Origin: a virus
DNA length: 64,000 nt
Virus record (IMG/VR): IMGVR_UViG_3300035698_034576
Coordinates: 19,152 to 83,151 of that record
Reading direction: 5' to 3' (one strand)
Part shown: positions 1 to 64,000 of the stretch, one piece after another
How positions within the stretch are numbered: position 1 is the first letter of the stretch
Layout of the letters: the number at the start of each line of letters is the position of its first letter
The notes under the pieces: model-generated
Databases searched by the model: none
Told to the model about the DNA's origin: nothing
What the model saw: only the letters and a program-made list of their open reading frames with translations
Position numbers and translations under genes: made by a program

Positions 1-228
1 TTTGAACAAGATGTTTTAAGATCGACTCAAATAAACTCTATTAAACATAATAGAAGATTCTCTGATAACTTTAGTGATGATACAGCTTGGAGTTTATACA
101 ATAATATCACAGAGGCTCTTAAAAGTACTAACCCTATTCTTTTTCAAAAAAATCATCTAGCGGTTCATAGGCTTTTTCAAAAAGTAATATTAGGTTTAAG
201 CAAAACTTCCAAGAAAAAAAATCTTTAG
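1..228 (+). CDS. Partial ORF (3' end), possibly DUF932/DUF945-like
   Basis: Frame 1 is open from the window edge to TAG at 226-228. It contains TAWSLYNNITEALK, resembling the C-terminus of DUF932-type phage proteins. Confidence 0.35.
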   Translation, partial: FEQDVLRSTQINSIKHNRRFSDNFSDDTAWSLYNNITEALKSTNPILFQKNHLAVHRLFQKVILGLSKTSKKKNL

Positions 229-286
229 AAAAGTATCAAATATATCAACAAATAGAAGAAATACTCTTCTGCTAAAAATTAAACAA

Positions 287-523
287 ATGAATTATACCGG
301 GATCATGGTGACAATTACAATGCTATTAACAGTTCTTGCTATATGGCTAACAGTCAGAACAACAAGAAGAGTAGAGAGAGGGAGAGATATTCATGGAAAA
401 TACACAAGTGAAAAAGTTTGTTTTGTTAATCTATTTGGAAAAGATTTCCCAGAAAAAAGAGTTAATATGATATTCTTTGGAGTATCAGCAATACTCTTTT
501 TTAGCATCATTCAATTTATTTAA
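287..523 (+). CDS. Small membrane protein (2 predicted TM segments)
   Basis: Hydrophobic N- and C-terminal stretches; A-rich leader. Confidence 0.55.
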   Translation: MNYTGIMVTITMLLTVLAIWLTVRTTRRVERGRDIHGKYTSEKVCFVNLFGKDFPEKRVNMIFFGVSAILFFSIIQFI

Positions 524-542
524 AGCATAGACAAGATTTATT

Positions 543-3500
543 ATGATATTTAAGACGAATTTGGCCAAAACGGTTTGGTCCTCAAAATACCGCTATGCTC
601 AAGAATCTGAGCTGCAAACATTTAGAAGACTAGCCAAAGCAATGTCTTCAATTGAAGAAGACAAAGAGTATTGGGAAAAAAGATTTTTTGAAACAATGGT
701 TAAATTTGTGGATAATAAACCACAAGGACTCAAGTGTACAACCGGTGGAAGAATCACAGCCAACTTAGGAACAAGATACAAAGGAGCTACTTTATTTAAT
801 TGTTACATTTCAGGAGAAGTCACAAATGCCCAAGTAAAATACAACAGAACTCTTTCTAATGGAGAAGTGATAAAAGTCAGCTATAAAACCGACAAAGTAG
901 GAGATGATATGAAAAACATCATGTTAACTCTTATGGAACAAACACTTACTTTAAGTAAAGAGGGAGGTTGGGGTTCTAATTTCTCCTGGATTCGTCCAAG
1001 AGGAAGCCTTGTTGGAGGAGTCGGAGTTGAGCACCCTGGAGTTGTTAAGTTTCTTGAAATTTTTGATAAGACTTCAGAAGTAATTGTTGCTGGGAATAAC
1101 GATGGCTACAAAGATCCTTTGGTGGACCGGTACAAAGAAATTCTTGATCTCAATGATAAAAGAGATAAGAAAAAGCAAAGTAGAAAGGGAGCCCAAATGG
1201 CAGTTCTAAATATTGACCATCCAGATATTCAAGAATTTATTACGGCCAAAGTAAAAGGGGGAAGATTGACAAAATTCAATTTGTCAGTAATGGTAACAGA
1301 TGCCTTTCTTGATGCGGTTGAGAAGGATGAGCTCTTTGAATTAAAATTCAATGATGTTGTGTACAAAAAAGTTCTTGCGAGGGAATTGTATGACCTAATA
1401 ATGAAGTCAACTTACAATAGAGCTGAGCCAGGAATTTTGTTCTATGACAACATGCAAGGAAACAATCCATTGGCCTATCTGGGGGATGTAAAAGCTGTAA
1501 ATCCATGTGTTGTTGGAGAAACTTTAGTCTTGACATCAATTGGTTGGGTAAAGTTTGAAAAGCTCTATTCCATGTTTATAGGTAAAAAGAAATTGCCAAA
1601 AATAATAACAAGAAACAAAGAAGGTAAACTTTTCAATTCTGATTTAAAGGAAGTCCTTTTGACAGAAAGGAACTCTCAATTGTTCAAAGTTTCTCTTGGC
1701 AATTCAGAGTTTTTGATTACAAATGGCGAGCATAAGTTTTATAAAAGTGATTTTAGTGAAATTCAAGTTTCAGATATTTTTGAAAAAGTATTAAGAAACG
1801 TTTTCATTGTTTCTGGAGGAGAGGACGTTGAGATTTTAGATGTAGAAGAGTTGGGTTACAAAGAGGACGTTTATGACCTAACAGCAGAACCCAATTTTAA
1901 TTTCTTTTCTCTTTTGAACAAAGAAGAACACATCAATGAGGAAAAAATACTTTTAAATGATTCTGTAGAACTAGATTACTATTCCATTGTTAATACAAAA
2001 AATGGGCAAAGATTTGCGTATGATTTAAAGGAGGGAGAAGATAATTTTGATAAAGCCCTTTTATTTAAAAAGTCTATTTTGAATGTTGACTGTGGAGAAA
2101 TCCCGGGAAATACGGTATCATCAACAGTTTGCTTATTAGGATCGCTGAATCTAACTCAATATGTAAATAAAAAAAGAGAGTTTAATTGGAAGGAATATGA
2201 AGAGGATATTGAGACGTTCACCAGGATGCTTGACAATATTAATGATTTGCACAAAAAAGATCTTCCAGCTTATTTATGGGCAGTTAAAAATGTAAGGCAA
2301 TTTGGCATGGGTTTAAACGGATTTGGTTCTATGCTATATATGTTAGGTATAGGATATAACTCCTCAGAAGCTGTTGAAATGGCTGAGAAGCTAAATAAAA
2401 CAAAGCTTGAGATTGCTCTTAGGTCCTCAGCTTTACTAGCTAAAGAAAAAGGACCTGCTCCAGCATTTTCAGAAAAGTATTTTGAAACAAACTATTGGAA
2501 TGTTTTCTTGAAAGGTAAGGTTTCTAAGAAAACCATAGATTTGATTAAAAAAAATGGCCTAAGAAACTTAAAGGTAACAACAAATCCCCCTTTAGGAAAT
2601 TGTGTTTCTATTGATACAAAAGTTGTTACCGATAATGGAGTAAAAAAACTAAGAGAAATATTCAATGAAAATAATGTAAATAGAGAAATTGAAGAAAATT
2701 GGAGCAAGTGCATATCTGAAACGAAAGTCTTGACTTTAGATGGTTGGAAAAAAATCAAAAATTTATATGTCAATAAAAAAACAGAGGGATTAAAAATAAA
2801 AACAGAAAAGAAAAATGCCATTTCTTGCACCAAAGCTCATAAACTTTTAGTTAAGATAAATGAGAAAGAGGCTGTTTGGAAAGAGGCTGGAGATATAAAA
2901 GAAGGAGACACTATTTTAGTTGTAAAAAGAGATGTTTTGAACAGAGACAACAGAATAAAAGACTTACTTTTAAAAGGTGAAAAGTTTAGCTATAGCAAAT
3001 TTACAATAGACGTTAAGTCTGTTTCCGACTTAAATTGCAAATTTTGTGGTAAACCCTTAAAGATTGGAAATCTTTCTAGAAAAAATAAATCATTTTTTAA
3101 AGTTAAAGGATGCCCATGTAAAGGGAAAAATAACAAGCTCCAGTTTCAATCAGTGTTTGGAGAAAATAGCGAATTATATTTTCAATCTTATAGCCATAAA
3201 GGAAGACTAACCTTAGAATGGCATATTGAGAAATATGGAGAAAAAGAGGGAAAAAGAAGATATAAAAACCTTCTTAAAAAGAGTGACAGAAGCTTGGAGG
3301 GTTTTATAGGAAACTATGGAGTTAAAGACGGAGAAAAAAAATACAATCAATTTCTAGACAAGCTCAGAGGAGACTCTCTAAAGAAGTTCATAAGGGCTCA
3401 TGGGGAAGAGGTTGGAATAGAAAGACACAAGATGTTTATAGAAAAGGCCAAGAAAGGCTATTTTTCATTAGAATATTGGATTGGAGTTTGCGGTGGGGAT

Positions 3501-4097
3501 GAAGCGTTGGCTAAGGAAAAGTACAAGAGCTTCCAAACAAAAAATCTTGTTTGGTACACAGAAAAATATGGTTCAGAAAAAGGATTAATAAAATACAAAA
3601 AAGTTTGTTCAAAACACAGAAGGCACAATAGACCATTGTGGTATATAGACAATTATGGTGAAAAAGATGGTATTCGCTTATTGGATTTATTCTGCAAAAG
3701 AAGAGTTTTTGGAACATCTAAAGTAGCTTCTGATTTTTTTGAAAGACTGGAAAAGGAGATTGGTAAGAGTTGTGAGTATATGCCAAAATCACCTGAAAAA
3801 CATATAACCTCTATTGAAAAAAATAGGGCTTATTTCATTGACTTTTATTGTCCTCATTATAACAAGGGGATCGAATTCAATGGGACTTTTTGGCATTTCT
3901 CAATAGAAGATGAGAAAAAAGAAGAGCCTAATCCTGTTACAAAATTAACTCCATCTCAGACTAAAGAGATAGATGAAAATAAAGCAGAAACAATTGAAAA
4001 AACAATTGAACTTCTTACAATATGGGAAAAAGAACTAAAGGATGAAAGTAAATTAATGGAAAAGTGTATAAAATTTTTAAAAAATGGAAATAATTAA
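543..4097 (+). CDS. nrdJ: Class II (B12-dependent) ribonucleotide reductase, N-terminal part, with intein 1 and the N-half of intein 2 plus a fused endonuclease
   Basis: Motifs TLFNC, EGGWGSNFSWIRPRG, RKGAQMAVLNIDHPDIQEFI, FNLSV, AEPGILF, NP|CGEIP, CLLGSLNL and RQFGMGLNG. Confidence 0.9.
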   Translation: MIFKTNLAKTVWSSKYRYAQESELQTFRRLAKAMSSIEEDKEYWEKRFFETMVKFVDNKPQGLKCTTGGRITANLGTRYKGATLFNCYISGEVTNAQVKYNRTLSNGEVIKVSYKTDKVGDDMKNIMLTLMEQTLTLSKEGGWGSNFSWIRPRGSLVGGVGVEHPGVVKFLEIFDKTSEVIVAGNNDGYKDPLVDRYKEILDLNDKRDKKKQSRKGAQMAVLNIDHPDIQEFITAKVKGGRLTKFNLSVMVTDAFLDAVEKDELFELKFNDVVYKKVLARELYDLIMKSTYNRAEPGILFYDNMQGNNPLAYLGDVKAVNPCVVGETLVLTSIGWVKFEKLYSMFIGKKKLPKIITRNKEGKLFNSDLKEVLLTERNSQLFKVSLGNSEFLITNGEHKFYKSDFSEIQVSDIFEKVLRNVFIVSGGEDVEILDVEELGYKEDVYDLTAEPNFNFFSLLNKEEHINEEKILLNDSVELDYYSIVNTKNGQRFAYDLKEGEDNFDKALLFKKSILNVDCGEIPGNTVSSTVCLLGSLNLTQYVNKKREFNWKEYEEDIETFTRMLDNINDLHKKDLPAYLWAVKNVRQFGMGLNGFGSMLYMLGIGYNSSEAVEMAEKLNKTKLEIALRSSALLAKEKGPAPAFSEKYFETNYWNVFLKGKVSKKTIDLIKKNGLRNLKVTTNPPLGNCVSIDTKVVTDNGVKKLREIFNENNVNREIEENWSKCISETKVLTLDGWKKIKNLYVNKKTEGLKIKTEKKNAISCTKAHKLLVKINEKEAVWKEAGDIKEGDTILVVKRDVLNRDNRIKDLLLKGEKFSYSKFTIDVKSVSDLNCKFCGKPLKIGNLSRKNKSFFKVKGCPCKGKNNKLQFQSVFGENSELYFQSYSHKGRLTLEWHIEKYGEKEGKRRYKNLLKKSDRSLEGFIGNYGVKDGEKKYNQFLDKLRGDSLKKFIRAHGEEVGIERHKMFIEKAKKGYFSLEYWIGVCGGDEALAKEKYKSFQTKNLVWYTEKYGSEKGLIKYKKVCSKHRRHNRPLWYIDNYGEKDGIRLLDLFCKRRVFGTSKVASDFFERLEKEIGKSCEYMPKSPEKHITSIEKNRAYFIDFYCPHYNKGIEFNGTFWHFSIEDEKKEEPNPVTKLTPSQTKEIDENKAETIEKTIELLTIWEKELKDESKLMEKCIKFLKNGNN
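1506..2090 (+). mobile_element. Mini-intein 1 in RNR (195 aa) ending in Asp
   Basis: Starts CVVGETLV after AVNP. Block B is TNGEHKF and block F is VYDLTAEPNFNF. Ends ILNVD before the catalytic CGEIP. Confidence 0.85.
2601..4097 (+). mobile_element. Intein 2 N-fragment fused to a repeat-containing Vsr/DUF559-like endonuclease
   Basis: CVSIDTKV follows PPLGN; also SCTKAHKLL and GDIKEGD. Six KYG/NYG repeats follow, then FIDFYC..GIEFNGTFWH..LTIWE. Confidence 0.85.
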
Positions 4098-5307
4098 TAT
4101 TGAAAATTTAGATTTGCAGGAGGAAGTTGTTGTCTCTATTTCAAAAACATCTTTGAAAACGTTTGATATTGAAGTAGAAGATAATCATCACTATATTTTA
4201 GCAAATGGAATAATTTCGCATAACTCTTCTGTTCTATGTGATAATATATCAAATGGACTAGAACCTGTTTTCATGCACAATTATAATCGCACCCACATTA
4301 CAGAAGGCTGGCCAAAAGATTATACAGAAGAGGATTTGATGAAAAAATTAACAAAGAAAAAAGTTGGGGGGACTGATGTTTGGGAAGGAGAAATAAACGG
4401 AGAAATTTATTATTATGAGCCCCATAACCGAGGCCTCTGTAAAATTGAAACGGTTTATGATTATGGCTATAATTGGGTAAGAGAAAACTATCCTCAAGAC
4501 CTGAAAGAGAACAAGCCTTATTTAATTACAACAAACGACCTTTCTGTCACTGACCACTTAAACGTTCAAGAAGCCTTTCAAAAGTACATTGACCAAGCTG
4601 TTAGTAAAACTATCAATATTCCCAAAAATTATCCTTTTGACGAATTCAAAAAGATTTATATTGATGCTCACAAAAGAGGTTTGTTAGGTCTCACAACCTA
4701 TAGAGACGGAACAATGGAATCAGTTCTCTCTAAGATAGAGGAAAGTGAGGATTTGAAAAAGGACAGATCCGTAATTAAAAACGTAAAACTCCCAAACAAA
4801 TTTGTCAATGGACCTTGTGAAGTTATAAAAAGAGAGAAGCAAAAGTTTTACATTCACTTTTCATATCTTATAGAGGACACAAAGAGAAGCTTTCCAATAG
4901 CTATTTGGATACAAAGCAATCAAAAACCTCAAGGAGAAGCTAAATATGTAAACAGAGCTCTGAAGTCTATTGAGATTTTGCTTACTGACTTTGGAGTTCC
5001 GGAAGAAGAGGTTGAAAAACTAGAGATGAAATACAAAGAGGACTATCCTTACAACAAATTAGCAAAAGCCATTTCAATGAGTTTGAGGCACAATTTGCCA
5101 ATCAAAAATATAGTTCATTCTTTAGAAAACCTTGAGGGAGACACAATATCAAGTCTATTAACAGCAATAAGAAAATTCTTATCAACTCACATTGCAGATG
5201 GTGAATCTGTATTAGATGGACTTTGTGACTCTTGCGGAGGAACTAACGTTGTTTATGAAGGAGGTTGTTCAACTTGCAAAGATTGTGGCAGCACTCAATG
5301 CGGGTAG
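4084..5307 (+). CDS. nrdJ: Class II RNR C-terminal part preceded by a 47-aa intein C-fragment
   Basis: TFDIEVEDNHHYILANGIISHN|SSVL; SNGLEP; QKYIDQAVSKTIN; GLTTYRDG; C-terminal Cys-rich Zn ribbon typical of NrdJ. Confidence 0.9.
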   Translation: MEIINIENLDLQEEVVVSISKTSLKTFDIEVEDNHHYILANGIISHNSSVLCDNISNGLEPVFMHNYNRTHITEGWPKDYTEEDLMKKLTKKKVGGTDVWEGEINGEIYYYEPHNRGLCKIETVYDYGYNWVRENYPQDLKENKPYLITTNDLSVTDHLNVQEAFQKYIDQAVSKTINIPKNYPFDEFKKIYIDAHKRGLLGLTTYRDGTMESVLSKIEESEDLKKDRSVIKNVKLPNKFVNGPCEVIKREKQKFYIHFSYLIEDTKRSFPIAIWIQSNQKPQGEAKYVNRALKSIEILLTDFGVPEEEVEKLEMKYKEDYPYNKLAKAISMSLRHNLPIKNIVHSLENLEGDTISSLLTAIRKFLSTHIADGESVLDGLCDSCGGTNVVYEGGCSTCKDCGSTQCG

Positions 5308-5319
5308 CATCAACAAAAG

Positions 5320-5351
5320 TTTTTAGATGAATGAATTCTTATTATTTTTAC
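5320..5351 (+). promoter_or_regulatory. Promoter-like motif TTTTTAGATGA-N12-TAnnTTTAC (copy 1 of 3)
   Basis: The same two boxes and spacing recur at 9548 and 12872, each intergenic and upstream of an ORF. Confidence 0.55.
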
Positions 5352-5386
5352 TAAGTAATTTCAAACACAAATAATTAATATCAAAA

Positions 5387-5800
5387 ATGAAAGAAGAAAA
5401 AGAAGAAGAGAAGACTGTCAAAGGTCCAGAAACAAAGTCCGCAAGAATCACTATTGAAAAGATCGAATTGAAAAAAGAAGATTTTTTAATAGGTGAGGAA
5501 AGAGCAAAAAGCTACATAAAGGCAATAAGACAGCACCTAGGAGAAAAGTTTACAATTTACAAGTTGCAAGAGAAGCTGAGACTTACTTTCAATGAGACAG
5601 AGCAACTACTGCAAGTGCTTGATTCTTTGGGTTTAGTAAGAAAAGAAGAAAAGAAATTTGTCTTAATGAAAAATGAGAAACAGAGGCTTGATTTTCTTGA
5701 ACAAAGAAGTGAATTTATGAAAGCTCAGGCTGTTCGATTCTTAGAGAATAGAGAATATTTTCTTCAACTATCAGATCACATCAAAAACAATGGCAAATAA
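5387..5800 (+). CDS. Hypothetical protein, possible winged-helix
   Basis: FTIYKLQEKLRLTFNETEQLLQVLDSLGLV pattern. Confidence 0.5.
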   Translation: MKEEKEEEKTVKGPETKSARITIEKIELKKEDFLIGEERAKSYIKAIRQHLGEKFTIYKLQEKLRLTFNETEQLLQVLDSLGLVRKEEKKFVLMKNEKQRLDFLEQRSEFMKAQAVRFLENREYFLQLSDHIKNNGK

Positions 5801-5942
5801 AACAAACTGGATTCACGAAAGTTGTCAAAAGCACAAAAAAGCGGAAGTAGTGCTAAAAGAGGAAAAGAAAAAGAGAAAAGAGAAAACTTACCGCCTTGTC
5901 CAGGTTGACAGTAAAACCTGGAAAGAGGTGGAAGATGTTTGA
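5790..5942 (+). CDS. Small basic hypothetical protein (50 aa, not in ORF track)
   Basis: MANKTNWIHESC...KEVEDV; overlaps the upstream stop. Confidence 0.45.
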   Translation: MANKTNWIHESCQKHKKAEVVLKEEKKKRKEKTYRLVQVDSKTWKEVEDV

Positions 5943-5989
5943 CCTCTAAAAAATTAAATCTTAAAAAATTAAATCTTAAAAATTAGCCG

Positions 5990-6499
5990 ATGAACCCAAT
6001 AGAAATGATAGAAGAGCTCTTCAAAAAAAACCTTGAAATCATAATAAAAAAGAATTCTGATTATTCATTATTGGATGCAGAATCATTTTTTAGAAACTTT
6101 ATCTCTTCAGCCGAAGTAGCAAAAATTTCAACAGAAAAAGGAATGATTGTCAGAATGATGGACAAAATCAACAGAGCATCAAATCTTCTTGAAAAAGAAA
6201 GGAGTGTCAAAGATGAAACAATAGATGACACCCTTAGTGATTTAGTTAATTATGCAGCTCTTCTACATACATTTGTAATGTGGGATAGAAAGAAAAAAGA
6301 AAGAGAAGAAGTAAGGACTGGAGATTCTTCTCTTGATTATAAAATTCCAACTTTTGAAGCCGCGGTGGATTATGTAAACAAACAACTTGATGCTGACAAA
6401 AGGGATAAAATGAAAGAGTTACTATATATGACACCTCCTCCAATTATTAGGTATGGAGGAATTTGTAAAAATGAGCTAAAAGATATTGAAGAGAAATAG
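5990..6499 (+). CDS. DUF1599-like (all-alpha NTP pyrophosphatase fold) nucleotide-modification-associated protein
   Basis: KKNSDY...RMMDKINR...DETIDDTLSDLVNYA. Confidence 0.7.
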   Translation: MNPIEMIEELFKKNLEIIIKKNSDYSLLDAESFFRNFISSAEVAKISTEKGMIVRMMDKINRASNLLEKERSVKDETIDDTLSDLVNYAALLHTFVMWDRKKKEREEVRTGDSSLDYKIPTFEAAVDYVNKQLDADKRDKMKELLYMTPPPIIRYGGICKNELKDIEEK

Positions 6500-6516
6500 A
6501 TTAACAATAAGGAATC

Positions 6517-7332
6517 ATGATAGAATACAAATTGATAAAAAAGTTACTTTTTGAACATAGCCCACAAATTGACTTCATTTCTCAACCAAAAGATGATAAA
6601 ATGCATTATTGGAATCACTGTTGGTTTAATCCTGAAGAATACTCTGAGTTTTGGGAAAAAGTAGTTAAAAGTCCTTATGAAGTTTTGCAAGTACAAGATT
6701 TTAATGGATATGTTCACAATCTTACTTACCCTATTTTTACAGGCTCTTTAAAAAAATATGCTAATATCATTTCAGTAAAAAGGGCAAGGGATGGAGAAGT
6801 TTTTTCTGTTGGAGATATTGTTTCTGCTACAGATAACCCATATTTCGATGGAGAAAACTATATAGAGAAATCTTCTGGAAAATGGAAAAAGGAATACTAT
6901 TCCACAAAGATAAAATCATTTAAACTTATTGAACAAGGAGTGGTTTGTATTTTTGACGAAGGAGTTGAGAAGTATGGACAACTACTCGATCATGTAGAGA
7001 AGAAGGAAAGAAAACTTTTATTTAAAGCGGAAGATGGAGTGGACATTTTTGAGGGAGATGAGTGGTTTTCTCTTCACACAGATTACAACGATGGGTTGAA
7101 TTTTCATGAGCCTATGGAAATAATTAGGGATAAAAAAGCTTTTCTAAATCTATCTAACGAGCACATCAAAAGATTTTCAACACAAGAAGCTGCAGAGAAA
7201 TATATTTTAATGAATAAAAAAGCCTTGTCAATAAATGATTTTTTATGCATAATAGGGGACAATTCTCCTCTTTTTAAAGATGAATTAATAAGAAGAGCAG
7301 AGGTAAGGATTAAATTAAACACAAAAAAATAA
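6517..7332 (+). CDS. Hypothetical phage protein
   Basis: 271-aa ORF with repeated DGEVFSVGD / DGVDIFEGD motifs. Confidence 0.6.
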   Translation: MIEYKLIKKLLFEHSPQIDFISQPKDDKMHYWNHCWFNPEEYSEFWEKVVKSPYEVLQVQDFNGYVHNLTYPIFTGSLKKYANIISVKRARDGEVFSVGDIVSATDNPYFDGENYIEKSSGKWKKEYYSTKIKSFKLIEQGVVCIFDEGVEKYGQLLDHVEKKERKLLFKAEDGVDIFEGDEWFSLHTDYNDGLNFHEPMEIIRDKKAFLNLSNEHIKRFSTQEAAEKYILMNKKALSINDFLCIIGDNSPLFKDELIRRAEVRIKLNTKK

Positions 7333-7334
7333 AA

Positions 7335-7529
7335 ATGGCACAAGAGGAAACATTCATTGTAAAAGTAAAAGCGTCTTACAACATGACAGAAGAAGAACTC
7401 CTAAAAGAAGTTTTGATGGGGGAATATAGTCTGAACACAAAAAGCCGATTGAGATTCAACTTTGAGCATGTCAAGAAAAGGCCAATAGAAGAAAAAAAAA
7501 GGGGTTACAGCTTCAATTGTAAAAAATGA
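7335..7529 (+). CDS. Hypothetical protein
   Basis: Tightly packed operon-like ORF. Confidence 0.45.
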   Translation: MAQEETFIVKVKASYNMTEEELLKEVLMGEYSLNTKSRLRFNFEHVKKRPIEEKKRGYSFNCKK

Positions 7530-7653
7530 AGAGTAAGCAAAAGCCCCAAGAAAAGGATAAAAGCTTGAGTTGTCCAGTTAGAAAAGACTGTTTATTGTTT
7601 ATAGGAAAAATAAAAGATTGCTCTAGATGTAATTATTACAAAAAGAAAATAAA

Positions 7654-7863
7654 ATGAGTTTCATAAAAAGACTAAAAGAAGAACATTTTCAACTAGAGGA
7701 AAAAGTAATTAAACTCTCTTCCTTTTTGTTGTCAGAAAAATCAAACGAAATAAGTGAGTTCCAACTAACAATGCTTAAAATTCAGATATTGTCAATGTCA
7801 GCCTATTTGACTTGTCTTGAGTCAAGAATTTTGGATCTTGGAAAAAATGATGATTCAAAATAA
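7654..7863 (+). CDS. Small coiled-coil protein resembling the crAss001_48 family
   Basis: RLKEEHFQLEEKVIKLSSFL...Q..ML..Q...M..YL..LE.RI. Confidence 0.55.
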   Translation: MSFIKRLKEEHFQLEEKVIKLSSFLLSEKSNEISEFQLTMLKIQILSMSAYLTCLESRILDLGKNDDSK

Positions 7864-7944
7864 TAGCATAACATCAAGGGGGCACAAGCAGTTATGTAAA
7901 AATTGCTGAGTGTTTCATTCACGCTTAATTCAGATTTAAAGCCA

Positions 7945-8178
7945 ATGGAAAAAGAATTAGAGGATCACTACAAAGTAAGATTGTTTTGTTTTTTATGTAA
8001 GAAAGACTTTACTGTTCTAATTAAAAAAGGAACTCCAATAAGAGAGGACAGAGCTTTACTAACTGTATCCTACAGGGACCATGATACCAAAACCTCCTGG
8101 GATGAAAATATAGAGTGTCCAATATGTGGAAATACCACTCCTATTATTATAAGCTTAAAAGACGAAGAGAAAGAATAA
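7945..8178 (+). CDS. Zn-ribbon protein
   Basis: CFLC...CPICG; ATG at 7945 preferred over the upstream TTG. Confidence 0.55.
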   Translation: MEKELEDHYKVRLFCFLCKKDFTVLIKKGTPIREDRALLTVSYRDHDTKTSWDENIECPICGNTTPIIISLKDEEKE

Positions 8179-8290
8179 ATGAGAAAAACTGAGAAGATAA
8201 GATAGCAAAACAAATCTATAGCAAAAATATTACTTGTTTATTATAAAGATTTATTATCTTTATCTTTACAGCTTATTATAAAATAACAAA

Positions 8291-9451
8291 ATGTCAGCAA
8301 AAGAAGTACATATATCAAAGTATGGAATAGAAAACGTAGATAAAAATGGAAACATAATCTACCCCGTAAAAGTTCAAAATAAAGAAGCTTATAGAGAATG
8401 GTTATCCTATGACAAAGAATACAAAGAACTAAGTAAAAACAAGCTCTTGAAGACCTCCCAGGGCTTTACAGTAAATATCGCTGCGGTCAAATTAGGAAAG
8501 ATTCATAGAGAAATAGTAGACCTTTCAATAGAAGAAAAAAGATCCATCTTAAAAAAGTGGAAAGAGTTCCAAAGCACCAAAGGCAAAAAGCTAGCCTCAT
8601 TTAGAAAAGCATTTAGAGAAATTTCCTCACAAGTACCTGTCCCTCATTCAGATGTGCTAAAAGAGAGAGAAGTAGAGGTAATTGACTTGTTCTCAAAGCT
8701 TTACAGCGTGGATGAAGTGTGGAAGATACTACATAACCAGCTGGGTATCAGAACTTCCAAGCAAGCAGTGCTTACTTTTAGAAACAAACATGCTGAGGAA
8801 ATAAGAATATCTCAAGAAAAGTACAAAGAGAGCTTTGATGGTATCAGGCTGGTACACAAGCGATCACGTCTTGAAGAGCTCTTAGATTTATATAACGATA
8901 GAAGGTCTATCTACATAACTAGCAGGAATCAAAATGATTACAGACTTTTGCTTCAAACGCTTGAACAGGTAAGAAAGGAAGTGGAGGGAGACAGAGTTAC
9001 AGTAGATGCCAGCTTACAAGTCAGGATAGAGCACACAATAAGTAATAGACAAGAGGAAATGCTTAAGGAATTGCCCATTAAGACTATGGTTATCAGTTTA
9101 GTAGCAGGTAGATTGGGAATAAATCCTCTTCAGTTGTTAACAAGATTGACCAAAAGCTACTATTCAAGATTCAATGGTATGGCTGGATCTACCGCCACTT
9201 TCAATTCCTCAGACATTACATATCCCTCCCAAATAGTCTATAACCTAGAAGAAATCAGTGCTCTGAGTATTGAAAATACAAAAAGGGACAATGATTTAAC
9301 TGATTATGAGGAACTTACTGATGAAGAGGCTTTAAACTTTATGGATGCTAAAGAAAGTTTACTCAGCAAGCTTAGAAAAAAGAAGAAAGATTTAAAGGCC
9401 AGAAAAGACAGTGTTGAGGTAATCTCTGACTCCCTGTTTAAAGATAAGTAA
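8291..9451 (+). CDS. DUF2280-like protein, candidate terminase small subunit
   Basis: EVWKILHNQLGIRTSKQAV...HKRSRLEEL...LLQTLEQVRKEV resembles DUF2280, from memory of the family. Confidence 0.4.
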   Translation: MSAKEVHISKYGIENVDKNGNIIYPVKVQNKEAYREWLSYDKEYKELSKNKLLKTSQGFTVNIAAVKLGKIHREIVDLSIEEKRSILKKWKEFQSTKGKKLASFRKAFREISSQVPVPHSDVLKEREVEVIDLFSKLYSVDEVWKILHNQLGIRTSKQAVLTFRNKHAEEIRISQEKYKESFDGIRLVHKRSRLEELLDLYNDRRSIYITSRNQNDYRLLLQTLEQVRKEVEGDRVTVDASLQVRIEHTISNRQEEMLKELPIKTMVISLVAGRLGINPLQLLTRLTKSYYSRFNGMAGSTATFNSSDITYPSQIVYNLEEISALSIENTKRDNDLTDYEELTDEEALNFMDAKESLLSKLRKKKKDLKARKDSVEVISDSLFKDK

Positions 9452-9547
9452 TTTTCTTGTGTTTACCGGGTGGGAAGGGGAGACTAATTAGCTAGTATAT
9501 AAGCTTTTATGATTTTGCTAAAAATGAATAATTTGCCATGTGAAATA

Positions 9548-9580
9548 TTTTTTAGATGAATTAATCCCCTTTATATTTAC
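9548..9580 (+). promoter_or_regulatory. Promoter-like motif TTTTTAGATGA-N12-TATATTTAC (copy 2)
   Basis: Repeat of the 5320 and 12872 motif. Confidence 0.55.
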
Positions 9581-9608
9581 TCTATAATTAATTCAAACAC
9601 AAACTACT

Positions 9609-9832
9609 ATGAAATTTCAATAAAATTAGAGTACAGGGACAAAGTTTACACTTCAAATCACATAGAGGTCACCAAATTCAAAGAGTGTTACTTAGCGAAT
9701 TTAATCCAAAAAATTGCAAAAGGAGAAATTGCATTTTTCACCTTTAAAAAAGACAACCAAAAATATTTCTTTGGAGCAAAGATTCTAGAAGAATCCATCA
9801 TAACTATTTCCTCTACCCCTACGGAGGCTTGA
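9609..9832 (+). pseudogene. Frameshifted small gene
   Basis: ATG AAA TTT CAA TAA; adding one A gives an ORF of about 74 aa (MKISIKLEYRDK...TPTEA) directly behind a promoter motif. Confidence 0.5.
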
Positions 9833-9859
9833 AAGTATACCATTCCAAAATAAAAAACT

Positions 9860-10261
9860 ATGTTAAAAATATTAGAAGAGGTTGCGGCTCGCAGGTTAAA
9901 AGAGAATTCCCCAAATAAAGTTATTCAGCTTTCAAAATTCCTAATGGATAGGGCAATGGAAGACCTTAATAAAAATATGAGCTTAGGAGGGACTCAGTCT
10001 TCAGTTGAGTTGAGCAATTTGAAGTTAAACTTTTTTGATGAGGTTTGGGAAATAAAAAATAGGGCCTATCGTGACGACACATCAGATGATGATGTTCAAG
10101 AAGTGCTGTATGAATTTGCTCACAAAGACTTGCCCCTCCCACTGTCCGAAATAGTCAACCATAAGCCTCCCCGACCACTTGAATGCTGGATAAAAGCAAG
10201 AGAGTTGGACTGTGCAGAGTATATCCAGTGGCATTTAGAGAAAGAGAAAGACAATAAATAA
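9860..10261 (+). CDS. Hypothetical protein
   Basis: 133-aa ORF with an A-rich leader. Confidence 0.55.
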   Translation: MLKILEEVAARRLKENSPNKVIQLSKFLMDRAMEDLNKNMSLGGTQSSVELSNLKLNFFDEVWEIKNRAYRDDTSDDDVQEVLYEFAHKDLPLPLSEIVNHKPPRPLECWIKARELDCAEYIQWHLEKEKDNK

Positions 10262-10270
10262 TCCAGCAAT

Positions 10271-10519
10271 ATGAAAACAGAATTTTTCCCAATGAGCCAC
10301 AGGCCGGACGTTGACCCAAACGACCACGAAAATACTCAAACCGTAATAATCTTCGATGAAGATTTATTATATTATGACTTCGGGTTCTTCCATTTTGATG
10401 ATGATGAATGGTATATTTTAGGCGGGATGGCATTTGAGATGAAGTGCTGGTGTTATGTTCCCAAGCCAATAAATATTAGCTTAAAATGGGCACTTGTCAA
10501 ACATTTTGGGTATAGATAA
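10271..10519 (+). CDS. DUF551-like small phage protein
   Basis: FFPMSHRP...VII...W...MKCWCYVPKP pattern. Confidence 0.45.
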   Translation: MKTEFFPMSHRPDVDPNDHENTQTVIIFDEDLLYYDFGFFHFDDDEWYILGGMAFEMKCWCYVPKPINISLKWALVKHFGYR

Positions 10520-10551
10520 TCAAATTACGTTGAATTTTAACCCTTAAAACA

Positions 10552-10743
10552 ATGGAAACGCAACAAGAAAATTATGCTGACGACTTTGATGACATTGAGG
10601 ATGATTTTGATGAAGAAGATTATTTGGAATGGACACACGAAGAAGAACAGCAGATCGCCCTAAACTGCGAATGCGGAGCTTAGGGTCTTGGCAAATATAG
10701 AGCAGTTTATCACGTTGCTGACTGCTGCTGTGGAGCTGAATAA
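10552..10743 (+). pseudogene. Acidic Cys-rich mini-protein with an in-frame TAG
   Basis: METQQENYADDFDD...NCECGA*GLGKYRAVYHVADCCCGAE; TAG at 10681. Confidence 0.55.
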
Positions 10744-10828
10744 ACACTTAAATAAGAAATCTGCTAATTAACAAAAACGGTAAAATACTTAAATAGCGCT
10801 AACGTAAATAATAAACACAGTAAAAGAC

Positions 10829-11107
10829 ATGAAAGAGAAAATAATACAAATAAGTAAAGACCTTGAAAAAGGAAGCTCTCTTTGTGGAGGGGATTTTGAG
10901 AACGAATTGAAAGCGACTTATGTGAACCTTAGACAAGTTTCCTCCGTTTCAGGAAGGGAAAAGTTGACTCTACCCTTATCCGGAAATTTTGTTGGATACT
11001 ACTCTATTGTGAGCATGGGGAATGGTGATAATTTTTACATTGGAGAAAAAGAAGGGATTGAGCTGATCAGCATTATTGCTCCAACTGAGCACTCTTCTAA
11101 CATTTAG
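10829..11107 (+). CDS. Hypothetical protein
   Basis: 92-aa ORF. Confidence 0.5.
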   Translation: MKEKIIQISKDLEKGSSLCGGDFENELKATYVNLRQVSSVSGREKLTLPLSGNFVGYYSIVSMGNGDNFYIGEKEGIELISIIAPTEHSSNI

Positions 11108-11137
11108 GTTTAAAAAGAAATTTATTTAAAAGTTAAG

Positions 11138-11203
11138 AAAAATTTTTTATATAGTAAATTTTGAGTATCTTTACAGCAGATTAACAATTTAAAAATTTGT
11201 GAG
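11138..11203 (+). promoter_or_regulatory. Early-type promoter/leader repeat (copy A)
   Basis: TTTTTTATAT..AAATTTTG..TATCTTTACAG..TTAACAATTTAAAAATTTGT-ATG, shared with 15634, 16201 and 19991. Confidence 0.7.
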
Positions 11204-11377
11204 ATGGAAAAAGACTTAAAGAAAAAACCTGAAAAAGAGAGACTTTCCTACTTTTGCTCTGCTTGCGATGGTACAACTTATGATGTGGACTATTGTGATA
11301 ATCCAAGCTGCCCAAACCAACCTTGCTGTGGAAAGCCAAAAAAAGATTGTCACTGCTACGAAAAAGATCCATCATGA
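11204..11377 (+). CDS. 57-aa mini-protein with 8 Cys (not in ORF track)
   Basis: FCSACDGTTYDVDYCDNPSCPNQPCCGKPKKDCHC; first gene after promoter A, ATGA-coupled to the next gene. Confidence 0.6.
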   Translation: MEKDLKKKPEKERLSYFCSACDGTTYDVDYCDNPSCPNQPCCGKPKKDCHCYEKDPS

Positions 11378-11625
11378 AGTACCTACTGACGACAATAATC
11401 CTGATTTCAATCTTTCTACTAGCGGCCTATTCTCATGATAGTCACACGAAAGAGATGAAGAGGTTTGACGAGATAGAGTACAAACTAGATAAATTCATCA
11501 ACGCTGATTCCTTGAGAACAGAGCACTACCGCACTTGTACTTTTTCAAGTTGGGAAAATGTAGGAATTGGCTTTGATGGATATTATTATGACATAAACTA
11601 CAGAAATCTTCATGGAAGAGAATAA
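11374..11625 (+). CDS. Exported or membrane small protein
   Basis: MKYLLTTIILISIFLLAAYS signal-like N-terminus. Confidence 0.55.
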   Translation: MKYLLTTIILISIFLLAAYSHDSHTKEMKRFDEIEYKLDKFINADSLRTEHYRTCTFSSWENVGIGFDGYYYDINYRNLHGRE

Positions 11626-11995
11626 AAAACAAATTATGCCAAAAGAATTAACATTTGACGAGTGGTTTTCTTTGAATGAGGAATTGCTCTGGGTAAGAGC
11701 TGGAGATTCCGGAGCTACTGGTGAACTTGATTTTGACTGGGAAGACTTTATCTGGGATGAATGGGAAAAGTATCAAAATAAAAAAACAATGAGGAAAGTG
11801 TTTATAATAGGAGACACACATCAAACTGACATTGACAAATTGTTAAAAAATAATCCAGATGTTGAAATAGTCAGGATTTATAGTCCGAGTAATGTTCCAT
11901 TAAACGAAACATTTACCTTAACAAGAATACCTGATTTTGAAACTCCTATAATTCTCAAACAAAATCATAAAAGACCATATAAATTTCATAAATAA
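11612..11995 (+). CDS. Hypothetical protein
   Basis: 127-aa ORF in operon. Confidence 0.5.
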   Translation: MEENKKQIMPKELTFDEWFSLNEELLWVRAGDSGATGELDFDWEDFIWDEWEKYQNKKTMRKVFIIGDTHQTDIDKLLKNNPDVEIVRIYSPSNVPLNETFTLTRIPDFETPIILKQNHKRPYKFHK

Positions 11996-12003
11996 AAACT
12001 ACA

Positions 12004-12345
12004 ATGAATACACTTAAAGCAGTACCTAATGAAAATTGGTTTAAAGTAGAGCAAGGATTTGTTCTCGTTAGTGATGAGAAACCTAATCCTAAAATCATAG
12101 GTAATAAAAAGATAATGTGTCTTTATCCCCCTGAATTTTCTGATCAGATTTATAAGACTTTAGTTGGGTTAGCTAAAAATAAATATCAGTTGAAGGAGTT
12201 TTCAGCTTTTGATAGCTATATCAAAGAGGAGGGCTATTGGAAAAATGATTTTGATTTATGGTGGGATATAGAGAATCACTTCATTTTCTGGAGATCAGGG
12301 GAGCTTAATAATGATATAATATCATGCTTCAAAAAGATTGAATAA
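12004..12345 (+). CDS. Hypothetical protein
   Basis: 113-aa ORF; DLWWDIENHFIFW motif. Confidence 0.5.
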   Translation: MNTLKAVPNENWFKVEQGFVLVSDEKPNPKIIGNKKIMCLYPPEFSDQIYKTLVGLAKNKYQLKEFSAFDSYIKEEGYWKNDFDLWWDIENHFIFWRSGELNNDIISCFKKIE

Positions 12346-12414
12346 GGACACTAATCAAGCTTCCCCAGCAGTTTGGTTTGCTGAGGAACTACATTTAAAC
12401 ATCAATCCAATAAA

Positions 12415-12627
12415 ATGAAAGATAAAAAATACGGTAAACCTTACACTATACATGGAATCAGTTACCACTTTCACCCCGATTTGGACTATGACAAAGCAGA
12501 AGCCTACTTAAAGGAAATAGGTGAATGGGATTATGTAAGTACCCACGGATTCAGTGTGGATGGATGGAGCATTATAGCATCAGCAAACAGCATTTGGGAT
12601 GAACGAAATAAAAATTCAACAAAATGA
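12415..12627 (+). CDS. Hypothetical protein
   Basis: 70 aa; starts MKDKKY like the next gene. Confidence 0.5.
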   Translation: MKDKKYGKPYTIHGISYHFHPDLDYDKAEAYLKEIGEWDYVSTHGFSVDGWSIIASANSIWDERNKNSTK

Positions 12628-12866
12628 AAGATAAAAAATATGATTTGAACCTATATCAAGCCCTTGAAATAGTGGTGAAAGGTGGGGCTGTCAGAGGGGA
12701 TGACTTTGCAGACGGAATCTTCTTGAAGCTAAATTCCTATGGACAATTGATAACTATGCATGCTGGTAGAACATATCTTGAAAATGTCAATGTATTTCTT
12801 AGAGGCATGGCCAAACAGAAGTTCAGAAGTCTATCTGCTATAGAAATAAAGGACCTAGTCCCTTAA
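12624..12866 (+). CDS. Hypothetical protein, weakly DUF2829/Tad2-like
   Basis: LNLYQALEIVVKGGAVRG...IFLKL. Confidence 0.35.
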   Translation: MKDKKYDLNLYQALEIVVKGGAVRGDDFADGIFLKLNSYGQLITMHAGRTYLENVNVFLRGMAKQKFRSLSAIEIKDLVP

Positions 12867-12871
12867 AAATA

Positions 12872-12904
12872 TTTTTTAGATGAGCTAGGTCTTCCTATCT
12901 TTAC
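12872..12904 (+). promoter_or_regulatory. Promoter-like motif TTTTTAGATGA-N12-TATCTTTAC (copy 3)
   Basis: Repeat of the 5320 and 9548 motif. Confidence 0.55.
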
Positions 12905-12924
12905 TGTGAACTAAAAATAAAAGC

Positions 12925-13269
12925 ATGAAAAAAATACCGCAATTTCTAATTCAAAAAATAATGATGGGATTAATCATCTTCTTATGGATTGGTTTTTTAT
13001 TGAGTATGGTTGTAGGGAGAGAGGCTTTATGCTCTGATAAAGGATTTTCAATGAAAGCAAGGGTAGAGGTTGTTCAATCAAACCCAGACCTTAGGGTTCA
13101 AATAGTTCAATCAAACCCCGACTGGAGAATAAAGATTGTTGAGAATGATCCATTTGAGTGTGGAGAATGGAGGATTGTCACTTCTCTTCCAGATATTAGG
13201 ATTCAATATGTAACATCAAATCCTGACATTCGAGTCAAATTTGTAAGTGCAAACCCAGGAAAAGAATAA
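12925..13269 (+). CDS. Membrane-anchored or exported protein with 12-aa V-x-S-x-P-D repeats (DUF6150-like)
   Basis: N-terminal TM segment, then RVEVVQSNPD / RVQIVQSNPD / RIKIVENDP-CGEW / RIVTSLPD / QYVTSNPD / KFVSANPG. Confidence 0.6.
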   Translation: MKKIPQFLIQKIMMGLIIFLWIGFLLSMVVGREALCSDKGFSMKARVEVVQSNPDLRVQIVQSNPDWRIKIVENDPFECGEWRIVTSLPDIRIQYVTSNPDIRVKFVSANPGKE

Positions 13270-13419
13270 ATATGTTTGTTTCAATTTTGATTGTAGGAAT
13301 TTGTCTATTCGGAATATTCAAAATGTTCTCTAAAAGTAAAAAAGATTATTAAGCACAAACCTTAAAAAAGACCACAGAGGCAATGCTTTATGAGCCGTTG
13401 TTGTGTGGCGTTATTTACT

Positions 13420-13656
13420 ATGGAAGATTTAATAACACTACTAGCTAAAGGGAAACAGGTTACTGATGAGCATATTAAAGTTGAATTATATGAGATCTGC
13501 GATAGAGTGCATAGTAGGTGCGATAGCGAATGCCCTGTTTTCCGACTTAATGGGAATAAAGTGCCTGATACTGCAAAAGATTTCAATAAAAATAGAGGCT
13601 GCGACTGCTTTAAAAACGGAGCTAATATGCTCGATTTTATTCGTAATGCCACATAA
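13420..13656 (+). CDS. Cys-rich cassette gene 1
   Basis: ICDRVHSRCDSECPV...GCDCFK; the stop codon lies inside GCCACATAAC. Confidence 0.6.
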   Translation: MEDLITLLAKGKQVTDEHIKVELYEICDRVHSRCDSECPVFRLNGNKVPDTAKDFNKNRGCDCFKNGANMLDFIRNAT

Positions 13657-13721
13657 CGGAATAGGACTTGTTATGGTTTCGTGCTTTGTTAATCAGATTA
13701 TTAAACTAAAAATAAAATAAA

Positions 13722-13931
13722 ATGGAATACAATTTTAAATCAAGACCAACAGGGAAATCATTTTCAGAAATGATTCAATTAAAATTTAATATTTTAAAAG
13801 GATTAAATTGTGCTGTTGTAACGCTTAACCCAGAAAAAACCAAAAGGGACTTTAAATACATGACAGGGTCATCGTTAAAATTAGACCTAAGAAAAGATAC
13901 TAAAGATGTGTACAACGCTTTTTTAGCATGA
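13722..13931 (+). CDS. Cassette gene 2, hypothetical (RPTGKS P-loop-like start)
   Basis: 69 aa; the stop abuts AACCATAAC. Confidence 0.55.
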   Translation: MEYNFKSRPTGKSFSEMIQLKFNILKGLNCAVVTLNPEKTKRDFKYMTGSSLKLDLRKDTKDVYNAFLA

Positions 13932-14031
13932 ACCATAACGGTTGAGGCTAAGAGCAATTGCCTTGTAAATACTACTCAATTAATCAGAAATGCTGATGGC
14001 AATTGCTTTTAGCCTTTGTTATAAAACGTTT
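13931..14031. repeat. attC-like imperfect palindrome
   Basis: TAAC-GGTTG-AGGCTAAGAGCAATTGCC ... GGCAATTGCTTTTAGCCT-TT-GTTA (17/18 stem). Confidence 0.75.
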
Positions 14032-14036
14032 TTATT

Positions 14037-14207
14037 ATGGAACTTACAGACAGAGAATTAGCCCTAAGATGGTGGAATAGAAAACCCATTCAAGAAAGAA
14101 CTGAACTTGCAAAACAAGCAAAAATTCCAGTGGAAAATAGAGATTATAATACATTGACAGGTAATGAAATTGAATGGATTTGGCGTAACCAACCGTACAA
14201 CTCTTAA
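14037..14207 (+). CDS. Cassette gene 3 (56 aa, not in ORF track)
   Basis: MELTDRELALRWWNRK...LTGNEIEWIWRNQPYNS. Confidence 0.6.
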   Translation: MELTDRELALRWWNRKPIQERTELAKQAKIPVENRDYNTLTGNEIEWIWRNQPYNS

Positions 14208-14250
14208 ATGTTTTATAACGTAAGGATATACGCAACTCTAAATTAATAAA

Positions 14251-14661
14251 ATGAAACTACAAATAAAAATTCTCAAAAACACTCCTTTTGATAAAGCAGG
14301 GACAGTCTTAAATATTTACGACTTTAGGCTGAAGTATTCTTATTTTGCAACTAAAGACGCTACGGATGATGAAGTGTTTGATCACATACTTAGCTTTAAT
14401 GCTGAACCTGTAGGTACGGTGGATAAATGGTTTGAAGCTGTACGCGAAAATGGTAAACTTCCCTTAGAAGTAATTATCAACGGAGTGTTGTACGTGAAGC
14501 AGCTCGATGGTTCGTATTATTCATTCTTAGTTGATTCAGAGATAAAATCTTGTGATAAAATCGGAGTGCATAGTATAACTTATGTTGAAAGTCTTTTTAA
14601 AAACACTAAGCACAAAAAAGAAGTTCTTTATTGTACTTCAAACATATATAAAAAACTGTAG
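14251..14661 (+). CDS. Hypothetical protein
   Basis: 136-aa ORF. Confidence 0.55.
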   Translation: MKLQIKILKNTPFDKAGTVLNIYDFRLKYSYFATKDATDDEVFDHILSFNAEPVGTVDKWFEAVRENGKLPLEVIINGVLYVKQLDGSYYSFLVDSEIKSCDKIGVHSITYVESLFKNTKHKKEVLYCTSNIYKKL

Positions 14662-14662
14662 C

Positions 14663-14915
14663 ATGAAAAAAAATAAATGCAGAAATCGTAGCAGACAGTA
14701 TTAACCTTAAAGGAGATAGAATTACTTCTTATCTGCTTACTTACCCAAGATTTATCCATGGTGAAGTTTTAACCCACAGAATGTTTGGTCGAAACTCTGC
14801 ATCAAGTAGAGCAATACCATTTAAGAAAATGGTTAAAATGGTAGAAGAAGATCCTTTTATTCCTTCTCTCAACAAACACAATTGCAGCAAAAAGAGCTCT
14901 TTCCTTGATTTTTGA
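14663..14915 (+). pseudogene. thyX: Truncated, frameshifted flavin-dependent thymidylate synthase 5' fragment
   Basis: After ATG+A8 the shifted frame reads INAEIVADS...RITSYLLTYPRFIHGEVLTHRMFGRNSASSRAIP...DPFIP, then stops. Confidence 0.75.
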
Positions 14916-15165
14916 CAATCAAACACAAGATGAACAGTCTTCGGAATCAACAAGAGAGCAGAATGGGATAGGATTCACCGGAACTGATGCTAACATTCTA
15001 TCAAGCTTTTGTAAGCAACTTTCCGAAAGAGGCCACTTGTCTTCCAAGCAAATGGAAATTCTTTTAAAAAAAATGCCAAAGTACTGGAAGCAGATCCTTT
15101 CCTTGAGCGATGTTGAGAAGCTAAATTCAATGGTAGTAAATTACATTCCCCAAGAAACCGCATAA
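14860..15165 (+). pseudogene. 5'-truncated conserved phage protein
   Basis: LSTNTIAAKRALSLIFDNQTQDEQ...NGIGFTGTDA..LSSKQ...MPKYWKQ; no ATG precedes this conserved part. Confidence 0.55.
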
Positions 15166-15178
15166 AAAAATCAATACA

Positions 15179-15307
15179 ATGAATAATAGAAAAAGTATCA
15201 ATGATTCCCCAAGATTCTTTAGAGTAAAAAAGGGACCAAAAGCAGGTGTCTATGTAAACAGTTTGGAAAACCGTCGACTAGATAGAGTTGGCAAAAAAAG
15301 TAAATAG
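15179..15307 (+). CDS. 42-aa stand-alone copy of the GxYxxxxENR..RVG module (not in ORF track)
   Basis: MNNRKSINDSPRFFRVKKGPKAGVYVNSLENRRLDRVGKKSK. Confidence 0.6.
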   Translation: MNNRKSINDSPRFFRVKKGPKAGVYVNSLENRRLDRVGKKSK

Positions 15308-15309
15308 TT

Positions 15310-15519
15310 TTGAAAAATATAAAAAACTCTCCTTCTTTGGAGAAAAAAGTAAGAAAAAAAGAAGCTTCAAAAATTATAAAGATGGCAAAGAACTTGCCTT
15401 CCTCTGTTGAAGAAAAGGAGAGAGTGGAGGATCCTTTGATAGAAAGGAGTGATAACCTAAGTGTTTTTCTACAAGCTCACCAGAAGAGGCAATCGAATCA
15501 ATTGTTACAGCCCTTTTAA
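15310..15519 (+). CDS. Hypothetical basic protein
   Basis: TTG-start ORF before a terminator. Confidence 0.35.
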   Translation: MKNIKNSPSLEKKVRKKEASKIIKMAKNLPSSVEEKERVEDPLIERSDNLSVFLQAHQKRQSNQLLQPF

Positions 15520-15551
15520 GACTTACTAAAGATAAGCTCTAAAATCTTTGC

Positions 15552-15593
15552 AATCCCATCCCGTCAGATAGACTAAGGGTGGGATTTTTTTTT
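15552..15593 (+). terminator. Rho-independent terminator
   Basis: AATCCCATCC...GGGTGGGATT followed by a T run. Confidence 0.75.
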
Positions 15594-15633
15594 GCTTAGA
15601 GATAGTTTTGAGTAATAATTTTAAAAAAAAGTG

Positions 15634-15719
15634 AAAAAAAACACTACAAAAGTTTTTTATATAAGAAATTTTGCTATCTTTACAGTGTAATCAGTGTTAA
15701 CAATTTAAAAATTTGTACC
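15634..15719 (+). promoter_or_regulatory. Early-type promoter/leader repeat (copy B)
   Basis: AAAAGTTTTTTATATAAGAAATTTTGCTATCTTTACAGTGTAATCAGTGTTAACAATTTAAAAATTTGTACC-ATG. Confidence 0.8.
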
Positions 15720-16202
15720 ATGAACATTTCAGAGACTTTATTAAAAGAAGTAAAAGAGAGCAATATGTATATAATGTTCTGCGACTACGATTCACTTGAT
15801 GAGGTGTCACTTGAAAAAGCAAATGCAATAAACATAGGATCTTTTGAGCAAGGGTTAATCCCCCTGGGAACTTTTTTGAAGTGTCCAAAGAAAAAAGAAG
15901 TGACTTTAGAGTGGATAATGAACAAAGTCAACAGAGACAGTTATTTTGTCAACCTAAGCCAAATAATTAAAAAGGCTTTGAATATAGACGGACTGTCAGT
16001 TTACCCCACCTCTTATGGAGTAGGTTTTTTCCGGCTGTTTGGAATGAATAAAAAAGAAGTTGACAGAGTTCATAATTTCTTCAAAGAAAATGGTATTGAA
16101 TACCGAAATGAGCTTTCCGATGCAAGATATGTATATCGATTCAAAGTATCAAAATCAAGGGATAATATAGAAAAATTAAAAAATATTAAAAAAAGTAGCT
16201 AA
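15720..16202 (+). CDS. Hypothetical early protein
   Basis: 160 aa, directly after promoter B. Confidence 0.65.
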   Translation: MNISETLLKEVKESNMYIMFCDYDSLDEVSLEKANAINIGSFEQGLIPLGTFLKCPKKKEVTLEWIMNKVNRDSYFVNLSQIIKKALNIDGLSVYPTSYGVGFFRLFGMNKKEVDRVHNFFKENGIEYRNELSDARYVYRFKVSKSRDNIEKLKNIKKSS

Positions 16203-16272
16203 AAGTTTTTTATATAAGAAATTTTGTTATCTTTACAGTGTAATCAATGTTAATAATTTAAAAGTTTGTACC
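16201..16272 (+). promoter_or_regulatory. Early-type promoter/leader repeat (copy C)
   Basis: Near-identical copy of B, about 72 bp. Confidence 0.8.
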
Positions 16273-16545
16273 ATGAAAAATTATTCAGTGGAATCAACAG
16301 AAAAAGCCCTGTTAAGAAAAGGCTTTCAACACAATGGTGGAAATAGTGGAATTGAATATTTCGGAAATGAAGAGCACTTTAATGAGGCGAATGTGTGCTC
16401 GCATTTCATTTATCACCACAATAACGGCCACTCTACCATAATGGCAACAGTTGAGAATTCGTTCAAAAATGGAAAGAGCTTTGCCACTATAAATGGAATT
16501 CACCCTGTTGAATGGTTTGAATCAGTTAAGAATGACATAAGCTAA
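16273..16545 (+). CDS. Hypothetical early protein
   Basis: 90 aa, after promoter C. Confidence 0.6.
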   Translation: MKNYSVESTEKALLRKGFQHNGGNSGIEYFGNEEHFNEANVCSHFIYHHNNGHSTIMATVENSFKNGKSFATINGIHPVEWFESVKNDIS

Positions 16546-16555
16546 AATTAAAGCC

Positions 16556-16861
16556 ATGAAGACAAAAATCGAAATGATGCAAAAAGAGTTGACTGAACGC
16601 ATGCTGATGCCATTGTTTGAAATACCAGCTATAAATATGGAAGATGGGAGTGAAAATTGGATATTGTTCGATGTATCCATTAGTCGAAATTCTATCTTTG
16701 CTCAACATATTGCCTTATCCTCAAAAGAGGAAAAGAGCAAAAAAATAGCTTACAAATCCATTCCCATTGACACGGATTTCTGTTTAGACCATCACTTAGA
16801 GCAATTGTATGAGCTTTGTATAGATGGCATAATTGAAGGAGACCTGTACAGACTGCAATAA
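16556..16861 (+). CDS. Hypothetical early protein
   Basis: 101 aa in operon. Confidence 0.6.
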   Translation: MKTKIEMMQKELTERMLMPLFEIPAINMEDGSENWILFDVSISRNSIFAQHIALSSKEEKSKKIAYKSIPIDTDFCLDHHLEQLYELCIDGIIEGDLYRLQ

Positions 16862-16873
16862 AACTTAAAAACC

Positions 16874-17344
16874 ATGAAAAACATAACCACAACTGATAGC
16901 TATTCCAAGCAGTTAATATTAAAAGCCCATTTCAATCTTACTAATAAAGCCGGGAGACCAGAATATTCTCCTACTTCAACGGAAATTCAATCTGAAATTG
17001 ATAAGATTATAAGTGGAAACAAAAGAGCTGACAGAGATTCAATAGCTGATTTTTTCCAAACTGATGATTTGACAACCTATAGAATTTTGCAAAATTTAAG
17101 CTGGGGATTCTTTTTAAACCATTTTGGAGAAAATGCTAAAGCCTATTGGGATAAAGCTCACCCATTCTTTTATCCTGGAAGTGCTTCAAAGGACTACCAT
17201 TCATTTAGCCTTTTGTTTATTTTGGACCATTTTGATTTATTTTCAAAATCCCAATTTTGGACCAGCGCGGGCTGGAAGTTTAACCCAAACATAAAAAAAA
17301 TGGTTTGGACTTATAATTCCGGCTATTCAAACATCACCATATAA
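16874..17344 (+). CDS. Hypothetical early protein
   Basis: 156 aa in operon. Confidence 0.6.
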   Translation: MKNITTTDSYSKQLILKAHFNLTNKAGRPEYSPTSTEIQSEIDKIISGNKRADRDSIADFFQTDDLTTYRILQNLSWGFFLNHFGENAKAYWDKAHPFFYPGSASKDYHSFSLLFILDHFDLFSKSQFWTSAGWKFNPNIKKMVWTYNSGYSNITI

Positions 17345-17355
17345 AATTCAAGACA

Positions 17356-17652
17356 ATGAAAACAAAAATTCCTAAATCAGTAAGAGACTCTATTGAAGAA
17401 ATAAACGAAATGTTGCCAAAGATTCATGAAGCAGATGAATTTCCTTGTAGCTACTTTGGAGGCACCTGGCCAATTTATACAGGAATGACAAAGCCGATTG
17501 AAATTAAAAATCAGTTTGTTTATATCCGAGCCAACTCCGCTCATGGGAATATTGGGCCGGAAAGATTTAACTGTAATGATGAATATCAAGTTGATTCATT
17601 GAAATTCCACCTTAAACACATCAAGCAGTCTTATAAAAAAGTTTTGAAGTAG
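17356..17652 (+). CDS. Hypothetical early protein
   Basis: 98 aa in operon. Confidence 0.6.
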   Translation: MKTKIPKSVRDSIEEINEMLPKIHEADEFPCSYFGGTWPIYTGMTKPIEIKNQFVYIRANSAHGNIGPERFNCNDEYQVDSLKFHLKHIKQSYKKVLK

Positions 17653-17703
17653 CAAATTAAAGTAATTTAGAAAAGGGTTAGTTTCAATATCAATCTTACT
17701 AAA

Positions 17704-17723
17704 TTTTGTTATATTTATTAAAA
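17704..17723 (+). promoter_or_regulatory. Late-type promoter motif TTTTGTTATATTTATTAAAA
   Basis: The same or a similar motif precedes the portal (21079), 31832, the lysis operon (36581), 39402, the scaffold and the sheath operon (49690). Confidence 0.65.
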
Positions 17724-17732
17724 ATAATTGAA

Positions 17733-18017
17733 ATGATTTATAAAAACGAAAGCATTCTAAAATCTTTTGGGATTGATATTGAAAAAGGAGGAAAGAAAAC
17801 TGGTGTTTATGCTGACACCCACGAAAACAGAAAAGCTGGAAAAGTTGGACAAAGTTACTTTAAAGAAAAAGAAGCCTCAAAAACTTCAACAAAGGGCCAA
17901 GATGAAGCATTTAAGCTTATCAACAATCTTCGCTCTAGTACTTTTAAAAATCTAAATGATGATGAGCTGTTTGAATTTAGAAAACAGATGGCAAATTATC
18001 TTGATCTGAAAATGTAA
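17733..18017 (+). CDS. Tagged putative internal head protein 1
   Basis: ILKSFGIDIEKG-GKKTGVYADTHENRKAGKVGQSY. Confidence 0.7.
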   Translation: MIYKNESILKSFGIDIEKGGKKTGVYADTHENRKAGKVGQSYFKEKEASKTSTKGQDEAFKLINNLRSSTFKNLNDDELFEFRKQMANYLDLKM

Positions 18018-18839
18018 ATGAGCCTTAATAAGAATAACATATTGAAATCGTTTATTATCCCGGACCTCAATAAGGGGATAAAAACAGGTATTTATCTTGA
18101 TACTCCCGAAAATCGAAAAAAGGGACGTGTGGGAATGAAGTATATAAAAGATAGTGTTTTGTATTATGATCAAAAACAAAACAAGCACATCTTTCGTGAG
18201 GTATTAGAAAATGAAAATGCAAAACACGATATACATTTATCTGGAGAAGAAAAAGTCCAGTACAATAAATTGTTTTTAGAAGGATCTCTTATCCGTCCAG
18301 CAAAAGGATATGGATTTTCAGGACTAAAGGAAAGTGATACAAAGAATTTAAAAATGTATCTAGCTAGCTATTGGCAAAACTACATGCCAAGTAAAACTGT
18401 TTCAAAAGAAGAGAATCTGAGAAAAGTTCCCTCTATGGTTAGAAGACTAAATTCAGTCAAGGAAGAGTACAATGACCAGCTTAAGGCAAAGCCCTGGTTA
18501 AAAGACAGTGCATTTGGCACCTTATATAATAGGTATGTAGGGAGAATAGATAGTTTGTTAGAAGAGACAGCAGACATTCAAAATAAAGCTAAAGAAACTT
18601 TAGATAGTATAGATATTTACAACCAAGAAAAGCATGACCTCGAGGTTATGAATAATGAGGAAGTGGATAATAAAATCTATCAACTTAAAGAAAAAGAGAA
18701 AGAAGTTTTGGCAGAAAAAAGAAAAAAAGAACTATCAGAAGCTCTCAAGGGAATAACTGATCCCGATAAAATAAACGAGATCAAAACCTCTTTTGAAATA
18801 AGCTGGTACAATGAAGGTCGTAAATATCATGGAGATTAG
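18018..18839 (+). CDS. Tagged putative internal head protein 2
   Basis: NILKSFIIPDLNKG-IKTGIYLDTPENRKKGRVGMKY. Confidence 0.7.
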   Translation: MSLNKNNILKSFIIPDLNKGIKTGIYLDTPENRKKGRVGMKYIKDSVLYYDQKQNKHIFREVLENENAKHDIHLSGEEKVQYNKLFLEGSLIRPAKGYGFSGLKESDTKNLKMYLASYWQNYMPSKTVSKEENLRKVPSMVRRLNSVKEEYNDQLKAKPWLKDSAFGTLYNRYVGRIDSLLEETADIQNKAKETLDSIDIYNQEKHDLEVMNNEEVDNKIYQLKEKEKEVLAEKRKKELSEALKGITDPDKINEIKTSFEISWYNEGRKYHGD

Positions 18840-18861
18840 TAAAATTAATAAAATTAACAAA

Positions 18862-19359
18862 ATGGAACATGTTAGATTAAACATTCTTAAATCCTTCGGA
18901 ATTTCAGATATTAAAAAAGGTGGAAAGAAGACCGGAGTGTACGAAAACACTTCAGAGAACAGAAAGCTTGGCAGAGTCGGCCAAAAATATTCTAAGGAGA
19001 AAGATACTCCTGAAAATAGAAAGCTTGGTAGAGCTAGTAAGAATAACCCTGGGATACAGGGGAATCAATCCTCAAATAAAGCCCCTAGCGACAAGAGAGC
19101 CAATGAATTTTTTGGAGAATCTAAGCATGGACAAGCGATAGAGGCTCTAATGGATGGAACCTGGAATAGAGGAAAGGCTGAAAAGTATCTTGATGAGGTG
19201 AGTAGCGATGATAAGAAGTGGTCAAATATAATGAATAAAATATCTAGCGATCTTGGAATAGATTCTTCTAAGCATGACACCTATGGAAGTCAAACAAAGG
19301 AGATGATTGATAAAATGGGAGAGCTTTATGAAATTAGAGGTGGAGAGGGCAAAAAATAA
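18862..19359 (+). CDS. Tagged putative internal head protein 3 (module partly duplicated)
   Basis: MEHVRLNILKSFGISDIKKG-GKKTGVYENTSENRKLGRVGQKY...DTPENRKLGR. Confidence 0.7.
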   Translation: MEHVRLNILKSFGISDIKKGGKKTGVYENTSENRKLGRVGQKYSKEKDTPENRKLGRASKNNPGIQGNQSSNKAPSDKRANEFFGESKHGQAIEALMDGTWNRGKAEKYLDEVSSDDKKWSNIMNKISSDLGIDSSKHDTYGSQTKEMIDKMGELYEIRGGEGKK

Positions 19360-19478
19360 AGCAGCTTCAATAAGCATTGCAGAAAAATTGTAGCTTAAAT
19401 TTTTTACATTATTTAAAAATCATTATATTTGCTATCTAATTAGTACAAACAATTAAACATTAACTAAATGCCATCAAC

Positions 19479-19898
19479 ATGAAAAAATCACGATTTTCGA
19501 TTCTTTTGGTCGCAATCCTGTCATTGTTTTTCATAACAATGAGTTGTGACTCAACTACAAAACCCGAACCGCCTGGAGAAAAGGATGTGTCCATAAATTT
19601 AGAAAATTCCTTTTCACAGACAATGGAGGTCCAGACGATGGAAATCAATCTTGCTTCCCAGCAATCGCTTGAGGCGGAAATGACCATTGAAACTGTTTTT
19701 GAATATGAGAGAGCACTATTTCCCAGCAATTATATTTTATTTCAAGAAAAAAAGGGAATCGGTTTGCTTTCAGGAGACTTTCAATTTACAAATACTTATA
19801 CAAAAAAGCTCGCCAGTGTTAATAATGAATCGAAAAATAGGAAGAGAGGTTGGGATTCATTCCCTTTATCTAAATCAGAAGCAACTTTTCTGTCATAA
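19479..19898 (+). CDS. Lipoprotein
   Basis: MKKSRFSILLVAILSLFFITMS|C lipoprotein signal; TATATTTG box upstream (19424-19431) and a terminator downstream. Confidence 0.7.
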   Translation: MKKSRFSILLVAILSLFFITMSCDSTTKPEPPGEKDVSINLENSFSQTMEVQTMEINLASQQSLEAEMTIETVFEYERALFPSNYILFQEKKGIGLLSGDFQFTNTYTKKLASVNNESKNRKRGWDSFPLSKSEATFLS

Positions 19899-19925
19899 TA
19901 AATAAAAATTGGTTAAGAAGTGTTA

Positions 19926-19960
19926 GAGGCCAGGATTCACAGTCTGGCCTCTTTTTTTTT
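19926..19960 (+). terminator. Rho-independent terminator
   Basis: GAGGCCAG...CTGGCCTC followed by T9. Confidence 0.8.
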
Positions 19961-19990
19961 GCTTATAAATAAGAAATAAATTTATTTTTT

Positions 19991-20092
19991 AAAAAAAAAC
20001 ACTACAAAAGTTTTTTATATCAAAAATTTTGCTATCTTTACAGTGTAATTGATAGCAATTACGGAAAATGATTAATTTAAAACATTTGTAAA
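19991..20092 (+). promoter_or_regulatory. Early-type promoter/leader repeat (copy D)
   Basis: ACACTACAAAAGTTTTTTATATCAAAAATTTTGCTATCTTTACAGTGTAAT. Confidence 0.8.
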
Positions 20093-20551
20093 ATGATTCA
20101 AAAAATTGAGTACCAAAGACAAAGCTCTTCCCAGATGCTAGAGCAGATCAGGAATACAACTGAAAACTTGCTTACTGGAGGGGTAAAAGTAAATGTTGAT
20201 TCTTATTCAAACAATTCCTTCATTCCTTACTTGGTTGAAAAAAGAGTTTTGAAAAAATTAAAGACTTATTTGAAAGGCTTGGAATCACCATTCAAAACCA
20301 TGAAAGGAAGAGAGATAAACCCTAAAAGCTACAAATGGAACATTCTTTTAGAGGTCAAAGTGGAAAGATTAAACACAACAGAGCTTCAAATGTTTCAAAA
20401 TGAAGTAAATGAAAAAGGTTGCGAATGGGGTTTAAACTATCTTTTTGGTGGATTGAGAGAAAAGAATCATTTATGTCCAACAGAATCTAGAATATCAAGG
20501 GAGGTTCTAAATGATAATTTTTTAACCTGGAACGGAGTATCTTGTTTTTAA
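20093..20551 (+). CDS. Hypothetical early protein
   Basis: 152 aa, after promoter D. Confidence 0.6.
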   Translation: MIQKIEYQRQSSSQMLEQIRNTTENLLTGGVKVNVDSYSNNSFIPYLVEKRVLKKLKTYLKGLESPFKTMKGREINPKSYKWNILLEVKVERLNTTELQMFQNEVNEKGCEWGLNYLFGGLREKNHLCPTESRISREVLNDNFLTWNGVSCF

Positions 20552-20572
20552 TAAATTTAAAATTTTGTAACC

Positions 20573-21010
20573 ATGGAAAATGTAATTGATGAAAAAGTGA
20601 TAAAAATGTCAGAAGTGAATGACAAGTTTTATGAGAGAGAAAGAAAAAGAATTGCTAAAACGGGTAACTATCCTAAGTTCACTCAAAAGGAAATGTTTTT
20701 TAGAAAGGAAGAGAAAGACAGATATTCAATAGTGAACAGAATGTCCGAAAATGAATTGGAAGATTTGAAAGATGCTGTTGATGGTGATGGCATGTGGAAT
20801 CTTTTGAGAAAAGAAGTAAAAGTGAGCAATCGTTGGAAAGACACAATCAAAGTTGAAGATGTTAAATCCAAGTTCGAGAATGAAACCCCTGGGTATGTCG
20901 GGAGAATGAGTGGAGATTTGATAGCACAGAAAAAGGGATCCATTACTCTGGGAGGAAAAGTTTACACAAGAGAGTTCACAAAAAGATATGATACTAGAGG
21001 CTTTTGGTAG
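20573..21010 (+). CDS. Hypothetical early protein
   Basis: 145 aa; same AATTTAAAA-TTTGTA leader. Confidence 0.6.
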   Translation: MENVIDEKVIKMSEVNDKFYERERKRIAKTGNYPKFTQKEMFFRKEEKDRYSIVNRMSENELEDLKDAVDGDGMWNLLRKEVKVSNRWKDTIKVEDVKSKFENETPGYVGRMSGDLIAQKKGSITLGGKVYTREFTKRYDTRGFW

Positions 21011-21036
21011 AAAACTACATTAGAAGCCCATTTATT

Positions 21037-21065
21037 AAACCAGCCTATAAAGGCTGGTTTTTTTT
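21037..21065 (+). terminator. Rho-independent terminator
   Basis: AAACCAGCCT-ATAA-AGGCTGGTTT followed by a T run. Confidence 0.8.
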
Positions 21066-21124
21066 ATAGCTTGATAAATTTTGTTATATTTATTAAAAGT
21101 ATTCTGAACTTACACTTTCAATAG

Positions 21125-22792
21125 ATGTTACAAAAAAATAAAAAATATTATTCGTATGGGGTAAGTGGATCAAAAAACCGCCCCAAAGACCTTATATCCT
21201 CTTTTGAATCTATTGAAGAGGCTAGACAAATCCTTGATATAAAGGAGCAAAAGATTTTTCAAAAATCATTGACCTCTGATAACCCAGCAGATATTATCAA
21301 AGCAATGACAAGGCTAAACGATCCAACTCAATACAGCCCGTCAAATACCTTTAATAATACAAACGTACATGGAGGCAAGTCTTTACTGGTAGATCCTTAT
21401 GGTCATCATTCAGCTAGTGGTTATCTCCAAAAAATCAGGCCTATAGATAATGGCATTTTGCGCAATATGGCAAAATCTCCATTTGTTAAAGCTATTGTTG
21501 AAACAAGAATAGAGCAAGTAGCTTCCTTTGGATCTGTATCAGAAGATAAAGATGATATTGGATGGATGATAGTTAAGAGGAATGGTGAAAAAGTAGGGGA
21601 TACCGATAGAGGGGAAATAGATAGAATTACTAAATTTGTTTCTGAAACAGGTGTTGATGAAAGTCGTTGGGTTAAAGATGATTTTGATAAGTTTCTTAGA
21701 AAAATAACTCAAGATACCCTTACTCTAGATGCATTGACATTTGAAATAGTAAGGACAAAAAATGATAAGCTTTACGAGTTTTTTGCAACGGACGCTGGCA
21801 CATTTTATTTTGCTGATCCAAGGGAACTATTTTCCCAAAAAACTGAAATAAATGGACACATGCCTTTGTATGTACAGGTTTTCCAGGGCCAAGTTATCAA
21901 TAATTATTATCCATGGGAATTAGCTTATGGAATTAGAAACCCCACCTCTGATATTTATCAAAACGGGTATGGTAGGTCGGAACTGGAGGATTTAATAAAT
22001 GTTGTCACTTGGCAATTGTATGGGATGCAATATACAGGTTCTTTCTTTTCAAGAGGATCTGCACCTAAAGGAATATTGAAGCTCTCTGGAAATGTGAATG
22101 AAAGAAGGTTAGCAGAATTTAAGCAACAATGGGCAGCACAAGTCCAAGGCATTAAAAATGCTTGGAAGACTCCGATTATGGAAGCAGATAAGATGGAGTG
22201 GGTTGATTTGCAACGAAACAACAGAGATATGGAATTCTCAAGCTGGATAGAATTCTTAACAAAGATTCTTTGTGGAGTTTATAAGATAGACCCTTCAGAA
22301 ATAGGAATGCCAATGTCTGGTGGGGAAGGGGGAAAAAGTATGTTTTCTGATGATACAAAGCAGAGGCAACTCTTTTCAAAAGAAAAAGGTTTGAAACCCC
22401 TATTGAAATTTATTGAGCAGAAAGTTGATAAATACATTGTTCAACAATTAAATCCTAACTATAAATTTATTTTTACCGGAGTTAACTTTAGTGATGCCAG
22501 TAAGGAGCTTGAGTCAGATATTAAAAAGGTTGGTAACTTTATGGGGTATAAAGAGATTAGAAGAAAGCACAATCTTCCTGATGATATTGGTAAAGATGAT
22601 TTGATTCTAAATCCTATCTTTATGCAGTCAAAAATGGCAGCACAGCAAGGAGGGAGCATGGGGGCAGAAGACCAATACAATGAAGAAGAATCTGGAGATT
22701 ATAATTCTGACTGGATGAATGAGGGGGAAAATCCTTTTTTAAAATCTATGAATGAAGCCACAGAAACGTTTATCCAAACACTGAAACCATGA
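21125..22792 (+). CDS. Portal protein (SPO1/Twort-like)
   Basis: IRNPTSDIYQNGYGRSELE, FFSRGSAPKGIL, NAWKTPI, RDMEFSSW, IDPSEIG, SKEKGLKPLL. Confidence 0.9.
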   Translation: MLQKNKKYYSYGVSGSKNRPKDLISSFESIEEARQILDIKEQKIFQKSLTSDNPADIIKAMTRLNDPTQYSPSNTFNNTNVHGGKSLLVDPYGHHSASGYLQKIRPIDNGILRNMAKSPFVKAIVETRIEQVASFGSVSEDKDDIGWMIVKRNGEKVGDTDRGEIDRITKFVSETGVDESRWVKDDFDKFLRKITQDTLTLDALTFEIVRTKNDKLYEFFATDAGTFYFADPRELFSQKTEINGHMPLYVQVFQGQVINNYYPWELAYGIRNPTSDIYQNGYGRSELEDLINVVTWQLYGMQYTGSFFSRGSAPKGILKLSGNVNERRLAEFKQQWAAQVQGIKNAWKTPIMEADKMEWVDLQRNNRDMEFSSWIEFLTKILCGVYKIDPSEIGMPMSGGEGGKSMFSDDTKQRQLFSKEKGLKPLLKFIEQKVDKYIVQQLNPNYKFIFTGVNFSDASKELESDIKKVGNFMGYKEIRRKHNLPDDIGKDDLILNPIFMQSKMAAQQGGSMGAEDQYNEEESGDYNSDWMNEGENPFLKSMNEATETFIQTLKP

Positions 22793-23328
22793 GAGAAAAT
22801 ATACTAAGGTCCTTTAAAGAGTATGACTTAATGAAAGGAAAGAAAACCGGAATATATACAAACACTCCTGAAAACAGAAAAAAGGGTAGAGTTGGTCAAA
22901 AATATTCTAAAGAAGATGAAAAAGAAGAAAGTCCAATAACTGTAGAGGTAGATGATGAAAGAACTATTTATCATTATGGAAATAAAGGCTCTTTAATTAT
23001 GACAGAAACAACTCCAGAATACGAATTTAAAGATGATATAACAGAGGAGAAAATGAATGAGCTAGGATTGGAGGAAGATGATTTTATTTTCAAAATTGAA
23101 CATATTGAGATTAATGACCAAGAAAAAGGTAAGGGTTTTGCAAAAAAATTGATGCAAAGGGCTATGAAGGACTTTAGTTCAAAAACTATTTATCTTAATG
23201 CATCTCCTATGGGATTTAAAGGATTGGATCTTGATGATTTAACAAAATTTTATGAATCCTTTGGTTTTTCTGTTTTTAAAAATGATAGCAATAACAACTT
23301 AATGATAAAACAAAATGGATCACATTAG
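22789..23328 (+). CDS. Tagged protein with GNAT acetyltransferase cargo
   Basis: NILRSF..DLMKG-KKTGIYTNTPENRKKGRVGQKY; acetyl-CoA motif EKGKGFAKKLM; LTKFYESFGF. Confidence 0.8.
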   Translation: MRENILRSFKEYDLMKGKKTGIYTNTPENRKKGRVGQKYSKEDEKEESPITVEVDDERTIYHYGNKGSLIMTETTPEYEFKDDITEEKMNELGLEEDDFIFKIEHIEINDQEKGKGFAKKLMQRAMKDFSSKTIYLNASPMGFKGLDLDDLTKFYESFGFSVFKNDSNNNLMIKQNGSH

Positions 23329-23722
23329 ATTAAACATTCTAAAGTCCTTTGGCATTGACATTGAAAAAGGTGGAAAGAAGACGGGGATTTATACTGACAC
23401 TTACGAAAATAGAAAAAAGGGAATAGTAGGCCAAAAATATTCTAAGGATGAAATCGCAAAGGAGAATACCTACTTCAATACGTATGGAGAGGCAATTAGC
23501 TATGCCTATGAGCAAGCATTTAAGAAATTTAAAGTAGATGAGGACGATTGGTTTATGGCAATGTCTACTGGAGGAAAGCCTTCTCGTAATAAAACAAAGA
23601 GTGGAATTATAGCCCTTTATGACAAGGAGACTGGGAAAGAGTCTAAAAAAGCTTTGTCTATTCAGGTTTACAACATGGACAGGGATAAAAAATCATTTGA
23701 ACTAAATTGGTACATAAGCTAG
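23315..23722 (+). CDS. Tagged putative internal head protein
   Basis: MDHIRLNILKSFGIDIEKG-GKKTGIYTDTYENRKKGIVGQKY; C-terminal QVYNMD..FELNWY domain. Confidence 0.7.
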   Translation: MDHIRLNILKSFGIDIEKGGKKTGIYTDTYENRKKGIVGQKYSKDEIAKENTYFNTYGEAISYAYEQAFKKFKVDEDDWFMAMSTGGKPSRNKTKSGIIALYDKETGKESKKALSIQVYNMDRDKKSFELNWYIS

Positions 23723-23726
23723 TAGC

Positions 23727-23999
23727 ATGAGGACAGGATTAACAATAGAGCTATTAAAATCAAATTTTAAGGAAGTTGAGGAAAAGTATAGGGGAACCTT
23801 AAAAATGAAGGAAGATCCAAAAGAATCTATTTTTTTTGATTGTAAATCAGATGGTCCAGAGAAAATAAAGGTTTTGGAAGCTATCCGTTTTTTTGAAGAT
23901 AAAATTAAAAAGCAAGGTCTTGAGATTAATTCTAAAGATAAAAAATATTTGAATAGTCTAAAAGATCTTTATAAGGAAATGAAAGGAGATCAGCCTTAA
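23727..23999 (+). CDS. Hypothetical protein
   Basis: 90 aa; LLKS near the N-terminus. Confidence 0.55.
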   Translation: MRTGLTIELLKSNFKEVEEKYRGTLKMKEDPKESIFFDCKSDGPEKIKVLEAIRFFEDKIKKQGLEINSKDKKYLNSLKDLYKEMKGDQP

Positions 24000-24598
24000 T
24001 GCAAATAATAAAGGATATAGCAAAATCATTTAATAAATCTAATTCCTCAATAGAGAAGGTTTCTTTAATGAGGAAGTCTGGAGTAAAAAATGGTAGAGAT
24101 TTATCTAGAATAAGCGGTATTCCTATTAGTCAATTTATAAGACTGGGAATAGAGGATGGTGCATCAAAAGAGAAGATAAATGATTTAGCAGGTGCAAAAT
24201 TAGGCTCTGAAGAAATTCATTTTTACGAAATAGTAGGAGCCCTTTTATCTCTTGATCTTCTTAAAAAACTAATTATTGTAAGTGAACTTGACTTTGCAGA
24301 AACTTTACTAATGGGTAGCTCTATCTCTTATGATAAAGAAAATGATGTGTTAAAGAGTAAAAACATCACTGTAGACATTAGAAGCAGCTTGCCTGGGGAC
24401 ATTAATTTAGATATTGATACATTACTGCTTAAACCTAACATAGGAGGTTATTTAGCTAAAAATACCCTCCTGATAAAAGCTATAGAGGATTTATCTATAA
24501 ATCAACTAGACATATTGTACAAGGGAATTACTGAAAGGAACCCTAACCATAGTTTGCTAAGTGAAATAATATTAACTATTCAAAAAAAATTACAGTAA
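23999..24598 (+). CDS. Hypothetical protein
   Basis: 199 aa; begins DIAKSFNKS. Confidence 0.6.
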   Translation: MQIIKDIAKSFNKSNSSIEKVSLMRKSGVKNGRDLSRISGIPISQFIRLGIEDGASKEKINDLAGAKLGSEEIHFYEIVGALLSLDLLKKLIIVSELDFAETLLMGSSISYDKENDVLKSKNITVDIRSSLPGDINLDIDTLLLKPNIGGYLAKNTLLIKAIEDLSINQLDILYKGITERNPNHSLLSEIILTIQKKLQ

Positions 24599-24599
24599 A

Positions 24600-25109
24600 A
24601 TGAATACAGAATATATCCAAGATTATAAAAATAATATATCAAAAAACATATTTAATAGTTTTGATATATTAAAAGCTTTTGCCCCGGAGGGCTCTCGTAA
24701 ACAAACCAAAAGAGGAGAGTGGTATGTAAAACAAGGAGGTAAATGGGTTTATGAGAAAAAAGGAGGGAGAGCCTCTAAAGAAACCGAAGATACTAGTTCA
24801 CAAGAGGGAGGATCGTCCGAGGGAAATATAAAATCTAAATCAAGCCGAAATATGGGCTTTTTAAGAGAACTTTCTGACAGTGAGTTTAAAAATTTAGGCA
24901 TGATTGGTTTTGATAAAATATCAAGATATAAAGCTGTTTATGCAAAAGCCGCTCATGAGATAATGGAGGAGGGCATAAGGCTTGGATATGTTGAGAAAAA
25001 AGATTATGGAAAAGGAAAGGGTAAATACACAACAACAGAGGCTTCAGGCAAAATGTCCCTATCTTTGATAATTCAGAAAATAAAGGATAATGAGTCTATT
25101 AAAGATTAG
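24600..25109 (+). CDS. Putative head protein with the second module type
   Basis: NIFNSFDILKA-FAPEGSRKQTKRGEWYVKQGGKW. Confidence 0.6.
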   Translation: MNTEYIQDYKNNISKNIFNSFDILKAFAPEGSRKQTKRGEWYVKQGGKWVYEKKGGRASKETEDTSSQEGGSSEGNIKSKSSRNMGFLRELSDSEFKNLGMIGFDKISRYKAVYAKAAHEIMEEGIRLGYVEKKDYGKGKGKYTTTEASGKMSLSLIIQKIKDNESIKD

Positions 25110-25126
25110 TTCAAAAATAAGCGAAT

Positions 25127-26515
25127 ATGGAATTTGAAAGAATAGACAAACAGGAAACTGCCCTTTTTAATCTAGAAAAATCTAGAAAAACAGGCTATTA
25201 TAAAGATAATCGCGAAAATCGTCTAAAAAATAGAGTAGGTCAGAAATATACCATAGATGTAACTGACGAAAAAGATCTTGGAAAAGTACAACGCCAACTA
25301 GAAGAAGCCCGTAACAGAAAAGATATTTACAATCCTTCAGAAGAAAATGACCAGGAGATAGAGAGGCAATTTTTGGAAAATTTCGAAAAATTCGCTAAAG
25401 AAGATGCTGAGTGGCTTAAAGAAAATCCAATGGGGTCTCGCACAAGAGATTGGAGAAGGAACGATGAAATTATCAGAGCAAATCTTTTATTAGAAGAGGC
25501 AGAAGCTTCTAAACAAATTTCTTTAGAAACTGACCAAGATAAAGAGGCTTTTATACATGCTTCTCAGGTTACAAGAGCAGAGAGCCAATTTTTTATGGGA
25601 GAACTTATTGATAAAATTAAGCTCAATCCTGAAAACTCAACTTTCAAGGAAGAATTGGTTTGGCTAACAACTAAAGATCATGAGAGAGTCAGAAGATTCA
25701 ATATCTTAGCTAGGGAAAACAATATAACTCAATTAGAACCCTTTAGATTTGTAAAAGAGACCAATAAACCTGTGCTTGTCTGGGATTCAGAAGAGAAGTA
25801 TTCTTCATTAACAAATAAAGGACCAAAAGTTAATAAAGAGAATCTTAAAAGATCAACATATAAGGATTCTTTAGGGGCTTTTGAAGCGTGGGAAACCGAA
25901 GGCAGTAAATTAAGTTTTCCTTGGGAGTCTGCCAAAATAGGAGGTTCTGTTTCATATAATGTTGATGAAGCTAGTGAAGCTATTAGAGATTATCTGAGTA
26001 GGCTCCCTATTTTAGAGGTTGATCCTTGGGATGTTGAAGTGTTTTTAAAATCTCCTCATGATTTTATAAAAGAAAAAGGCCATTTTAATCTAATAGATAG
26101 TGAAGACAAAATTTTTGGAAGTATAATTATATCCACAAAAGAAAAAGATTTTTTATTCCTCAGAAAAATTAACGATCACTATGTAAAGGACAGTTCTAAG
26201 AAAAAGACTAGCATAGGTAAGTCTTATGTTGTAAAATTATTACCTATACTTAATCCTATTTCAGGACTTAATTATAAGCATCCAATATCAGAGTTGCCTT
26301 TAATTGTTGTTCCAGAAGTGGCTACAATATCTGAAAGTAGATTGGATAGAGCTAAAAGAAAAATTAGAGAATATGATTTAGATGAATTGTCTAGGCTTAT
26401 TGAGGAAGAGGAAGCTTTGCCAAAATATAAGCAAGATAAAGATGATCTTGACCTTTTATATTTTAAAAGGACTAAATATTTTGAATTTAAAAGGGAAATC
26501 GAAAAATATACATAA
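25127..26515 (+). CDS. Tagged large hypothetical protein
   Basis: FNLEKS-RKTGYYKDNRENRLKNRVGQKY. Confidence 0.7.
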   Translation: MEFERIDKQETALFNLEKSRKTGYYKDNRENRLKNRVGQKYTIDVTDEKDLGKVQRQLEEARNRKDIYNPSEENDQEIERQFLENFEKFAKEDAEWLKENPMGSRTRDWRRNDEIIRANLLLEEAEASKQISLETDQDKEAFIHASQVTRAESQFFMGELIDKIKLNPENSTFKEELVWLTTKDHERVRRFNILARENNITQLEPFRFVKETNKPVLVWDSEEKYSSLTNKGPKVNKENLKRSTYKDSLGAFEAWETEGSKLSFPWESAKIGGSVSYNVDEASEAIRDYLSRLPILEVDPWDVEVFLKSPHDFIKEKGHFNLIDSEDKIFGSIIISTKEKDFLFLRKINDHYVKDSSKKKTSIGKSYVVKLLPILNPISGLNYKHPISELPLIVVPEVATISESRLDRAKRKIREYDLDELSRLIEEEEALPKYKQDKDDLDLLYFKRTKYFEFKREIEKYT

Positions 26516-26516
26516 A

Positions 26517-29093
26517 ATGAAAACTGATTTAATTAGTAAGAGCAAAGGACTGGGAATAGCTAGATCATTTGAAAATGATATTGAGAAGGCTAAAGCTTTC
26601 CCTCCAGGGACAATTAAAAATTATAATGGCAAGAGATATATTAAAGTATCAGATGCAAAAGGTTTGGAATGGAAAGACCAATGGAAAATGATCCATAGTA
26701 AAAAACAAATAGAGGAAACTCTTGAAGAGTTTGGTAATGTTCCTGGACTCTCTGGTAAACTTTCTGGATTGCCTGCTGATGCTGAATCAAAACCAAGCGC
26801 TCCCTCTGTTGAAAAAAAGGAAACCTCAGGAAATGATTCAAGTAATGATCCAGTTATAGGCACTTTAAATAAGGTATCTACATCAAAAGATCATTCTCCT
26901 TTGACGAGACTTGAAAATATGTACAGCTATGGGTTGGAAGATCCAATGACTTTAGCTACATTTTCTGGAGCCCATTATTCTGAAGTTCAGAAATTTTTAG
27001 CAAATAAAAAAGAAACTGAAATTAAATCTGCTTTTACAGAAGTTGAAAAAGAAAGGATTGCCGCAGCGACAAGAAAGAAAAGACTTTCTCTTTATGCGGA
27101 ACTAGCTGGCATTTCTGTTCATGATAGATGGAGAACGTATGATACCATTCTTGAAAACACTATGGAGGGCAAGTTCAAATCTATGATTGCATTTGGATCA
27201 GGTGGAGTAGGAAAAGCTCAGCCTTTGTACAGTAAGGTATTAACTCCTGAAGGCTTTGTAAAAATGGGGGAATTAAAAGTTGGAGATGAAGTTGTAACTC
27301 CTAAAGGGAGTTTATCTAAAATCTCAGATATTTATCCACAAGGCAAACGGGCTGTTTATGAATTAACCATGGAGGATAACACTAAAATTAGATCTGATGT
27401 GGAACATTTATGGAAAGTTCTAGACACAGAGGATGATTTTAGTGAAAAAGTATTATCCCTGGAAGACATAGTGGAAAAAGGCTTAAAAACTGAAAATGGC
27501 TGGAGATTTGGAATTCCATTTATTGATAAGCCTTTTGGAGCTCCAAAAAATATTGATTTGCCGGTTAACCCTTGGCTTATTGGATGGCTACTTGGAAATG
27601 GTTGCTTTTCAAACAATCTTTCCTTTGATATTAATCCATTAGATAAAGAATTCCTTTTAAGCAAAATTGAAGAGTATCTTCCAAAAAATTTAAAGATCTC
27701 TAAGAAAATAAGCCCCACCAAGTTCAGTATCATTGGGAATGATAAATTAGATGAAAAAGAATTAGAGCTAGCAATCAATCAGCTGTCCCTGCCTGAAAGA
27801 GAAAACTGTTCTGCATTTATTCCTGGGGTATACAAAAGATCTTCTGTTGAACAGAAGCTCCATATTATACAGGGCTTAATGGATTCAGCTGGATATATAG
27901 ATCAAGCTGGAATGCTAAAATTTTCCTCTCCATATAAGATATTGGCTCAGGATTTTTATGATTTAGTTAAATCATTTGGAAGAATGGCTTATATTGAAGA
28001 AAAGACCGTATCATTTTTTGGAACTGATTCAAGAGAAAATTGGATAGTATCTTTTGATTTAGGAGAAGGGTACCTTCCTTATTCCTCCCCGGCAAGATCT
28101 AATGAATACCGTCCTAAGGATAAAGAAGGATCCATGCCAATAGTGGATATTTCGTTTATAGCCATAGAAGACACCCAATGTATTTCAATAGAAGATGCAG
28201 ATAAAATGTATATCACAGATGGTTACATTCAAACCCATAATACATGGAACATGCAATTAGCAACTAAGAAATTTGTTGTTAATAGGGAAACAGGAATTAT
28301 TATGAGAAAAGAGGATTTCAAGAAAACTTTTGGTCCAGATGCTACTTGGGATGATTCTCACATTAAAACAGTTCCAAAAAATGATTACCGGGAACTGCGC
28401 CAGTTTGATCCTACAAAAAAGTTTAGTGCTTCAGATTACGAATATGTAGTTATAGGGGGTTCAATATCCCCAGTTATGACATATTCAAGTATCTATCAAC
28501 ATAACAAGAAGATTATTGTTTTTGATGATATTGATAAGATCCTTAAGAATAGAGAGGGGCTTGATGTTCTTAAAGGGGCTTTGGATGGAGAAATAAAAGA
28601 TATTTCATGGGGTACTTCAACAACTCCTAAGGATATGCTAGGAGTTGATGTTCCTAAAACCTTTAAGTTTGAAGGCAGGGCTATATTTATAACCAACCTA
28701 ACCAATGAACAACTTAAGACTCCAGAGCTACAACCTATCACTCAGTCTAGAGCTGAGCCTGTGGATTTAACAATGACAAAAGAGGAAACTATTCAAAAGC
28801 TACAGACTTTGGTTAAGACTATGGAAGTTAAAGATGCGGCTGGAGAGGTTATTGATGCTTCCCCTGAGGACAAGCAACAGGCCTTAGACTATATGATTGA
28901 AATGAAGGATATAATTCATGCAGGATACTTCAATGCTAGAAAGCTAGGAGCGCTAACAAAACTTCTTAAGATTTCCAAAAATGATACCGAACTGTTTAGA
29001 AAAATGGCTTCATCTTCTCTACAGGTCCCTACAGGCGAGCAAATACCTGAGGATTGGATTTTCAATTATGACGATGATGAAGGAATAGTTTAA
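26517..29093 (+). CDS. AAA+/P-loop ATPase with intein and a leader-bearing N-terminus
   Basis: IARSFENDIEKA-KAFPPGTIK..GKRYIK; Walker A GSGGVGK|T split by the intein; Walker B IIVFDD. Confidence 0.8.
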   Translation: MKTDLISKSKGLGIARSFENDIEKAKAFPPGTIKNYNGKRYIKVSDAKGLEWKDQWKMIHSKKQIEETLEEFGNVPGLSGKLSGLPADAESKPSAPSVEKKETSGNDSSNDPVIGTLNKVSTSKDHSPLTRLENMYSYGLEDPMTLATFSGAHYSEVQKFLANKKETEIKSAFTEVEKERIAAATRKKRLSLYAELAGISVHDRWRTYDTILENTMEGKFKSMIAFGSGGVGKAQPLYSKVLTPEGFVKMGELKVGDEVVTPKGSLSKISDIYPQGKRAVYELTMEDNTKIRSDVEHLWKVLDTEDDFSEKVLSLEDIVEKGLKTENGWRFGIPFIDKPFGAPKNIDLPVNPWLIGWLLGNGCFSNNLSFDINPLDKEFLLSKIEEYLPKNLKISKKISPTKFSIIGNDKLDEKELELAINQLSLPERENCSAFIPGVYKRSSVEQKLHIIQGLMDSAGYIDQAGMLKFSSPYKILAQDFYDLVKSFGRMAYIEEKTVSFFGTDSRENWIVSFDLGEGYLPYSSPARSNEYRPKDKEGSMPIVDISFIAIEDTQCISIEDADKMYITDGYIQTHNTWNMQLATKKFVVNRETGIIMRKEDFKKTFGPDATWDDSHIKTVPKNDYRELRQFDPTKKFSASDYEYVVIGGSISPVMTYSSIYQHNKKIIVFDDIDKILKNREGLDVLKGALDGEIKDISWGTSTTPKDMLGVDVPKTFKFEGRAIFITNLTNEQLKTPELQPITQSRAEPVDLTMTKEETIQKLQTLVKTMEVKDAAGEVIDASPEDKQQALDYMIEMKDIIHAGYFNARKLGALTKLLKISKNDTELFRKMASSSLQVPTGEQIPEDWIFNYDDDEGIV
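27216..28241 (+). mobile_element. Class 3 (Ala-start, WCT) intein with degenerate LAGLIDADG domain, 342 aa
   Basis: Starts AQPLYSKV; EHLW, TQCISI and QTHN|T; LAGLIDADG helices LIGWLLGNG and IQGLMDSAG. Confidence 0.85.
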
Positions 29094-29113
29094 ACTAATT
29101 AAAAATTAAGCAA

Positions 29114-29281
29114 ATGACATCAAAAGAAGATTTTAAAAATCAATACAGAAATAGTTCCATTGAGGCTTTGGACAGCATTATTGCTGGGATGCTTGCTAGC
29201 AAATCCGACAGCAATTTGTTATATGCCCTTACAGAGTTAGTTGATGAAAAGTTAGAAGAAGAAAGACTGATTTCTTCTTGA
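29114..29281 (+). CDS. 55-aa ORF in frame with the next gene, probably its disrupted N-terminus
   Basis: ATG 29114 is in frame with ATG 29324, with two TGA codons between them. Confidence 0.45.
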   Translation: MTSKEDFKNQYRNSSIEALDSIIAGMLASKSDSNLLYALTELVDEKLEEERLISS

Positions 29282-29323
29282 CGATTCAGAGCTAATTGAC
29301 GATTAATCTTAAAACACAATCTA

Positions 29324-31051
29324 ATGTTTGGAACAGACCTAAGGGGAAAGCGCCAGCCTATTGGTACAACTACTGTTCGCGGAGACGGTTCAAGGTATAT
29401 AAAAATATGTCTTGAACCGTATGGCGATAACTGGCTTAGAGTAGTAATTCCTGGAGAGACAAAAAGAATTATTGAATCTTTAGATACCAAAGGAACAGCT
29501 ATTCGTAAGTATGATAAGCCTTTAAATGGAGTAAGACTTTTGGACAAGCTAATTGTTGATTTTTATAAAGATAAAATAGGCTATTCAAAAGAAGCTGCTG
29601 AATCTATGCCAGGGAAGTTTAAAGCTATTGGAGGTTTTGAAGGAGCTTCTGTATATTCTTTTTCTAATTTTTTCACTCAAATAGCAATGGCTAAGAGGCA
29701 GAATAAAAAATTAGATAGCAGAGCGGCAATAAGAAAAGCAGAAATTATAGCTTGGGAAAAACAAGTTGCTTTAGTTGGGGAGGATGGAGCTGGGACCGAA
29801 CCCTTAGATTATGATTTTGAAGGGGATAAAACTCCAATCAGAGAAGTCTCTAAAGAAGAAATAGAGGGTTTGTCTTTAACAATGGATGAAGCTTTAAAAA
29901 CTCTTCGCAGAGGGGTCACTTTTGACGGAGAGCAAAAAGAGGCTTACTGGGGAGGATTAGAAAAAGCTGGAAAATGGCCTGAAAAATATAGGATAATGCC
30001 AGAAATTGTGGCTGAAAGAGCTGCCCTTGAAGACAATTTTAAAAAAGCTTTTAAGGGAGAGCATGACTGGATTGTTAAGGAAACATTTGATCAAAATATA
30101 GATATTTACTTTGATAGATACTTCAGAAACTTCCGTGATCAAATAATGGTAGATGAAGGAAAGAGAATATCTAAAGAATACGAATTAGACCTTGATGGAG
30201 ATACAATAACTTTTTATGATAAGTTTTATAATATAATGCATAATCTTAAAGAGTTTGAAATAGACAGCTTAGCTAAACTTAGATTCAAAAGTAAGATTGG
30301 CAAAAATCTTAATGGAAAGTGGAAAAAAGAACATATTGCTATATTAGAAAATACTGAATTAATTTCCCAAAGTCTTCCTTTAGGCCATTTCATAAATAAT
30401 CCTCGGCTCAGCACTTTTCAGGCCCCAGATTATTTTATTGGAAGTGGATATGCCTCTTATAATCAGTCATCAAATACTATTGAGTTTTCAAGACAATTTA
30501 TGAACAATGCTTCTGCCCAAGGACACTTGACAGATCCTTTAGAATTTTTTTCAGTTGCTCCCCATGAGATAGGACATGCTGTTTCTAGGTATTTCAGGAA
30601 AGATATTCATCCTTTAGGGTATCAAGAATGGGTAAGTTTATGTGGGTGGGATAACAGGCAAGAAAATTTGCATGCAACAGGTGATGATAGAGATATTGAA
30701 AGACTAGGAGAGAACAATAGTATCAAGTTGATAACAGAGTATGCTAATAAGTCCCCTGAAGAAGCTTTTGCGGAATATTATTCATGTTATTTCCAGAATA
30801 AAGAAAATATTGACAATTGGCTTGATACAAATGATCCCTCTTTTCTGTCCAAAACACAAAGGCCTAAAATGAACTATATTTCTTTTTGGAAAGAGGATGT
30901 TAGGACAGGAAAAATGCATAAAATGAGTTATCCTAAAGTAAGTCGTGAGAATGGCATTTATTACAGAAATTCTGTTGTTGGAACTTCTCAAATGACTTCA
31001 AACAAAGAAATATTTAGTTTCATGAGAGAGGTCATATTTGACAATGTTTAA
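29324..31051 (+). CDS. Zincin-like metallopeptidase domain protein
   Basis: APHEIGHAV (HExxH) and TEYANKSPEEAFAE; N-terminal PIGTTTVRGDGSRYIK module. Confidence 0.75.
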   Translation: MFGTDLRGKRQPIGTTTVRGDGSRYIKICLEPYGDNWLRVVIPGETKRIIESLDTKGTAIRKYDKPLNGVRLLDKLIVDFYKDKIGYSKEAAESMPGKFKAIGGFEGASVYSFSNFFTQIAMAKRQNKKLDSRAAIRKAEIIAWEKQVALVGEDGAGTEPLDYDFEGDKTPIREVSKEEIEGLSLTMDEALKTLRRGVTFDGEQKEAYWGGLEKAGKWPEKYRIMPEIVAERAALEDNFKKAFKGEHDWIVKETFDQNIDIYFDRYFRNFRDQIMVDEGKRISKEYELDLDGDTITFYDKFYNIMHNLKEFEIDSLAKLRFKSKIGKNLNGKWKKEHIAILENTELISQSLPLGHFINNPRLSTFQAPDYFIGSGYASYNQSSNTIEFSRQFMNNASAQGHLTDPLEFFSVAPHEIGHAVSRYFRKDIHPLGYQEWVSLCGWDNRQENLHATGDDRDIERLGENNSIKLITEYANKSPEEAFAEYYSCYFQNKENIDNWLDTNDPSFLSKTQRPKMNYISFWKEDVRTGKMHKMSYPKVSRENGIYYRNSVVGTSQMTSNKEIFSFMREVIFDNV

Positions 31052-31583
31052 AAATATTTTTACGCAAACAAATTTCAACTACTTTCACTTGATGAACAAG
31101 TCAATAGAATCAAAACATTTATCTAAGGAAAATAAAGGGATCACAAAAGCTGTGATTGGAATAGTTTTTAATAAAGAGGGCAAAGTTTTACTAGGCTTTT
31201 CCTCTCTTAATGATAACTTAAGAAAAGATAAGTGGTGTTTTCCTGGGGGAGGACGTGAGAAAGGAGAGAGTGATTATCAAGCTGGGGTTAGAGAAGTAAA
31301 AGAGGAAACAGGTATTACAGCTAAACCTTTGAATCTATCCCCCTTTATAGACACAGAGGTTCCAAATATAACTTTTGTTATTATGGTAAAAACAGGAGGA
31401 AAGCTACAACCTAATGAAGAATTTCATTATTTAGACTGGTTTTCTCCTGACAGCCTGCCAAAAAACATTGTAAAGTCAAATGCTAAAATAGTAAATATTG
31501 CCATCAAAACAATAGAAGAGGCAACTAAGAATATTTCTTCATTTTCCTTCATTGGCAAAGATTCAGTAATAGGGAGTTTTTAA
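31038..31583 (+). CDS. Nudix hydrolase
   Basis: Nudix box GGGREKGESDYQAGVREVKEETGI. Confidence 0.9.
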   Translation: MTMFKNIFTQTNFNYFHLMNKSIESKHLSKENKGITKAVIGIVFNKEGKVLLGFSSLNDNLRKDKWCFPGGGREKGESDYQAGVREVKEETGITAKPLNLSPFIDTEVPNITFVIMVKTGGKLQPNEEFHYLDWFSPDSLPKNIVKSNAKIVNIAIKTIEEATKNISSFSFIGKDSVIGSF

Positions 31584-31619
31584 CTTAAAGGACTTACAGA
31601 ATTCAATAAAACTGTGAAT

Positions 31620-31775
31620 ATGAAAGAACCAAAAGTTACATCAAAAGATAGGGCTAAATTCCCTAAAGTTCAGGACGCTTATGAAAATGCCTTTAAAAAA
31701 TCTTACCAGGAAATGATAAAAGCTTCCCTGACTGAACTTATGGATAAGTTGGGCAAAGCTATTAAAGGAGTTTGA
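31620..31775 (+). CDS. 51-aa hypothetical protein (not in ORF track)
   Basis: MKEPKVTSKDRAKFP...LGKAIKGV. Confidence 0.4.
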   Translation: MKEPKVTSKDRAKFPKVQDAYENAFKKSYQEMIKASLTELMDKLGKAIKGV

Positions 31776-31831
31776 AAACTATTGACCTATGACAATTTTT
31801 ACTATATTTAATAAAATTAATACATAAGAAA

Positions 31832-33136
31832 ATGGACGGTTTAATTAACTTAGAAGATAAAAGAAAGATAATAGCTTCAAATTTTATAGAGTTTGAACCT
31901 AATATCTTAAAAGCCAGAGCTGGAAGATATGCTGATACATCAGAAAACCGATCTAAAAAAAGAGTTGGTGAGCAGTATGGATCTAAGAAAGAAGAGGAAG
32001 TTAAGGAGGGGAGGGATCCTAAAAAAGAGGACCCAGAAACATCAAGATCAAAAAAAGAAGAGGACCCAAAGAAAGAGGGTAAAGAAAAAGTAGCAAAAAC
32101 AACATCAGAACATGCAAAAGACACTTCAACAGAAGATCTTCAGAATTATGTAGATAATTTCAACCCAGATTCAGTTGTATTCAATAATCAAGAGCTTTTT
32201 GATGAAGCAAAAAAGGAGCTTGCTTCAAGGTCAAAAGAAGGAAAAAGTAAAACAGAAGTTGGTATGATGAAGATTGAAGATAAAATATCTTCTTTAAAAC
32301 AAACCATTGAGGCTACCAGCTCCTTATTAGACACCCTTCCAGAGGGAAAAATGAAAGAAGGAATTGCTCTTAGCATAGAGCAGGGGGAAGATGAGATAAG
32401 AAGCCTAGAAAGTGAAAAAACTTCTCTTGAGAAAAAAAATAAAAAAGAGAAAGAGCCTAAAATTTCACCAGAAGCCTTCATTGCAACATCATCAGTGAAT
32501 GATCTAGCCAAGAAATCTAGCGAACTTGCAAAAGAATCTTCAGAAGCTTTATCAGAAGGAAATTATGAGCTGGCTTCAGAATTAGCAAAACAATCAAGTC
32601 AATATGCACAGAGTATATCTGATAAGATGGGAGAAGCCTCTAAATCTAATGATAAGGAAAAGCTAATAAAAGAAAGAGCTTCCCTTGTTAAGAAGCAAGA
32701 TAAGTTACTTGGTCAAGTTAGCTCAACTTCAAAGGGTAGGCAACAAACAACCTTAAATAACGCTAGAATAAAAGAAATTGATGCAGAGCTTAGCGGTAGT
32801 CCCAAGGAGAAACCTTCTGAAAAGAGCGGGGATAGGGTTACTCTAAATGATCACATGTTAAAAGAGGCAAAGGATAAACCTTCTAAAAAAAATATGATTG
32901 ATGCCAAAATAGACAACAAAGAAGACTTTATCGATTCTATTCAAGAAGAAGACAATGAAGAGATTAATAAAATTTGGAAAAAAGTTTTAGAAGAGGAAGT
33001 TGTATCAGCTTTAGATAAAGAAGGCATAAATGACACTCAAGAAGCCAGAGATGATATTATGAATAACGATAAATTTCATGATACTATTTTTGGAAATGCT
33101 TATACTAAAGCTTTTAAAGAATATTCAAAAAAATAA
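31832..33136 (+). CDS. Tagged charged/coiled-coil putative internal head protein
   Basis: NILKA-RAGRYADTSENRSKKRVGEQY; late-type motif at about 31796-31816. Confidence 0.7.
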   Translation: MDGLINLEDKRKIIASNFIEFEPNILKARAGRYADTSENRSKKRVGEQYGSKKEEEVKEGRDPKKEDPETSRSKKEEDPKKEGKEKVAKTTSEHAKDTSTEDLQNYVDNFNPDSVVFNNQELFDEAKKELASRSKEGKSKTEVGMMKIEDKISSLKQTIEATSSLLDTLPEGKMKEGIALSIEQGEDEIRSLESEKTSLEKKNKKEKEPKISPEAFIATSSVNDLAKKSSELAKESSEALSEGNYELASELAKQSSQYAQSISDKMGEASKSNDKEKLIKERASLVKKQDKLLGQVSSTSKGRQQTTLNNARIKEIDAELSGSPKEKPSEKSGDRVTLNDHMLKEAKDKPSKKNMIDAKIDNKEDFIDSIQEEDNEEINKIWKKVLEEEVVSALDKEGINDTQEARDDIMNNDKFHDTIFGNAYTKAFKEYSKK

Positions 33137-33157
33137 AAGTTAGCAAATATAAAATGA

Positions 33158-35263
33158 ATGTTTTCAAAAGCAGAAATACAAGCTCTGTTAAATGTAATAA
33201 ACAAGAATAGTTTGTTCTTTATTGCTTCCCAACTTGGGAAGCATTTGTTATTACCGGACGATGTTTCTTTTTTAAAAAAGGAAGGAATAGATCTTTCTAA
33301 AATAATCACAAAACATAGTCCGCTAGAACAAGCCTATTTGTTTGGCCATATATCTACTCTTCTGGAAAATGATGTTGTCAAGAAGATGACCTTCAAAGAC
33401 TTCACTAAATACTTGACTAGTGATAAATGGATGCCTCTTATACAAAAAGAAAAATATGCTCTCACAGCAGTTGAAAACTTTGCATACTATGAAATTCGTG
33501 GACTTGGAACAAGATACAATCAAAGGCTTGGTCATTTAGTTTCTGAAGTAGATAAAAAAACAAAAGAGGCGAGAGAGTTAAGTGTTAAAAAGACGGCAAA
33601 AGAGGCTATTGTAAGAAGGGAGAATAAAAAGTGGCTAGCTTCAGAACTCAGATCAATAACAGAGGATTGGGGAAGAGATTGGGGAAGAGCTTCTGATTTT
33701 ATAATGACCACAGCTTACTCAAAGGGTTCTGTTGAAGCTGCAAAAAAGAGGTCTGGAGAACAAGCAAAGGTTTGGATGTCTGTTTATCCGCAAGCATGTA
33801 AGCATTGTATCAAAGCCTATTTAACAGATGGAATAGGATCAAGGCCAAGAGTTTTTCTTGTAACGGATCTTGAGAGGAATGGGACAAATATCGGAAGAAA
33901 GACTGCAGAAGCCTTACCCGTTGTTCCTCCATACCATCCACATTGTTTTACAAGTGGTAGGACTCCTGTTATGACAGAAGAGGGCTATAAATTTATAAAC
34001 AAAATAAAAATAGGGGATTTAGTTTTAACTCATAAAGGAAGATTCAGAAAAGTTAGTCAATTGCATTTTAATAAAATAAAAAAAATTGAGATAGAAAATA
34101 AATATTTCAATATTACTTATAAAATAAAGCAATTTGACAAAACCGATAAATTTGTTACTATTTGTAAGATAACTCCGGATCATCCTTTTTTATCAAATAA
34201 TAAGTGGGTGTCAGCTAAAAAACTGAAGATCAATGATACTTTATCTTTATTACAAAGAAAATGTTTTAATCCTAAATGTGAAAACTATACTTCTATATCT
34301 TCCAAATTTGAAGAAAATCAATATTGCTCCATAACTTGCGGAAATTCTCGCTCAGCTAATAAACAATGGGAAAATTACTCAGAGGATAAAAAAGCATCAA
34401 TATCTAAAAATATCAGTGAAGGAAATTTAAGAAGATATAAATTAACATCAAAAGAATACAGACAAAAATTAACTGAAAATGGACGTATAGCTCATGAAAA
34501 AGTAATGTCTACATGGTCAGATGAAAAGAAAAAAGAAGTTATTCTTAAAATAAGAAATTCTAATAAAAAAACATGGTCTTCTTTTACTGATAAAGTAAAA
34601 ACAAAAAAAGCTTCTAAAGCCAGGAAAAAAAATTCTTCTCATGGTAGATCAGGAAATTCTCCATTAGAAATTACTTTTTCAAAAATTTTAAGTAAATTTG
34701 ATCAGAATTTTACTAATAATTTTAAAATAGAAACAAAGAGAACAAACCCTAATAATTCAAATCAATCTATTTATAGATGGCTGGATTTTTATGACCCTAG
34801 ATTAAATATAGTTTTTGAAGTAGACAGTGATTATTGGCACTCTGATAAAGAAAGAGATAGGATAAGAGATAATGAAATTTTTAATCTGATAGGGGCGGAT
34901 ATATTTCATATAAAAGAAGATGAATTTAAAGATTTAATAAAGTTAGAGGAGAAGGTTGGAAGATTATTATCTAATCATAATGGAGACTACTCTTTCAAAG
35001 ATGTTAAAATTGTGGATATAGAAGAAGTTTTCTATAAAGGCAATGGAGAAGGAATGGTTTACACTTATAATCTTTCAGTGGAAGAAGATGAGAGTTATAT
35101 TGTAAAAGGGATCGCTGTACATAATTGCCGATGTGATCCAAACTATTTTCACGACGGATCTGAGTGGGACGAAGAAGAAAAAAGGTTTAAAAAACCTAAA
35201 TATGTATCAAAATACAAACCATTAGTCAAAGTTACTATTAACGGAAAAGAATATGAAGGATAA
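33158..35263 (+). CDS. MuF-like head morphogenesis protein with intein
   Basis: ACKHC...PPYHPH|CRC; the MuF C-terminal motif is interrupted by the intein. Confidence 0.8.
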   Translation: MFSKAEIQALLNVINKNSLFFIASQLGKHLLLPDDVSFLKKEGIDLSKIITKHSPLEQAYLFGHISTLLENDVVKKMTFKDFTKYLTSDKWMPLIQKEKYALTAVENFAYYEIRGLGTRYNQRLGHLVSEVDKKTKEARELSVKKTAKEAIVRRENKKWLASELRSITEDWGRDWGRASDFIMTTAYSKGSVEAAKKRSGEQAKVWMSVYPQACKHCIKAYLTDGIGSRPRVFLVTDLERNGTNIGRKTAEALPVVPPYHPHCFTSGRTPVMTEEGYKFINKIKIGDLVLTHKGRFRKVSQLHFNKIKKIEIENKYFNITYKIKQFDKTDKFVTICKITPDHPFLSNNKWVSAKKLKINDTLSLLQRKCFNPKCENYTSISSKFEENQYCSITCGNSRSANKQWENYSEDKKASISKNISEGNLRRYKLTSKEYRQKLTENGRIAHEKVMSTWSDEKKKEVILKIRNSNKKTWSSFTDKVKTKKASKARKKNSSHGRSGNSPLEITFSKILSKFDQNFTNNFKIETKRTNPNNSNQSIYRWLDFYDPRLNIVFEVDSDYWHSDKERDRIRDNEIFNLIGADIFHIKEDEFKDLIKLEEKVGRLLSNHNGDYSFKDVKIVDIEEVFYKGNGEGMVYTYNLSVEEDESYIVKGIAVHNCRCDPNYFHDGSEWDEEEKRFKKPKYVSKYKPLVKVTINGKEYEG
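33944..35125 (+). mobile_element. Intein (394 aa) with a Zn finger and a Vsr/DUF559-like endonuclease
   Basis: CFTSGRTPV, TPDHPFL, TYNLSVEEDESY, AVHN|C; nuclease WLDFYD..VFEVDSDYWH..DRIRD. Confidence 0.9.
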
Positions 35264-36065
35264 AGATATGAGCATATTAAGAGCTATAAGAGAAGCAACA
35301 GGACAATCCATGCCTCTTAAAAAAGGATTTAAAGCCTATATGAAATTAAAAGAAGAGGTTGATTTGTTAAAAGAAAGTTTATCCCTGCTCTCCATGCAGC
35401 AAGAAGCAACAAAAAACCATTTCAATAAAGCTCTTGAAGCAAATCCTTTAAGACTAGCTGAATTTAATAAAAGGTTTAACGCTAGCTTTGAAGATTATAT
35501 ATCAAAAGTTGAGGAGATAAAGAAAAGCCATGATGAAAAGAAATTGCTAATGGGCCATTACAAAGAGATCACTATTGGTCTTGATGACTGGCTAAGTAAG
35601 TTGATTGAGTATGACAATTTACTTGAAAGTAAAGAGTATAAGTACAAAAAGTTTTTAAAAGATGGTTTAGGGCTTTACAGGAAGGATTTGCCTCAGTTCT
35701 CTTACAAGGATATTCAGGATATATTGGTTAAGCTTGGCAGGGAGGGAATAATATTTAGTAAAGTATCTATTCCTATAGATTTAATAAAACCATCACAAAT
35801 TGATTTTTGCGAAGAAAAGATCCAGAATTTATTAAATAATGGAATTGATGATGAAAACTTTGTTCCAATTATATCTAAGGATTTATTTCTTATTGATGGG
35901 CACCACAGATGGGCTCAAAAACTAGAGGAAGATGATCAGCAAATAATAGATGCTTTTTACATCAACATGAAAGCTGTTGACCTTATAGAAAATCTTAAGA
36001 AAGAAGAGGAAAAAGATAGGGCGAGAGAATTGTTAAAGAGAGCTGAAGAAGCTGGATTGATTTAA
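35253..36065 (+). CDS. ParB/Srx-like domain protein
   Basis: IPIDLIKPSQ...PIISKDLFLIDGHHRW. Confidence 0.75.
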   Translation: MKDKDMSILRAIREATGQSMPLKKGFKAYMKLKEEVDLLKESLSLLSMQQEATKNHFNKALEANPLRLAEFNKRFNASFEDYISKVEEIKKSHDEKKLLMGHYKEITIGLDDWLSKLIEYDNLLESKEYKYKKFLKDGLGLYRKDLPQFSYKDIQDILVKLGREGIIFSKVSIPIDLIKPSQIDFCEEKIQNLLNNGIDDENFVPIISKDLFLIDGHHRWAQKLEEDDQQIIDAFYINMKAVDLIENLKKEEEKDRARELLKRAEEAGLI

Positions 36066-36082
36066 AAAAATTTTAAGATAGC

Positions 36083-36562
36083 ATGAAGAAAGTACCGGAA
36101 GAATTAAGAGATATTGTTGAAAGAAGGAATAAGTTTTTAACCATTGCTTTTTCAGAATTAAAGGACCAAATTAGGATAATAGGAAATCCACAAGCTCCAG
36201 CAATTCTCTTTAACGATACGATTATTATAAGTTGTTACGTTAAAAACTTTAACCTTCATTTCACAAACAAGCCTTATGATGGGGAAATTGTTTCAACGTA
36301 TAAATTGAAAAGTGGGTTTGTTCTTTCAAAGCAAACTATCAAGAATCACCTAAAAGAGAGTGAGCATAGAAAAATCTTTAGAATATCTTTCCAAGGATCC
36401 TCTCTATTTTTGACTGGATGGAACTATAGAGGCCGAGGGGAGCAGGAGGAACTCTATCCTGTTTTTTCCAGGCACAATCCGAAGGTTTATTTTACCCTAA
36501 AGAAAGCTGAAGAGGTTTTAGAGAGACTTAGGGGCTTTCATTATATTGTTGATATATTGTAA
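36083..36562 (+). CDS. Hypothetical protein
   Basis: 159-aa ORF. Confidence 0.6.
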   Translation: MKKVPEELRDIVERRNKFLTIAFSELKDQIRIIGNPQAPAILFNDTIIISCYVKNFNLHFTNKPYDGEIVSTYKLKSGFVLSKQTIKNHLKESEHRKIFRISFQGSSLFLTGWNYRGRGEQEELYPVFSRHNPKVYFTLKKAEEVLERLRGFHYIVDIL

Positions 36563-36611
36563 TAGAGGCTGTCCTTATTTTTTTTGTTATATTTAATAAA
36601 AATAAGAGTAG

Positions 36612-36950
36612 ATGAAAATACTTATTGCAGAAGACGACTTCATATCCGCCCTACTATATAATAAGATCCTTAAGGAGCACACCATATCCATTGTTTTAGA
36701 TGGAATTGATTTCATACAGGAGCATTCTTCTGAATATGATTTATTTATAATAGATTTATATCTAAGGAGGCAGAGTAGCTATGAAATCATAGACTATCTT
36801 GTTTCTGTTGGAAATACTAAACCTATTCTTGTAATTTCAGCCATAGATTTTGATAAAAGACTTATAAAAGAAAGAGACACTGAGATAAGTGTTATGAGGA
36901 AGCCTATTTTGTCAAAAAAACTATTAGAATTCATAAATTTAATAAAATAA
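36612..36950 (+). CDS. Stand-alone CheY-like receiver domain
   Basis: KILIAEDD, YDLFIID (phospho-Asp), LVISA and KP motifs all present. Confidence 0.85.
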   Translation: MKILIAEDDFISALLYNKILKEHTISIVLDGIDFIQEHSSEYDLFIIDLYLRRQSSYEIIDYLVSVGNTKPILVISAIDFDKRLIKERDTEISVMRKPILSKKLLEFINLIK

Positions 36951-36954
36951 AAGA

Positions 36955-37401
36955 ATGTGTAAAGTTACCGATAGTATAATTGAGAGTGCAAAAACAATTG
37001 AGAGAATTGTCACAAAGACAATGAAAGAGATGGAAATTTCAAACATTACCATAAAAGCTGGAAAAGATATTGTTTATGTTTCCGACCTCTCTACAAATAA
37101 AATTGTTTTTCTAAATGATCAAGCAAAACTTCTTTTTGGAGATGCTGTTGGAGAGACATGTTTTACCGCCCTTCAAGATAGTGAATTTGAGTGTGATTAT
37201 TGTAACAATGAAGAGTTATTAGCCAATCCAGAGAAAGAGGTGGAGTGGATATTCTTCAACAAGAAACTTGGTAAATTATTTCGCATAGTTAACTATGTAA
37301 AAAAATTAGAAGATAAAACTTATAGATTTGAGAGAGCCTCTGATATAACAGATCAAGTGGGGGATATAGCTCGCTTGAGTAAAATCCACAAGTTGATATG
37401 A
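36955..37401 (+). CDS. Stand-alone PAS domain protein
   Basis: IVYVSD..IVFLNDQAK..GETCF...CDYC...SDIT. Confidence 0.75.
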   Translation: MCKVTDSIIESAKTIERIVTKTMKEMEISNITIKAGKDIVYVSDLSTNKIVFLNDQAKLLFGDAVGETCFTALQDSEFECDYCNNEELLANPEKEVEWIFFNKKLGKLFRIVNYVKKLEDKTYRFERASDITDQVGDIARLSKIHKLI

Positions 37402-37817
37402 GCGAAACAGAAGAATTAGTAAAAGCGATCGAGACTATGAGTAAGGGTTTTGAGTCGTTAAGAGATAAAATGGAGAATGACAAAAAATCCTCGAGCTTTG
37501 ATTATGTAAAGTGGATAGGAGGACTTGTCCTTGTTTTCATAACAGCATTTTCTGGGAATAGTATTTCTAACGCAAACCTCTTAAATAAAGTAGAAAACAA
37601 TGAAAAAACTGCTAAAACAATTAGCAGTCGCATTGGCTCTTTAGAATCGGAAATGGATATTGTAGTAAAGGATCTTTATGCAAGGGATCATCTCAATGTA
37701 TCTAAGGAAACATTTTACGCTGCATGGTACAATCACATAGAGAAGAATAATTATAACTTTAGAAGAATAGGCGAAAAGATTAACATATCCCTCATAACAG
37801 AAGAGGGGAATAAATAA
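37398..37817 (+). CDS. Single-TM protein, possible holin or antiholin
   Basis: TM segment WIGGLVLVFITAFSG flanked by coiled regions; ATGA-coupled to the PAS gene. Confidence 0.5.
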   Translation: MSETEELVKAIETMSKGFESLRDKMENDKKSSSFDYVKWIGGLVLVFITAFSGNSISNANLLNKVENNEKTAKTISSRIGSLESEMDIVVKDLYARDHLNVSKETFYAAWYNHIEKNNYNFRRIGEKINISLITEEGNK

Positions 37818-37824
37818 AAGAATT

Positions 37825-38226
37825 ATGAAAAAGAGATTTAAAAAAATATGGATATTTCTTTTATCCTGGAACGAACTAATAACAATCCCTGTTGGCCTTT
37901 TCATTTGGTGGATAGGCCCAACATTGATGCGTTGGTCGGGTTTTGATGAGACAGCTGGAGCATACGATTCAGTCGTACTAACAAAGATAGTTTTTGCTAT
38001 AATAGCGACAGGAATACTTTCAGGTTTTGCTTGGATATTTATTAAACTTGCCTTTCCAGAAGCATATCGGTATCTTGATGAGGCCTTAGGCAAAAACCTA
38101 GAAGAAGAAGTTTATAGTGAAGAGTTTTATAATAATAACATGACAAAATGGCAAAGATCAAAAGTAGTATTGTGGCTGTTATCTTTATATTTATTAGTGT
38201 TGGCCTTTTTGGTCAGTGCGATTTAA
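37825..38226 (+). CDS. Putative holin (3 TM)
   Basis: Three hydrophobic segments; overlaps the endolysin gene. Confidence 0.55.
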   Translation: MKKRFKKIWIFLLSWNELITIPVGLFIWWIGPTLMRWSGFDETAGAYDSVVLTKIVFAIIATGILSGFAWIFIKLAFPEAYRYLDEALGKNLEEEVYSEEFYNNNMTKWQRSKVVLWLLSLYLLVLAFLVSAI

Positions 38227-38687
38227 GGCAAGAGCTTCAAACGAACTATAGAGATTTAATAGGAGTAAGAGAGCTAACGGGGAAAAATGACGGAAAGAAA
38301 GTTTCTGAAATTATAGAGGCCTCAGGCTTTGATTCAGTATCAAGAATTCCTTGGTGTGCTGCTTACATTTATTATAACTTTCTTGAAATAGGGCATAGAT
38401 TGGAAATTAAATACCCAGCTTATGCCCCTTCATATTTTCCTGAAAACAGAGTTATTTATACAAGAGGAAAAGGGAAAAAGTGCACTCCTTTAGAGGGGGA
38501 CATTATAGGAATCTATTTTTCATCTAAAGGAAGGATTGCTCATGTTGGGTTTTATGATGGAGAAAATGAGGATTACATAATTTCCGTAGAAGGAAACACA
38601 AATAAAGCTGGAAGTCGAGAGGGTGATGGAGTTTGGGTAAAATACAGACCAAAAGGAACTATTTATAAAATAAGCCGATTTTTATGA
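38148..38687 (+). CDS. CHAP/NlpC-type endolysin with signal peptide
   Basis: PWCAA...GDI...HVGF...SVEGNT. Confidence 0.8.
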   Translation: MAKIKSSIVAVIFIFISVGLFGQCDLRQELQTNYRDLIGVRELTGKNDGKKVSEIIEASGFDSVSRIPWCAAYIYYNFLEIGHRLEIKYPAYAPSYFPENRVIYTRGKGKKCTPLEGDIIGIYFSSKGRIAHVGFYDGENEDYIISVEGNTNKAGSREGDGVWVKYRPKGTIYKISRFL

Positions 38688-39022
38688 TTAAAAAAATAGC
38701 AGTACAGGTTATCTTGTCAATCGCATTGATTGTTGTTACTTATCTATACTTCACAAAACCGGTAAAGATATTCAACACTGATCAGGTTGAGATAAATAGA
38801 TTAAATGATTCAATAAACAAGTTGAAATCTGCTTACAGTTTCCTTCTAGAAAAAGAAAGCGATAGTCTTGTTGATCTTATTGAAAGGAAGGATTCTGTTA
38901 TAAGAATAAAGAATGCTAATTACTGGAACTTAAAAAAGGAACATGAAAAAACTATTATTTCTATTATGGCTATGCCTGACGATTCCATCGTTATCCTTTT
39001 CTCAAGACTCACTATCCAATAA
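38684..39022 (+). CDS. Spanin-like protein (N-terminal TM plus coiled coil)
   Basis: Topology and position after the endolysin. Confidence 0.5.
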   Translation: MIKKIAVQVILSIALIVVTYLYFTKPVKIFNTDQVEINRLNDSINKLKSAYSFLLEKESDSLVDLIERKDSVIRIKNANYWNLKKEHEKTIISIMAMPDDSIVILFSRLTIQ

Positions 39023-39347
39023 AAGGGTTTTTGTAAGCATAGACCAATTAAGGATAGCTGTTGTAAAAATGGTTAGGCTTGATCAATTGCAAATTGAAGT
39101 AGATTCTTTGCTCTGTATAAACAAGAATTTATCAACACTTAACGTAGATTATTTTAATCTAGTTAGAATAGAAGAAAAGAAAAATGAAAATTTGCTAAAT
39201 AGAATTCAATTTTATGAGGAGATTTCTCTAAGAGAGAACGAAAGATATGAGAACATGGTTAAAGAAAATAAGAAAAAAAGAATCAAACAGGGAGTTGTCG
39301 TTTTTGCCGGAGGACTTATACTTGGAATTTTAACTACATTTTTTTAA
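38943..39347 (+). CDS. Spanin-like partner (signal peptide, coiled coil, C-terminal TM)
   Basis: MKKLLFLLWLCLTIPSLSFS|Q and GVVVFAGGLILGILTTFF; overlaps the previous gene. Confidence 0.5.
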   Translation: MKKLLFLLWLCLTIPSLSFSQDSLSNKRVFVSIDQLRIAVVKMVRLDQLQIEVDSLLCINKNLSTLNVDYFNLVRIEEKKNENLLNRIQFYEEISLRENERYENMVKENKKKRIKQGVVVFAGGLILGILTTFF

Positions 39348-39401
39348 TTCATTTAAAAAATTTTAATATATTTAATAAATAAATAACTAATAAACAAAGT
39401 C

Positions 39402-39995
39402 ATGGACAGAATTTATTTAAGACCCGACGGAACTGTAAATATGGACAGTAATTACATTCCTCAAGAGGATATGGATATAATGACGAAAAAACATTCTGAG
39501 CAACCTACCTCACAATTAGGGACCCCAGGAGAGGTTTCTGTTGTAGGAGAGTTTGGAACGAAAGATTTTCGTAAAACAGTAATTGCTTTTGACGGTGATC
39601 TTGGGGCTATTGCCGGTGGAGCAGACCTTGCTCTCGGAGCATTGATTTATACTTTTCCAGCTGGGGTTATCAGAGTAAATTCTGTAAAAGCAAATTTCAG
39701 CTTGCAGCAAAAAGATGGAAAAGTAACTGCTGACACTCCAGAGGTTGGAATTGGAAGTACCGTTGGAACAGGAGTCACAGACACATTAGCGACCACTACT
39801 GATAACATTCTTGCAGGAGTTGCTATTACAGATTGCGACGGGACAGTAGAAAAAAGAGTTGCTTCATCAACTCATACAGTTTTAGAGGATGCTGCTCATA
39901 CAGTATTCTTTAATGTTGCTGATGGATGGGCTGCTGATGGTGATGCTGCCCTCGGATTTACTGGTGAAGTAGTTATTACTTGGGAAATACTTTAA
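39402..39995 (+). CDS. Putative virion structural/decoration protein
   Basis: Gly/Thr/Ala-rich beta-type sequence; late-type motif at 39361. Confidence 0.5.
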   Translation: MDRIYLRPDGTVNMDSNYIPQEDMDIMTKKHSEQPTSQLGTPGEVSVVGEFGTKDFRKTVIAFDGDLGAIAGGADLALGALIYTFPAGVIRVNSVKANFSLQQKDGKVTADTPEVGIGSTVGTGVTDTLATTTDNILAGVAITDCDGTVEKRVASSTHTVLEDAAHTVFFNVADGWAADGDAALGFTGEVVITWEIL

Positions 39996-40008
39996 TAAAA
40001 CTAAGCTG

Positions 40009-41004
40009 ATGAAAAGCAATCGGTTCAACTTTTTCGTTCCTGCTACTATCTCTAAGTCAAGAGATAGTAGTGGTAATGAAATTATGGAAGTACAAGGAGT
40101 TGCCAGCACTATAATGAGAGATCTTGAAGGAGAATCTTTGGATCCATCAGGGTTTGAAATAGATTACTTTTTAAAGAGCGGACTGTTAAAGTGGGAGCAT
40201 GGAAAAGACCCAAAGTCTTATATAGGAACCCCAACTGAGGCTAGAGTAACCAGTAACAACGAATTTTTTATAAAAGGAAGGCTCTGGAATGACTCTGAAA
40301 CAGCAAGAAGTGCTTATGAATTAGCCAAGACTTTAGAAAAAAGCAATTCAGGAAGAAAAATAGGGTGGTCAATAGAAGGAAATTCCCTTGAAAAGAGTGC
40401 TGATGGTAAAAATATTCCAAGAGCTAGAATTACAAATGTGGTTTTAACAATGAACCCTGTTAACACAAACACATGGGCAGAAATTGTAAAAAGCAATTTT
40501 AAAGCCGACTATATAGAGCCAGAATTTGAGAAAAAAACAAATTATCAAGGGGAAGCTTGTATTTTCAGCTCAATAGAAGGAAATCAAGAAATATCCATTG
40601 ACACTGACTTTAACATTGTTAAAAAATCTATTGACCCTGACATAATTAAGAAAGATGAAACTAAGGGAGTTCCAAAAGATTTTTTAAGTGATTTGATAAA
40701 AGAGCATGAAAAATTAATTTGGCTATTAAAAGAAGGCACTAAAGAAGAGATTGAAGAGGAATTAAAAATTCAACAAAAGGAATTGGAGACTTATAAAAAA
40801 GAGTATAACTCTTTGGGTAAAACAATAAGCACTAATTCTGGAGCAGCTTTAGTAGCAGAAGATGTTGAAGGTTCTCCAAAGGTTTTGGCTAAAAGTGTAA
40901 GCTCTGATTGCATACAGAAATCAGTAACTATTCTTATAAATGCTATTTTGGAAGGAATTTTACCTAAATCTGAGCAAGAAAAGATAAAAAAAGCGATTGC
41001 ATAA
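40009..41004 (+). CDS. Prohead protease
   Basis: VQGVAST..RDLEGE, KWEH, IGWSIEG, VVLTMNPVNTNTW. Confidence 0.85.
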   Translation: MKSNRFNFFVPATISKSRDSSGNEIMEVQGVASTIMRDLEGESLDPSGFEIDYFLKSGLLKWEHGKDPKSYIGTPTEARVTSNNEFFIKGRLWNDSETARSAYELAKTLEKSNSGRKIGWSIEGNSLEKSADGKNIPRARITNVVLTMNPVNTNTWAEIVKSNFKADYIEPEFEKKTNYQGEACIFSSIEGNQEISIDTDFNIVKKSIDPDIIKKDETKGVPKDFLSDLIKEHEKLIWLLKEGTKEEIEEELKIQQKELETYKKEYNSLGKTISTNSGAALVAEDVEGSPKVLAKSVSSDCIQKSVTILINAILEGILPKSEQEKIKKAIA

Positions 41005-41042
41005 AGAAAAAATATTATATTTAATAAAAAATATCTTTTATT

Positions 41043-41924
41043 ATGAAAGAGGAAATCATGAAAAGTGTTGAGCTGTCACCAGAAAATATAAAAAAGGCCT
41101 ATGAAGTTTTAGGAATAGAAGCTCCTATTCTTGAAAAGTCTATTAAGGATAAACCTATTGATGAAAAAGAGACCGAAGGCGTTTCGGAAGAGACTGTTAA
41201 AAAGGCCTTAGAGGTTGGTGAAAAAAAGGCTCCAGAACCAGAGGTTAAACTCAAGGAGGAAGAAGAGAAAGAGGAAGAAGAGAAGGAAAGAGAGGAAGAA
41301 GAAGAGAAGGAAGAAAAAAAAATAAGCAAATCTGAAGAGTCAGATATTGTTAAGCAAGCCTCCCTCAAAGAAGAACTCGCAACTTCTCTTGAAAAATCAA
41401 TTAATGAAAAATTGAAAGCCCTTGGCCAGATAAATATCGATATTTCAAATAAAATTGAAAAATCCCTTAATTTGCTTTCGGAAGTTGATTTTAAATTGCA
41501 AAAATCCTCCAAAGAAATTGATGACAGGCTTGAAAAATCCTTAAATGAAGTCAATTCCAAAATTGAGAAATCTATCAATTCAAAAGCGGAAAGAGACGAA
41601 ACTATTTTAAAGTCTATAAATGAAATTGAGGATAGAGTTAGAACTATTGAAAATACTCCTAACACAAGAAAATCAATTACCAACGCATACATTCAAAAAG
41701 GAATTTCCCCAGAAAATGAGGAAGCGCCTATTGAGAAGTCTTTGTCCTTATCAAGGAACAGAAAAATTATATCTGATTTACTGTTAGAGAAATCAAACTA
41801 TCAGGGATCAAGTCCAAACGGAGAGTATATGAATGCTCTTATGTCTTTTGAGGCAACTGGTCAATTATCAAAAGCTGTAATGAATGATTTAAGTAAATCA
41901 GAAGGTATTAGATTTACATCGTAA
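41043..41924 (+). CDS. Scaffolding protein
   Basis: Lies between protease and MCP; acidic coiled coil with about 16 [ILV]xK[SAG] sites. Confidence 0.75.
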   Translation: MKEEIMKSVELSPENIKKAYEVLGIEAPILEKSIKDKPIDEKETEGVSEETVKKALEVGEKKAPEPEVKLKEEEEKEEEEKEREEEEEKEEKKISKSEESDIVKQASLKEELATSLEKSINEKLKALGQINIDISNKIEKSLNLLSEVDFKLQKSSKEIDDRLEKSLNEVNSKIEKSINSKAERDETILKSINEIEDRVRTIENTPNTRKSITNAYIQKGISPENEEAPIEKSLSLSRNRKIISDLLLEKSNYQGSSPNGEYMNALMSFEATGQLSKAVMNDLSKSEGIRFTS

Positions 41925-41976
41925 AAAATATATAAAGTTTGTAAATTAGGTTTGTGAATGAATTAAATTTAAAAAA

Positions 41977-43428
41977 ATGAATGAATTATCTGTTGGATTA
42001 GACTCCTATATGAGTCAATCCGGAGCAGGTGAAAGCTCACAAGCCGAACTTGCCGAACTTCAAAAAGCCTTATCCGCCGGTGCTATCACAGGCAGAGATA
42101 CTGATGGCTCATCAAGCGCATCTGGAGCCCCTTTAAAAGTTGAATCTTTGGAAGGCACTCTTAAAGTAATCACCTGGAAAGAATCTGACATCCAGCTATG
42201 GAAAAAAGTTCCAAAACTTCCTGCTTATAACACAGTTGAAGAGTACAATCAGCTGGTAAGTTATGGCGAAGAAGGCATGGGAGGCTTTAACCTAGAGGGA
42301 GAACTTCCTCAAGAAGCTGACTCAGTTTATACCAGACGATCAGAATTGGTTAAATTCATGGGGGTTACCGGTTCGGTATCTCACCCAATGCAACTTGTAA
42401 CCACAATGATTGGAGATGTTCTTCAACAGGAGATCAAAAACAAAATTCAATGGTTGCTTAAAAAAGCTGACGTTGCTCTTGCTTATGGAGATGCCTCCAT
42501 AGTACCTCAGCAGTTCAATGGTTTTTACAAACAACATCAAACTGGTGTTATGGGTGAAACAGGAACTCTTGCTGATTATTACAACTCTGGCAATACAGTA
42601 GATATGGGTGGCAAAATTCTTTCTGAAGCTGGTCTTGAAGACTCTTCTCTTGGAATTATTGAGAATTTTGGTTACGCCGATTTGCTGATGGGTTCTCCTG
42701 AAGTTTTGTCTGGATTTGTTAAAAATTTCCATGACAGTAAATTTATCACTCCAAATACTCCATCATTAACTGACGGTGTTATGGGACAAAGGGTGAAAAC
42801 TTTCATGTCTCAATTTGGTGAGATTGAGCTGTCTTATGATAAATTTTTGAAAAAACAAAGACCTCGTGCCGCTTCAGCTCCTGCTTTGACAACCGTGAAT
42901 CCTCTCGCCGCACCAACAGTTACTGCTGCAATTGAAACCTCTACTGCTTACTTCTTGAAAGCTGGAGATTACAATTATGCTGTTGCTGCTTTAAACCGTT
43001 ATGGTGAAGGAGCCATGAGCACTGCTATTTCAGCTGTTACAGCAACTGCCGGTGATGCAATGGATCTTACTGTTAGTAAGGTGACAAATGCCACTGGATA
43101 TGTTGTTTATCAGACTGAATTGGATGGTACTATTCTTTACCCGGTCCTCACAATTAGTGAAGCTCAAAGAGCTGCTGGTTATGGTGGAGGAACTGCTGGA
43201 AAAATCAGAGTTGACGGACGCATTCTAGCCAATACTGAAGAAGCATTCTTAATTGAGAATTCTGCTCAAGTTTGGTCATTTAAACAACTTGCTCCATTGA
43301 TGAAAATGGATCTTGCTGTTCTTGCTCCAGCGCAAAGATTTATGGTTCTGCTTTATGGAACTCCCCAACTTTACGCTCCAAAAAAGATGGTCCGCATCTA
43401 TAACATTGGGAAAAACCTTCCTTCTTAA
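41977..43428 (+). CDS. Major capsid protein (SPO1/Twort-like)
   Basis: LQKA|LSAG, PLKVESLE, AYGDAS, LAPLMKMDLA..LYG...APKK. Confidence 0.9.
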   Translation: MNELSVGLDSYMSQSGAGESSQAELAELQKALSAGAITGRDTDGSSSASGAPLKVESLEGTLKVITWKESDIQLWKKVPKLPAYNTVEEYNQLVSYGEEGMGGFNLEGELPQEADSVYTRRSELVKFMGVTGSVSHPMQLVTTMIGDVLQQEIKNKIQWLLKKADVALAYGDASIVPQQFNGFYKQHQTGVMGETGTLADYYNSGNTVDMGGKILSEAGLEDSSLGIIENFGYADLLMGSPEVLSGFVKNFHDSKFITPNTPSLTDGVMGQRVKTFMSQFGEIELSYDKFLKKQRPRAASAPALTTVNPLAAPTVTAAIETSTAYFLKAGDYNYAVAALNRYGEGAMSTAISAVTATAGDAMDLTVSKVTNATGYVVYQTELDGTILYPVLTISEAQRAAGYGGGTAGKIRVDGRILANTEEAFLIENSAQVWSFKQLAPLMKMDLAVLAPAQRFMVLLYGTPQLYAPKKMVRIYNIGKNLPS

Positions 43429-43453
43429 TAGTATTTCCTGATTCTTTATAATT

Positions 43454-43486
43454 AAGGCCAGAGCATTTTTGTTCTGGCCTTTTTTT
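43454..43486 (+). terminator. Rho-independent terminator
   Basis: AAGGCCAGAGCA...TGTTCTGGCCTT followed by a T run. Confidence 0.8.
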
Positions 43487-43514
43487 GATTGATTATATTT
43501 TGCTATCTTTATAA

Positions 43515-43583
43515 AAATTTGAGGATAGGCAGATTTCGCGACCTGCTGAAAAGAGGTTGACCTTTATCCTCTTCCTCGAATTT
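43515..43583 (+). ncRNA. Candidate structured leader RNA (three-way junction) upstream of the endonuclease
   Basis: Outer stem AAATTTGAGGA/TCCTCGAATTT; inner stems GCAG/CTGC and AGAGG/CCTCT; promoter-like box just upstream. Confidence 0.4.
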
Positions 43584-43837
43584 AATAAACAAAAAGGTTT
43601 TTAATAAATAAAGGTATTATGAAAAATGTTTACGGGTACATCTACTTAACAACAAATCGTGTCAATGGGAAAAGATACGTTGGACAACATAGCTCAATTA
43701 AATTAAATATTAAATATTTCGGAAGTGGGATTTATTTAAGAAGAGCTGTAAAAAGGTTTGGACTACTAAATTTTAAAGTTCAATTGCTTGAGCATTGTTA
43801 CTCTTTGAAAGAGCTTAATGATAGAGAAAATTATTGG

Positions 43838-45149
43838 GTGAACTACCCACCCACGCCAGAGGCGATATGTTGGGCTTCAAGGGTCAGTACTCCACGTAAC
43901 CGTGGCAGTTCGCCTTGATTTTTCCTGTCAGTTCCTGACAAGTAATTTTTTAAAGCAAAAGATTTTATGTTATTAGCAGCCAAAATATCTCTATCGTGTG
44001 TAACTCCACAAGATTTGCAAGTCCAAGTTCTATCGGACAATTTCAAGTCTTTGCTGATTACTCCACAAGAGCAAGTTTTTGATGATGGAGCAAAACGTCC
44101 TATTCTAAGAATGTTTTTGCCGTACCAATCAGCTTTGTATTCTAACATAGTTACAAAAGTTGACCAGCTTACATCTGAAATTGCTTGTGCTAAACAATGA
44201 TTTTTAACCATGTTTTTTACTGTCAAGGTTTCCAAGCAAATCGTTTGGTTCTCACGAATTAGCTTAGTAGAAGTTTTATGCAAAAAATCTTTACGTTTAT
44301 TTGCTACTTTTTCATGTAGCAAGGCAAGACGTTGTTTAGTGCGCTTACCTTTGGTCTTTGAATATTTTCGTTGTACATATTTTAGTTTGCTTTGTGCTTT
44401 TCGCAGATATTTAGGGTTTTCAAATACCTCTTCCTCAGAAGTGATAGCGAAGTCTTTAATTCCTAAATCTATTCCAATTGTTGTACTTTCCTTAATAGGG
44501 GCTTTAATTGGTATCTCCTCATTTGTACTAACCAATATAGAAGCGAAATACTTACCAGTTGGGGTAACACTTATAGTTGCACTTTTAATAATTCCTTTAA
44601 TTGGGCGATGCAAAATGATTTCAATGCCCTCTTTAAACTTAGGGATTATCAACAAGTCATTTTCAACTATTACATTTTGCGGCACTGAAAAGGATTGTCC
44701 ACCTTTATGCTTTGATTTGAACTTTGGAAAACCAGCCCCTTTAAAGAATTTCTTAAAAGCAATCTCCATATTTTGGATAGATTGCTGTAAAGATTGGCTA
44801 TTTACTTCTTTCAACCACTCACACTCTTTTTTAAGTTCTGGAAGCTGTTTGATTAAATAAAAAGAAGAAAAGTTGTGCTTAGAACCTAAGTACGCAGAGT
44901 TTTTTGTTTCTAAAGCTAAATTATACACGAATCTACTACTGCCAACATGCTTGGCAATCAACTCTTTTTGTGAGTTAGTAGGGTATATTCGATATTTATA
45001 TGCTTTAAACATGATTAAATATACAATATTATTTTATACAAAAAACATATATTGTCAAAAATGTATTATATTTATAGAATGTAAGTGTAAAAAGAGTCGC
45101 TTACATCTCACCCACGCAAAAGCGATGAGTGAGTTTTACACTCCGTTTT
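43838..45149 (-). mobile_element. IS200/IS605-family (IS1341-type, tnpB only) element
   Basis: Right end ...GGTAGTTCAC; subterminal hairpins at both ends; no target duplication; TTTAT 5' of the left end. Confidence 0.85.
43843..45012 (-). CDS. tnpB: TnpB RNA-guided endonuclease
   Basis: KAYKYRIYP HTH; RuvC motifs GIDLG, CLETL and DRDILAANNI; Zn ribbon. Confidence 0.95.
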   Translation of the reverse strand: MFKAYKYRIYPTNSQKELIAKHVGSSRFVYNLALETKNSAYLGSKHNFSSFYLIKQLPELKKECEWLKEVNSQSLQQSIQNMEIAFKKFFKGAGFPKFKSKHKGGQSFSVPQNVIVENDLLIIPKFKEGIEIILHRPIKGIIKSATISVTPTGKYFASILVSTNEEIPIKAPIKESTTIGIDLGIKDFAITSEEEVFENPKYLRKAQSKLKYVQRKYSKTKGKRTKQRLALLHEKVANKRKDFLHKTSTKLIRENQTICLETLTVKNMVKNHCLAQAISDVSWSTFVTMLEYKADWYGKNILRIGRFAPSSKTCSCGVISKDLKLSDRTWTCKSCGVTHDRDILAANNIKSFALKNYLSGTDRKNQGELPRLRGVLTLEAQHIASGVGG

Positions 45150-46063
45150 ATAAAATGGGGAGGAGCTCAAGGGGGAAAAGCTTCAGAAGAACAAAAGAAA
45201 GCAAACTCAGAGAGACAACTCAACTGGTCCCCAGAGTTCAAAGCAGCAAAGGTGAAAAAGGAGAAAGAGACAAAAGCTAACAAATCTCAGGCTGAAAAAG
45301 ATGATGAAAGCAGAAGAAGGAGTGAAATCAGAAAAAAGAGAATAACAAAGAAATCTACAATAGAAAAAGTAAAGCAGACTTGGAAAGATAAGCCAATAGA
45401 AACAATTCAAGATGAAAAGAGAAGATCTGTAGAAACAAGAGGTAATTGGAGTGAGAAAAAAAAGAGAGAATATTCAAATAAGCTAAGTAATGGAGCAAAT
45501 ATTTCCAACAAAAAGAGAGCAATATGTCAATTTTGCGGAAAAGAAACTCCATTCTCAATTAGAAATCGTGATCACGGCGACAATTGCAAGCTTAATCCAA
45601 ATAAAACCTGGTTTCCTTGTCCTATTTGTAAGAGCAAAAAGTGGGGAAGAGAGCTAGATCAATTGCTCCATATTAACAAATACCATCCTGAATTAGTAGA
45701 GTCTGGAGACTTTCCTTATAAAAAGTTTCCCTCTAAAAAAGAGTTATTAGAAAGAGCTAAGAACCGGAGGCAAACTATACTTGCTAAACCAGAAGAGGAG
45801 CGTTTAGCATCAAAAGAAAAGTTCACTTCAACAATGGCAAATAAGTCCAAAGAAGAAAAGCAAAGAACAAAAGAAAAATTCATTAATTCGCTAGAATTAA
45901 GGGCTCAGCATGAAAGAGAGTTAACATACAGGAAGAGAAGTAAGTCAGTTAAGGAGAGTTGGGCAAAAAAAAGAGAAGTTGGGTAAGTTTTCACAGCATT
46001 CTTTTTTTTAGTATATTCATTCAATACAAGAAATATTTATATTTTTAACTAAAAATAAGTAAA

Positions 46064-46552
46064 ATGGCAAAAATTAAAGTGCATACACCGGCAAAACATA
46101 GGTGGGGCAAATCCTTAAACACTCAAATTGGAGAAGTTAATTTTGACAAAGAGGGTTTTGCTGAAATTGACTCAGAGAGTATAGGCTCCTTTGATTTATC
46201 CTCTATAAGGATAGATAAAGTAAGTCCTTCAAAAAAAGAGCTTGTATCCAATAGCAAGGAAGAAAATAAGTTAGAAGAAAAAAAGCCTGTAACTAGCCCT
46301 AAACCTTCAGAATTGATTATAGATGAAAAGGATATTCCGGTAAAGACTGGTAAAGCTGAAAAAGAAGACAGCTCCATTACAGAGAAAAAAACTGAAAACT
46401 CTAAGAAAGATATAGAGATTTTAGAAAAAGATTTGTTAAAAATGAAACTTAGGGATCTTCACAATATTGCTAAGGAATTAAAATTGCCTGAAGCAGAATG
46501 GAGGAGCCTTAAAATTAAAGAGTTATCATCTTATTTAGCTCCAAAAATATAA
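46064..46552 (+). CDS. Hypothetical protein in the head-neck region
   Basis: Position; C-terminal short helical motif. Confidence 0.55.
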   Translation: MAKIKVHTPAKHRWGKSLNTQIGEVNFDKEGFAEIDSESIGSFDLSSIRIDKVSPSKKELVSNSKEENKLEEKKPVTSPKPSELIIDEKDIPVKTGKAEKEDSSITEKKTENSKKDIEILEKDLLKMKLRDLHNIAKELKLPEAEWRSLKIKELSSYLAPKI

Positions 46553-46577
46553 GTACTAACCTACAATACAGTTAATA

Positions 46578-47387
46578 ATGGGAGCAATTACTCTTGATCT
46601 GCGATTAAGCTTTGAGGTAACAGAGTCAATAATATCTCAAGAAGAATTAATGATTCATTTTATGTTTGGTATTGATATAGAGGATAGGTCTGGGGGGAAA
46701 TTACCTCCAGAAACTTATGATTTTTATATCCAAGCAGCTCAAGAGGAAGTGGAAAAGTATTTTTCTGTTAAATTCTTGCCTCAAATAATAGCTGAAAATG
46801 AGGATTTCAACAGGGATGATTATATGGATTGGGGCTTTATGAAAACAACCTACCCTATAAAAAAAGCCCACTCTCTTCAAGCCTATATTAATGATGTAAA
46901 GCAAATTGACTATCCAAGTGAATGGTTATCTGTAAGCAAGACAAACGACCCCACAGCTATAGCTTGGAGACAACTTTCAATAGTTCCGGTATCAGTTAAA
47001 AGCCCTCAAACAAGCGCTGTTTACAGTGGGGTTGTTCCTTTAGCAGGATGGATGGGATTAAGAAGTATTCCTAATTATTGGAAGATTGTTTACACTACTG
47101 GCTTTGGGGGTAATCAAACAGGCATTGTGATTCCGACTGATTTAAAGAAAGTTATTGGAATGCTAGCAGCAATGGGAATATGGGATATTGGTGGTAACTT
47201 AGTTTTGGGGGCTGGTATTGCAAATATGAGCCTCAGTCTTGATGGCTTAAGCCAATCTATAGGAACGACTAGTTCTGCTGAAAATCACGCGTACAGTGCT
47301 TCCATTAAGTCCTACCAAAGTCAATTAAAAGAAGCTATGCCTAGATTAATGGACATTTATTTTGGGATTAGATTTGGAACATTATAA
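46578..47387 (+). CDS. Neck / head-tail adaptor
   Basis: Synteny; GAGIANMSLSLDGLSQSIGTT. Confidence 0.65.
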   Translation: MGAITLDLRLSFEVTESIISQEELMIHFMFGIDIEDRSGGKLPPETYDFYIQAAQEEVEKYFSVKFLPQIIAENEDFNRDDYMDWGFMKTTYPIKKAHSLQAYINDVKQIDYPSEWLSVSKTNDPTAIAWRQLSIVPVSVKSPQTSAVYSGVVPLAGWMGLRSIPNYWKIVYTTGFGGNQTGIVIPTDLKKVIGMLAAMGIWDIGGNLVLGAGIANMSLSLDGLSQSIGTTSSAENHAYSASIKSYQSQLKEAMPRLMDIYFGIRFGTL

Positions 47388-48154
47388 TGAAAACACAATC
47401 TTCACCAGACATTAGTCAAACTCCAAGAGTTGACCTTTGGAAAAAGGGATATGATGCTCTTGTGTGGAACAAAGGTTTACACGTTGTTCATGAAAAAGCT
47501 ATAAAATGCCCTTGTAAAGAGCCTGGGGGAAGTCCAAAAAACAACTGTAAAAACTGCAGAGGTTTAGGGTGGATATTCCTTGACGCTACAGAAACAAGGA
47601 TGGTCATTACTTCCATGAACAGAAATACAAAGATTAAATCATGGTCAATAGAGTTGTTGGGAACAGCTTCTGTGACAGCACTATCTGAAAATAAATTATC
47701 TTTTATGGACAGGTTGACAATTACAAATGCTGAAACAATATATCAAGAAGTACTGTTTCCTGTTCAACCAGATGAAGCCCAAGCTATACCTCATGAAACA
47801 GATGTAGTAGCATTTACAACCTACATTCCAAAATCAATTGAGTATATTGCTGTTTTCCAGGCTGTTGGAAACTCTCTTTTAAAGATTCCCGTACAAGACT
47901 ATTCCATTGGAAATGGTTTTATTTGGTTTAAAGAAGAGTACGCAGCAGCACATATTACCGTTAGATATACCTGTAGTCCTCAATATCATATTCTTGATTT
48001 AACAAGGGAATTGTTGCAATCACAGGTTATTGACCCTGTATCTGGACAAGAGGGGTTAGAAAACTTCCCTGTTCATGCAATAGCAAAAAGGTCTCAATAT
48101 GTTTTTGATGCTGAGAATTTAACTGGAACAATTCAACTTTCTAATGGATATTAA
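47387..48154 (+). CDS. Head closure / neck protein
   Basis: KCPC...CKNCRGLGW motif, as in Twort-like neck proteins. Confidence 0.65.
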   Translation: MKTQSSPDISQTPRVDLWKKGYDALVWNKGLHVVHEKAIKCPCKEPGGSPKNNCKNCRGLGWIFLDATETRMVITSMNRNTKIKSWSIELLGTASVTALSENKLSFMDRLTITNAETIYQEVLFPVQPDEAQAIPHETDVVAFTTYIPKSIEYIAVFQAVGNSLLKIPVQDYSIGNGFIWFKEEYAAAHITVRYTCSPQYHILDLTRELLQSQVIDPVSGQEGLENFPVHAIAKRSQYVFDAENLTGTIQLSNGY

Positions 48155-48956
48155 AATTGATACAAGCGATATAGCGAAAACGTTCGATCTAATTGAAGCT
48201 CAAACTCTTCAACTTTCTGATGATATTGTTAAGGCTATTGCTATCAGTTTACATGAAGAGTGGGAAAGTCTTGCAAAAAAAAGATTAGGAGCGACAAGGC
48301 AAGAGTATGTAGATTCATTAGTAGTTGGGGATGATGGTTTTCTTACATCAAAAGTAACTCTTGTGGGGGATCTTCCTAATTCTATTGAACAGGGAGGACC
48401 TCCTTTCGATATGAAGCCTGGTTTTGAAGACTCTGATAAAAAGAAGTTTAAAAAACCATCAAAGAAAAATCCTAATGGAGGATGGTTCTTGACCATTCCA
48501 TTTAGGCACGCTGTGCCAGGATCAGTAGGGGAGAGCAGTCTTTTTTCAAGTGTAATGCCATCAGCTATTCATAGAGAAATGAAGAGAGCTAGCGATGAAA
48601 AGTTCCACTCAATCATAAATGAGACGTCGATTTCAATAAAAGAAAAAAGTCTTCCTACTGAATTTCAAACAAAAGGAGTTAGGAAAGAAATAGTCAATAA
48701 AGAGACTAATGAAGTCTTTAAAGCGTATGCTCACAAATCAGCTCAATATGCTGGACTAACAAGAATAAGCAAAAGATATGAAGGAGCGAATCAATCGACA
48801 TATATGACCTTCAGAAGAGTGTCAGATACTTCTGATCCAGATTCTTGGATACATCCAGGATTCAAAGCGATGAAGTTGGGTGACGCTGCTCTTGCCTCTA
48901 TGGATATTTCTAGTACAATTGCAAAGACAAAGGATGAATTCCTAGATAATTTATAA
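48144..48956 (+). CDS. Neck / tail completion protein
   Basis: GWFLTIPFRH and YMTFRRVSDTSDPDSWIHPG. Confidence 0.6.
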   Translation: MDIKIDTSDIAKTFDLIEAQTLQLSDDIVKAIAISLHEEWESLAKKRLGATRQEYVDSLVVGDDGFLTSKVTLVGDLPNSIEQGGPPFDMKPGFEDSDKKKFKKPSKKNPNGGWFLTIPFRHAVPGSVGESSLFSSVMPSAIHREMKRASDEKFHSIINETSISIKEKSLPTEFQTKGVRKEIVNKETNEVFKAYAHKSAQYAGLTRISKRYEGANQSTYMTFRRVSDTSDPDSWIHPGFKAMKLGDAALASMDISSTIAKTKDEFLDNL

Positions 48957-48966
48957 ATAAAGAAAG

Positions 48967-49665
48967 ATGGCAAACATAATTCCGGAATTAAAGTTGTATG
49001 ATTATCTTGAAAAGATAACATCATTTATGGTAGCAGATTTAGGATCTGCAACTTCAGATAGCAACACTGTGCTTTACAGCATATTAAAAGGAAATGTTTA
49101 CAAAGGAGATACTTATTTCAATATAGCAAAAGAGTTGTTTTTAAGAAGTAACACAAGAAAAGATAAACTCAATCTTCAACTGTATTTTCATCTTGAACCA
49201 ACAAAACTTCCTTCTATCTCATTGTCTGTGCCAAGTGAAAGCGCTAGTAAGGAAACAGATACAATAGGATTAGATGGTGGAGAGTCTCATTTATCTGTTG
49301 GAGACAATAACCTTATTTCAAATAACAGAAATTTTAGTGCATCTATTAATATTATTGTTGCATCAAAAAATGCTATGGAGCAAGCTATCTTGGCCTATGT
49401 TTACAAAGCTCTTTTGATAGCAATTCTTCCAATCTTAGATTTCTCAGGATTCAGAAACCCATCAATAGGAACTCAAGAGGTCCAAATTGATCCTTCTCTG
49501 ATAGGAAGTAATATGTATGTTAGAATGATTACCCTATCTTTTTATTATGAAATGAACATCCCATCAACAATATCAAGGAAGATTATCAGCACTATTGATT
49601 TTTCTGGATTTCCTGTGAGTGATTTTGCAAAAGTAAATTTAGAAGAAGAAAACCTTAATTTATAA
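48967..49665 (+). CDS. Putative tail terminator
   Basis: Synteny before the sheath. Confidence 0.5.
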   Translation: MANIIPELKLYDYLEKITSFMVADLGSATSDSNTVLYSILKGNVYKGDTYFNIAKELFLRSNTRKDKLNLQLYFHLEPTKLPSISLSVPSESASKETDTIGLDGGESHLSVGDNNLISNNRNFSASINIIVASKNAMEQAILAYVYKALLIAILPILDFSGFRNPSIGTQEVQIDPSLIGSNMYVRMITLSFYYEMNIPSTISRKIISTIDFSGFPVSDFAKVNLEEENLNL

Positions 49666-49718
49666 GAATAAAATTCAGAATTGTTCTTTTTTTGTTATAT
49701 TTAATAAAAATAGTGTTT

Positions 49719-49877
49719 ATGATTGAAAAGACTAAAAAATACAACGTAAACGAAATCGTTAATTTTCTCTCCTTGCTTGAAAAAGATAAATTTTTTCTGA
49801 ATAGAAAATACAAGGGAGAGGAATATACCGAAAAAACGTGGAAGTCGAAATTAAAAAAAGATAAAATCCTAAAATAA
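49719..49877 (+). CDS. Small protein preceding the sheath
   Basis: ATG 49719 after the late-type motif at 49690. Confidence 0.45.
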   Translation: MIEKTKKYNVNEIVNFLSLLEKDKFFLNRKYKGEEYTEKTWKSKLKKDKILK

Positions 49878-49884
49878 AATAAAA

Positions 49885-51564
49885 ATGGCTACTTCATTTT
49901 GGTTCAATGGAAAAAAAATAGTTCTTCCTGGAGCATATTCTCAAATTAAATCAGGAATAAAAAACCCACTTCGGGACTTAGATTACAGTAGAATTTTACT
50001 CATAGATACTGGAGTCGATTCTACTCGATCTAATTCTTTTGGAACAGGTCCTGGAATAAATGGAACACTGGAAAATGGGTCTGGTCCTGTTCAAGAGTTT
50101 GACAACATACTTGATTTTAGAAATGCTGTAGGCGGAGGAATGTTTTGGGCTGCAGCAAAATTTCTATTTCAACCAAAGGGAATTGGAGTGCCAGGAATAA
50201 GTAAATTATATTATGTGAAAGCGGCAACAACAATTCCTGGAGAAATGTCCTTTTCCCCAACAGGAGGAGGTTCTGCTGGAGGAGCAGTTGTCCTCCAAAT
50301 AAGGAATGAAGGAGTTGTTGGCAATGGGGTTTTGGAAGGAAGTGAACTAGCAAAAGGATATGCCTTTAAGATGAGAGCTGGAAAAGTTTCTGGTAAATTT
50401 GTTTTAGATTTTTACAGAGGCACTTACAGAGGGGACAATGGCTCTTCTGGAGATGGAATTGCTTGGGATGGAATTGAAATATCAGCAACTAAGCCAAATC
50501 TACTTATTTCTACTCCTGAGTTCAGTACTCTTGGAGAAGTAGAGACCTGGGTGAAAACAAATTCAAGCTTTCAAAGCCTCTTTAATGTAAAAACATTTAC
50601 GGTTACTGGATTAGGAACTGTAACTTCTGCTGATGCAGTAACCTATTCGGATTATACCTTAGCTGTTGATGGAACTGATACTTATGGAACAGCGGATCTT
50701 GATAAGGTATTAGAGAAAGTGGCTGAATACGATTACACATTTGTTTTAACAGATATTTACGGAGCTGATGCTCACGAAAGCTTATCGCTGTCAACAATTC
50801 TCTATCATTTAGGTACCTCTGCAAAGTATGAGAAATATTTGATAATTGGAGGTGGTAAGGATTCTTCAGAGTGGGATCAAGCAGCAGAATCATCATTTGC
50901 AATTGCTGCAGATAACGACACATCCAAAGTGGTTGTTGTTCATGGGGACTTCTTAAAGTCTATTAGAGTGACCTCTTCATCCGGGTCAAATGTGGTATTA
51001 AAGCAATATGAATCATTTTTCAAAGCTGCCAATGTTCTTGGTAGAATATTAGGAAACGAGCCTCAAGTTCCAGGCACATTTAAAACACTTGATATTGAAG
51101 GGGAGGTTCATGAGCTAACACAAGATGAAAGAGTTTCTGGGCTTGCCGCTGGAGTTCTTATGTCAGCATACGACATTGAGTTCGGGGATTTTACAATTGT
51201 CCAAGCAATCAATTCTCTTCAGAATAACGACTTCATGATAAATGAAGATGGACAGTCTTACGAAATTTCAATTGAAAGAATCAAGTCTCAATTAAATAAA
51301 GAACTTTCTGTTACAGCCAAACAAAGCTTATTGGGTCAGGAGAACGGAGTAAACAGAAACACCTTGAGTGAAGGAGATGTTAAAAACTTTACAGAAGGAT
51401 TTCTTCAGAGAAAAGTTGCTGACAAGACAAATGATAACCTTATTTTAGCTTATCAAAATGTCACGGTAACAACTGTGGAAGACTCTTACCAGATTCAATA
51501 TGATTTTGCACCAAACACGCCGATTAACAAACTCTTTTTTGTTGGCACGATGGTAAATATTTAA
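49885..51564 (+). CDS. Tail sheath protein
   Basis: FNGKKIVLPGAYS start; TFK, EISIERI and PINK motifs; 559 aa. Confidence 0.85.
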   Translation: MATSFWFNGKKIVLPGAYSQIKSGIKNPLRDLDYSRILLIDTGVDSTRSNSFGTGPGINGTLENGSGPVQEFDNILDFRNAVGGGMFWAAAKFLFQPKGIGVPGISKLYYVKAATTIPGEMSFSPTGGGSAGGAVVLQIRNEGVVGNGVLEGSELAKGYAFKMRAGKVSGKFVLDFYRGTYRGDNGSSGDGIAWDGIEISATKPNLLISTPEFSTLGEVETWVKTNSSFQSLFNVKTFTVTGLGTVTSADAVTYSDYTLAVDGTDTYGTADLDKVLEKVAEYDYTFVLTDIYGADAHESLSLSTILYHLGTSAKYEKYLIIGGGKDSSEWDQAAESSFAIAADNDTSKVVVVHGDFLKSIRVTSSSGSNVVLKQYESFFKAANVLGRILGNEPQVPGTFKTLDIEGEVHELTQDERVSGLAAGVLMSAYDIEFGDFTIVQAINSLQNNDFMINEDGQSYEISIERIKSQLNKELSVTAKQSLLGQENGVNRNTLSEGDVKNFTEGFLQRKVADKTNDNLILAYQNVTVTTVEDSYQIQYDFAPNTPINKLFFVGTMVNI

Positions 51565-51595
51565 GAAATAAAAAATAAGTATAAAATAAAAAGCT

Positions 51596-52063
51596 ATGTC
51601 AGAAAAATCATTAACAGCTGCGCTTGCAATCATTAAACACAATGGAGTAAGTATTGGTAAAATGAGAAACGTAAGAGTTCAGGAGACTTTTCAACGTGGT
51701 GATGTAAAGGGAATTGGCAGGATTAACTCCCAAGAAAAACCTATTATAGGTTGGTCAGGTACTCTATCCTGTGAATTCATCTTTGTTGACTTTGACGTTT
51801 CAACTATTCCCAATGTGCTAAACCGAAGAGTAAACTCTGTAACAGAGTTTGTAAATGCATTAATTTTAGCAGAAATTCCGGTACAAGTTAACTTGTATAA
51901 AAAGATTCCCGATCCAAGCGATCCTTTGGGAAATCTTGAAAAGCCTATTGCTTCTATAAACGACCTTCTGTTAGAATCAGATGGATTCTCTCTCAATGAA
52001 GGTCAAGTAGGGGGAAAATCCCAAACTTTCAGTTACTTAACACCAATCATGAATCCTTCGTAA
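51596..52063 (+). CDS. Tail tube protein
   Basis: Follows the sheath; IGKMRNVRVQE..VKGIG...FSYLTP. Confidence 0.8.
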   Translation: MSEKSLTAALAIIKHNGVSIGKMRNVRVQETFQRGDVKGIGRINSQEKPIIGWSGTLSCEFIFVDFDVSTIPNVLNRRVNSVTEFVNALILAEIPVQVNLYKKIPDPSDPLGNLEKPIASINDLLLESDGFSLNEGQVGGKSQTFSYLTPIMNPS

Positions 52064-52085
52064 ATTTTAAATAAAGTTAGCAAAA

Positions 52086-52466
52086 ATGAAAAAAGAAATA
52101 ACCGTTAAAATACAAGATCAGGACTATTTAATAAAGTTCCCTAATGCTGGACAACTTATAGAGATTGAGACAATGAAAGTTTCAGTCTCTAATGGGATGT
52201 ATAATGGGCTGGTAGCTTCAAGGACAAAAAGTGCGAACATTGCTTTGGATTTAATCGATTCAGTCTGTACATTTGTTGTCTTGATTCCTGAAATTAGAAA
52301 AAACATGAGATTTGATAACATTTTAGAAATAGACCCTATCGAAGCTCAGGAGTTAGTTGTTATTTATAAAAAGGTTTATTTTCCGTGGTTTGCTGAATGG
52401 CTGGAAGCAATGAAAGAGACTGAAGAAAAACTGAATAAATTATATTCAACTGATAAGGATGAATAA
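52086..52466 (+). CDS. Tail assembly chaperone
   Basis: Synteny between tube and tape measure. Confidence 0.6.
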   Translation: MKKEITVKIQDQDYLIKFPNAGQLIEIETMKVSVSNGMYNGLVASRTKSANIALDLIDSVCTFVVLIPEIRKNMRFDNILEIDPIEAQELVVIYKKVYFPWFAEWLEAMKETEEKLNKLYSTDKDE

Positions 52467-52822
52467 TGATCCGAAGACCGTTGGGTTTAAGTGCAAAAAA
52501 AGAAAATGTTTCAAAGAAAAGTGAGGATGTAAGGAAATTTATATCCAGTTGGAACAAAGAATTTCCATTGGACTTTTGGTGGAGACAGCAGCATAATACT
52601 TCTTTTAATTCTTCTCTTCATAGAGCCTCTAATTTAATTGACGTTCTCATTGAGGTAGAAGAATTTCTTTTATTAAATTCCTCTATTGAATCAAGGAAAA
52701 AGAAGAACAAAGATACCTCTGAAACAATTCTTGCTGGAAGATGGTTGAAAAAAGAGCCAATTAAAAAAGATGAGGGGAGAGATGATTTAAACTTTGACAA
52801 TATAGACATAAGCAAATTCTGA
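52466..52822 (+). CDS. Tail assembly chaperone 2
   Basis: Synteny; FWWR motif; TAATG coupling. Confidence 0.5.
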   Translation: MIRRPLGLSAKKENVSKKSEDVRKFISSWNKEFPLDFWWRQQHNTSFNSSLHRASNLIDVLIEVEEFLLLNSSIESRKKKNKDTSETILAGRWLKKEPIKKDEGRDDLNFDNIDISKF

Positions 52823-54720
52823 TGGAAACTACAATAAGCTTTAGAGCAGATGCTGGAGATGTAAAAAGAGAGCTTCAAGAGATAGGAAGCATTTCCATCA
52901 ATGATGAGAGAAGACAAATTGAAGTAGCAAAAGAGCGCCTTGCTATTGAAAAAGAGCTACAAAAAGAAAGACTTTCCCCAATGGTTGATTCTGCACAAGG
53001 GCATAGGGCCGCAGAATCACTGAGCTCAACAATTCAAAAAGGAAGAGAACACACATCAGACCCCAAAGACTTTCTTAACTTTATAAGAGAAGAGCAAAGA
53101 GAAAAAGAGGGAAGAATATCAATGGACAGAATCTCTGCTGATGAACAAGCAAAGATTCAAAGAGACTTGTCAAGACAAGAGCTAGGTGGAGCTAATATTT
53201 CAAAAACTGACGAAGCAAGAATAGAGGGTAGCTATAAAGAAGACTTGTTAGGAAACAAAGAACAAGAGAGATTATCAAGAGAAAACCTAGTTATTCAAAG
53301 AGCTCAGTTAGATGCACTGTTGAAAATGGGAAGAGAGTCCGCTAGCACTCCAGAAGGACAGGCTAAACTAAGGGAATCGGACTACAAAGAAGGCGACTTG
53401 GGGGAAGGAGTAAGTACCGCAGCGGGACAGGCTCGACTAAAAAGTCCTCCTAGCGGAGGAGGAGGGGGGATGCTCGGAATGGCAGGAAAGCTTCTAGGAC
53501 CCGCTGCTATTGGAGCTGCAGCTTGGAGCCTTTTCAACAAAGCCTGGGGAGCCTCTATAAGCGCAACATCTGGAGAGGATTATGATAATAAGATGAAGTC
53601 TTGGGTTCCTTTTGTTGGGGGAAATTGGGCAGCAGAAGATGAAAAAGCTCTTGGATTAAAAAGGGAACTACAAGATGCAAGGGCTGATGTTTACGGTTTA
53701 ACAGGAGAGGGCTATGGTCTAAAGGGATGGGGGTCAAAGTACGGCAAAACATCAATAGAACTCGCTAAAGACTATCGTTCACTAGCCGAGGAAACAAATG
53801 ATCCAAACCTTACTTATTTTCAAGATGTAGTAGCAACAGAGAGGGCTTTTGGTTTTTCAGGGCAGGCTAAAACAATGGCTGGTTTTCAAAAGGCAGATGA
53901 ATCTTCTGTTGGGAACACCTTTGGCCTTCTGTCCCAAGCAGTTAATTCTGGAAGGATAAATAAGGTTCAATCAAGTGACATTGCAGACGCAGTAAATAAT
54001 CTTACAAAAAGTCAACTAGGAGTTCTTTCAACGGTGGACACTGGAACAAACATGAAGACAGCACTAGCACTATCTGGAGTCGGTGGTGGATTTAGTGATG
54101 ATAGACTTGAAGACCTTATGGGAAAGATGAATCAAAGCCTATCTAACCCAAGCACAGATTTTCAAAAAGCTGTCAATTACAGCTTATTATCCTCACTTCC
54201 AGGAATGGAGGGAGCCGACTGGATAGACCTACAAATAGCTCAAGAAAAAGGAATAAGCCAAAAAGGAATGATGAAGGCCACAATGGATGAGGCCATTACT
54301 AGAGGAGGTGGAAGCTCAACTGCAGCTATAACAAACATCCAAAATAGATTAGGGTTATCTGCATCAGCTGCTAAGACTTTGTACACCGGTTATCAAAACG
54401 ATCCGGCAATGTTCGATTTCATAGACGGATCAATGACAGAAGAAGAATTGGAAAAAACCGAGCAATGGCGAAGGGCAACAGGGGAAAAGGCTACTGGAGC
54501 CCTTTCAAAAGAATCTTCTTATATTAAAGAGGGATGGACTATTTCCAAAGAAGAAGGAGAGAGACGAGCTAAGGAGAATTCAGAAACAGCTGCTAACGTT
54601 AAGAAGATTACTGAATTTCTTGTAAAAACATTCGTACTGCCGCCACCACCACCAATTCGTGATGAAGATGGAGGAATTAATTGGGTTAACGCTATAGGGG
54701 GAATGAGGAGCGTAAGATAA
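52822..54720 (+). CDS. Tape measure protein
   Basis: Helical, Gly/Ala-rich, with a hydrophobic segment; synteny. Confidence 0.65.
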   Translation: METTISFRADAGDVKRELQEIGSISINDERRQIEVAKERLAIEKELQKERLSPMVDSAQGHRAAESLSSTIQKGREHTSDPKDFLNFIREEQREKEGRISMDRISADEQAKIQRDLSRQELGGANISKTDEARIEGSYKEDLLGNKEQERLSRENLVIQRAQLDALLKMGRESASTPEGQAKLRESDYKEGDLGEGVSTAAGQARLKSPPSGGGGGMLGMAGKLLGPAAIGAAAWSLFNKAWGASISATSGEDYDNKMKSWVPFVGGNWAAEDEKALGLKRELQDARADVYGLTGEGYGLKGWGSKYGKTSIELAKDYRSLAEETNDPNLTYFQDVVATERAFGFSGQAKTMAGFQKADESSVGNTFGLLSQAVNSGRINKVQSSDIADAVNNLTKSQLGVLSTVDTGTNMKTALALSGVGGGFSDDRLEDLMGKMNQSLSNPSTDFQKAVNYSLLSSLPGMEGADWIDLQIAQEKGISQKGMMKATMDEAITRGGGSSTAAITNIQNRLGLSASAAKTLYTGYQNDPAMFDFIDGSMTEEELEKTEQWRRATGEKATGALSKESSYIKEGWTISKEEGERRAKENSETAANVKKITEFLVKTFVLPPPPPIRDEDGGINWVNAIGGMRSVR

Positions 54721-57023
54721 TGAAAGAAAGCTTATCGTATACATATCATAAGAAAGACACTACAATAAAGCAATTTGTTAGTAGGGAAAAGTCTATTATT
54801 TTTGGATGGAGTCAAAAAGATTTTTTAGAGTATCGTTTTGATGAAATTAGAAATATCGATAGAATATTCAAGTCAATTGATACATCTTCTCTTTCTGAAG
54901 AAGAAAAGGACAGATGGTTTCACAAATCTGTGGACTCTCTTTCATATATAAGTGAAACTGCATCAGAGTTTGATGACATTCCTTTCTTATATGGAACAAC
55001 AGTTCAGATACTTAATAATAAATTAAATCGTTTAAACGCTATAATTGATAGTAAAAATCAGGTTATAGTTGATCCTACAGAGGGAAACCCTTTTATCGTT
55101 GAGGCTCTCAAAAAACTCATTGACAACAAGAATTTTCTTAAAAGAACATCTCTCAAAGACAATCAAAAGGTAATTCAATTTGCTCCAAAAGTAAGAGTAT
55201 GGCTATGGTCAAGAGCTCTTTCATTGGAAGGAAAGAAGGGGGATCAAATAATAAATCTCACTCCATTTTTAGAAAATCTATCTACAAGTACAGGAGGAGA
55301 TGCTCCTGGAACATTTAACTTTAAGTTGCCACCCATTCCTGGAAAATGGAGCTGGAATGAAGGGTGGCGAATTGATGAGAAAAAAGTATCTTTTTTCAGA
55401 GATCGCAATAAGCAACTTTCTTATACGGGAAGAACAAGTGAGAAAATAAGCAATGATGAAGTCTTTCAGCAGAATTTCTTTTTTGAAAAGGTTATTCAAA
55501 AAAACGATTTAGTATTTATTTCGTTTGAACCAACGCAACTTGAGGAAGGAGACATTGGGGAAGAAGAATACTTTATTAGTAAGAGTGAGCTGTCAAAACA
55601 TATTTATGATATGATTGGAGTTGTAACTCAAAATTCTATTTCAAAAATAGAAAACACTACAAGTATAAACCTTGAAATCGGAGGCTCTGATCTTTTGCAA
55701 CTACTAGATGATGATACTTTTTATTTTTATTCAGAAATGTATCTTCTTGATGGACTTTTCCAAAATGGCATAGACAAGGCAGGTTTCATAAGATCTGACA
55801 ATAAGTTGTTAGGGCACATAACCGTTCCACATAAAAAGATTTCTACTGTTTTACAGTTTGTGATGAATGCGCTATCTTCTATTTCTGTTGTTCCAGATGC
55901 ACTATTTGAGAGTTATGGGTCAGTGGAAAATGAACAAAGAACAACATTCTTTAAGTTACCAGGATCTCTTAATAGTGATACAGAAGGATATGGCCCAGAT
56001 AACTTTGCTAAGGGAATTTGGCAAATTATAAAAATAATAATTGACCCTAAAATTGAAGAGAGATATGTAGTTGACTCTTCCCTTGGCAATTCAACATCAA
56101 CCCCTTTAGCCAACATAAAAAAATCAATACAAGAGCCTTTTGTACAATTACTACCAGATACATACCTAAATCAATATTATTTAGGAGTTAGGCAGTGCCC
56201 GTGGGACGAAAAAGGATATACAAAACTTGCCGCCATAGCAGATGATAAATTTGTTATAAGATCAGAGGACCTTCTTAGTGATAATCTTTCGTGGAATAAC
56301 GATGAAGTTTTTTCATGGTATAGGCTTCTTCCTACTGGATTGGCTGATGGAGCGTCCAATGGAGCTATGTGGGCTTACTTGAAAGCAGTTAGGTTTCCAG
56401 AATATGCAGAAATTTGGGGAGAAAAATCTTTAGAGGTTACTTCAAATTATTTGAGGGCGAGTTCTGAAGCGGATAAAAATAGTATGACCATCACAAGCAA
56501 TCTGTACGAGCAAGCAATTAGAGATTTAAAGTTTTTAGTTGATTGCTATTCTTACATGCCTTTTACAAGAAAAGGTAATATTGTTCTCAAAGGTGATCGT
56601 CGCTACAAAAAGGGGCTAATTGTTTATCACGAAACAACAGGAGAATACTTTTATGTAGATAGAGTTGTTCAATCGTTTTCTTCAGGACAAGAAAATGACA
56701 GAACAACAACTCTTACAGTTTCAAGAGGGATGGTAAAAGAATATCTTTCTTTCTACTTTTCCATAATAGACACAACCCTAAATGAAGACGACTTTAGTAA
56801 GGAGCCTGAAAAAGTGGGTTCTCCAGAGTGGATGAAGCGAATTGTTGGGAGATGGAAGCTTAAACAGGAGGGGTATTGGTTTAACTTTTTCTTAAAAAGA
56901 AGACAGTGCCGACAAAAAAACGAAGACAGAGTAGCATTTGCATCAACAACGGGGGCAGAGCTTGATATATTTGACATGGATTCAGTAAAAGAAGGCCAAA
57001 TACAACATATAATAAAACAATAA
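54720..57023 (+). CDS. Baseplate hub-like protein
   Basis: GNIVLKGDRRYKKG...YFYVDRVVQSF...TTTLTVSRG. Confidence 0.65.
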   Translation: MKESLSYTYHKKDTTIKQFVSREKSIIFGWSQKDFLEYRFDEIRNIDRIFKSIDTSSLSEEEKDRWFHKSVDSLSYISETASEFDDIPFLYGTTVQILNNKLNRLNAIIDSKNQVIVDPTEGNPFIVEALKKLIDNKNFLKRTSLKDNQKVIQFAPKVRVWLWSRALSLEGKKGDQIINLTPFLENLSTSTGGDAPGTFNFKLPPIPGKWSWNEGWRIDEKKVSFFRDRNKQLSYTGRTSEKISNDEVFQQNFFFEKVIQKNDLVFISFEPTQLEEGDIGEEEYFISKSELSKHIYDMIGVVTQNSISKIENTTSINLEIGGSDLLQLLDDDTFYFYSEMYLLDGLFQNGIDKAGFIRSDNKLLGHITVPHKKISTVLQFVMNALSSISVVPDALFESYGSVENEQRTTFFKLPGSLNSDTEGYGPDNFAKGIWQIIKIIIDPKIEERYVVDSSLGNSTSTPLANIKKSIQEPFVQLLPDTYLNQYYLGVRQCPWDEKGYTKLAAIADDKFVIRSEDLLSDNLSWNNDEVFSWYRLLPTGLADGASNGAMWAYLKAVRFPEYAEIWGEKSLEVTSNYLRASSEADKNSMTITSNLYEQAIRDLKFLVDCYSYMPFTRKGNIVLKGDRRYKKGLIVYHETTGEYFYVDRVVQSFSSGQENDRTTTLTVSRGMVKEYLSFYFSIIDTTLNEDDFSKEPEKVGSPEWMKRIVGRWKLKQEGYWFNFFLKRRQCRQKNEDRVAFASTTGAELDIFDMDSVKEGQIQHIIKQ

Positions 57024-57868
57024 TGTTAAGTAGATTTAGACAAAATAAAAATTATAGTCCAGATCAAACTCTTGGCTTGGGCTATGTTATCATTCCTAAA
57101 GATAATGACATAGAAAGAGAGGACTTTATACAATATTGTTATGACACTTCAACTATTTTACTACTATGTTTAGATGGTAGGCAATATGAGAATGTCAAAG
57201 TTAATAAGGGGCTTTTCAATGAAATAAGCTTTCCAGAAGATTCTTTACAAAAAGGGTCTCAAGTTGTATTTGGGCATATTGAATTGATCAGTTGGCCAGT
57301 TGTGTTAGCTGTAATATCAAAAGGAGGAGAAATTCTTAGCCAGTCGGAACACACTTTTAGGTTTTCTAAAGAATTCAACGGGACTCTTGTTGAAGTTATT
57401 GGAAATGCTGAAAGTCAAGACCTAAGTGTAAACATAGCTTCTAAAGAAGCGGGAAGATTAAAAGTTGCTGTTGACGGGGATGAAAATAGTGAGGTTTTGA
57501 TAAGCAGCACAGGAAAGGTTTCTTTAAATGCAAAAGAAGTTGTGGCAACAATTAGAGACACTTTCAATTTGAAAATTAAAAAGAGAGGGGAAGAGGATGA
57601 AACAAATATTTCCTACAAGTTAGGAGAGGGATTTACATACAAGGACGAATTCAATAATCAAGTTATCCTTAATGGTTCCAAGGCTTATGTTAAAAGCCGA
57701 GGCTATAGTATAGTTAATTCAGAAGATTATTCTGTAAAAAGTTTACTCGATGAAATTGTGACAGAAATATCAAATATAACTGTATCAACAGCTTTAGGAC
57801 AAATGCCAATATTGAATAAGGTTCAGGTTGAACAATTAAAGGAAAAAATTAGTAATTTATTTGAATAA
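57023..57868 (+). CDS. Baseplate spike-like protein
   Basis: N-terminal P..GSQVV motif, beta-rich C-terminus; synteny. Confidence 0.55.
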   Translation: MLSRFRQNKNYSPDQTLGLGYVIIPKDNDIEREDFIQYCYDTSTILLLCLDGRQYENVKVNKGLFNEISFPEDSLQKGSQVVFGHIELISWPVVLAVISKGGEILSQSEHTFRFSKEFNGTLVEVIGNAESQDLSVNIASKEAGRLKVAVDGDENSEVLISSTGKVSLNAKEVVATIRDTFNLKIKKRGEEDETNISYKLGEGFTYKDEFNNQVILNGSKAYVKSRGYSIVNSEDYSVKSLLDEIVTEISNITVSTALGQMPILNKVQVEQLKEKISNLFE

Positions 57869-57869
57869 T

Positions 57870-58109
57870 ATGCTACCAACTAAAGGTGTTTTAAGTGAAA
57901 AAATACAGAGTCTAGTAAATAACAATGACAAAACAGACTCTGCTGAAGCAGTAAAAGAGTTTGCTGATGGTCTAGCAAAGCTCCTTATAGATACAATGAA
58001 AGAGGCTGATGTGGTTTTCCAATCAGGGTCAATTAATACTGTAGTAACAACTACATCGGGGGGAGGAACAGGATATAACGCCCAACCTTCTTTAGGAAAT
58101 CTTCAATAA
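57870..58109 (+). CDS. Small baseplate/spike-associated protein
   Basis: Synteny. Confidence 0.45.
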   Translation: MLPTKGVLSEKIQSLVNNNDKTDSAEAVKEFADGLAKLLIDTMKEADVVFQSGSINTVVTTTSGGGTGYNAQPSLGNLQ

Positions 58110-58147
58110 GAGAGAAATTTTAATTATCTTTAACAAAAGTAGAAAAC

Positions 58148-58873
58148 GTGTCAATACAATCAAAAGTTCAAGAATTAATAAGTACAATAGGGGAGGCTTC
58201 TCTTCACTATCTGTATCCTAATGACTTTGAGTATTACGCAATGTCACTCGAACTTGTTTCTGTTGGAAGCGAGGAGGAAAAAACTATTGACTATTTTGTT
58301 TTTCCTGTTATGCCAAGCGATTACAATAACTCTCAATCTACACAAACAAACGTAAGGAAAACAAATAGCGGAGTTTTATCAGTACGAAATGTTGGGTTTG
58401 TGCCTAGAGACATTAGAATAAATGGAAATTTTGGAAGAAGTTTTAAATTCTTATTGGGGGTAAATGAAGTTTCTGCAAATGCTTTTAGATTTTCTACTGC
58501 GGGAGGGGACTTTGGAGGAAACCTAAAGTTTCGTACTCCTTCCCTTGATTTTCAAGTAAAAACTGGATATGGAGCTATTAAAATTCTCGAGGCAATCTGC
58601 ACAAAGTCTAAAGGTTTAGATGAGGAGGGCTATCCATTTATACTTTATTTTTATAATCCAGCAATGGGGGAGAATTATATTGTAGAGATTGAGACTTTTA
58701 CTGTCAAACAAGAAGAGAGTAACTCTAGAATCTATTCTTACTCAATTCAAATGAAAGCTCTTGGTATATTGCAACCCACAAAAGCTCTTGTTAAAAGAGG
58801 TCCTTTTCCAAAAAGATTGGTGACAAATCTTGTTTCAGTTCAGGCTGAGACACTAAAAACCTTATTGATGTAA
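58148..58873 (+). CDS. Baseplate / tail tube initiator-like protein
   Basis: YFVFPVMPSDY...IRINGNFG...LYFYN...YSYSIQM. Confidence 0.55.
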   Translation: MSIQSKVQELISTIGEASLHYLYPNDFEYYAMSLELVSVGSEEEKTIDYFVFPVMPSDYNNSQSTQTNVRKTNSGVLSVRNVGFVPRDIRINGNFGRSFKFLLGVNEVSANAFRFSTAGGDFGGNLKFRTPSLDFQVKTGYGAIKILEAICTKSKGLDEEGYPFILYFYNPAMGENYIVEIETFTVKQEESNSRIYSYSIQMKALGILQPTKALVKRGPFPKRLVTNLVSVQAETLKTLLM

Positions 58874-59799
58874 TGAGCTTAGAATCCACATATATAAAGT
58901 TTGAGAGAGCTACTGGAATAAGTCTTTCTTCTTTCTTCAGCAGATACATTAATTTTGTTGAAAGAGGAGGAATGCAGTCTATTTATAACTACTACACTGG
59001 ATCTGGCAGACTTCCTCAAGTAGCTTTTAATGAATTACACTCCTTGCTTGACTCTGCTATTCTAATACAAAGTAAATTCAAACAGCATAAAAATCTTTTT
59101 ACAAATATATCAGCCTGGGATTTACTTGAGGGTTTAGAAAACTCTTTCATAAGGCTTCTGACTATTTATAACTTTAAGAAATATTTACGTTCATCTTTGA
59201 TAAATTCAACCTTTAATACAGGAGTTCAGCAAAGTCAATATATGCTAAAGCAGAACCAAAGTCTTGAAAGTGTGTCATCTGACATATTAAAATCTCAGAA
59301 TAGAGACAATGACTGGGTTAATATCGCTATTGACAATGATTTGATTGAGGAAAGATACACCCAAGCTGGAGGAATTTCTTTAGGATTAACATATAATAGG
59401 ACCGGAAGTATTGGAAACATCGAGGTTGTTATAGATGAGTTGGTTGGGGAAAAAATAAATGGTCTTGATATTCAAAAGAAACTTGAGTTTGCCAGCAACG
59501 ATTTAAAAGTTTTAAATTACCAAGAGACAGTTTATCAGGCGGTAGATATTTTAATTAATCTTAGGAAAAGAGGAAATCCTGAGTTTCCCGATCAAGGAAT
59601 AAAAAAACTAATAGGGACATCTTCAGCCGCAATTGGATACCCTTTAATTTTTAGACAACTTTTAAACATCTTTAGTTCCGATGATACTATTTCAAGCTTT
59701 ACAATAACAGGCATAAGCATTGAGAGCGATGCTGTTTTAATTAAAATGAGCATAGAGACTGCTTATGGGGACATCATTAATAAATCAATCACATTCTAA
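58873..59799 (+). CDS. Baseplate wedge protein (gp25-like C-terminus)
   Basis: KRGNPEFPDQG...DDTISS; synteny. Confidence 0.55.
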   Translation: MSLESTYIKFERATGISLSSFFSRYINFVERGGMQSIYNYYTGSGRLPQVAFNELHSLLDSAILIQSKFKQHKNLFTNISAWDLLEGLENSFIRLLTIYNFKKYLRSSLINSTFNTGVQQSQYMLKQNQSLESVSSDILKSQNRDNDWVNIAIDNDLIEERYTQAGGISLGLTYNRTGSIGNIEVVIDELVGEKINGLDIQKKLEFASNDLKVLNYQETVYQAVDILINLRKRGNPEFPDQGIKKLIGTSSAAIGYPLIFRQLLNIFSSDDTISSFTITGISIESDAVLIKMSIETAYGDIINKSITF

Positions 59800-60990
59800 A
59801 TGAGAACACAACTAACTTCAATAGAAGAACTAAAGCAGCTCTTTATAGAGTCGTTATTAAACCATACAGATAGCATTACAAAAGTATCAGACCATTCGGT
59901 AGTAAATGGAATATCTTATGGAGTGGCTAAAGTTGGTCAAAAAGCTCTTAAAGATGTTGCTTTGGTTGAGCAAAATCTAAACCCAGATATGGCCTATGGA
60001 GGATATTTAGATAAAATTGCAAGGAATTGGGGAGTCTCTCCACGATTTGGAGCAGCTGGCTCAACAACTTCTATTCGTGTCGTTGGTAACCCAGGAACAT
60101 TTTATGAAGCTGGAGTAAATACTATTTCAAGCGATCAAGGAATAGTGTTTGAGATAATTCAAGACTTTACAATTGGAAATGATGGATTTGGATATATAAA
60201 AGTCTCTAGCCAAACTACAGGAAAGGAAACCAACGTAAACCCATTTTCTCTTACAAAAATAGCTCCTATTCCAGCTGGACACATTTACTTAACAAATGAG
60301 TATATTGCTATTGGAGGCAGAAACGAGGAGCAGGACGAATATTTTAGAAAAAGAATAAAGGATGGAGCTAATGTTATGGCTTCACAAACTCTTTCTAAGC
60401 TAGAGCAAGTTCTCATGAGATATAACAACAATATTTTAAAACTTTTCCGAGGAGGAGTTGATGCAGTTGGCAATACCATTATAAAAGTAGCTACCCAGAA
60501 TGGAGGAGATTTATCAGAAAATCAGCTAGGAGAGCTGTTGATAGCCTCTGCTGATTACCTTTCACTCGCTGACAATAGAAATCATAAAGACATAGCAACA
60601 TACGGGGTTCTTTTCAAAAACATAGAGTACAAAGAGATTTCAATATCTTTTAATGTTAAGATTAAGGATGGAGTGGATAAGGATCTTGTCAGAATAAATA
60701 TGCAAATACAGGTGTCAAAAATATTTGATTATAAATCCTCTAGTAAAAAGGGAGTTATAGAGTGGGATGACATTTTCTTTTCAATAAAAAACGTTCCAGG
60801 TGTAGAATTTATTTCCGACTCTTCATTTAGGCCAAACAAAGACATCTTAATATCAAATGGGTCTTTTCCAAGGGTGAGATCTTTTATTATGCGCGATTTA
60901 GATGGAAACATTATTTCTGATAATAAAGGAATTTTATCTCCAATTTATTATCAGAATCAACCAGATATAACAACTCAATCAAATATATAG
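59800..60990 (+). CDS. Baseplate J-like protein
   Basis: AYGGYLDKIA..GVSPR and GGRNEEQDEYFRKRI. Confidence 0.85.
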   Translation: MRTQLTSIEELKQLFIESLLNHTDSITKVSDHSVVNGISYGVAKVGQKALKDVALVEQNLNPDMAYGGYLDKIARNWGVSPRFGAAGSTTSIRVVGNPGTFYEAGVNTISSDQGIVFEIIQDFTIGNDGFGYIKVSSQTTGKETNVNPFSLTKIAPIPAGHIYLTNEYIAIGGRNEEQDEYFRKRIKDGANVMASQTLSKLEQVLMRYNNNILKLFRGGVDAVGNTIIKVATQNGGDLSENQLGELLIASADYLSLADNRNHKDIATYGVLFKNIEYKEISISFNVKIKDGVDKDLVRINMQIQVSKIFDYKSSSKKGVIEWDDIFFSIKNVPGVEFISDSSFRPNKDILISNGSFPRVRSFIMRDLDGNIISDNKGILSPIYYQNQPDITTQSNI

Positions 60991-60991
60991 C

Positions 60992-61300
60992 ATGGCAACA
61001 GATCCAGGAGAAGTAGTAGGGGCAGGAATAGGAACCGCTATACCAGTTAACACAACATTGACTAGTGTTGAGGGAGAGTTTACCTATCACACTTATTATA
61101 ATGAACTTTTTCTTCTTTCTGTATTTATTTCAGAAAGTCTCTTCAAAGAGGGAGGAACTCAGTTCATAGAAGGAGAAGGAGGGGCTCGTTATAGTGATGA
61201 AATAACCTGCAGAGTAGAGGATGGAGACTTAATTATAGACGGATTGAATGCAGAAAAATATTCTTTAAATGACAATGGTGAATTAATATATACTTACTGA
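60992..61300 (+). CDS. Hypothetical baseplate/fibre protein
   Basis: Synteny. Confidence 0.5.
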   Translation: MATDPGEVVGAGIGTAIPVNTTLTSVEGEFTYHTYYNELFLLSVFISESLFKEGGTQFIEGEGGARYSDEITCRVEDGDLIIDGLNAEKYSLNDNGELIYTY

Positions 61301-61301
61301 A

Positions 61302-61691
61302 ATGATTAAAAACTTAGGATTAATACAGGCTATTTGGGTTAAAACTACCCCTCCAACAAATAAGAAAATGCTGTGGTATGACACAAATATTGGTGTGAAT
61401 AAACACAAATATTGGGATACCATAATTCTCCAGTGGCTATTTTTAAATAACGAGTCAAATCAAAATAACTACAGGGCTAATAGAGTTATTTTTTCAAACA
61501 CAAGCCCACAAATAATAACTTTTTCAACAAGTCTAGGGACTGTTGATGCCGATGTTGTTCTTTCAACGGTTATGTATGATACAAACGGAGACGCTATTGT
61601 TCCTAAAATAACAAATCTTACAAAATCAGGATTTACCTGCACTCCATCAAAAGCAGGAACACTTCATTATCAAGCATTTTTAAAGATATAA
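61302..61691 (+). CDS. Tail fibre-associated protein
   Basis: PPTNKKMLWYDT motif; H-type lectin-like C-terminus. Confidence 0.5.
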   Translation: MIKNLGLIQAIWVKTTPPTNKKMLWYDTNIGVNKHKYWDTIILQWLFLNNESNQNNYRANRVIFSNTSPQIITFSTSLGTVDADVVLSTVMYDTNGDAIVPKITNLTKSGFTCTPSKAGTLHYQAFLKI

Positions 61692-61695
61692 TCCC

Positions 61696-62571
61696 ATGGC
61701 TGTTAAAGAGTTTGTAGAAATTATAAATATCTTTGATAGACTGGTGTTGAAAGACATTGGTATTGATTTGATTGCAACCTCTGTTGGGGCTGTTGGACTA
61801 CACACTTCTTTAGTTACAGAAAAAGCTGTCAGAGATGCTATTAAGGAGGGAGAAGGAAATGGAATAAAATCGGAAATAATTTCTACCGTAGAGGTTGGAG
61901 GAGTTAAAGTCGGAGAGGTTATTCCAATTGGAACTTTATTTGAAGATCTTTTTAATGAAATTTTATCTCCCGCTATATTAGTATCTTTTTCTTATGCTGG
62001 GTATACTGAGATTATAGAAATAGACACTGTTATAAATGAGCCAAGCTTTTTGTGGGAAAAGAGAGGTTTTCCCCTAAATCTTAAGATTTCTGATGATGAT
62101 GGACAACTCTCCAATCAATCTGTTTCAGGAGGGGAATACGAAGCGGTAGGAACATCTTATGTAAGGGATTTCTATGATAGTGTAAAATGGAATTTATCTG
62201 GAGACAATGTAGAGACTTTAGAAATTATTACAACATGGGTAAGGCCTTCTTATATCGGTAAAAATTCCACAGGGCTTGTTCCTAACGAACTTGATATTAA
62301 GGCAGGGACAAAATTATTAATTGAAACAAAAGGAGAAGTTTTTTTATCTTTATCAACAACGGATCTTGAGTATGGTTGGTTTGCGGTTCCCACCATACAA
62401 ACTGGAAAAATATATACTGATTGGAAGGTTTCAGAACCAAATCAAGGAGAAATTGGTCCAGGAGAATTTATAGTAAAAAGGGCTCAAATTGTTATGAATG
62501 AAACAGTGTCTTATGACATTTATATGTACAACTACAACAGTGAGCTATCAAAAGTCATAAAAATTAGTTAA
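61696..62571 (+). CDS. Tail fibre / structural protein
   Basis: LVTEKAVRDA and EVGGVKVG motifs. Confidence 0.5.
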   Translation: MAVKEFVEIINIFDRLVLKDIGIDLIATSVGAVGLHTSLVTEKAVRDAIKEGEGNGIKSEIISTVEVGGVKVGEVIPIGTLFEDLFNEILSPAILVSFSYAGYTEIIEIDTVINEPSFLWEKRGFPLNLKISDDDGQLSNQSVSGGEYEAVGTSYVRDFYDSVKWNLSGDNVETLEIITTWVRPSYIGKNSTGLVPNELDIKAGTKLLIETKGEVFLSLSTTDLEYGWFAVPTIQTGKIYTDWKVSEPNQGEIGPGEFIVKRAQIVMNETVSYDIYMYNYNSELSKVIKIS

Positions 62572-62588
62572 ATTTATAAAAAAAAGAG

Positions 62589-63659
62589 ATGCCTTTAAGG
62601 ATCAACGATAATTACCATATAAACGCTCCAAAGCCAATCAAAGATACTGACTTGGTGGGGGCAACTCAAGTCTATGAGACAAAGGAAGAAATTCCAATGG
62701 GGCTTAGATTTGAGTTCATGGAAACTATCGATGAAATTGGGATAAAGTGGAGATTAGAGGGAGGAATCAATGATGAAAATTGGAAAAACATTTCTCTTGG
62801 AGAATATCTTCCCCAACTACCCACTGCAACAGAAGGAAATATTCCTTTATGGGATGCAGGAGGAGTTTCAATTAACGATGGTCTAGGAGTTACCGAAGTA
62901 GTTAGAGGTTCAGAAACTGCTGTCCATGCCACAATACCCACAGAGAAAGCTGTTAGAGATGCACTTACAGACCTATCTTTAGAATTAACTGGGAAAGTGT
63001 TATCCGATGTTGATGCAACAGATATAGACAATGTTATATTTACTCTTAGTGATGGTACTACTATAAGTGAGGCATTTACTCATACCCATGATTATGATAA
63101 ATATACTAGCTGGAATTTAAAGACTAATGGAGTACAAAGGATAGCTATTATAAAAGATGGGATATTAGATATTACTGCTGGAACTAATGTTACAGTAGAT
63201 TATACATCTGATGGAATAGTTACAATTGCCTCTAGTTACGTAGATACTCTTTATACTGCTGGAGAAGGATTAGATTTAACAGGTACAGTATTTTCTCATT
63301 CCGATACTTCAAGTCAAGGATCTAGTGAAAATACAGGTAGAACTTATATTCAAAGTATTCTATTAGATACTTATGGACACATTACAAGTATTGATACGGC
63401 TACTGAAACTATAGTTAGTGATCGTTTAAATAAAGTTGATGCTGAAAACATAAGTAATGTGGTATTTACATTTAATGATGGAAGCTCAATTGAAGAGTCT
63501 TTTGATCATGTACATACAAATTACTTACTTAGTGATTCTGTTCAAGATTTAATATTTGGGAATGGATTAGATGGAGAAATTTATAATGGTAGAGAAGAAG
63601 TTACTGTACAATTAGCTTATTTAATCGCTTCTCCAACTGGAACAATATATACAAATTAA
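62589..63659 (+). CDS. Tail fibre-like protein
   Basis: IPTEKAVRDA, YTAGEGLDLTGTVFSH and LDTYGHITSI; internal repeat VDA..I.NV.FT..DG..I.E.F.H.H. Confidence 0.6.
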   Translation: MPLRINDNYHINAPKPIKDTDLVGATQVYETKEEIPMGLRFEFMETIDEIGIKWRLEGGINDENWKNISLGEYLPQLPTATEGNIPLWDAGGVSINDGLGVTEVVRGSETAVHATIPTEKAVRDALTDLSLELTGKVLSDVDATDIDNVIFTLSDGTTISEAFTHTHDYDKYTSWNLKTNGVQRIAIIKDGILDITAGTNVTVDYTSDGIVTIASSYVDTLYTAGEGLDLTGTVFSHSDTSSQGSSENTGRTYIQSILLDTYGHITSIDTATETIVSDRLNKVDAENISNVVFTFNDGSSIEESFDHVHTNYLLSDSVQDLIFGNGLDGEIYNGREEVTVQLAYLIASPTGTIYTN

Positions 63660-63662
63660 ACA

Positions 63663-64000
63663 ATGGCTACCAACATATCTAAAATATCTTATCAGCCCCT
63701 TATTCTACAAGGAATTGGAGTTAAGCCCACTATACCTTTACCGACATCTTTACTTCCTGGAGATACAGGTTGGGATGATTCAAGTAATATATTAATAGGA
63801 CAAACTGCTTATAATGTTACTGAAAATAAGTATTTTATAAGAAGCGCAAATGGGATAGAGTTATTAAAGTCCACTATGTATTATGAATATGATCAAGGTA
63901 CACCAAGTGCAGTTTGGGAAATAAATCATAATTTACAATTTAGACCAGCGGCTGTGGTTATAGATACTTCTGGAACCACAGTAGAGGGAGAAATAAATCA
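63663..64000 (+). CDS. Tail fibre-associated protein (partial, runs off the window)
   Basis: MATNISKIS...QGTPSAVWEINHNL..RP..VIDTSG. Confidence 0.55.
   Translation, partial: MATNISKISYQPLILQGIGVKPTIPLPTSLLPGDTGWDDSSNILIGQTAYNVTENKYFIRSANGIELLKSTMYYEYDQGTPSAVWEINHNLQFRPAAVVIDTSGTTVEGEIN

Follow-up and report, generated by a model that had tools for sequence, protein, structure and literature searches.

Three genes with self-complementary flanks in a viral contig: a probable integron-like cassette array linked to Flavobacteriales

Why would three consecutive small early genes of a phage of the Flavobacteria type each be enclosed by an inverted repeat of their own? The question is posed by positions 13400-14219 of the window, by which we mean the whole 64,000-nt stretch analysed here, part of an 83-kb viral contig. 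We consider it probable that this segment holds three single-gene cassettes of an integron-like exchange system of Bacteroidota (Flavobacteriales) and their phages, served by a host Xer-like recombinase that would cut at an AAC triplet. Comparison of sequences between genomes establishes the modularity of the units, their break points, the covariation of their ends and the polarity of the strand on which they pair. The array is composed as follows.

13358-13399, + strand: junction and spacer that possibly open the array, with AAC at 13358-13360 just 3' of the stop of a 26-codon ORF
13400-13414, + strand: left box of cassette 1, of GTTGT... type (sequence read; RNA pairing prediction)
13420-13656, + strand: gene of cassette 1, 78 aa, with ATG at 13420 and an in-frame upstream ATG at 13390
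13644-13657, + strand: right box of cassette 1, ending ...ATAAC, its TAA being the stop codon; putative crossover
13658-13669, + strand: shortened 12-nt spacer between cassettes 1 and 2 (sequence read)
13670-13685, + strand: left box of cassette 2 (sequence read; duplex energy; RNA pairing prediction)
13722-13931, + strand: gene of cassette 2, 69 aa
13925-13939, + strand: right box of cassette 2, ending ...CATAAC and including the TGA stop; putative crossover
13940-14017, + strand: spacer hairpin heading cassette 3, arms 13945-13962 and 13998-14015
14018-14031, + strand: left box of cassette 3 (repeat scan; anchored-pair scan; RNA pairing prediction)
14037-14207, + strand: gene of cassette 3, 56 aa
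14206-14219, + strand: right box of cassette 3, ending ...ATAAC; putative crossover and end of the array

Reading the sequence of the window, we find the inverted pairs, their overlap with the stop codons, the 18-nt hairpin and the 12-nt junction between cassettes 1 and 2 exactly where the initial annotation had placed them. The boxes of cassette 1 (13400-13413 and 13644-13657) form Watson-Crick pairs at 12 of 14 positions, both mismatches being G:T on the + strand, and RNA prediction for this strand gives their pairing a probability of at least 0.94. Those of cassette 2 (13670-13685 and 13925-13939) form 15 pairs with one bulged T and one G:T, and those of cassette 3 (14018-14031 and 14206-14219) pair at 13 of 14 positions, again with one G:T. 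In all three genes the stop codon is overlapped by the gene's own right box. The left boxes begin GTTGTGT, GTTATGG and GTTATAA, each departing at one or two positions from GTTRRRY, as had been noticed. The junction between cassettes 2 and 3 runs AAC, 5 nt, an 18-nt stem whose arms are 94% complementary, 2 nt and GTT; junctions in relatives run AAC, 5-6 nt, hairpin, 3 nt and GTT. The spacer between cassettes 1 and 2 lacks the hairpin that spacers of relatives have. The segment 13358-13399 might mark the start of the array.

The genes had been proposed to be shuffled as modular units, and other genomes do contain them in other orders and contexts, with breaks at the boxes. The clearest record is that of the third gene, copies of which, at 84-95% identity, lie in otherwise unrelated phage contigs and in metagenome contigs. 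It is the only ORF family common to at least three of five compared phage contigs: four have it, and the other (G001) has a homologue of the cassette 2 gene instead. Both boxes are kept around it in 11 of the 16 contexts readable on both sides, in otherwise unrelated phages; four contexts have the right box only, and two (L036, L024) are without it. Among the 11, similarity stops directly 3' of ...ATAAC, the next 30 nt having a median identity of 27% (55 pairs). On the other side, L004 and L008 retain the cassette 3 hairpin 5' of the gene, and their upstream neighbours diverge exactly after ...AAC. The order of units varies, the third gene being followed by a gene-2-type unit in L024 and by a cassette-1-type box in L004.

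Boxes and genes also part company. The cassette 1 box type surrounds unrelated genes in L011 and L020, the left box of cassette 3 is found ahead of other genes in Flavobacterium phage filifjonk9-1 and three metagenome runs, and a contig from another sample (X2 record 9) has both boxes of cassette 2 around a different interior. The same contig joins a cassette-1-related spacer to a cassette-2-type left box immediately before GTT. Elsewhere the box pair stays unchanged and the gene between the boxes is replaced, as in L020 and in contigs that diverge from the window sequence at 13415 and 14033; such replacements are not accounted for by one crossover at AAC. Homologues of the cassette 2 gene occur in L002 (72% identity), with different but mutually complementary boxes, and in L003 (60%), with no boxes. 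Neither the cassette 1 protein nor either neighbouring gene has relatives among viral contigs, which leaves no close relative of this phage for direct comparison. None of the three cassette proteins matched a Pfam or PHROGs family. A phage collection gave no match to protein 3; at the DNA level the region had a single match there, 93 nt long, and a control region had none. Rfam returned chance-level hits at E ≤ 10, such as a snoRNA and a hammerhead below threshold, and no family was assigned. No cassette circles or excision joints appear in the contigs aligned to the region, contigs being unable to reveal rare forms.

Where exactly do the units break? Two phages of Polaribacter, P12002L and P12002S, share about 99% identity within their common blocks and differ by whole cassettes, and the array of P12002L has the same design as that of the window, with own-end complementarity of about 30 nt. 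Six of the seven block edges fall no more than 2 nt from the AAC that closes a gene, the spacer moving with the downstream gene; the remaining edge lies 11 nt beyond AAC, within a 14-nt imperfect direct repeat that is a repeated spacer motif. All seven are on the AAC side and none is at a left GTT. The initial annotation had expected breaks within the left GTT (13400/1, 13670/1 and 14018/9), an expectation that the comparisons do not bear out: the recurrent break is 3' of the right ...AAC, that is, after 13657, 13939 and 14219. A cut after the right ...AAC, read on the opposite strand, is a cut between G and TT. The crossover would lie at the AAC box and can be placed no finer than within AACG. 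At six of the seven edges the stretch of identity at the junction is about 4-7 nt. The spacers of the two Polaribacter phages resemble one another. A 19-nt hairpin interior found in P12002L and in Cellulophaga phage phi12:1 was considered as a host repeat and dropped, since, at two mismatches, 9 of 401 Flavobacteriales genomes contained it and about 15 contained the reversed control.

What could be the mechanism for such exchange? A cassette would be the stretch from just 3' of one gene-end ...AAC up to the next, comprising in order a spacer, mostly with a hairpin, a left box with GTT at its start, the gene itself, and a right box with AAC at its end. Within a cassette the two boxes would pair with each other on a single strand, in phages the coding strand, and the pairing would bring AAC into a stem with a conserved non-Watson-Crick position, the eleventh. 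A host-encoded Xer-like tyrosine recombinase might then cut AAC on the folded single-stranded DNA and swap, remove or add entire cassettes.

The pairing itself is visible in how the boxes vary. Around homologous genes the box pairs differ between genomes yet remain complementary, as in the compensated change from C-G to T-A between L032 and L043. In 22 units, boxes match their own partners at 8.64 of 11 positions against 4.45 with the boxes of other units. The 308 stem cells of these units comprise 256 Watson-Crick pairs, 25 G:T or T:G and no A/C, a G:T versus A/C count biased by the initial choice of some units with a score that rewarded G:T. At position 11 the coding strand of phages has 14 G:T, 7 T:T and 1 A-T (n = 22). 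The cassettes of host chromosomes, described below, show the mirror image, with A:C in five of five, and their unequal spacers are mirrored as well. Polarity thus tracks the site and not the mRNA, which favours a DNA site over an mRNA structure.

The candidate enzyme must be sought outside the phage. Within the 83-kb contig (about 75% complete) PF00589 (Phage_integrase) has no match at E ≤ 1, and no tyrosine recombinase, serine recombinase or Y1 transposase is encoded. A recombinase outside the window had been predicted, and we find a Xer-like one beside the same site family in Flavobacteriales chromosomes: in two genomes (L063, L062) arrays of co-oriented small genes adjoin a Xer-like tyrosine recombinase. 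Together these arrays have five cassettes with own-box matches of at least 9 of 11, where shuffles lead one to expect 0.3-0.6. A GTTGTGTGT-type left box, similar to that of cassette 1, precedes a gene of L063 (found by eye, outside the scored pairs); the GTTGTACGC box type of L062 recurs in L025, and P12002L gp56 carries GTTGTACGT, a near variant of GTTGTACGC. Judged by their boxes, the phage and chromosomal arrays belong to one repeated intergenic site family. Xer-like recombinases at E ≤ 1e-40 occur in only 3 of the 301 sampled Flavobacteriales genomes. The search suggested for an IntI-like recombinase in phage and host came back empty for the contig and for all 301 genomes of the host order (TIGR02249, above cut-off); the three top-scoring proteins reach 223-237 bits against a cut-off of 265, and their matches fall into two segments, with the central part of the profile uncovered.

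An alternative without any dedicated recombinase is that the boxes and spacers are conserved linkers at which homologous or microhomology recombination shuffles modules, in the manner of the PeSL elements of T4-type phages. In its favour, the compared phages encode no recombinase, one box type can enclose unrelated genes in different places, and genes are swapped inside constant boxes. One P12002L/S edge does fall within a direct repeat; this edge off the AAC and the join in X2 record 9 mean that short-repeat recombination occurs too, and it could explain more of the pattern. According to the accessible text of Arbiol et al. 2010 (PMC2839356), PeSL shuffling and mini-circles are documented, and PeSLs likewise involve small non-essential genes in a variable region where repeated stem-loop motifs bound the changes between close relatives. 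In that account, however, PeSLs are direct repeats combining promoter and terminator and recombine homologously, whereas the gene ends here are inverted complements. We found no excess of PeSL-type signals: 5 sigma-70-like sites against 8.6 in shuffled sequence, with none in the spacers (Bacteroidota promoters fall outside the scan), and 2 terminator-like sites against 1.2. Linkers also give no reason for compensated complementary ends or a fixed strand polarity, the identity at six of the seven P12002L/S edges is very short, and the host arrays adjoin a recombinase. We therefore regard recombination at linkers as an unlikely explanation of the array.

Could the boxes instead work in mRNA, closing the message ends with a stem that acts in processing, stability, translational control or insulation, with exchange a by-product of recombination at conserved punctuation? 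Closing stems are indeed predicted for the coding strand with a probability of at least 0.86 at most positions, the opposite strand folding worse; the mismatches in phages are compatible with G:U, and the layout fits, the left box ending 4-36 nt 5' of the start codon and the right box overlapping the stop. The mirrored host boxes, however, would put A:C at position 11 in five of five mRNAs. In some units (L013 at 11280, L011 at 16016) the left box lies within the reading frame, and the break points concentrate at a single base after AAC. A role in mRNA thus appears quite improbable.

It is more doubtful still that the stretch from GTT to AAC represents a small transposon whose ends are terminal inverted repeats and which a transposase mobilizes in trans, and we give this very little credence. 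The 14-16 nt inverted ends with conserved tips would suit such an element, as would the sharp edges of the gene 3 unit in many contexts and the existence of short units without a gene. Yet no junction that we read has a target duplication, the contig encodes no Y1 transposase, the one transposase family covered by the search (DDE, for example, is another family), and the variable inner positions stay complementary, which protein binding would not need. In several units the left end is inside a gene, so that the unit would cut it, and the P12002L/S edges avoid the left GTT altogether.

A plain repeat scan of 2 kb around the region yields 40 inverted pairs, mostly due to chance, and with all 93 genes in the window taken together, a gene's own flanks have no pairing advantage over mismatched ones (means 6.43 and 6.40). 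The paired-flank feature is local, and a general tendency of genes toward pairing flanks was dropped as an explanation because the two means are alike. The initial annotation had named shuffled controls as a test of chance origin, and the three pairs come through a comparison with mismatched genes: the duplex energies of their own 5' and 3' ends, -30.2, -22.4 and -18.7 kcal/mol, rank first, second and joint third among the 93 genes, and are equalled or bettered by 0%, 0.35% and 2.0% of 8,556 mismatched gene pairs. Of 911 GTTRT...AYAAC pairs spaced 80-2000 nt apart in the 83-kb genome, two pair at all nine further positions, and they are cassettes 1 and 3. Considering also that the boxes are kept or compensated in homologues from other genomes, the probability that the three pairs are accidents of AT-rich DNA is negligible. 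It had further been claimed that each box pairs better with its own partner than with the adjacent box; this stands against the neighbouring-box energies of about -12, and fails only across the true hairpin between cassettes 2 and 3.

Two further sets of candidates were set aside. Invertible gene switches are excluded by the single orientation of all units and the constant asymmetry of left and right. CRISPR-repeat mimicry, promoters overlapping the left boxes and duplex recombination sites of constant spacer length were dropped; junction spacers range from 1 to about 110 nt.

How, then, does the favoured reading, an integron-like cassette array, relate to systems already known? The array is not a classical integron, given that the contig has no recombinase, that IntI is absent from the sampled genomes, that the boxes do not fit GTTRRRY and that complementarity extends over 14-16 nt. 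The own-cassette complementarity had been taken for the signature of attC cassettes; that identification is not supported as it stood, since the length exceeds the roughly 7-nt logic of R boxes, and the complementarity in P12002L does so to a still larger degree. Integrons and CALINs, the latter predicted in virulent phages such as P12002L, resemble the array in several respects: co-oriented single-gene cassettes, strand-specific pairing, conserved AAC and GTT triplets on either side of an imperfect stem-loop at the hairpin-bearing junctions, where the unpaired spacers differ in length, a cassette start complementary to its own end, breaks at the conserved triplet, and DNA methylases as common cargo. 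In the phages, unlike in integrons, the site precedes the gene, the foldable strand is the coding one, and G:T pairs fall on the coding strand. The host arrays, in contrast, agree with integrons, the site following the gene and the non-coding strand being foldable.

Partial precedents exist. The accessible text of Qi et al. 2023 (PMC9892861) predicts attC clusters without an integrase in P12002L, which as a predicted CALIN-type cluster shares the design of our array, and states that IntI1 recombined one of two tested P12002L sites. In the rAID-1 arrays of Bacteroidales, as presented in the available part of Ross et al. (bioRxiv 10.1101/471110), a recombinase of the XerD family stands ahead of orphan immunity genes, and repetitive sequences 'reminiscent of integrons' lie between these genes. 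Co-oriented small genes and repeated intergenic sites are common to both systems, and the layout headed by a Xer-like enzyme is that of the two Flavobacteriales genomes; our phage contig differs in having no recombinase and in genes reversed relative to the site, and the likeness to rAID-1 as described there is one of layout. In the accessible literature on inverted repeats that flank genes, on attC in phages, on hairpins of Flavobacteria phages, on PeSL and on rAID-1, we found neither extended complementarity between a cassette's own ends nor the reversed arrangement of phages described; supplementary material of PMC9892861 and 10.1101/471110 is outside this scope and may bear on it.

A different kind of parallel is offered by phages of the CTX type and similar elements. 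Host Xer recombinases act on their folded single-stranded DNA, and whole genomes are integrated at dif. A host Xer enzyme working on a hairpin of one strand would be the kind of reaction envisaged here, by analogy, although integration of a whole genome at dif differs from the supposed exchange of single genes within phage genomes.

Tentatively, and with somewhat more doubt than conviction, we extend this interpretation to a common pool of single-gene cassettes that might be tapped both by Flavobacteriales and by otherwise unrelated phages. Exchange would run through a second integron-like system, with an evolutionary history separate from that of IntI, in which the host's Xer-like enzyme would cut single-stranded DNA at an AAC exposed by pairing of the two cassette ends; with their flipped sites, which would place the gene behind its hairpin, phages could trade early and anti-restriction genes, such as those for DNA methylases, with no recombinase of their own. 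The fast turnover of small accessory genes in lytic phages is mostly attributed to illegitimate recombination, and for this turnover units, edges and a candidate enzyme family can now be named. The cargo is often a DNA methylase, and a Mom-like modification gene also occurs in cultured relatives, on which grounds the system probably feeds the arms race between phage and host. The long pairing of own ends and the mirrored gene orientation may help to show the true requirements of the integron-type reaction. They may bear on the origin of cassettes as well, inner motifs being common to the short hairpin units without a gene and the boxes that enclose genes.

The three small early genes at 13400-14219 are each bracketed by a left GTT... 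box and a right ...AAC box, as the initial annotation had described. Our reading of the sequence confirms the three inverted pairs, and both the hairpin between cassettes 2 and 3 and the shortened cassette 1/2 junction (12 nt) are real. The source viral contig measures 83,151 bp (estimated to be about 75% complete), of which the window comprises bases 19152-83151, and all genes around the cassette region lie on its plus strand.

Cassette region, window coordinates
13400-13413 and 13644-13657, plus strand: inverted pair of cassette 1 (sequence read)
13670-13685 and 13925-13939, plus strand: inverted pair of cassette 2 (sequence read)
14018-14031 and 14206-14219, plus strand: inverted pair of cassette 3 (sequence read)
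13945-13962 and 13998-14015: arms of the hairpin between cassettes 2 and 3 (repeat scan)

Every mismatch in the three pairs sets a left-box G against a right-box T, cassette 2 having one bulged T in addition, and in all three cassettes the right box overlaps the stop codon. None of the three proteins has a Pfam or PHROGs family, and no sigma-70-type promoter or terminator signals stand out in the region. The 114-aa protein encoded immediately 5' of the array (12925-13269) matches phrog_6462 (function unknown); its N terminus holds a hydrophobic segment, after which a short motif, ...SNPD-x-R-[VI]..., is repeated about six times.

Could such bracketing arise by chance? A plain repeat scan of the AT-rich cassette stretch returned 40 inverted pairs, and over the 93 called genes pairing between a gene's own flanks is no better than between flanks of different genes (6.43 versus 6.40), so that the pairing is a local feature and not a genome-wide habit. 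Among the 911 GTTRT...AYAAC pairs spaced 80-2000 nt in the whole contig, two have all nine further positions paired, and these are cassettes 1 and 3; by the duplex energy of a gene's own 5' and 3' flanks, the three cassette genes take ranks 1, 2 and joint 3 among the 93. The box pairs exceed what chance would give. When each of the three units is folded in isolation, its end stem is predicted to close with high probability on the plus strand and less well on the minus strand.

Copies of the cassette 3 gene (gene 3), 84-95% identical, occur in five further viral contigs as well as in metagenome contigs, and one copy also lies in a 430-kb record; gene 3, present in four, is the exception among five phage contigs that otherwise have no ORF family common to at least three. 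A complementary box pair flanks it in 11 of the 16 contexts readable on both sides, the right box stands alone in four, and one has no box; at a locus counted apart (L024), readable just 3' of the gene, the right box is absent. Three of the four right-box-only copies are fused in frame to an extension of 39 residues: in L023 (553-840), L026 (1112-1399) and L028 (872-1159) gene 3 makes up the C-terminal portion of a protein of 95 aa with the extension at its N terminus, the left box lost and the right box present. Across 11 contexts whose boxes are of the window's type, or differ from it by one letter, similarity ends precisely after ATAAC, median identity over the 30 nt beyond being 27% (55 pairs); the base directly 3' is G in nine. 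In two contigs (L004, L008) the hairpin spacer, the stretch from one AAC to the next left GTT box, is retained 5' of gene 3, and the preceding gene diverges from its ...AAC onwards.

More distant homologues (in L020, L031, L032, L043 and, for gene 2, L013) have other box sequences with pairing retained, and one compensated pair differs between L032 and L043. An ORF-anchored scan that counted Watson-Crick pairs alone picked out 23 of 1,176 ORFs as bracketed, against 5.6 expected from a mismatched control. At L013 11280-11434 and L011 16016-16181 the left box lies within the reading frame, with V-S-x-S-A in frame at both, and thus doubles as coding sequence; the paired unit there spans just the C-terminal part of the protein.

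The same design is present in cultured phages. Qi et al. 2023 (PMC9892861) predict that virulent phages, Polaribacter phage P12002L among them, contain attC clusters lacking an integrase, and report that IntI1 recombined one of two P12002L sites tested. In P12002L the bracketed genes lie on the minus strand at 29-41 kb and comprise methylase genes, small genes and a Mom-like gene; their GTT.../...AAC stems reach about 30 nt in length, and hairpin spacers separate the genes. Its sister isolate P12002S covers 70% of this region, at about 99% identity in shared blocks. Of the seven block edges read, six are no more than 2 nt from an AAC at a gene end and the seventh lies 11 nt beyond one, within a repeated spacer motif; the inserted blocks open on a spacer and close on ...AAC. 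This punctuation recurs in Cellulophaga phage phi12:1 and Flavobacterium phage filifjonk9-1, which have box types in common with uncultured phages, among them the left box of gene 3 placed before another gene; phi12:1 also has a gene-less hairpin resembling a fusion of gene 3's two boxes. Spacer hairpins of one Polaribacter phage and one Cellulophaga phage have in common a 19-nt interior, CGTTTGAGGTACGAAAATG, which is not enriched among 401 Flavobacteriales genomes.

Spacer hairpins with the CGTTTGAGGTACGAAAATG interior
L044 (P12002L), about 38,000-38,950 and 32,130-32,280, minus strand
L051 (Cellulophaga phage), 2381-2488

The stems of the methylase and Mom-like cassettes (L044 gp53 and gp54, L051 gp6) form a second class; they measure 26-30 nt and leave positions 9-13 unpaired, a conserved patch with left TCTGT facing right TATTG.

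Most of the edges fall at the right-hand AAC, and the crossover proposed earlier at the left GTT boxes is not borne out. Contigs of four metagenome runs complicate the picture. One has a different interior between cassette 2's two boxes, which abut the spacer found ahead of cassette 1 in the window; others diverge directly past the left boxes of cassette 1 (13415) and gene 3 (14033) and continue into other genes. Judging by these junctions, exchange also takes place at inner box edges and at a left GTT, for which a single AAC crossover does not account. In run X1, the 35 nt of spacer end and gene 3's left box (13998-14035) reach a summed contig depth of 86 versus 2-5 around them and run into a different gene, which indicates that this left-box type is common in the sample.

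Do the boxes act in the message or in the DNA? The 308 stem cells of 22 phage units, part of which were initially picked by a G:T-favouring score, comprise 256 Watson-Crick pairs, 25 G:T or T:G, no A/C and 27 other mismatches, T:T for the most part; at position 11, counted from the outer end, 14 units have G:T, seven T:T and one A-T. Units found through protein homology or Watson-Crick-only scoring display the same mismatch pattern. Taken alone, this pattern fits a stem in the mRNA and a folded strand of DNA alike. The host chromosomes bear on the choice. An IntI-like recombinase, envisaged in the initial annotation, did not emerge: the phage contig encodes no tyrosine recombinase, serine recombinase or Y1 transposase, and none of 301 sampled Flavobacteriales genomes passed the integron-integrase model's cut-off. 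The three best matches are Xer-like proteins of 367-381 residues, two of which adjoin rows of co-oriented small genes. These arrays contain five cassettes whose own boxes pair at 9/11 or better, versus 0.3-0.6 in shuffles, and one box pair (L062) is of a type found in phages too. All five have A:C at position 11 on the coding strand, and the unequal spacers are mirrored relative to phage units. Polarity therefore goes with the site and not with the message, which speaks for a recombination site in the DNA rather than a structure in the mRNA.

In substance the cassette reading is supported; some of its details are corrected. Our comparisons show single-gene modules with sharp AAC edges, compensated end pairing and fixed strand polarity, and a recombinase-linked counterpart in host chromosomes. 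We infer that a host Xer-like tyrosine recombinase would cut AAC on folded single-stranded DNA and exchange units that each comprise a spacer, a left box, the gene and a right box. The cut may be AA|C, equivalent to G|TT on the opposite strand, the comparisons resolving no finer than AACG; in the window the crossover boxes would be those ending at 13657, 13939 and 14219.

Systems of this kind are partly in print, and the window adds a further member. The cassettes resemble classical integrons in cassette logic, AAC/GTT triplets, unequal-spacer hairpins and strand-specific pairing, but lack an integrase, depart from the GTTRRRY consensus, orient their genes otherwise and have end pairing about 2-4 times longer. 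In their described layout, the rAID-1 clusters of Bacteroidales, which combine a XerD-family recombinase with integron-like intergenic repeats (bioRxiv 10.1101/471110), resemble the Flavobacteriales host arrays. The closest phage analogue is the PeSL cassettes of T4-type phages (PMC2839356), which shuffle at repeated motifs; these are direct promoter-terminator repeats, unlike the cassettes here. Long own-end pairing, flipped orientation and cassettes common to unrelated phages did not appear in the literature searched, some of it available in part. Elsewhere in the window, a 1,184-aa ORF (543-5307) overlaps the following 407-aa ORF by 14 nt.

Follow-up and report, generated by a model that had tools for sequence, protein, structure and literature searches.

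A conserved receiver, PAS and membrane protein trio packed together with phage lysis genes

The lysis operon of an uncultured salt-lake phage opens with three small genes, which encode a receiver, a PAS protein and a one-helix membrane protein. We found that these three genes are a conserved trio inherited together, and that in this phage they are packed into a single unit with the lysis genes. Judged from sequence, the trio may let the phage time lysis by the state of its host. The initial annotation of this DNA had proposed a coupling of lysis timing to host signalling or redox state; it was right about the gene content, the missing kinase and output domains and the linkage to lysis, but it took the receiver and PAS genes heading a lysis operon for the conserved unit, which is in fact receiver, PAS and single-transmembrane (TM) protein, and receiver-less pairs of PAS and membrane genes occur away from lysis genes.

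Layout of the lysis unit

Within the window (the whole 64,000-nucleotide stretch that was analysed), seven genes lie packed without gaps from 36612 to 39347 (spacing ≤8 nt), with a copy of a promoter-like motif at either end. An ORF check found all seven where they had been annotated.

36582..36604, + strand: promoter-like phage motif, 8 nt 5' of the receiver gene; one of five 23-mer copies and one of six degenerate 21-mer copies
36612..36950, + strand: stand-alone receiver (REC) protein, 112 aa (receiver profile, AF2 model, pocket residues)
36955..37401, + strand: stand-alone PAS protein, 148 aa, with Cys2 and a C69-x10-C80-x2-C83 triad (AF2 model, fold matches, profile)
37398..37817, + strand: bitopic membrane protein, 139 aa, one hydrophobic segment (37-56); its start overlaps the PAS stop (ATGA)
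37825..38226, + strand: 3-TM membrane protein, 133 aa, candidate holin (three hydrophobic segments)
38148..38687, + strand: endolysin, 179 aa, with an N-terminal signal anchor (segment 8-24) (PHROG endolysin families)
38684..39022, + strand: N-terminally anchored protein, 112 aa, i-spanin-like by topology (TM 5-21); ATGA-type 4-nt overlap with the endolysin gene
38943..39347, + strand: 134-aa protein, signal-like at its N-terminus (hydrophobic segment 4-20) and with a TM segment at its C-terminus (hydrophobic segment 118-134); 80-nt overlap with the previous gene
39361..39381, + strand: next copy of the promoter-like motif (degenerate 21-mer, 0 mismatches), closing the unit and preceding head genes

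A late-type promoter motif had been suggested at 36581. The 14-mer at that position was not enriched by itself (13 matches v 8.7 expected), but its 23-mer extension was (5 v 0.02 expected), as was a degenerate 21-mer (6 v 0.10 expected). The six copies (17704, 21079, 31797, 36582, 39361 and 49690) are all on the + strand, every one in a gap 5' of a + strand ORF. Because copies stand ahead of head genes (those at 40009 and 41977, for a protease and the major head protein, respectively), we infer that the motif is a late one. Separate transcription of the trio and the lysis genes, raised earlier as an observation that would speak against coupling, is unlikely, since no gap interrupts the unit and a motif copy stands at each end of it.

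The downstream genes matched their earlier labels in part. The 3-TM protein fits a small membrane protein with TM domains encoded beside an endolysin, and it shares 69% identity with the product of the gene that precedes the endolysin gene in a related locus, L001, where the 79-nt overlap with the endolysin start recurs. It matched no Pfam, PHROG or NCBIfam family and has no charged C-terminal tail, ending inside its last hydrophobic segment, so that 'holin-like' describes its topology and position. The next gene encodes an endolysin according to PHROG endolysin families (7.6e-12, 4.8e-9 and 4e-7), and its product is 66% identical to the L001 homologue; the label 'CHAP' was unsupported, with NlpC/P60 at E 0.041 only and TIGR02594 at 4.1e-8 (33.6 bits, below the 70.55 cut-off). 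No solved relative of the endolysin was found by sequence. For the two genes that had been called spanin-like, the label reflects topology and position, and neither matched a spanin family. The 38684 product matched nothing in Pfam or PHROG; its topology, with an N-terminal TM domain, would suit an i-spanin, a protein that pairs such a domain with a periplasmic helical one. The 38943 product matched a PHROG 'membrane protein' (2.8e-4), and its gene overlaps the preceding one in a spanin-like arrangement; it is not identifiable as an o-spanin, having no canonical lipobox and an extra C-terminal TM segment.

The three proteins of the trio

The receiver had been described as CheY-like with all key residues, and its model agrees. 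As a single sequence it scored 24.3 bits against Pfam Response_reg (PF00072), under the 30.2 cut-off (23.4 bits in the genome search), but a four-homologue profile matched 109 solved receiver chains (best 4.5e-12). The AF2 model is a (βα)5 Rossmann-like fold, five strands alternating with five helices (pLDDT 88.5, pTM 0.83), in which each pocket residue stands at its expected strand end: an acidic pair after β1, the phospho-acceptor D48 at the end of β3, a Ser or Thr at the end of β4 and a Lys after β5. D8, D9, D48 and K97-P98 were invariant in 4/4 sequences, and position 76 (S76) was Ser or Thr in 4/4. Thus, going by sequence and model, the receiver looks functional, its phospho-acceptor pocket intact and conserved. 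As initially annotated, no histidine kinase or DNA-binding output domain accompanies it: we found no kinase, HisKA or Hpt in the 83-kb record (75% complete by CheckV), and family searches found no DNA-binding domain in the unit.

Confirmation of the PAS assignment by profile search gave a similar picture. Pfam PAS_9 reached E 0.0056 with the single sequence (17.4 bits v a threshold of 27), but a profile built on the PAS protein retrieved 7065 representative proteins, among them kinases, GGDEF proteins and STAS proteins of cellular origin that scored as high as 182 bits. In P0019 and P0026, the two of eight scanned proteins that were compared, Pfam PAS_8 falls inside the profile-matched stretch. 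The AF2 model (pLDDT 84.9; above 90 in the core, 39-130) has the five-stranded antiparallel sheet and flanking helices of a PAS fold; Foldseek returned 271 matches at E ≤0.001, led by PpsR, FixL and LOV, and VIA-align matched PAS structures at Z 10-12.1 over 85-122 residues. By sequence, no solved chain matched the profile at E ≤1 among the chains searched, which possibly did not include the NreB entry. The C...CxxC pattern noted earlier proved to be a triad: C69, C80 and C83 are invariant in 33/33 stand-alone PAS proteins and present in 276, 263 and 271 of 287 domain hits, and the spacing C-x10/11-C-x2-C holds in 63/65 cellular domain hits.

Two sensors have comparable cysteines. NreB has a C63-x2-C66-x11-C78 triad with a [2Fe-2S] cluster and OrpR a C52-x8-C61-x3-C65 triad with a [4Fe-4S] cluster, and in the available parts of the two reports these cysteines are essential for cluster binding and signalling (PMC13478379, PMC8359166). 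As far as those parts describe them, the phage protein resembles both in placing three conserved cysteines in the helical part that links β2 to β3 in a cytoplasmic PAS core; unlike them, it has another cysteine spacing and order, and no kinase or AAA+ output. We found no cofactor described for the C-x10/11-C-x2-C subfamily in the literature; zinc could also be bound, or the triad could be a disulphide switch. In build, the protein is like PpSB1-LOV and the YtvA LOV core, stand-alone proteins of ~140 residues in which a PAS core follows a cap helix at the N-terminus and leads into a Jα-like helix at the C-terminus. Short LOV proteins match the model at Z 10.4-11.2 over 105-119 residues, with identity of only 13-24%, and unlike them the present family has the cysteine triad.

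The third protein had been annotated as single-TM with an ATGA overlap, and both features were borne out, the overlap by direct reading. The PAS and membrane genes are thus translationally coupled. Sequence and hydrophobic segments give the membrane protein a sizeable periplasmic coiled-coil part. It matched no holin, antiholin or XhlA family. The XhlA / 'hemolysin' PHROG phrog_1193 was hit by only 2/4 members of its family (E 0.03-0.05), and the protein is not identifiable as an XhlA homologue, hhalign giving a probability of 0.2% against the XhlA-like protein of phage PB15.

Conservation and gene neighbourhoods

Wherever the Cys2-type PAS gene was found, the receiver lay upstream (11/11 loci) and the membrane gene downstream (10/10 loci whose DNA continues). 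These 11 loci represent about seven distinct sequence versions. A lysin or candidate lysin was encoded within about 2.5 kb of the trio in all four lineages with flanks, so the proposed linkage to lysis genes holds in receiver-bearing relatives. In the window's lineage the trio directly adjoins the lysis genes, and in L001 homologous holin-like and endolysin genes lie 1.4-2.1 kb 3' of it. L003 has an M15 endolysin nearby (phrog_465, 2.5e-18). The candidate in L002 is a DUF5675/phrog_1501 protein, of a family that occupies the endolysin slot of Alteromonas phage XX1924, where the syntenic relative PB15 has an M15 endolysin; in L002 the trio is followed, on a by-eye reading, by a tail-sheath-like gene, and a GH16 gene and another gene intervene before the candidate lysin.

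The neighbourhood survey was less favourable for receiver-less loci. Two of these, L008 and L143, have PAS-membrane pairs between structural-looking genes with no lysin evident in flanks read by eye. The trio was also far less conserved than the adjacent lysis genes: identities between the window and L001 were 41, 36 and 23% for the trio and 69 and 66% for the lysis genes. The trio and the lysis block may therefore have separate histories.

Receivers also occur in lysis cassettes elsewhere. We identified a stand-alone receiver inside the lysis cassette of four cultured Alteromonas phages that are unrelated to the window phage: A5, V22, PB15 and XX1924. The PB15 receiver lies between an XhlA-like protein and an endolysin and holin (phrog_894 at 1.6e-31, phrog_3427 at 2.6e-40), the V22 receiver adjoins an Rz-like spanin, and those of A5 and XX1924 have similar lysis settings. 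A5 gp11, V22 ORF30 and the 'response regulator' of PB15 and XX1924 share several traits with the window receiver: each is a single-domain receiver whose acidic pocket is intact, no kinase is in view, its neighbours are endolysin, holin and spanin-like genes, and a small single-pass coiled-coil membrane protein is encoded next to it. The Alteromonas loci differ in having no PAS gene and in having the membrane partner upstream of the receiver, where it is not detectably homologous to the 37398 product (hhalign probability 0.1-0.2%); the receivers themselves are related at the general family level only (E 8.4e-6). These cassettes are independent support for an association of receivers with lysis. 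The literature, in the parts available, classes the Alteromonas phage receivers as AMGs or as part of a host-recognition module (PMC10579305, PMC7289586), and in the V22 paper's available text the terms 'endolysin' and 'holin' are absent.

Lysis timing and the alternatives

Lysis timing is the best-supported reading of the trio, with gene order as its whole basis. We propose, with a probability of about 0.4, that the trio is one late-expressed sensory module that adjusts the firing time of the downstream holin-endolysin system through protein contacts at the inner membrane. The three or four cysteines of the PAS protein would ligate a metal or Fe-S centre, and the protein would read redox or energy state and dock on the ~37-residue cytoplasmic N-terminus of the membrane protein. 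As the phage has no kinase, the receiver would be phosphorylated by a host kinase or acetyl phosphate, and would then modulate the complex of PAS and membrane protein; the latter would be an antiholin-like or holin-assisting factor. For this reading speak the tight unit, the conserved trio, the nearby lysins, the Alteromonas cases, the intact receiver pocket and the triad precedents in NreB and OrpR. Against it stand the L008 and L143 pairs, the tail-sheath-like neighbour in L002, the lack of a family for both the 37398 product and the candidate holin, and the divergence between trio and lysis genes; lysis cassettes are, moreover, common landing sites for accessory genes.

Small phage proteins that set lysis timing by contacting the holin at or near the membrane have a precedent in phage T4, whose holin T is controlled by RI and RIII. 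In the available parts of the sources, ICP1 TeaA/ArrA and N4 gp62/gp63 are likewise small lysis-encoded proteins that determine when the holin triggers through contacts made at the membrane or close to it, as proposed here, and N4 gp63 is N-in, C-out with a cytoplasmic regulatory region (PMC12642591, PMC7182436). None of the T4, ICP1 and N4 regulators is known to be homologous to the trio or to contain a receiver or PAS domain, and what they respond to is superinfection rather than a signal of the phospho or redox type. Phage VP882 reportedly has a PAS-type receptor, VqmA-Phi, that ties a host-derived signal to the lysis-lysogeny decision. With its DNA-binding output, VqmA-Phi works at the level of transcription in a lysogen, whereas the window PAS protein has no output domain and is encoded in a late lysis unit beside a membrane partner. 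No characterised lysis regulator built from a receiver, a PAS protein and a membrane protein was found in the literature, in line with the earlier claim.

Alternatively, and in our view rather unlikely, the trio could be a host-signalling decoy of the AMG type, in which the receiver acts as a phosphate sink for a host histidine kinase and the PAS protein teams up with the matching host sensor, so that a two-component pathway is silenced or redirected late and the lysis neighbourhood is incidental. A decoy would accommodate the lack of a kinase, HisKA or Hpt in the phage, the closeness of the PAS core to the sensor domains found in cellular kinases and in GGDEF and STAS proteins (one relative, P0105, is a PAS-HisKA-HATPase kinase of minimal build), the faster divergence of the trio compared with the lysis genes, and the classing of the Alteromonas receivers as signalling AMGs in the available parts of the literature (PMC10579305, PMC7289586). 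It leaves unexplained, however, the obligatory, translationally coupled membrane protein and the recurrence of receivers in lysis cassettes of unrelated phages, and takeover functions are usually early genes, whereas the trio's unit shares its motif with head genes.

It is unlikely that the trio serves another late function at the membrane, be it superinfection exclusion, remodelling of the envelope or polysaccharide in concert with the GH16 enzymes encoded nearby, or regulation of how virions are assembled or exported at the membrane. GH16 genes do flank the trio in L001, L002 and L003, receiver-less PAS-membrane pairs adjoin tail-fibre-like and structural-looking genes, and the periplasmic coiled-coil part of the membrane protein would suit such a role. 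However, the window's genome has no GH16 gene and keeps the trio, no exclusion or defence family was matched (PADLOC lying outside the search), and a lysin is the more constant neighbour of receiver-bearing loci. A partner-switching regulator of late expression, in which the receiver-PAS pair would sequester or release a membrane-bound, anti-sigma-like factor, is improbable: the trio is the first gene set 3' of the phage-specific motif and related PAS domains are fused to STAS partner-switch domains (as in P0024), but the module lacks any sigma, anti-sigma or DNA-binding domain, its membrane protein matches no such family, and it starts a late-looking unit rather than acting earlier in time.

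Lysis timing is a main fitness trait of phages, and the known regulators (antiholins, and lysis inhibition in T4, N4 and ICP1) read superinfection, not host physiology. If the trio does tune lysis, it would give a virulent-type phage a route to sense host signalling or redox state at the last step of infection. That bacterial signalling parts have been built into phage lysis clocks time and again, with a kinase-less receiver and an Fe-S or thiol PAS redox sensor jointly gating a dedicated membrane protein, so that bursting is set by host phospho-signalling and redox or energy state and not by holin accumulation alone, is a tentative generalisation, possible if somewhat doubtful. Because cultured Alteromonas phages whose hosts are known also have a receiver in the lysis cassette, the idea is directly testable by gene deletion. 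The PAS protein also belongs to a large undescribed C-x10/11-C-x2-C sensor subfamily, whose 7065 representatives include kinases, GGDEF and STAS proteins.

The seven-gene unit and its promoter-like motif

The source record is an IMG/VR virus of 83,151 bases (~33% G+C, CheckV completeness 75%), found repeatedly in salt-lake metagenomes; the sequencing runs listed included no RNA run that holds it. Seven consecutive plus-strand ORFs occupy window positions 36612-39347, spaced by overlaps or by gaps of no more than 7 nt, and head genes lie downstream. A blastn search with 36000-40000 against the phage collection returned no match.

Genes of the unit and downstream head genes (window coordinates)
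36612..36950, plus strand: first ORF, stand-alone receiver, 112 aa
36955..37401, plus strand: second ORF, PAS protein, 148 aa
37398..37817, plus strand: third ORF, bitopic membrane protein, 139 aa; its start codon shares bases with the PAS stop (ATGA, read directly)
37825..38226, plus strand: fourth ORF, candidate holin with three transmembrane segments (3-TM), 133 aa
38148..38687, plus strand: fifth ORF, endolysin, 179 aa
38684..39022 and 38943..39347, plus strand: sixth and seventh ORFs, spanin-like proteins, 112 and 134 aa
40009, downstream of the unit: head maturation protease (phrog_1028 at 1.7e-44)
41977, downstream of the unit: major head protein (phrog_752 at 2.7e-78)

The endolysin matched PHROG endolysin families, down to 7.6e-12, and has an N-terminal anchor. 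The initial annotation had named a holin-like protein and two spanin-like genes, and both descriptions hold in part. The former has its three transmembrane segments, precedes the endolysin and is 69% identical to its counterpart in L001, an IMG/VR relative, with both genes overlapping the endolysin gene by 79 nt, but it matched no family. The last two genes overlap and have spanin-like topology, but the second has a C-terminal membrane helix and no canonical lipobox. Read in two frames, these 79 nt (window 38148-38226; L001 8914-8992) encode both the final membrane helix of the 3-TM protein and the endolysin's signal anchor, an arrangement kept between two phages in which both proteins are 66-69% identical.

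The late-type promoter motif annotated at 36581 survived in a longer form. The 14-mer alone is not enriched (13 matches vs 8.7 expected), but alignment of its plus-strand copies revealed a longer conserved block, of which a 23-mer extension occurs in 5 copies (0.02 expected) and a degenerate 21-mer in 6 (0.10 expected). Every copy is on the plus strand, in the gap ahead of a plus-strand ORF, and copies at 36582 and 39361 exactly bracket the seven genes. The unit has no room for an internal promoter. A generic sigma-70 promoter scan gave no enrichment (17 vs 20.1 expected), and terminator-like sites (5 vs 1.9 expected) were discarded, all being inside ORFs. Given the bracketing motifs, the lack of internal room and the absence of usable generic signals, we regard the seven genes as a single unit; separate transcription within it is unlikely. 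That the motif is late we infer from its position before the head genes. The window's motif was absent from all 134 loci searched for it. Also in the head region, a 701-aa ORF (33158-35263) contains an apparent intein-like insert, running from after 'HPHCF' to '…VHNC', with an interior rich in endonuclease-like motifs and PHROG matches on its two flanks only.

The receiver and the PAS protein

As a single sequence the receiver scored below the Pfam threshold (24.3 bits, cut-off 30.2). A profile built with three IMG/VR relatives (36-41% identity) matched 109 solved receiver chains, the best at 4.5e-12, and an AlphaFold model from the alignment gave a regular (βα)5 fold (pLDDT 88.5). Invariant residues are D8, D9, D48 and K97-P98; position 76 is occupied by Ser or Thr, and all of these lie at the strand ends where they are expected. 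In profile and model, the annotated receiver keeps its fold and phospho-acceptor residues. HATPase_c, HisKA and Hpt had no match at E up to 0.1 in the record (CheckV 75% complete), in line with the earlier statement that no histidine kinase is present. Together with the PAS protein, the receiver could act as a decoy for host two-component systems, an explanation that we consider rather unlikely.

Scans of viral contigs based on the receiver returned only already known loci, and tblastn with the L003 receiver (L003 being a second IMG/VR relative) found nothing in phages. Other tblastn hits included unannotated Y11 and, for the most part, Listeria, Staphylococcus, Enterococcus, Salmonella and Acinetobacter records, which were set aside because their titles and sizes pointed to contigs of host origin. 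A receiver-like match in Pseudomonas phage Komp_PAO1_1 was rejected, as it lies opposite an annotated CDS and outside any lysis context. There were no receiver-PAS fusions ("Rosetta stone" proteins) in the 18 cellular relatives scanned.

Relatives of the PAS protein are detectable by alignments and not by single-sequence search: the single sequence reached only E 0.0056 against Pfam, and found nothing in viral contigs or in a 5.8-billion protein set. When 1.84 billion representatives were searched with a profile built from four phage sequences, 7065 proteins matched at E<=0.001 (3344 at E<=1e-10), and the best 150 of these 7065 were mostly large multi-domain proteins. All 18 relatives scanned with Pfam carry PAS domains, with PAS_8 falling within the matched stretch in two (P0019 and P0026), and their partner domains include HisKA/HATPase, GAF, STAS, PocR and MASE11. 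A model from 33 stand-alone homologues (pLDDT 84.9; core 39-130 above 90) has its core flanked by one helix at the C-terminus and another, of low confidence, at the N-terminus. Against PAS structures it scored as low as E 5e-7 in Foldseek and as high as Z 12.1 in VIA-align. The modelled build is similar overall to that of short LOV proteins. No solved chain matched the PAS profile at E up to 1.

C69, C80 and C83 are invariant across the 33 stand-alone proteins, and in 287 domain hits they occur 276, 263 and 271 times, respectively. Of 65 domain hits from bacterial genome loci, 63 have C-x10/11-C-x2-C spacing, one has x13 and one lacks the motif. A further cysteine, Cys2 (start 'MC'), is confined to the 16 phage-type PAS sequences. 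The annotated PAS domain with C...CxxC is therefore borne out by profile (the HMM check), modelled fold and retained cysteines. The nearest sensor analogues are NreB, in which C63, C66 and C78 bind [2Fe-2S] (PMC13478379), and OrpR, in which C52, C61 and C65 bind [4Fe-4S] (PMC8359166). Both have three cysteines in the same region as the phage protein; because the spacing differs, we take them as analogy and not as membership.

PAS relatives in genome contigs came mostly from anaerobe lineages (Clostridia, Desulfovibrionaceae, Planctomycetota, Bacteroidales), a distribution that fits an oxygen-labile cofactor, in a sample biased by the search pattern. The bacterial genome contig scan yielded 43 loci, all partial matches to the PAS query in ORFs of 423-1396 aa, and none held a prophage copy of the trio of receiver, PAS and membrane protein genes. 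The C-x10/11-C-x2-C subfamily (7065 representatives) is often tandemly duplicated in 840-1400-aa proteins of anaerobe lineages (homologues P0017-P0164; loci L089-L131); no solved structure was found for it by sequence, and no described cofactor in the literature searched. With the PAS homologue P0001, tblastn against phages recovered four faecal-sample records titled 'Bacteriophage sp.'. One of these, L004 (MT835688.1, 'UNVERIFIED Bacteriophage sp.'), was rejected as phage evidence: the region retrieved carries pyrimidine-biosynthesis-like genes and a 451-aa PAS-GAF-GGDEF protein, and looks bacterial. Separately, a contig in two salt-lake runs (X1 and X2) fits the window up to 36956 and resumes at 37300 with 8 other letters between, which would take out most of the PAS gene; depth was low, the contigs were short and below the joint threshold, and the contig may derive from a relative.

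The trio and its neighbourhoods

The 139-aa protein starts with a short N-terminus rich in lysine, has a single hydrophobic segment (37-56) and continues as a helical part of ~85 residues at its C-terminal side, which agrees with its annotation as a single-TM protein joined to the PAS gene by the ATGA overlap. It had no family match, its ESM Atlas hits were unnamed viral clusters only, and protein cluster look-up gave no informative names.

We fetched 11 loci with a Cys2-type PAS gene, namely the window, L001, L002 (with the identical L013-L015), L012, L003 with L011, L010, and L009; they amount to about seven different versions. A receiver gene lies directly upstream in 11 of 11, and a homologue of the membrane protein directly downstream in all 10 with continuing DNA (in L009 the sequence stops after the PAS gene). 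In no case are the PAS and membrane genes set apart: they either overlap or abut. The trio is co-inherited, with translational coupling of the PAS and membrane genes, and in the window forms one packed unit with lysis genes.

The surveyed gene neighbourhoods placed a lysin or candidate lysin near the trio in three IMG/VR relatives. In L001, two genes (one GH16) separate the trio from the homologous 3-TM and endolysin genes downstream of it. In L003, the trio has a GH16 gene in front and, ~1 kb downstream, an M15 endolysin (phrog_465 at 2.5e-18). In L002, the upstream side holds two membrane proteins together with a DUF5675/phrog_1501 protein and GH16. The phrog_1501 protein of L002 is a plausible lysin, because its family fills the endolysin slot of Alteromonas phage XX1924 where the syntenic phage PB15 has an M15 endolysin. 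DUF5675/phrog_1501 proteins, a family of unknown function that may act as lysins, occur in or near the endolysin slot at L138 2438-2836, L002 1937-2434 and, in Alteromonas phage V22 (L136), 5577-5987. GH16 genes stand beside the trio in all three relatives (L001 7851-8615, L002 2474-3244, L003 165-851; Pfam E 1e-22 to 1e-14), but there is no GH16 in the genome to which the window belongs.

Two viral loci, L008 and L143, differ: a PAS gene without Cys2 is overlapped by a one-helix membrane gene, and there is no receiver. The L008 membrane protein aligned with that of the trio at hhalign E 8.8e-5. These pairs make the PAS and membrane proteins the core module and the receiver an addition in one branch. 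Both pairs lie among structural-looking genes (flanks judged by eye), which counts against a link to lysis. The trio is also much more diverged between window and L001 (41, 36 and 23% identity) than the lysis genes (69 and 66%). A search based on the endolysin recovered L134, which has no trio, and L133, whose DNA begins 127 nt upstream of the endolysin. Another late membrane function is an improbable explanation for the trio, slightly more so than a decoy.

Receivers in Alteromonas phages and a possible role in lysis

The nearest gene-order analogue of the trio with its lysis unit is found in cultured Alteromonas phages, traced from literature on 'CheY-like' phage genes and then read in the phage records.

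Gene order around the receiver in Alteromonas phages
A5 (OP481051): gp10, TM and coiled coil; gp11, receiver; gp12, N-terminal TM and coiled coil; gp13, two TM; gp14, endolysin
V22: papain-like amidase; ORF29, membrane, coiled coil; ORF30, receiver; ORF31, Rz-like spanin (7e-6); unannotated lipoprotein ORF; ORF32, two TM
PB15: multi-TM protein; XhlA-like protein (phrog_937 at 1.8e-16); receiver; endolysin (1.6e-31); holin (2.6e-40)
XX1924: gene order as in PB15

All four receivers are inside lysis cassettes and adjoin a one-helix coiled-coil membrane protein. In passages of PMC10579305 and PMC7289586, the receiver gene is filed as an AMG or as part of a host-recognition module. The unannotated V22 ORF (4244-4543, 99 aa) has a lipoprotein signal ending LTGC and overlaps the end of ORF31; it is probably an o-spanin absent from the record annotation.

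In the literature searched on phage receivers and PAS proteins as regulators of lysis we found no characterised system built in this way; in N4 gp63, 'Receiver domain' just names a region of the pinholin (PMC12642591). The closest counterparts in function are the lysis inhibition of T4 and that of N4 and ICP1 (PMC12642591, PMC7182436).

Control of late transcription by the trio is very unlikely. The best-supported reading, to which we assign a probability of about 0.4, is that the trio may be a sensory module that tunes holin triggering by contact at the inner membrane. The PAS protein would bind a cofactor through its cysteines and dock on the membrane protein at the cytoplasmic N-terminus of the latter, while the receiver would be phosphorylated by host kinases or acetyl phosphate. 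The membrane protein would have an antiholin-like role.
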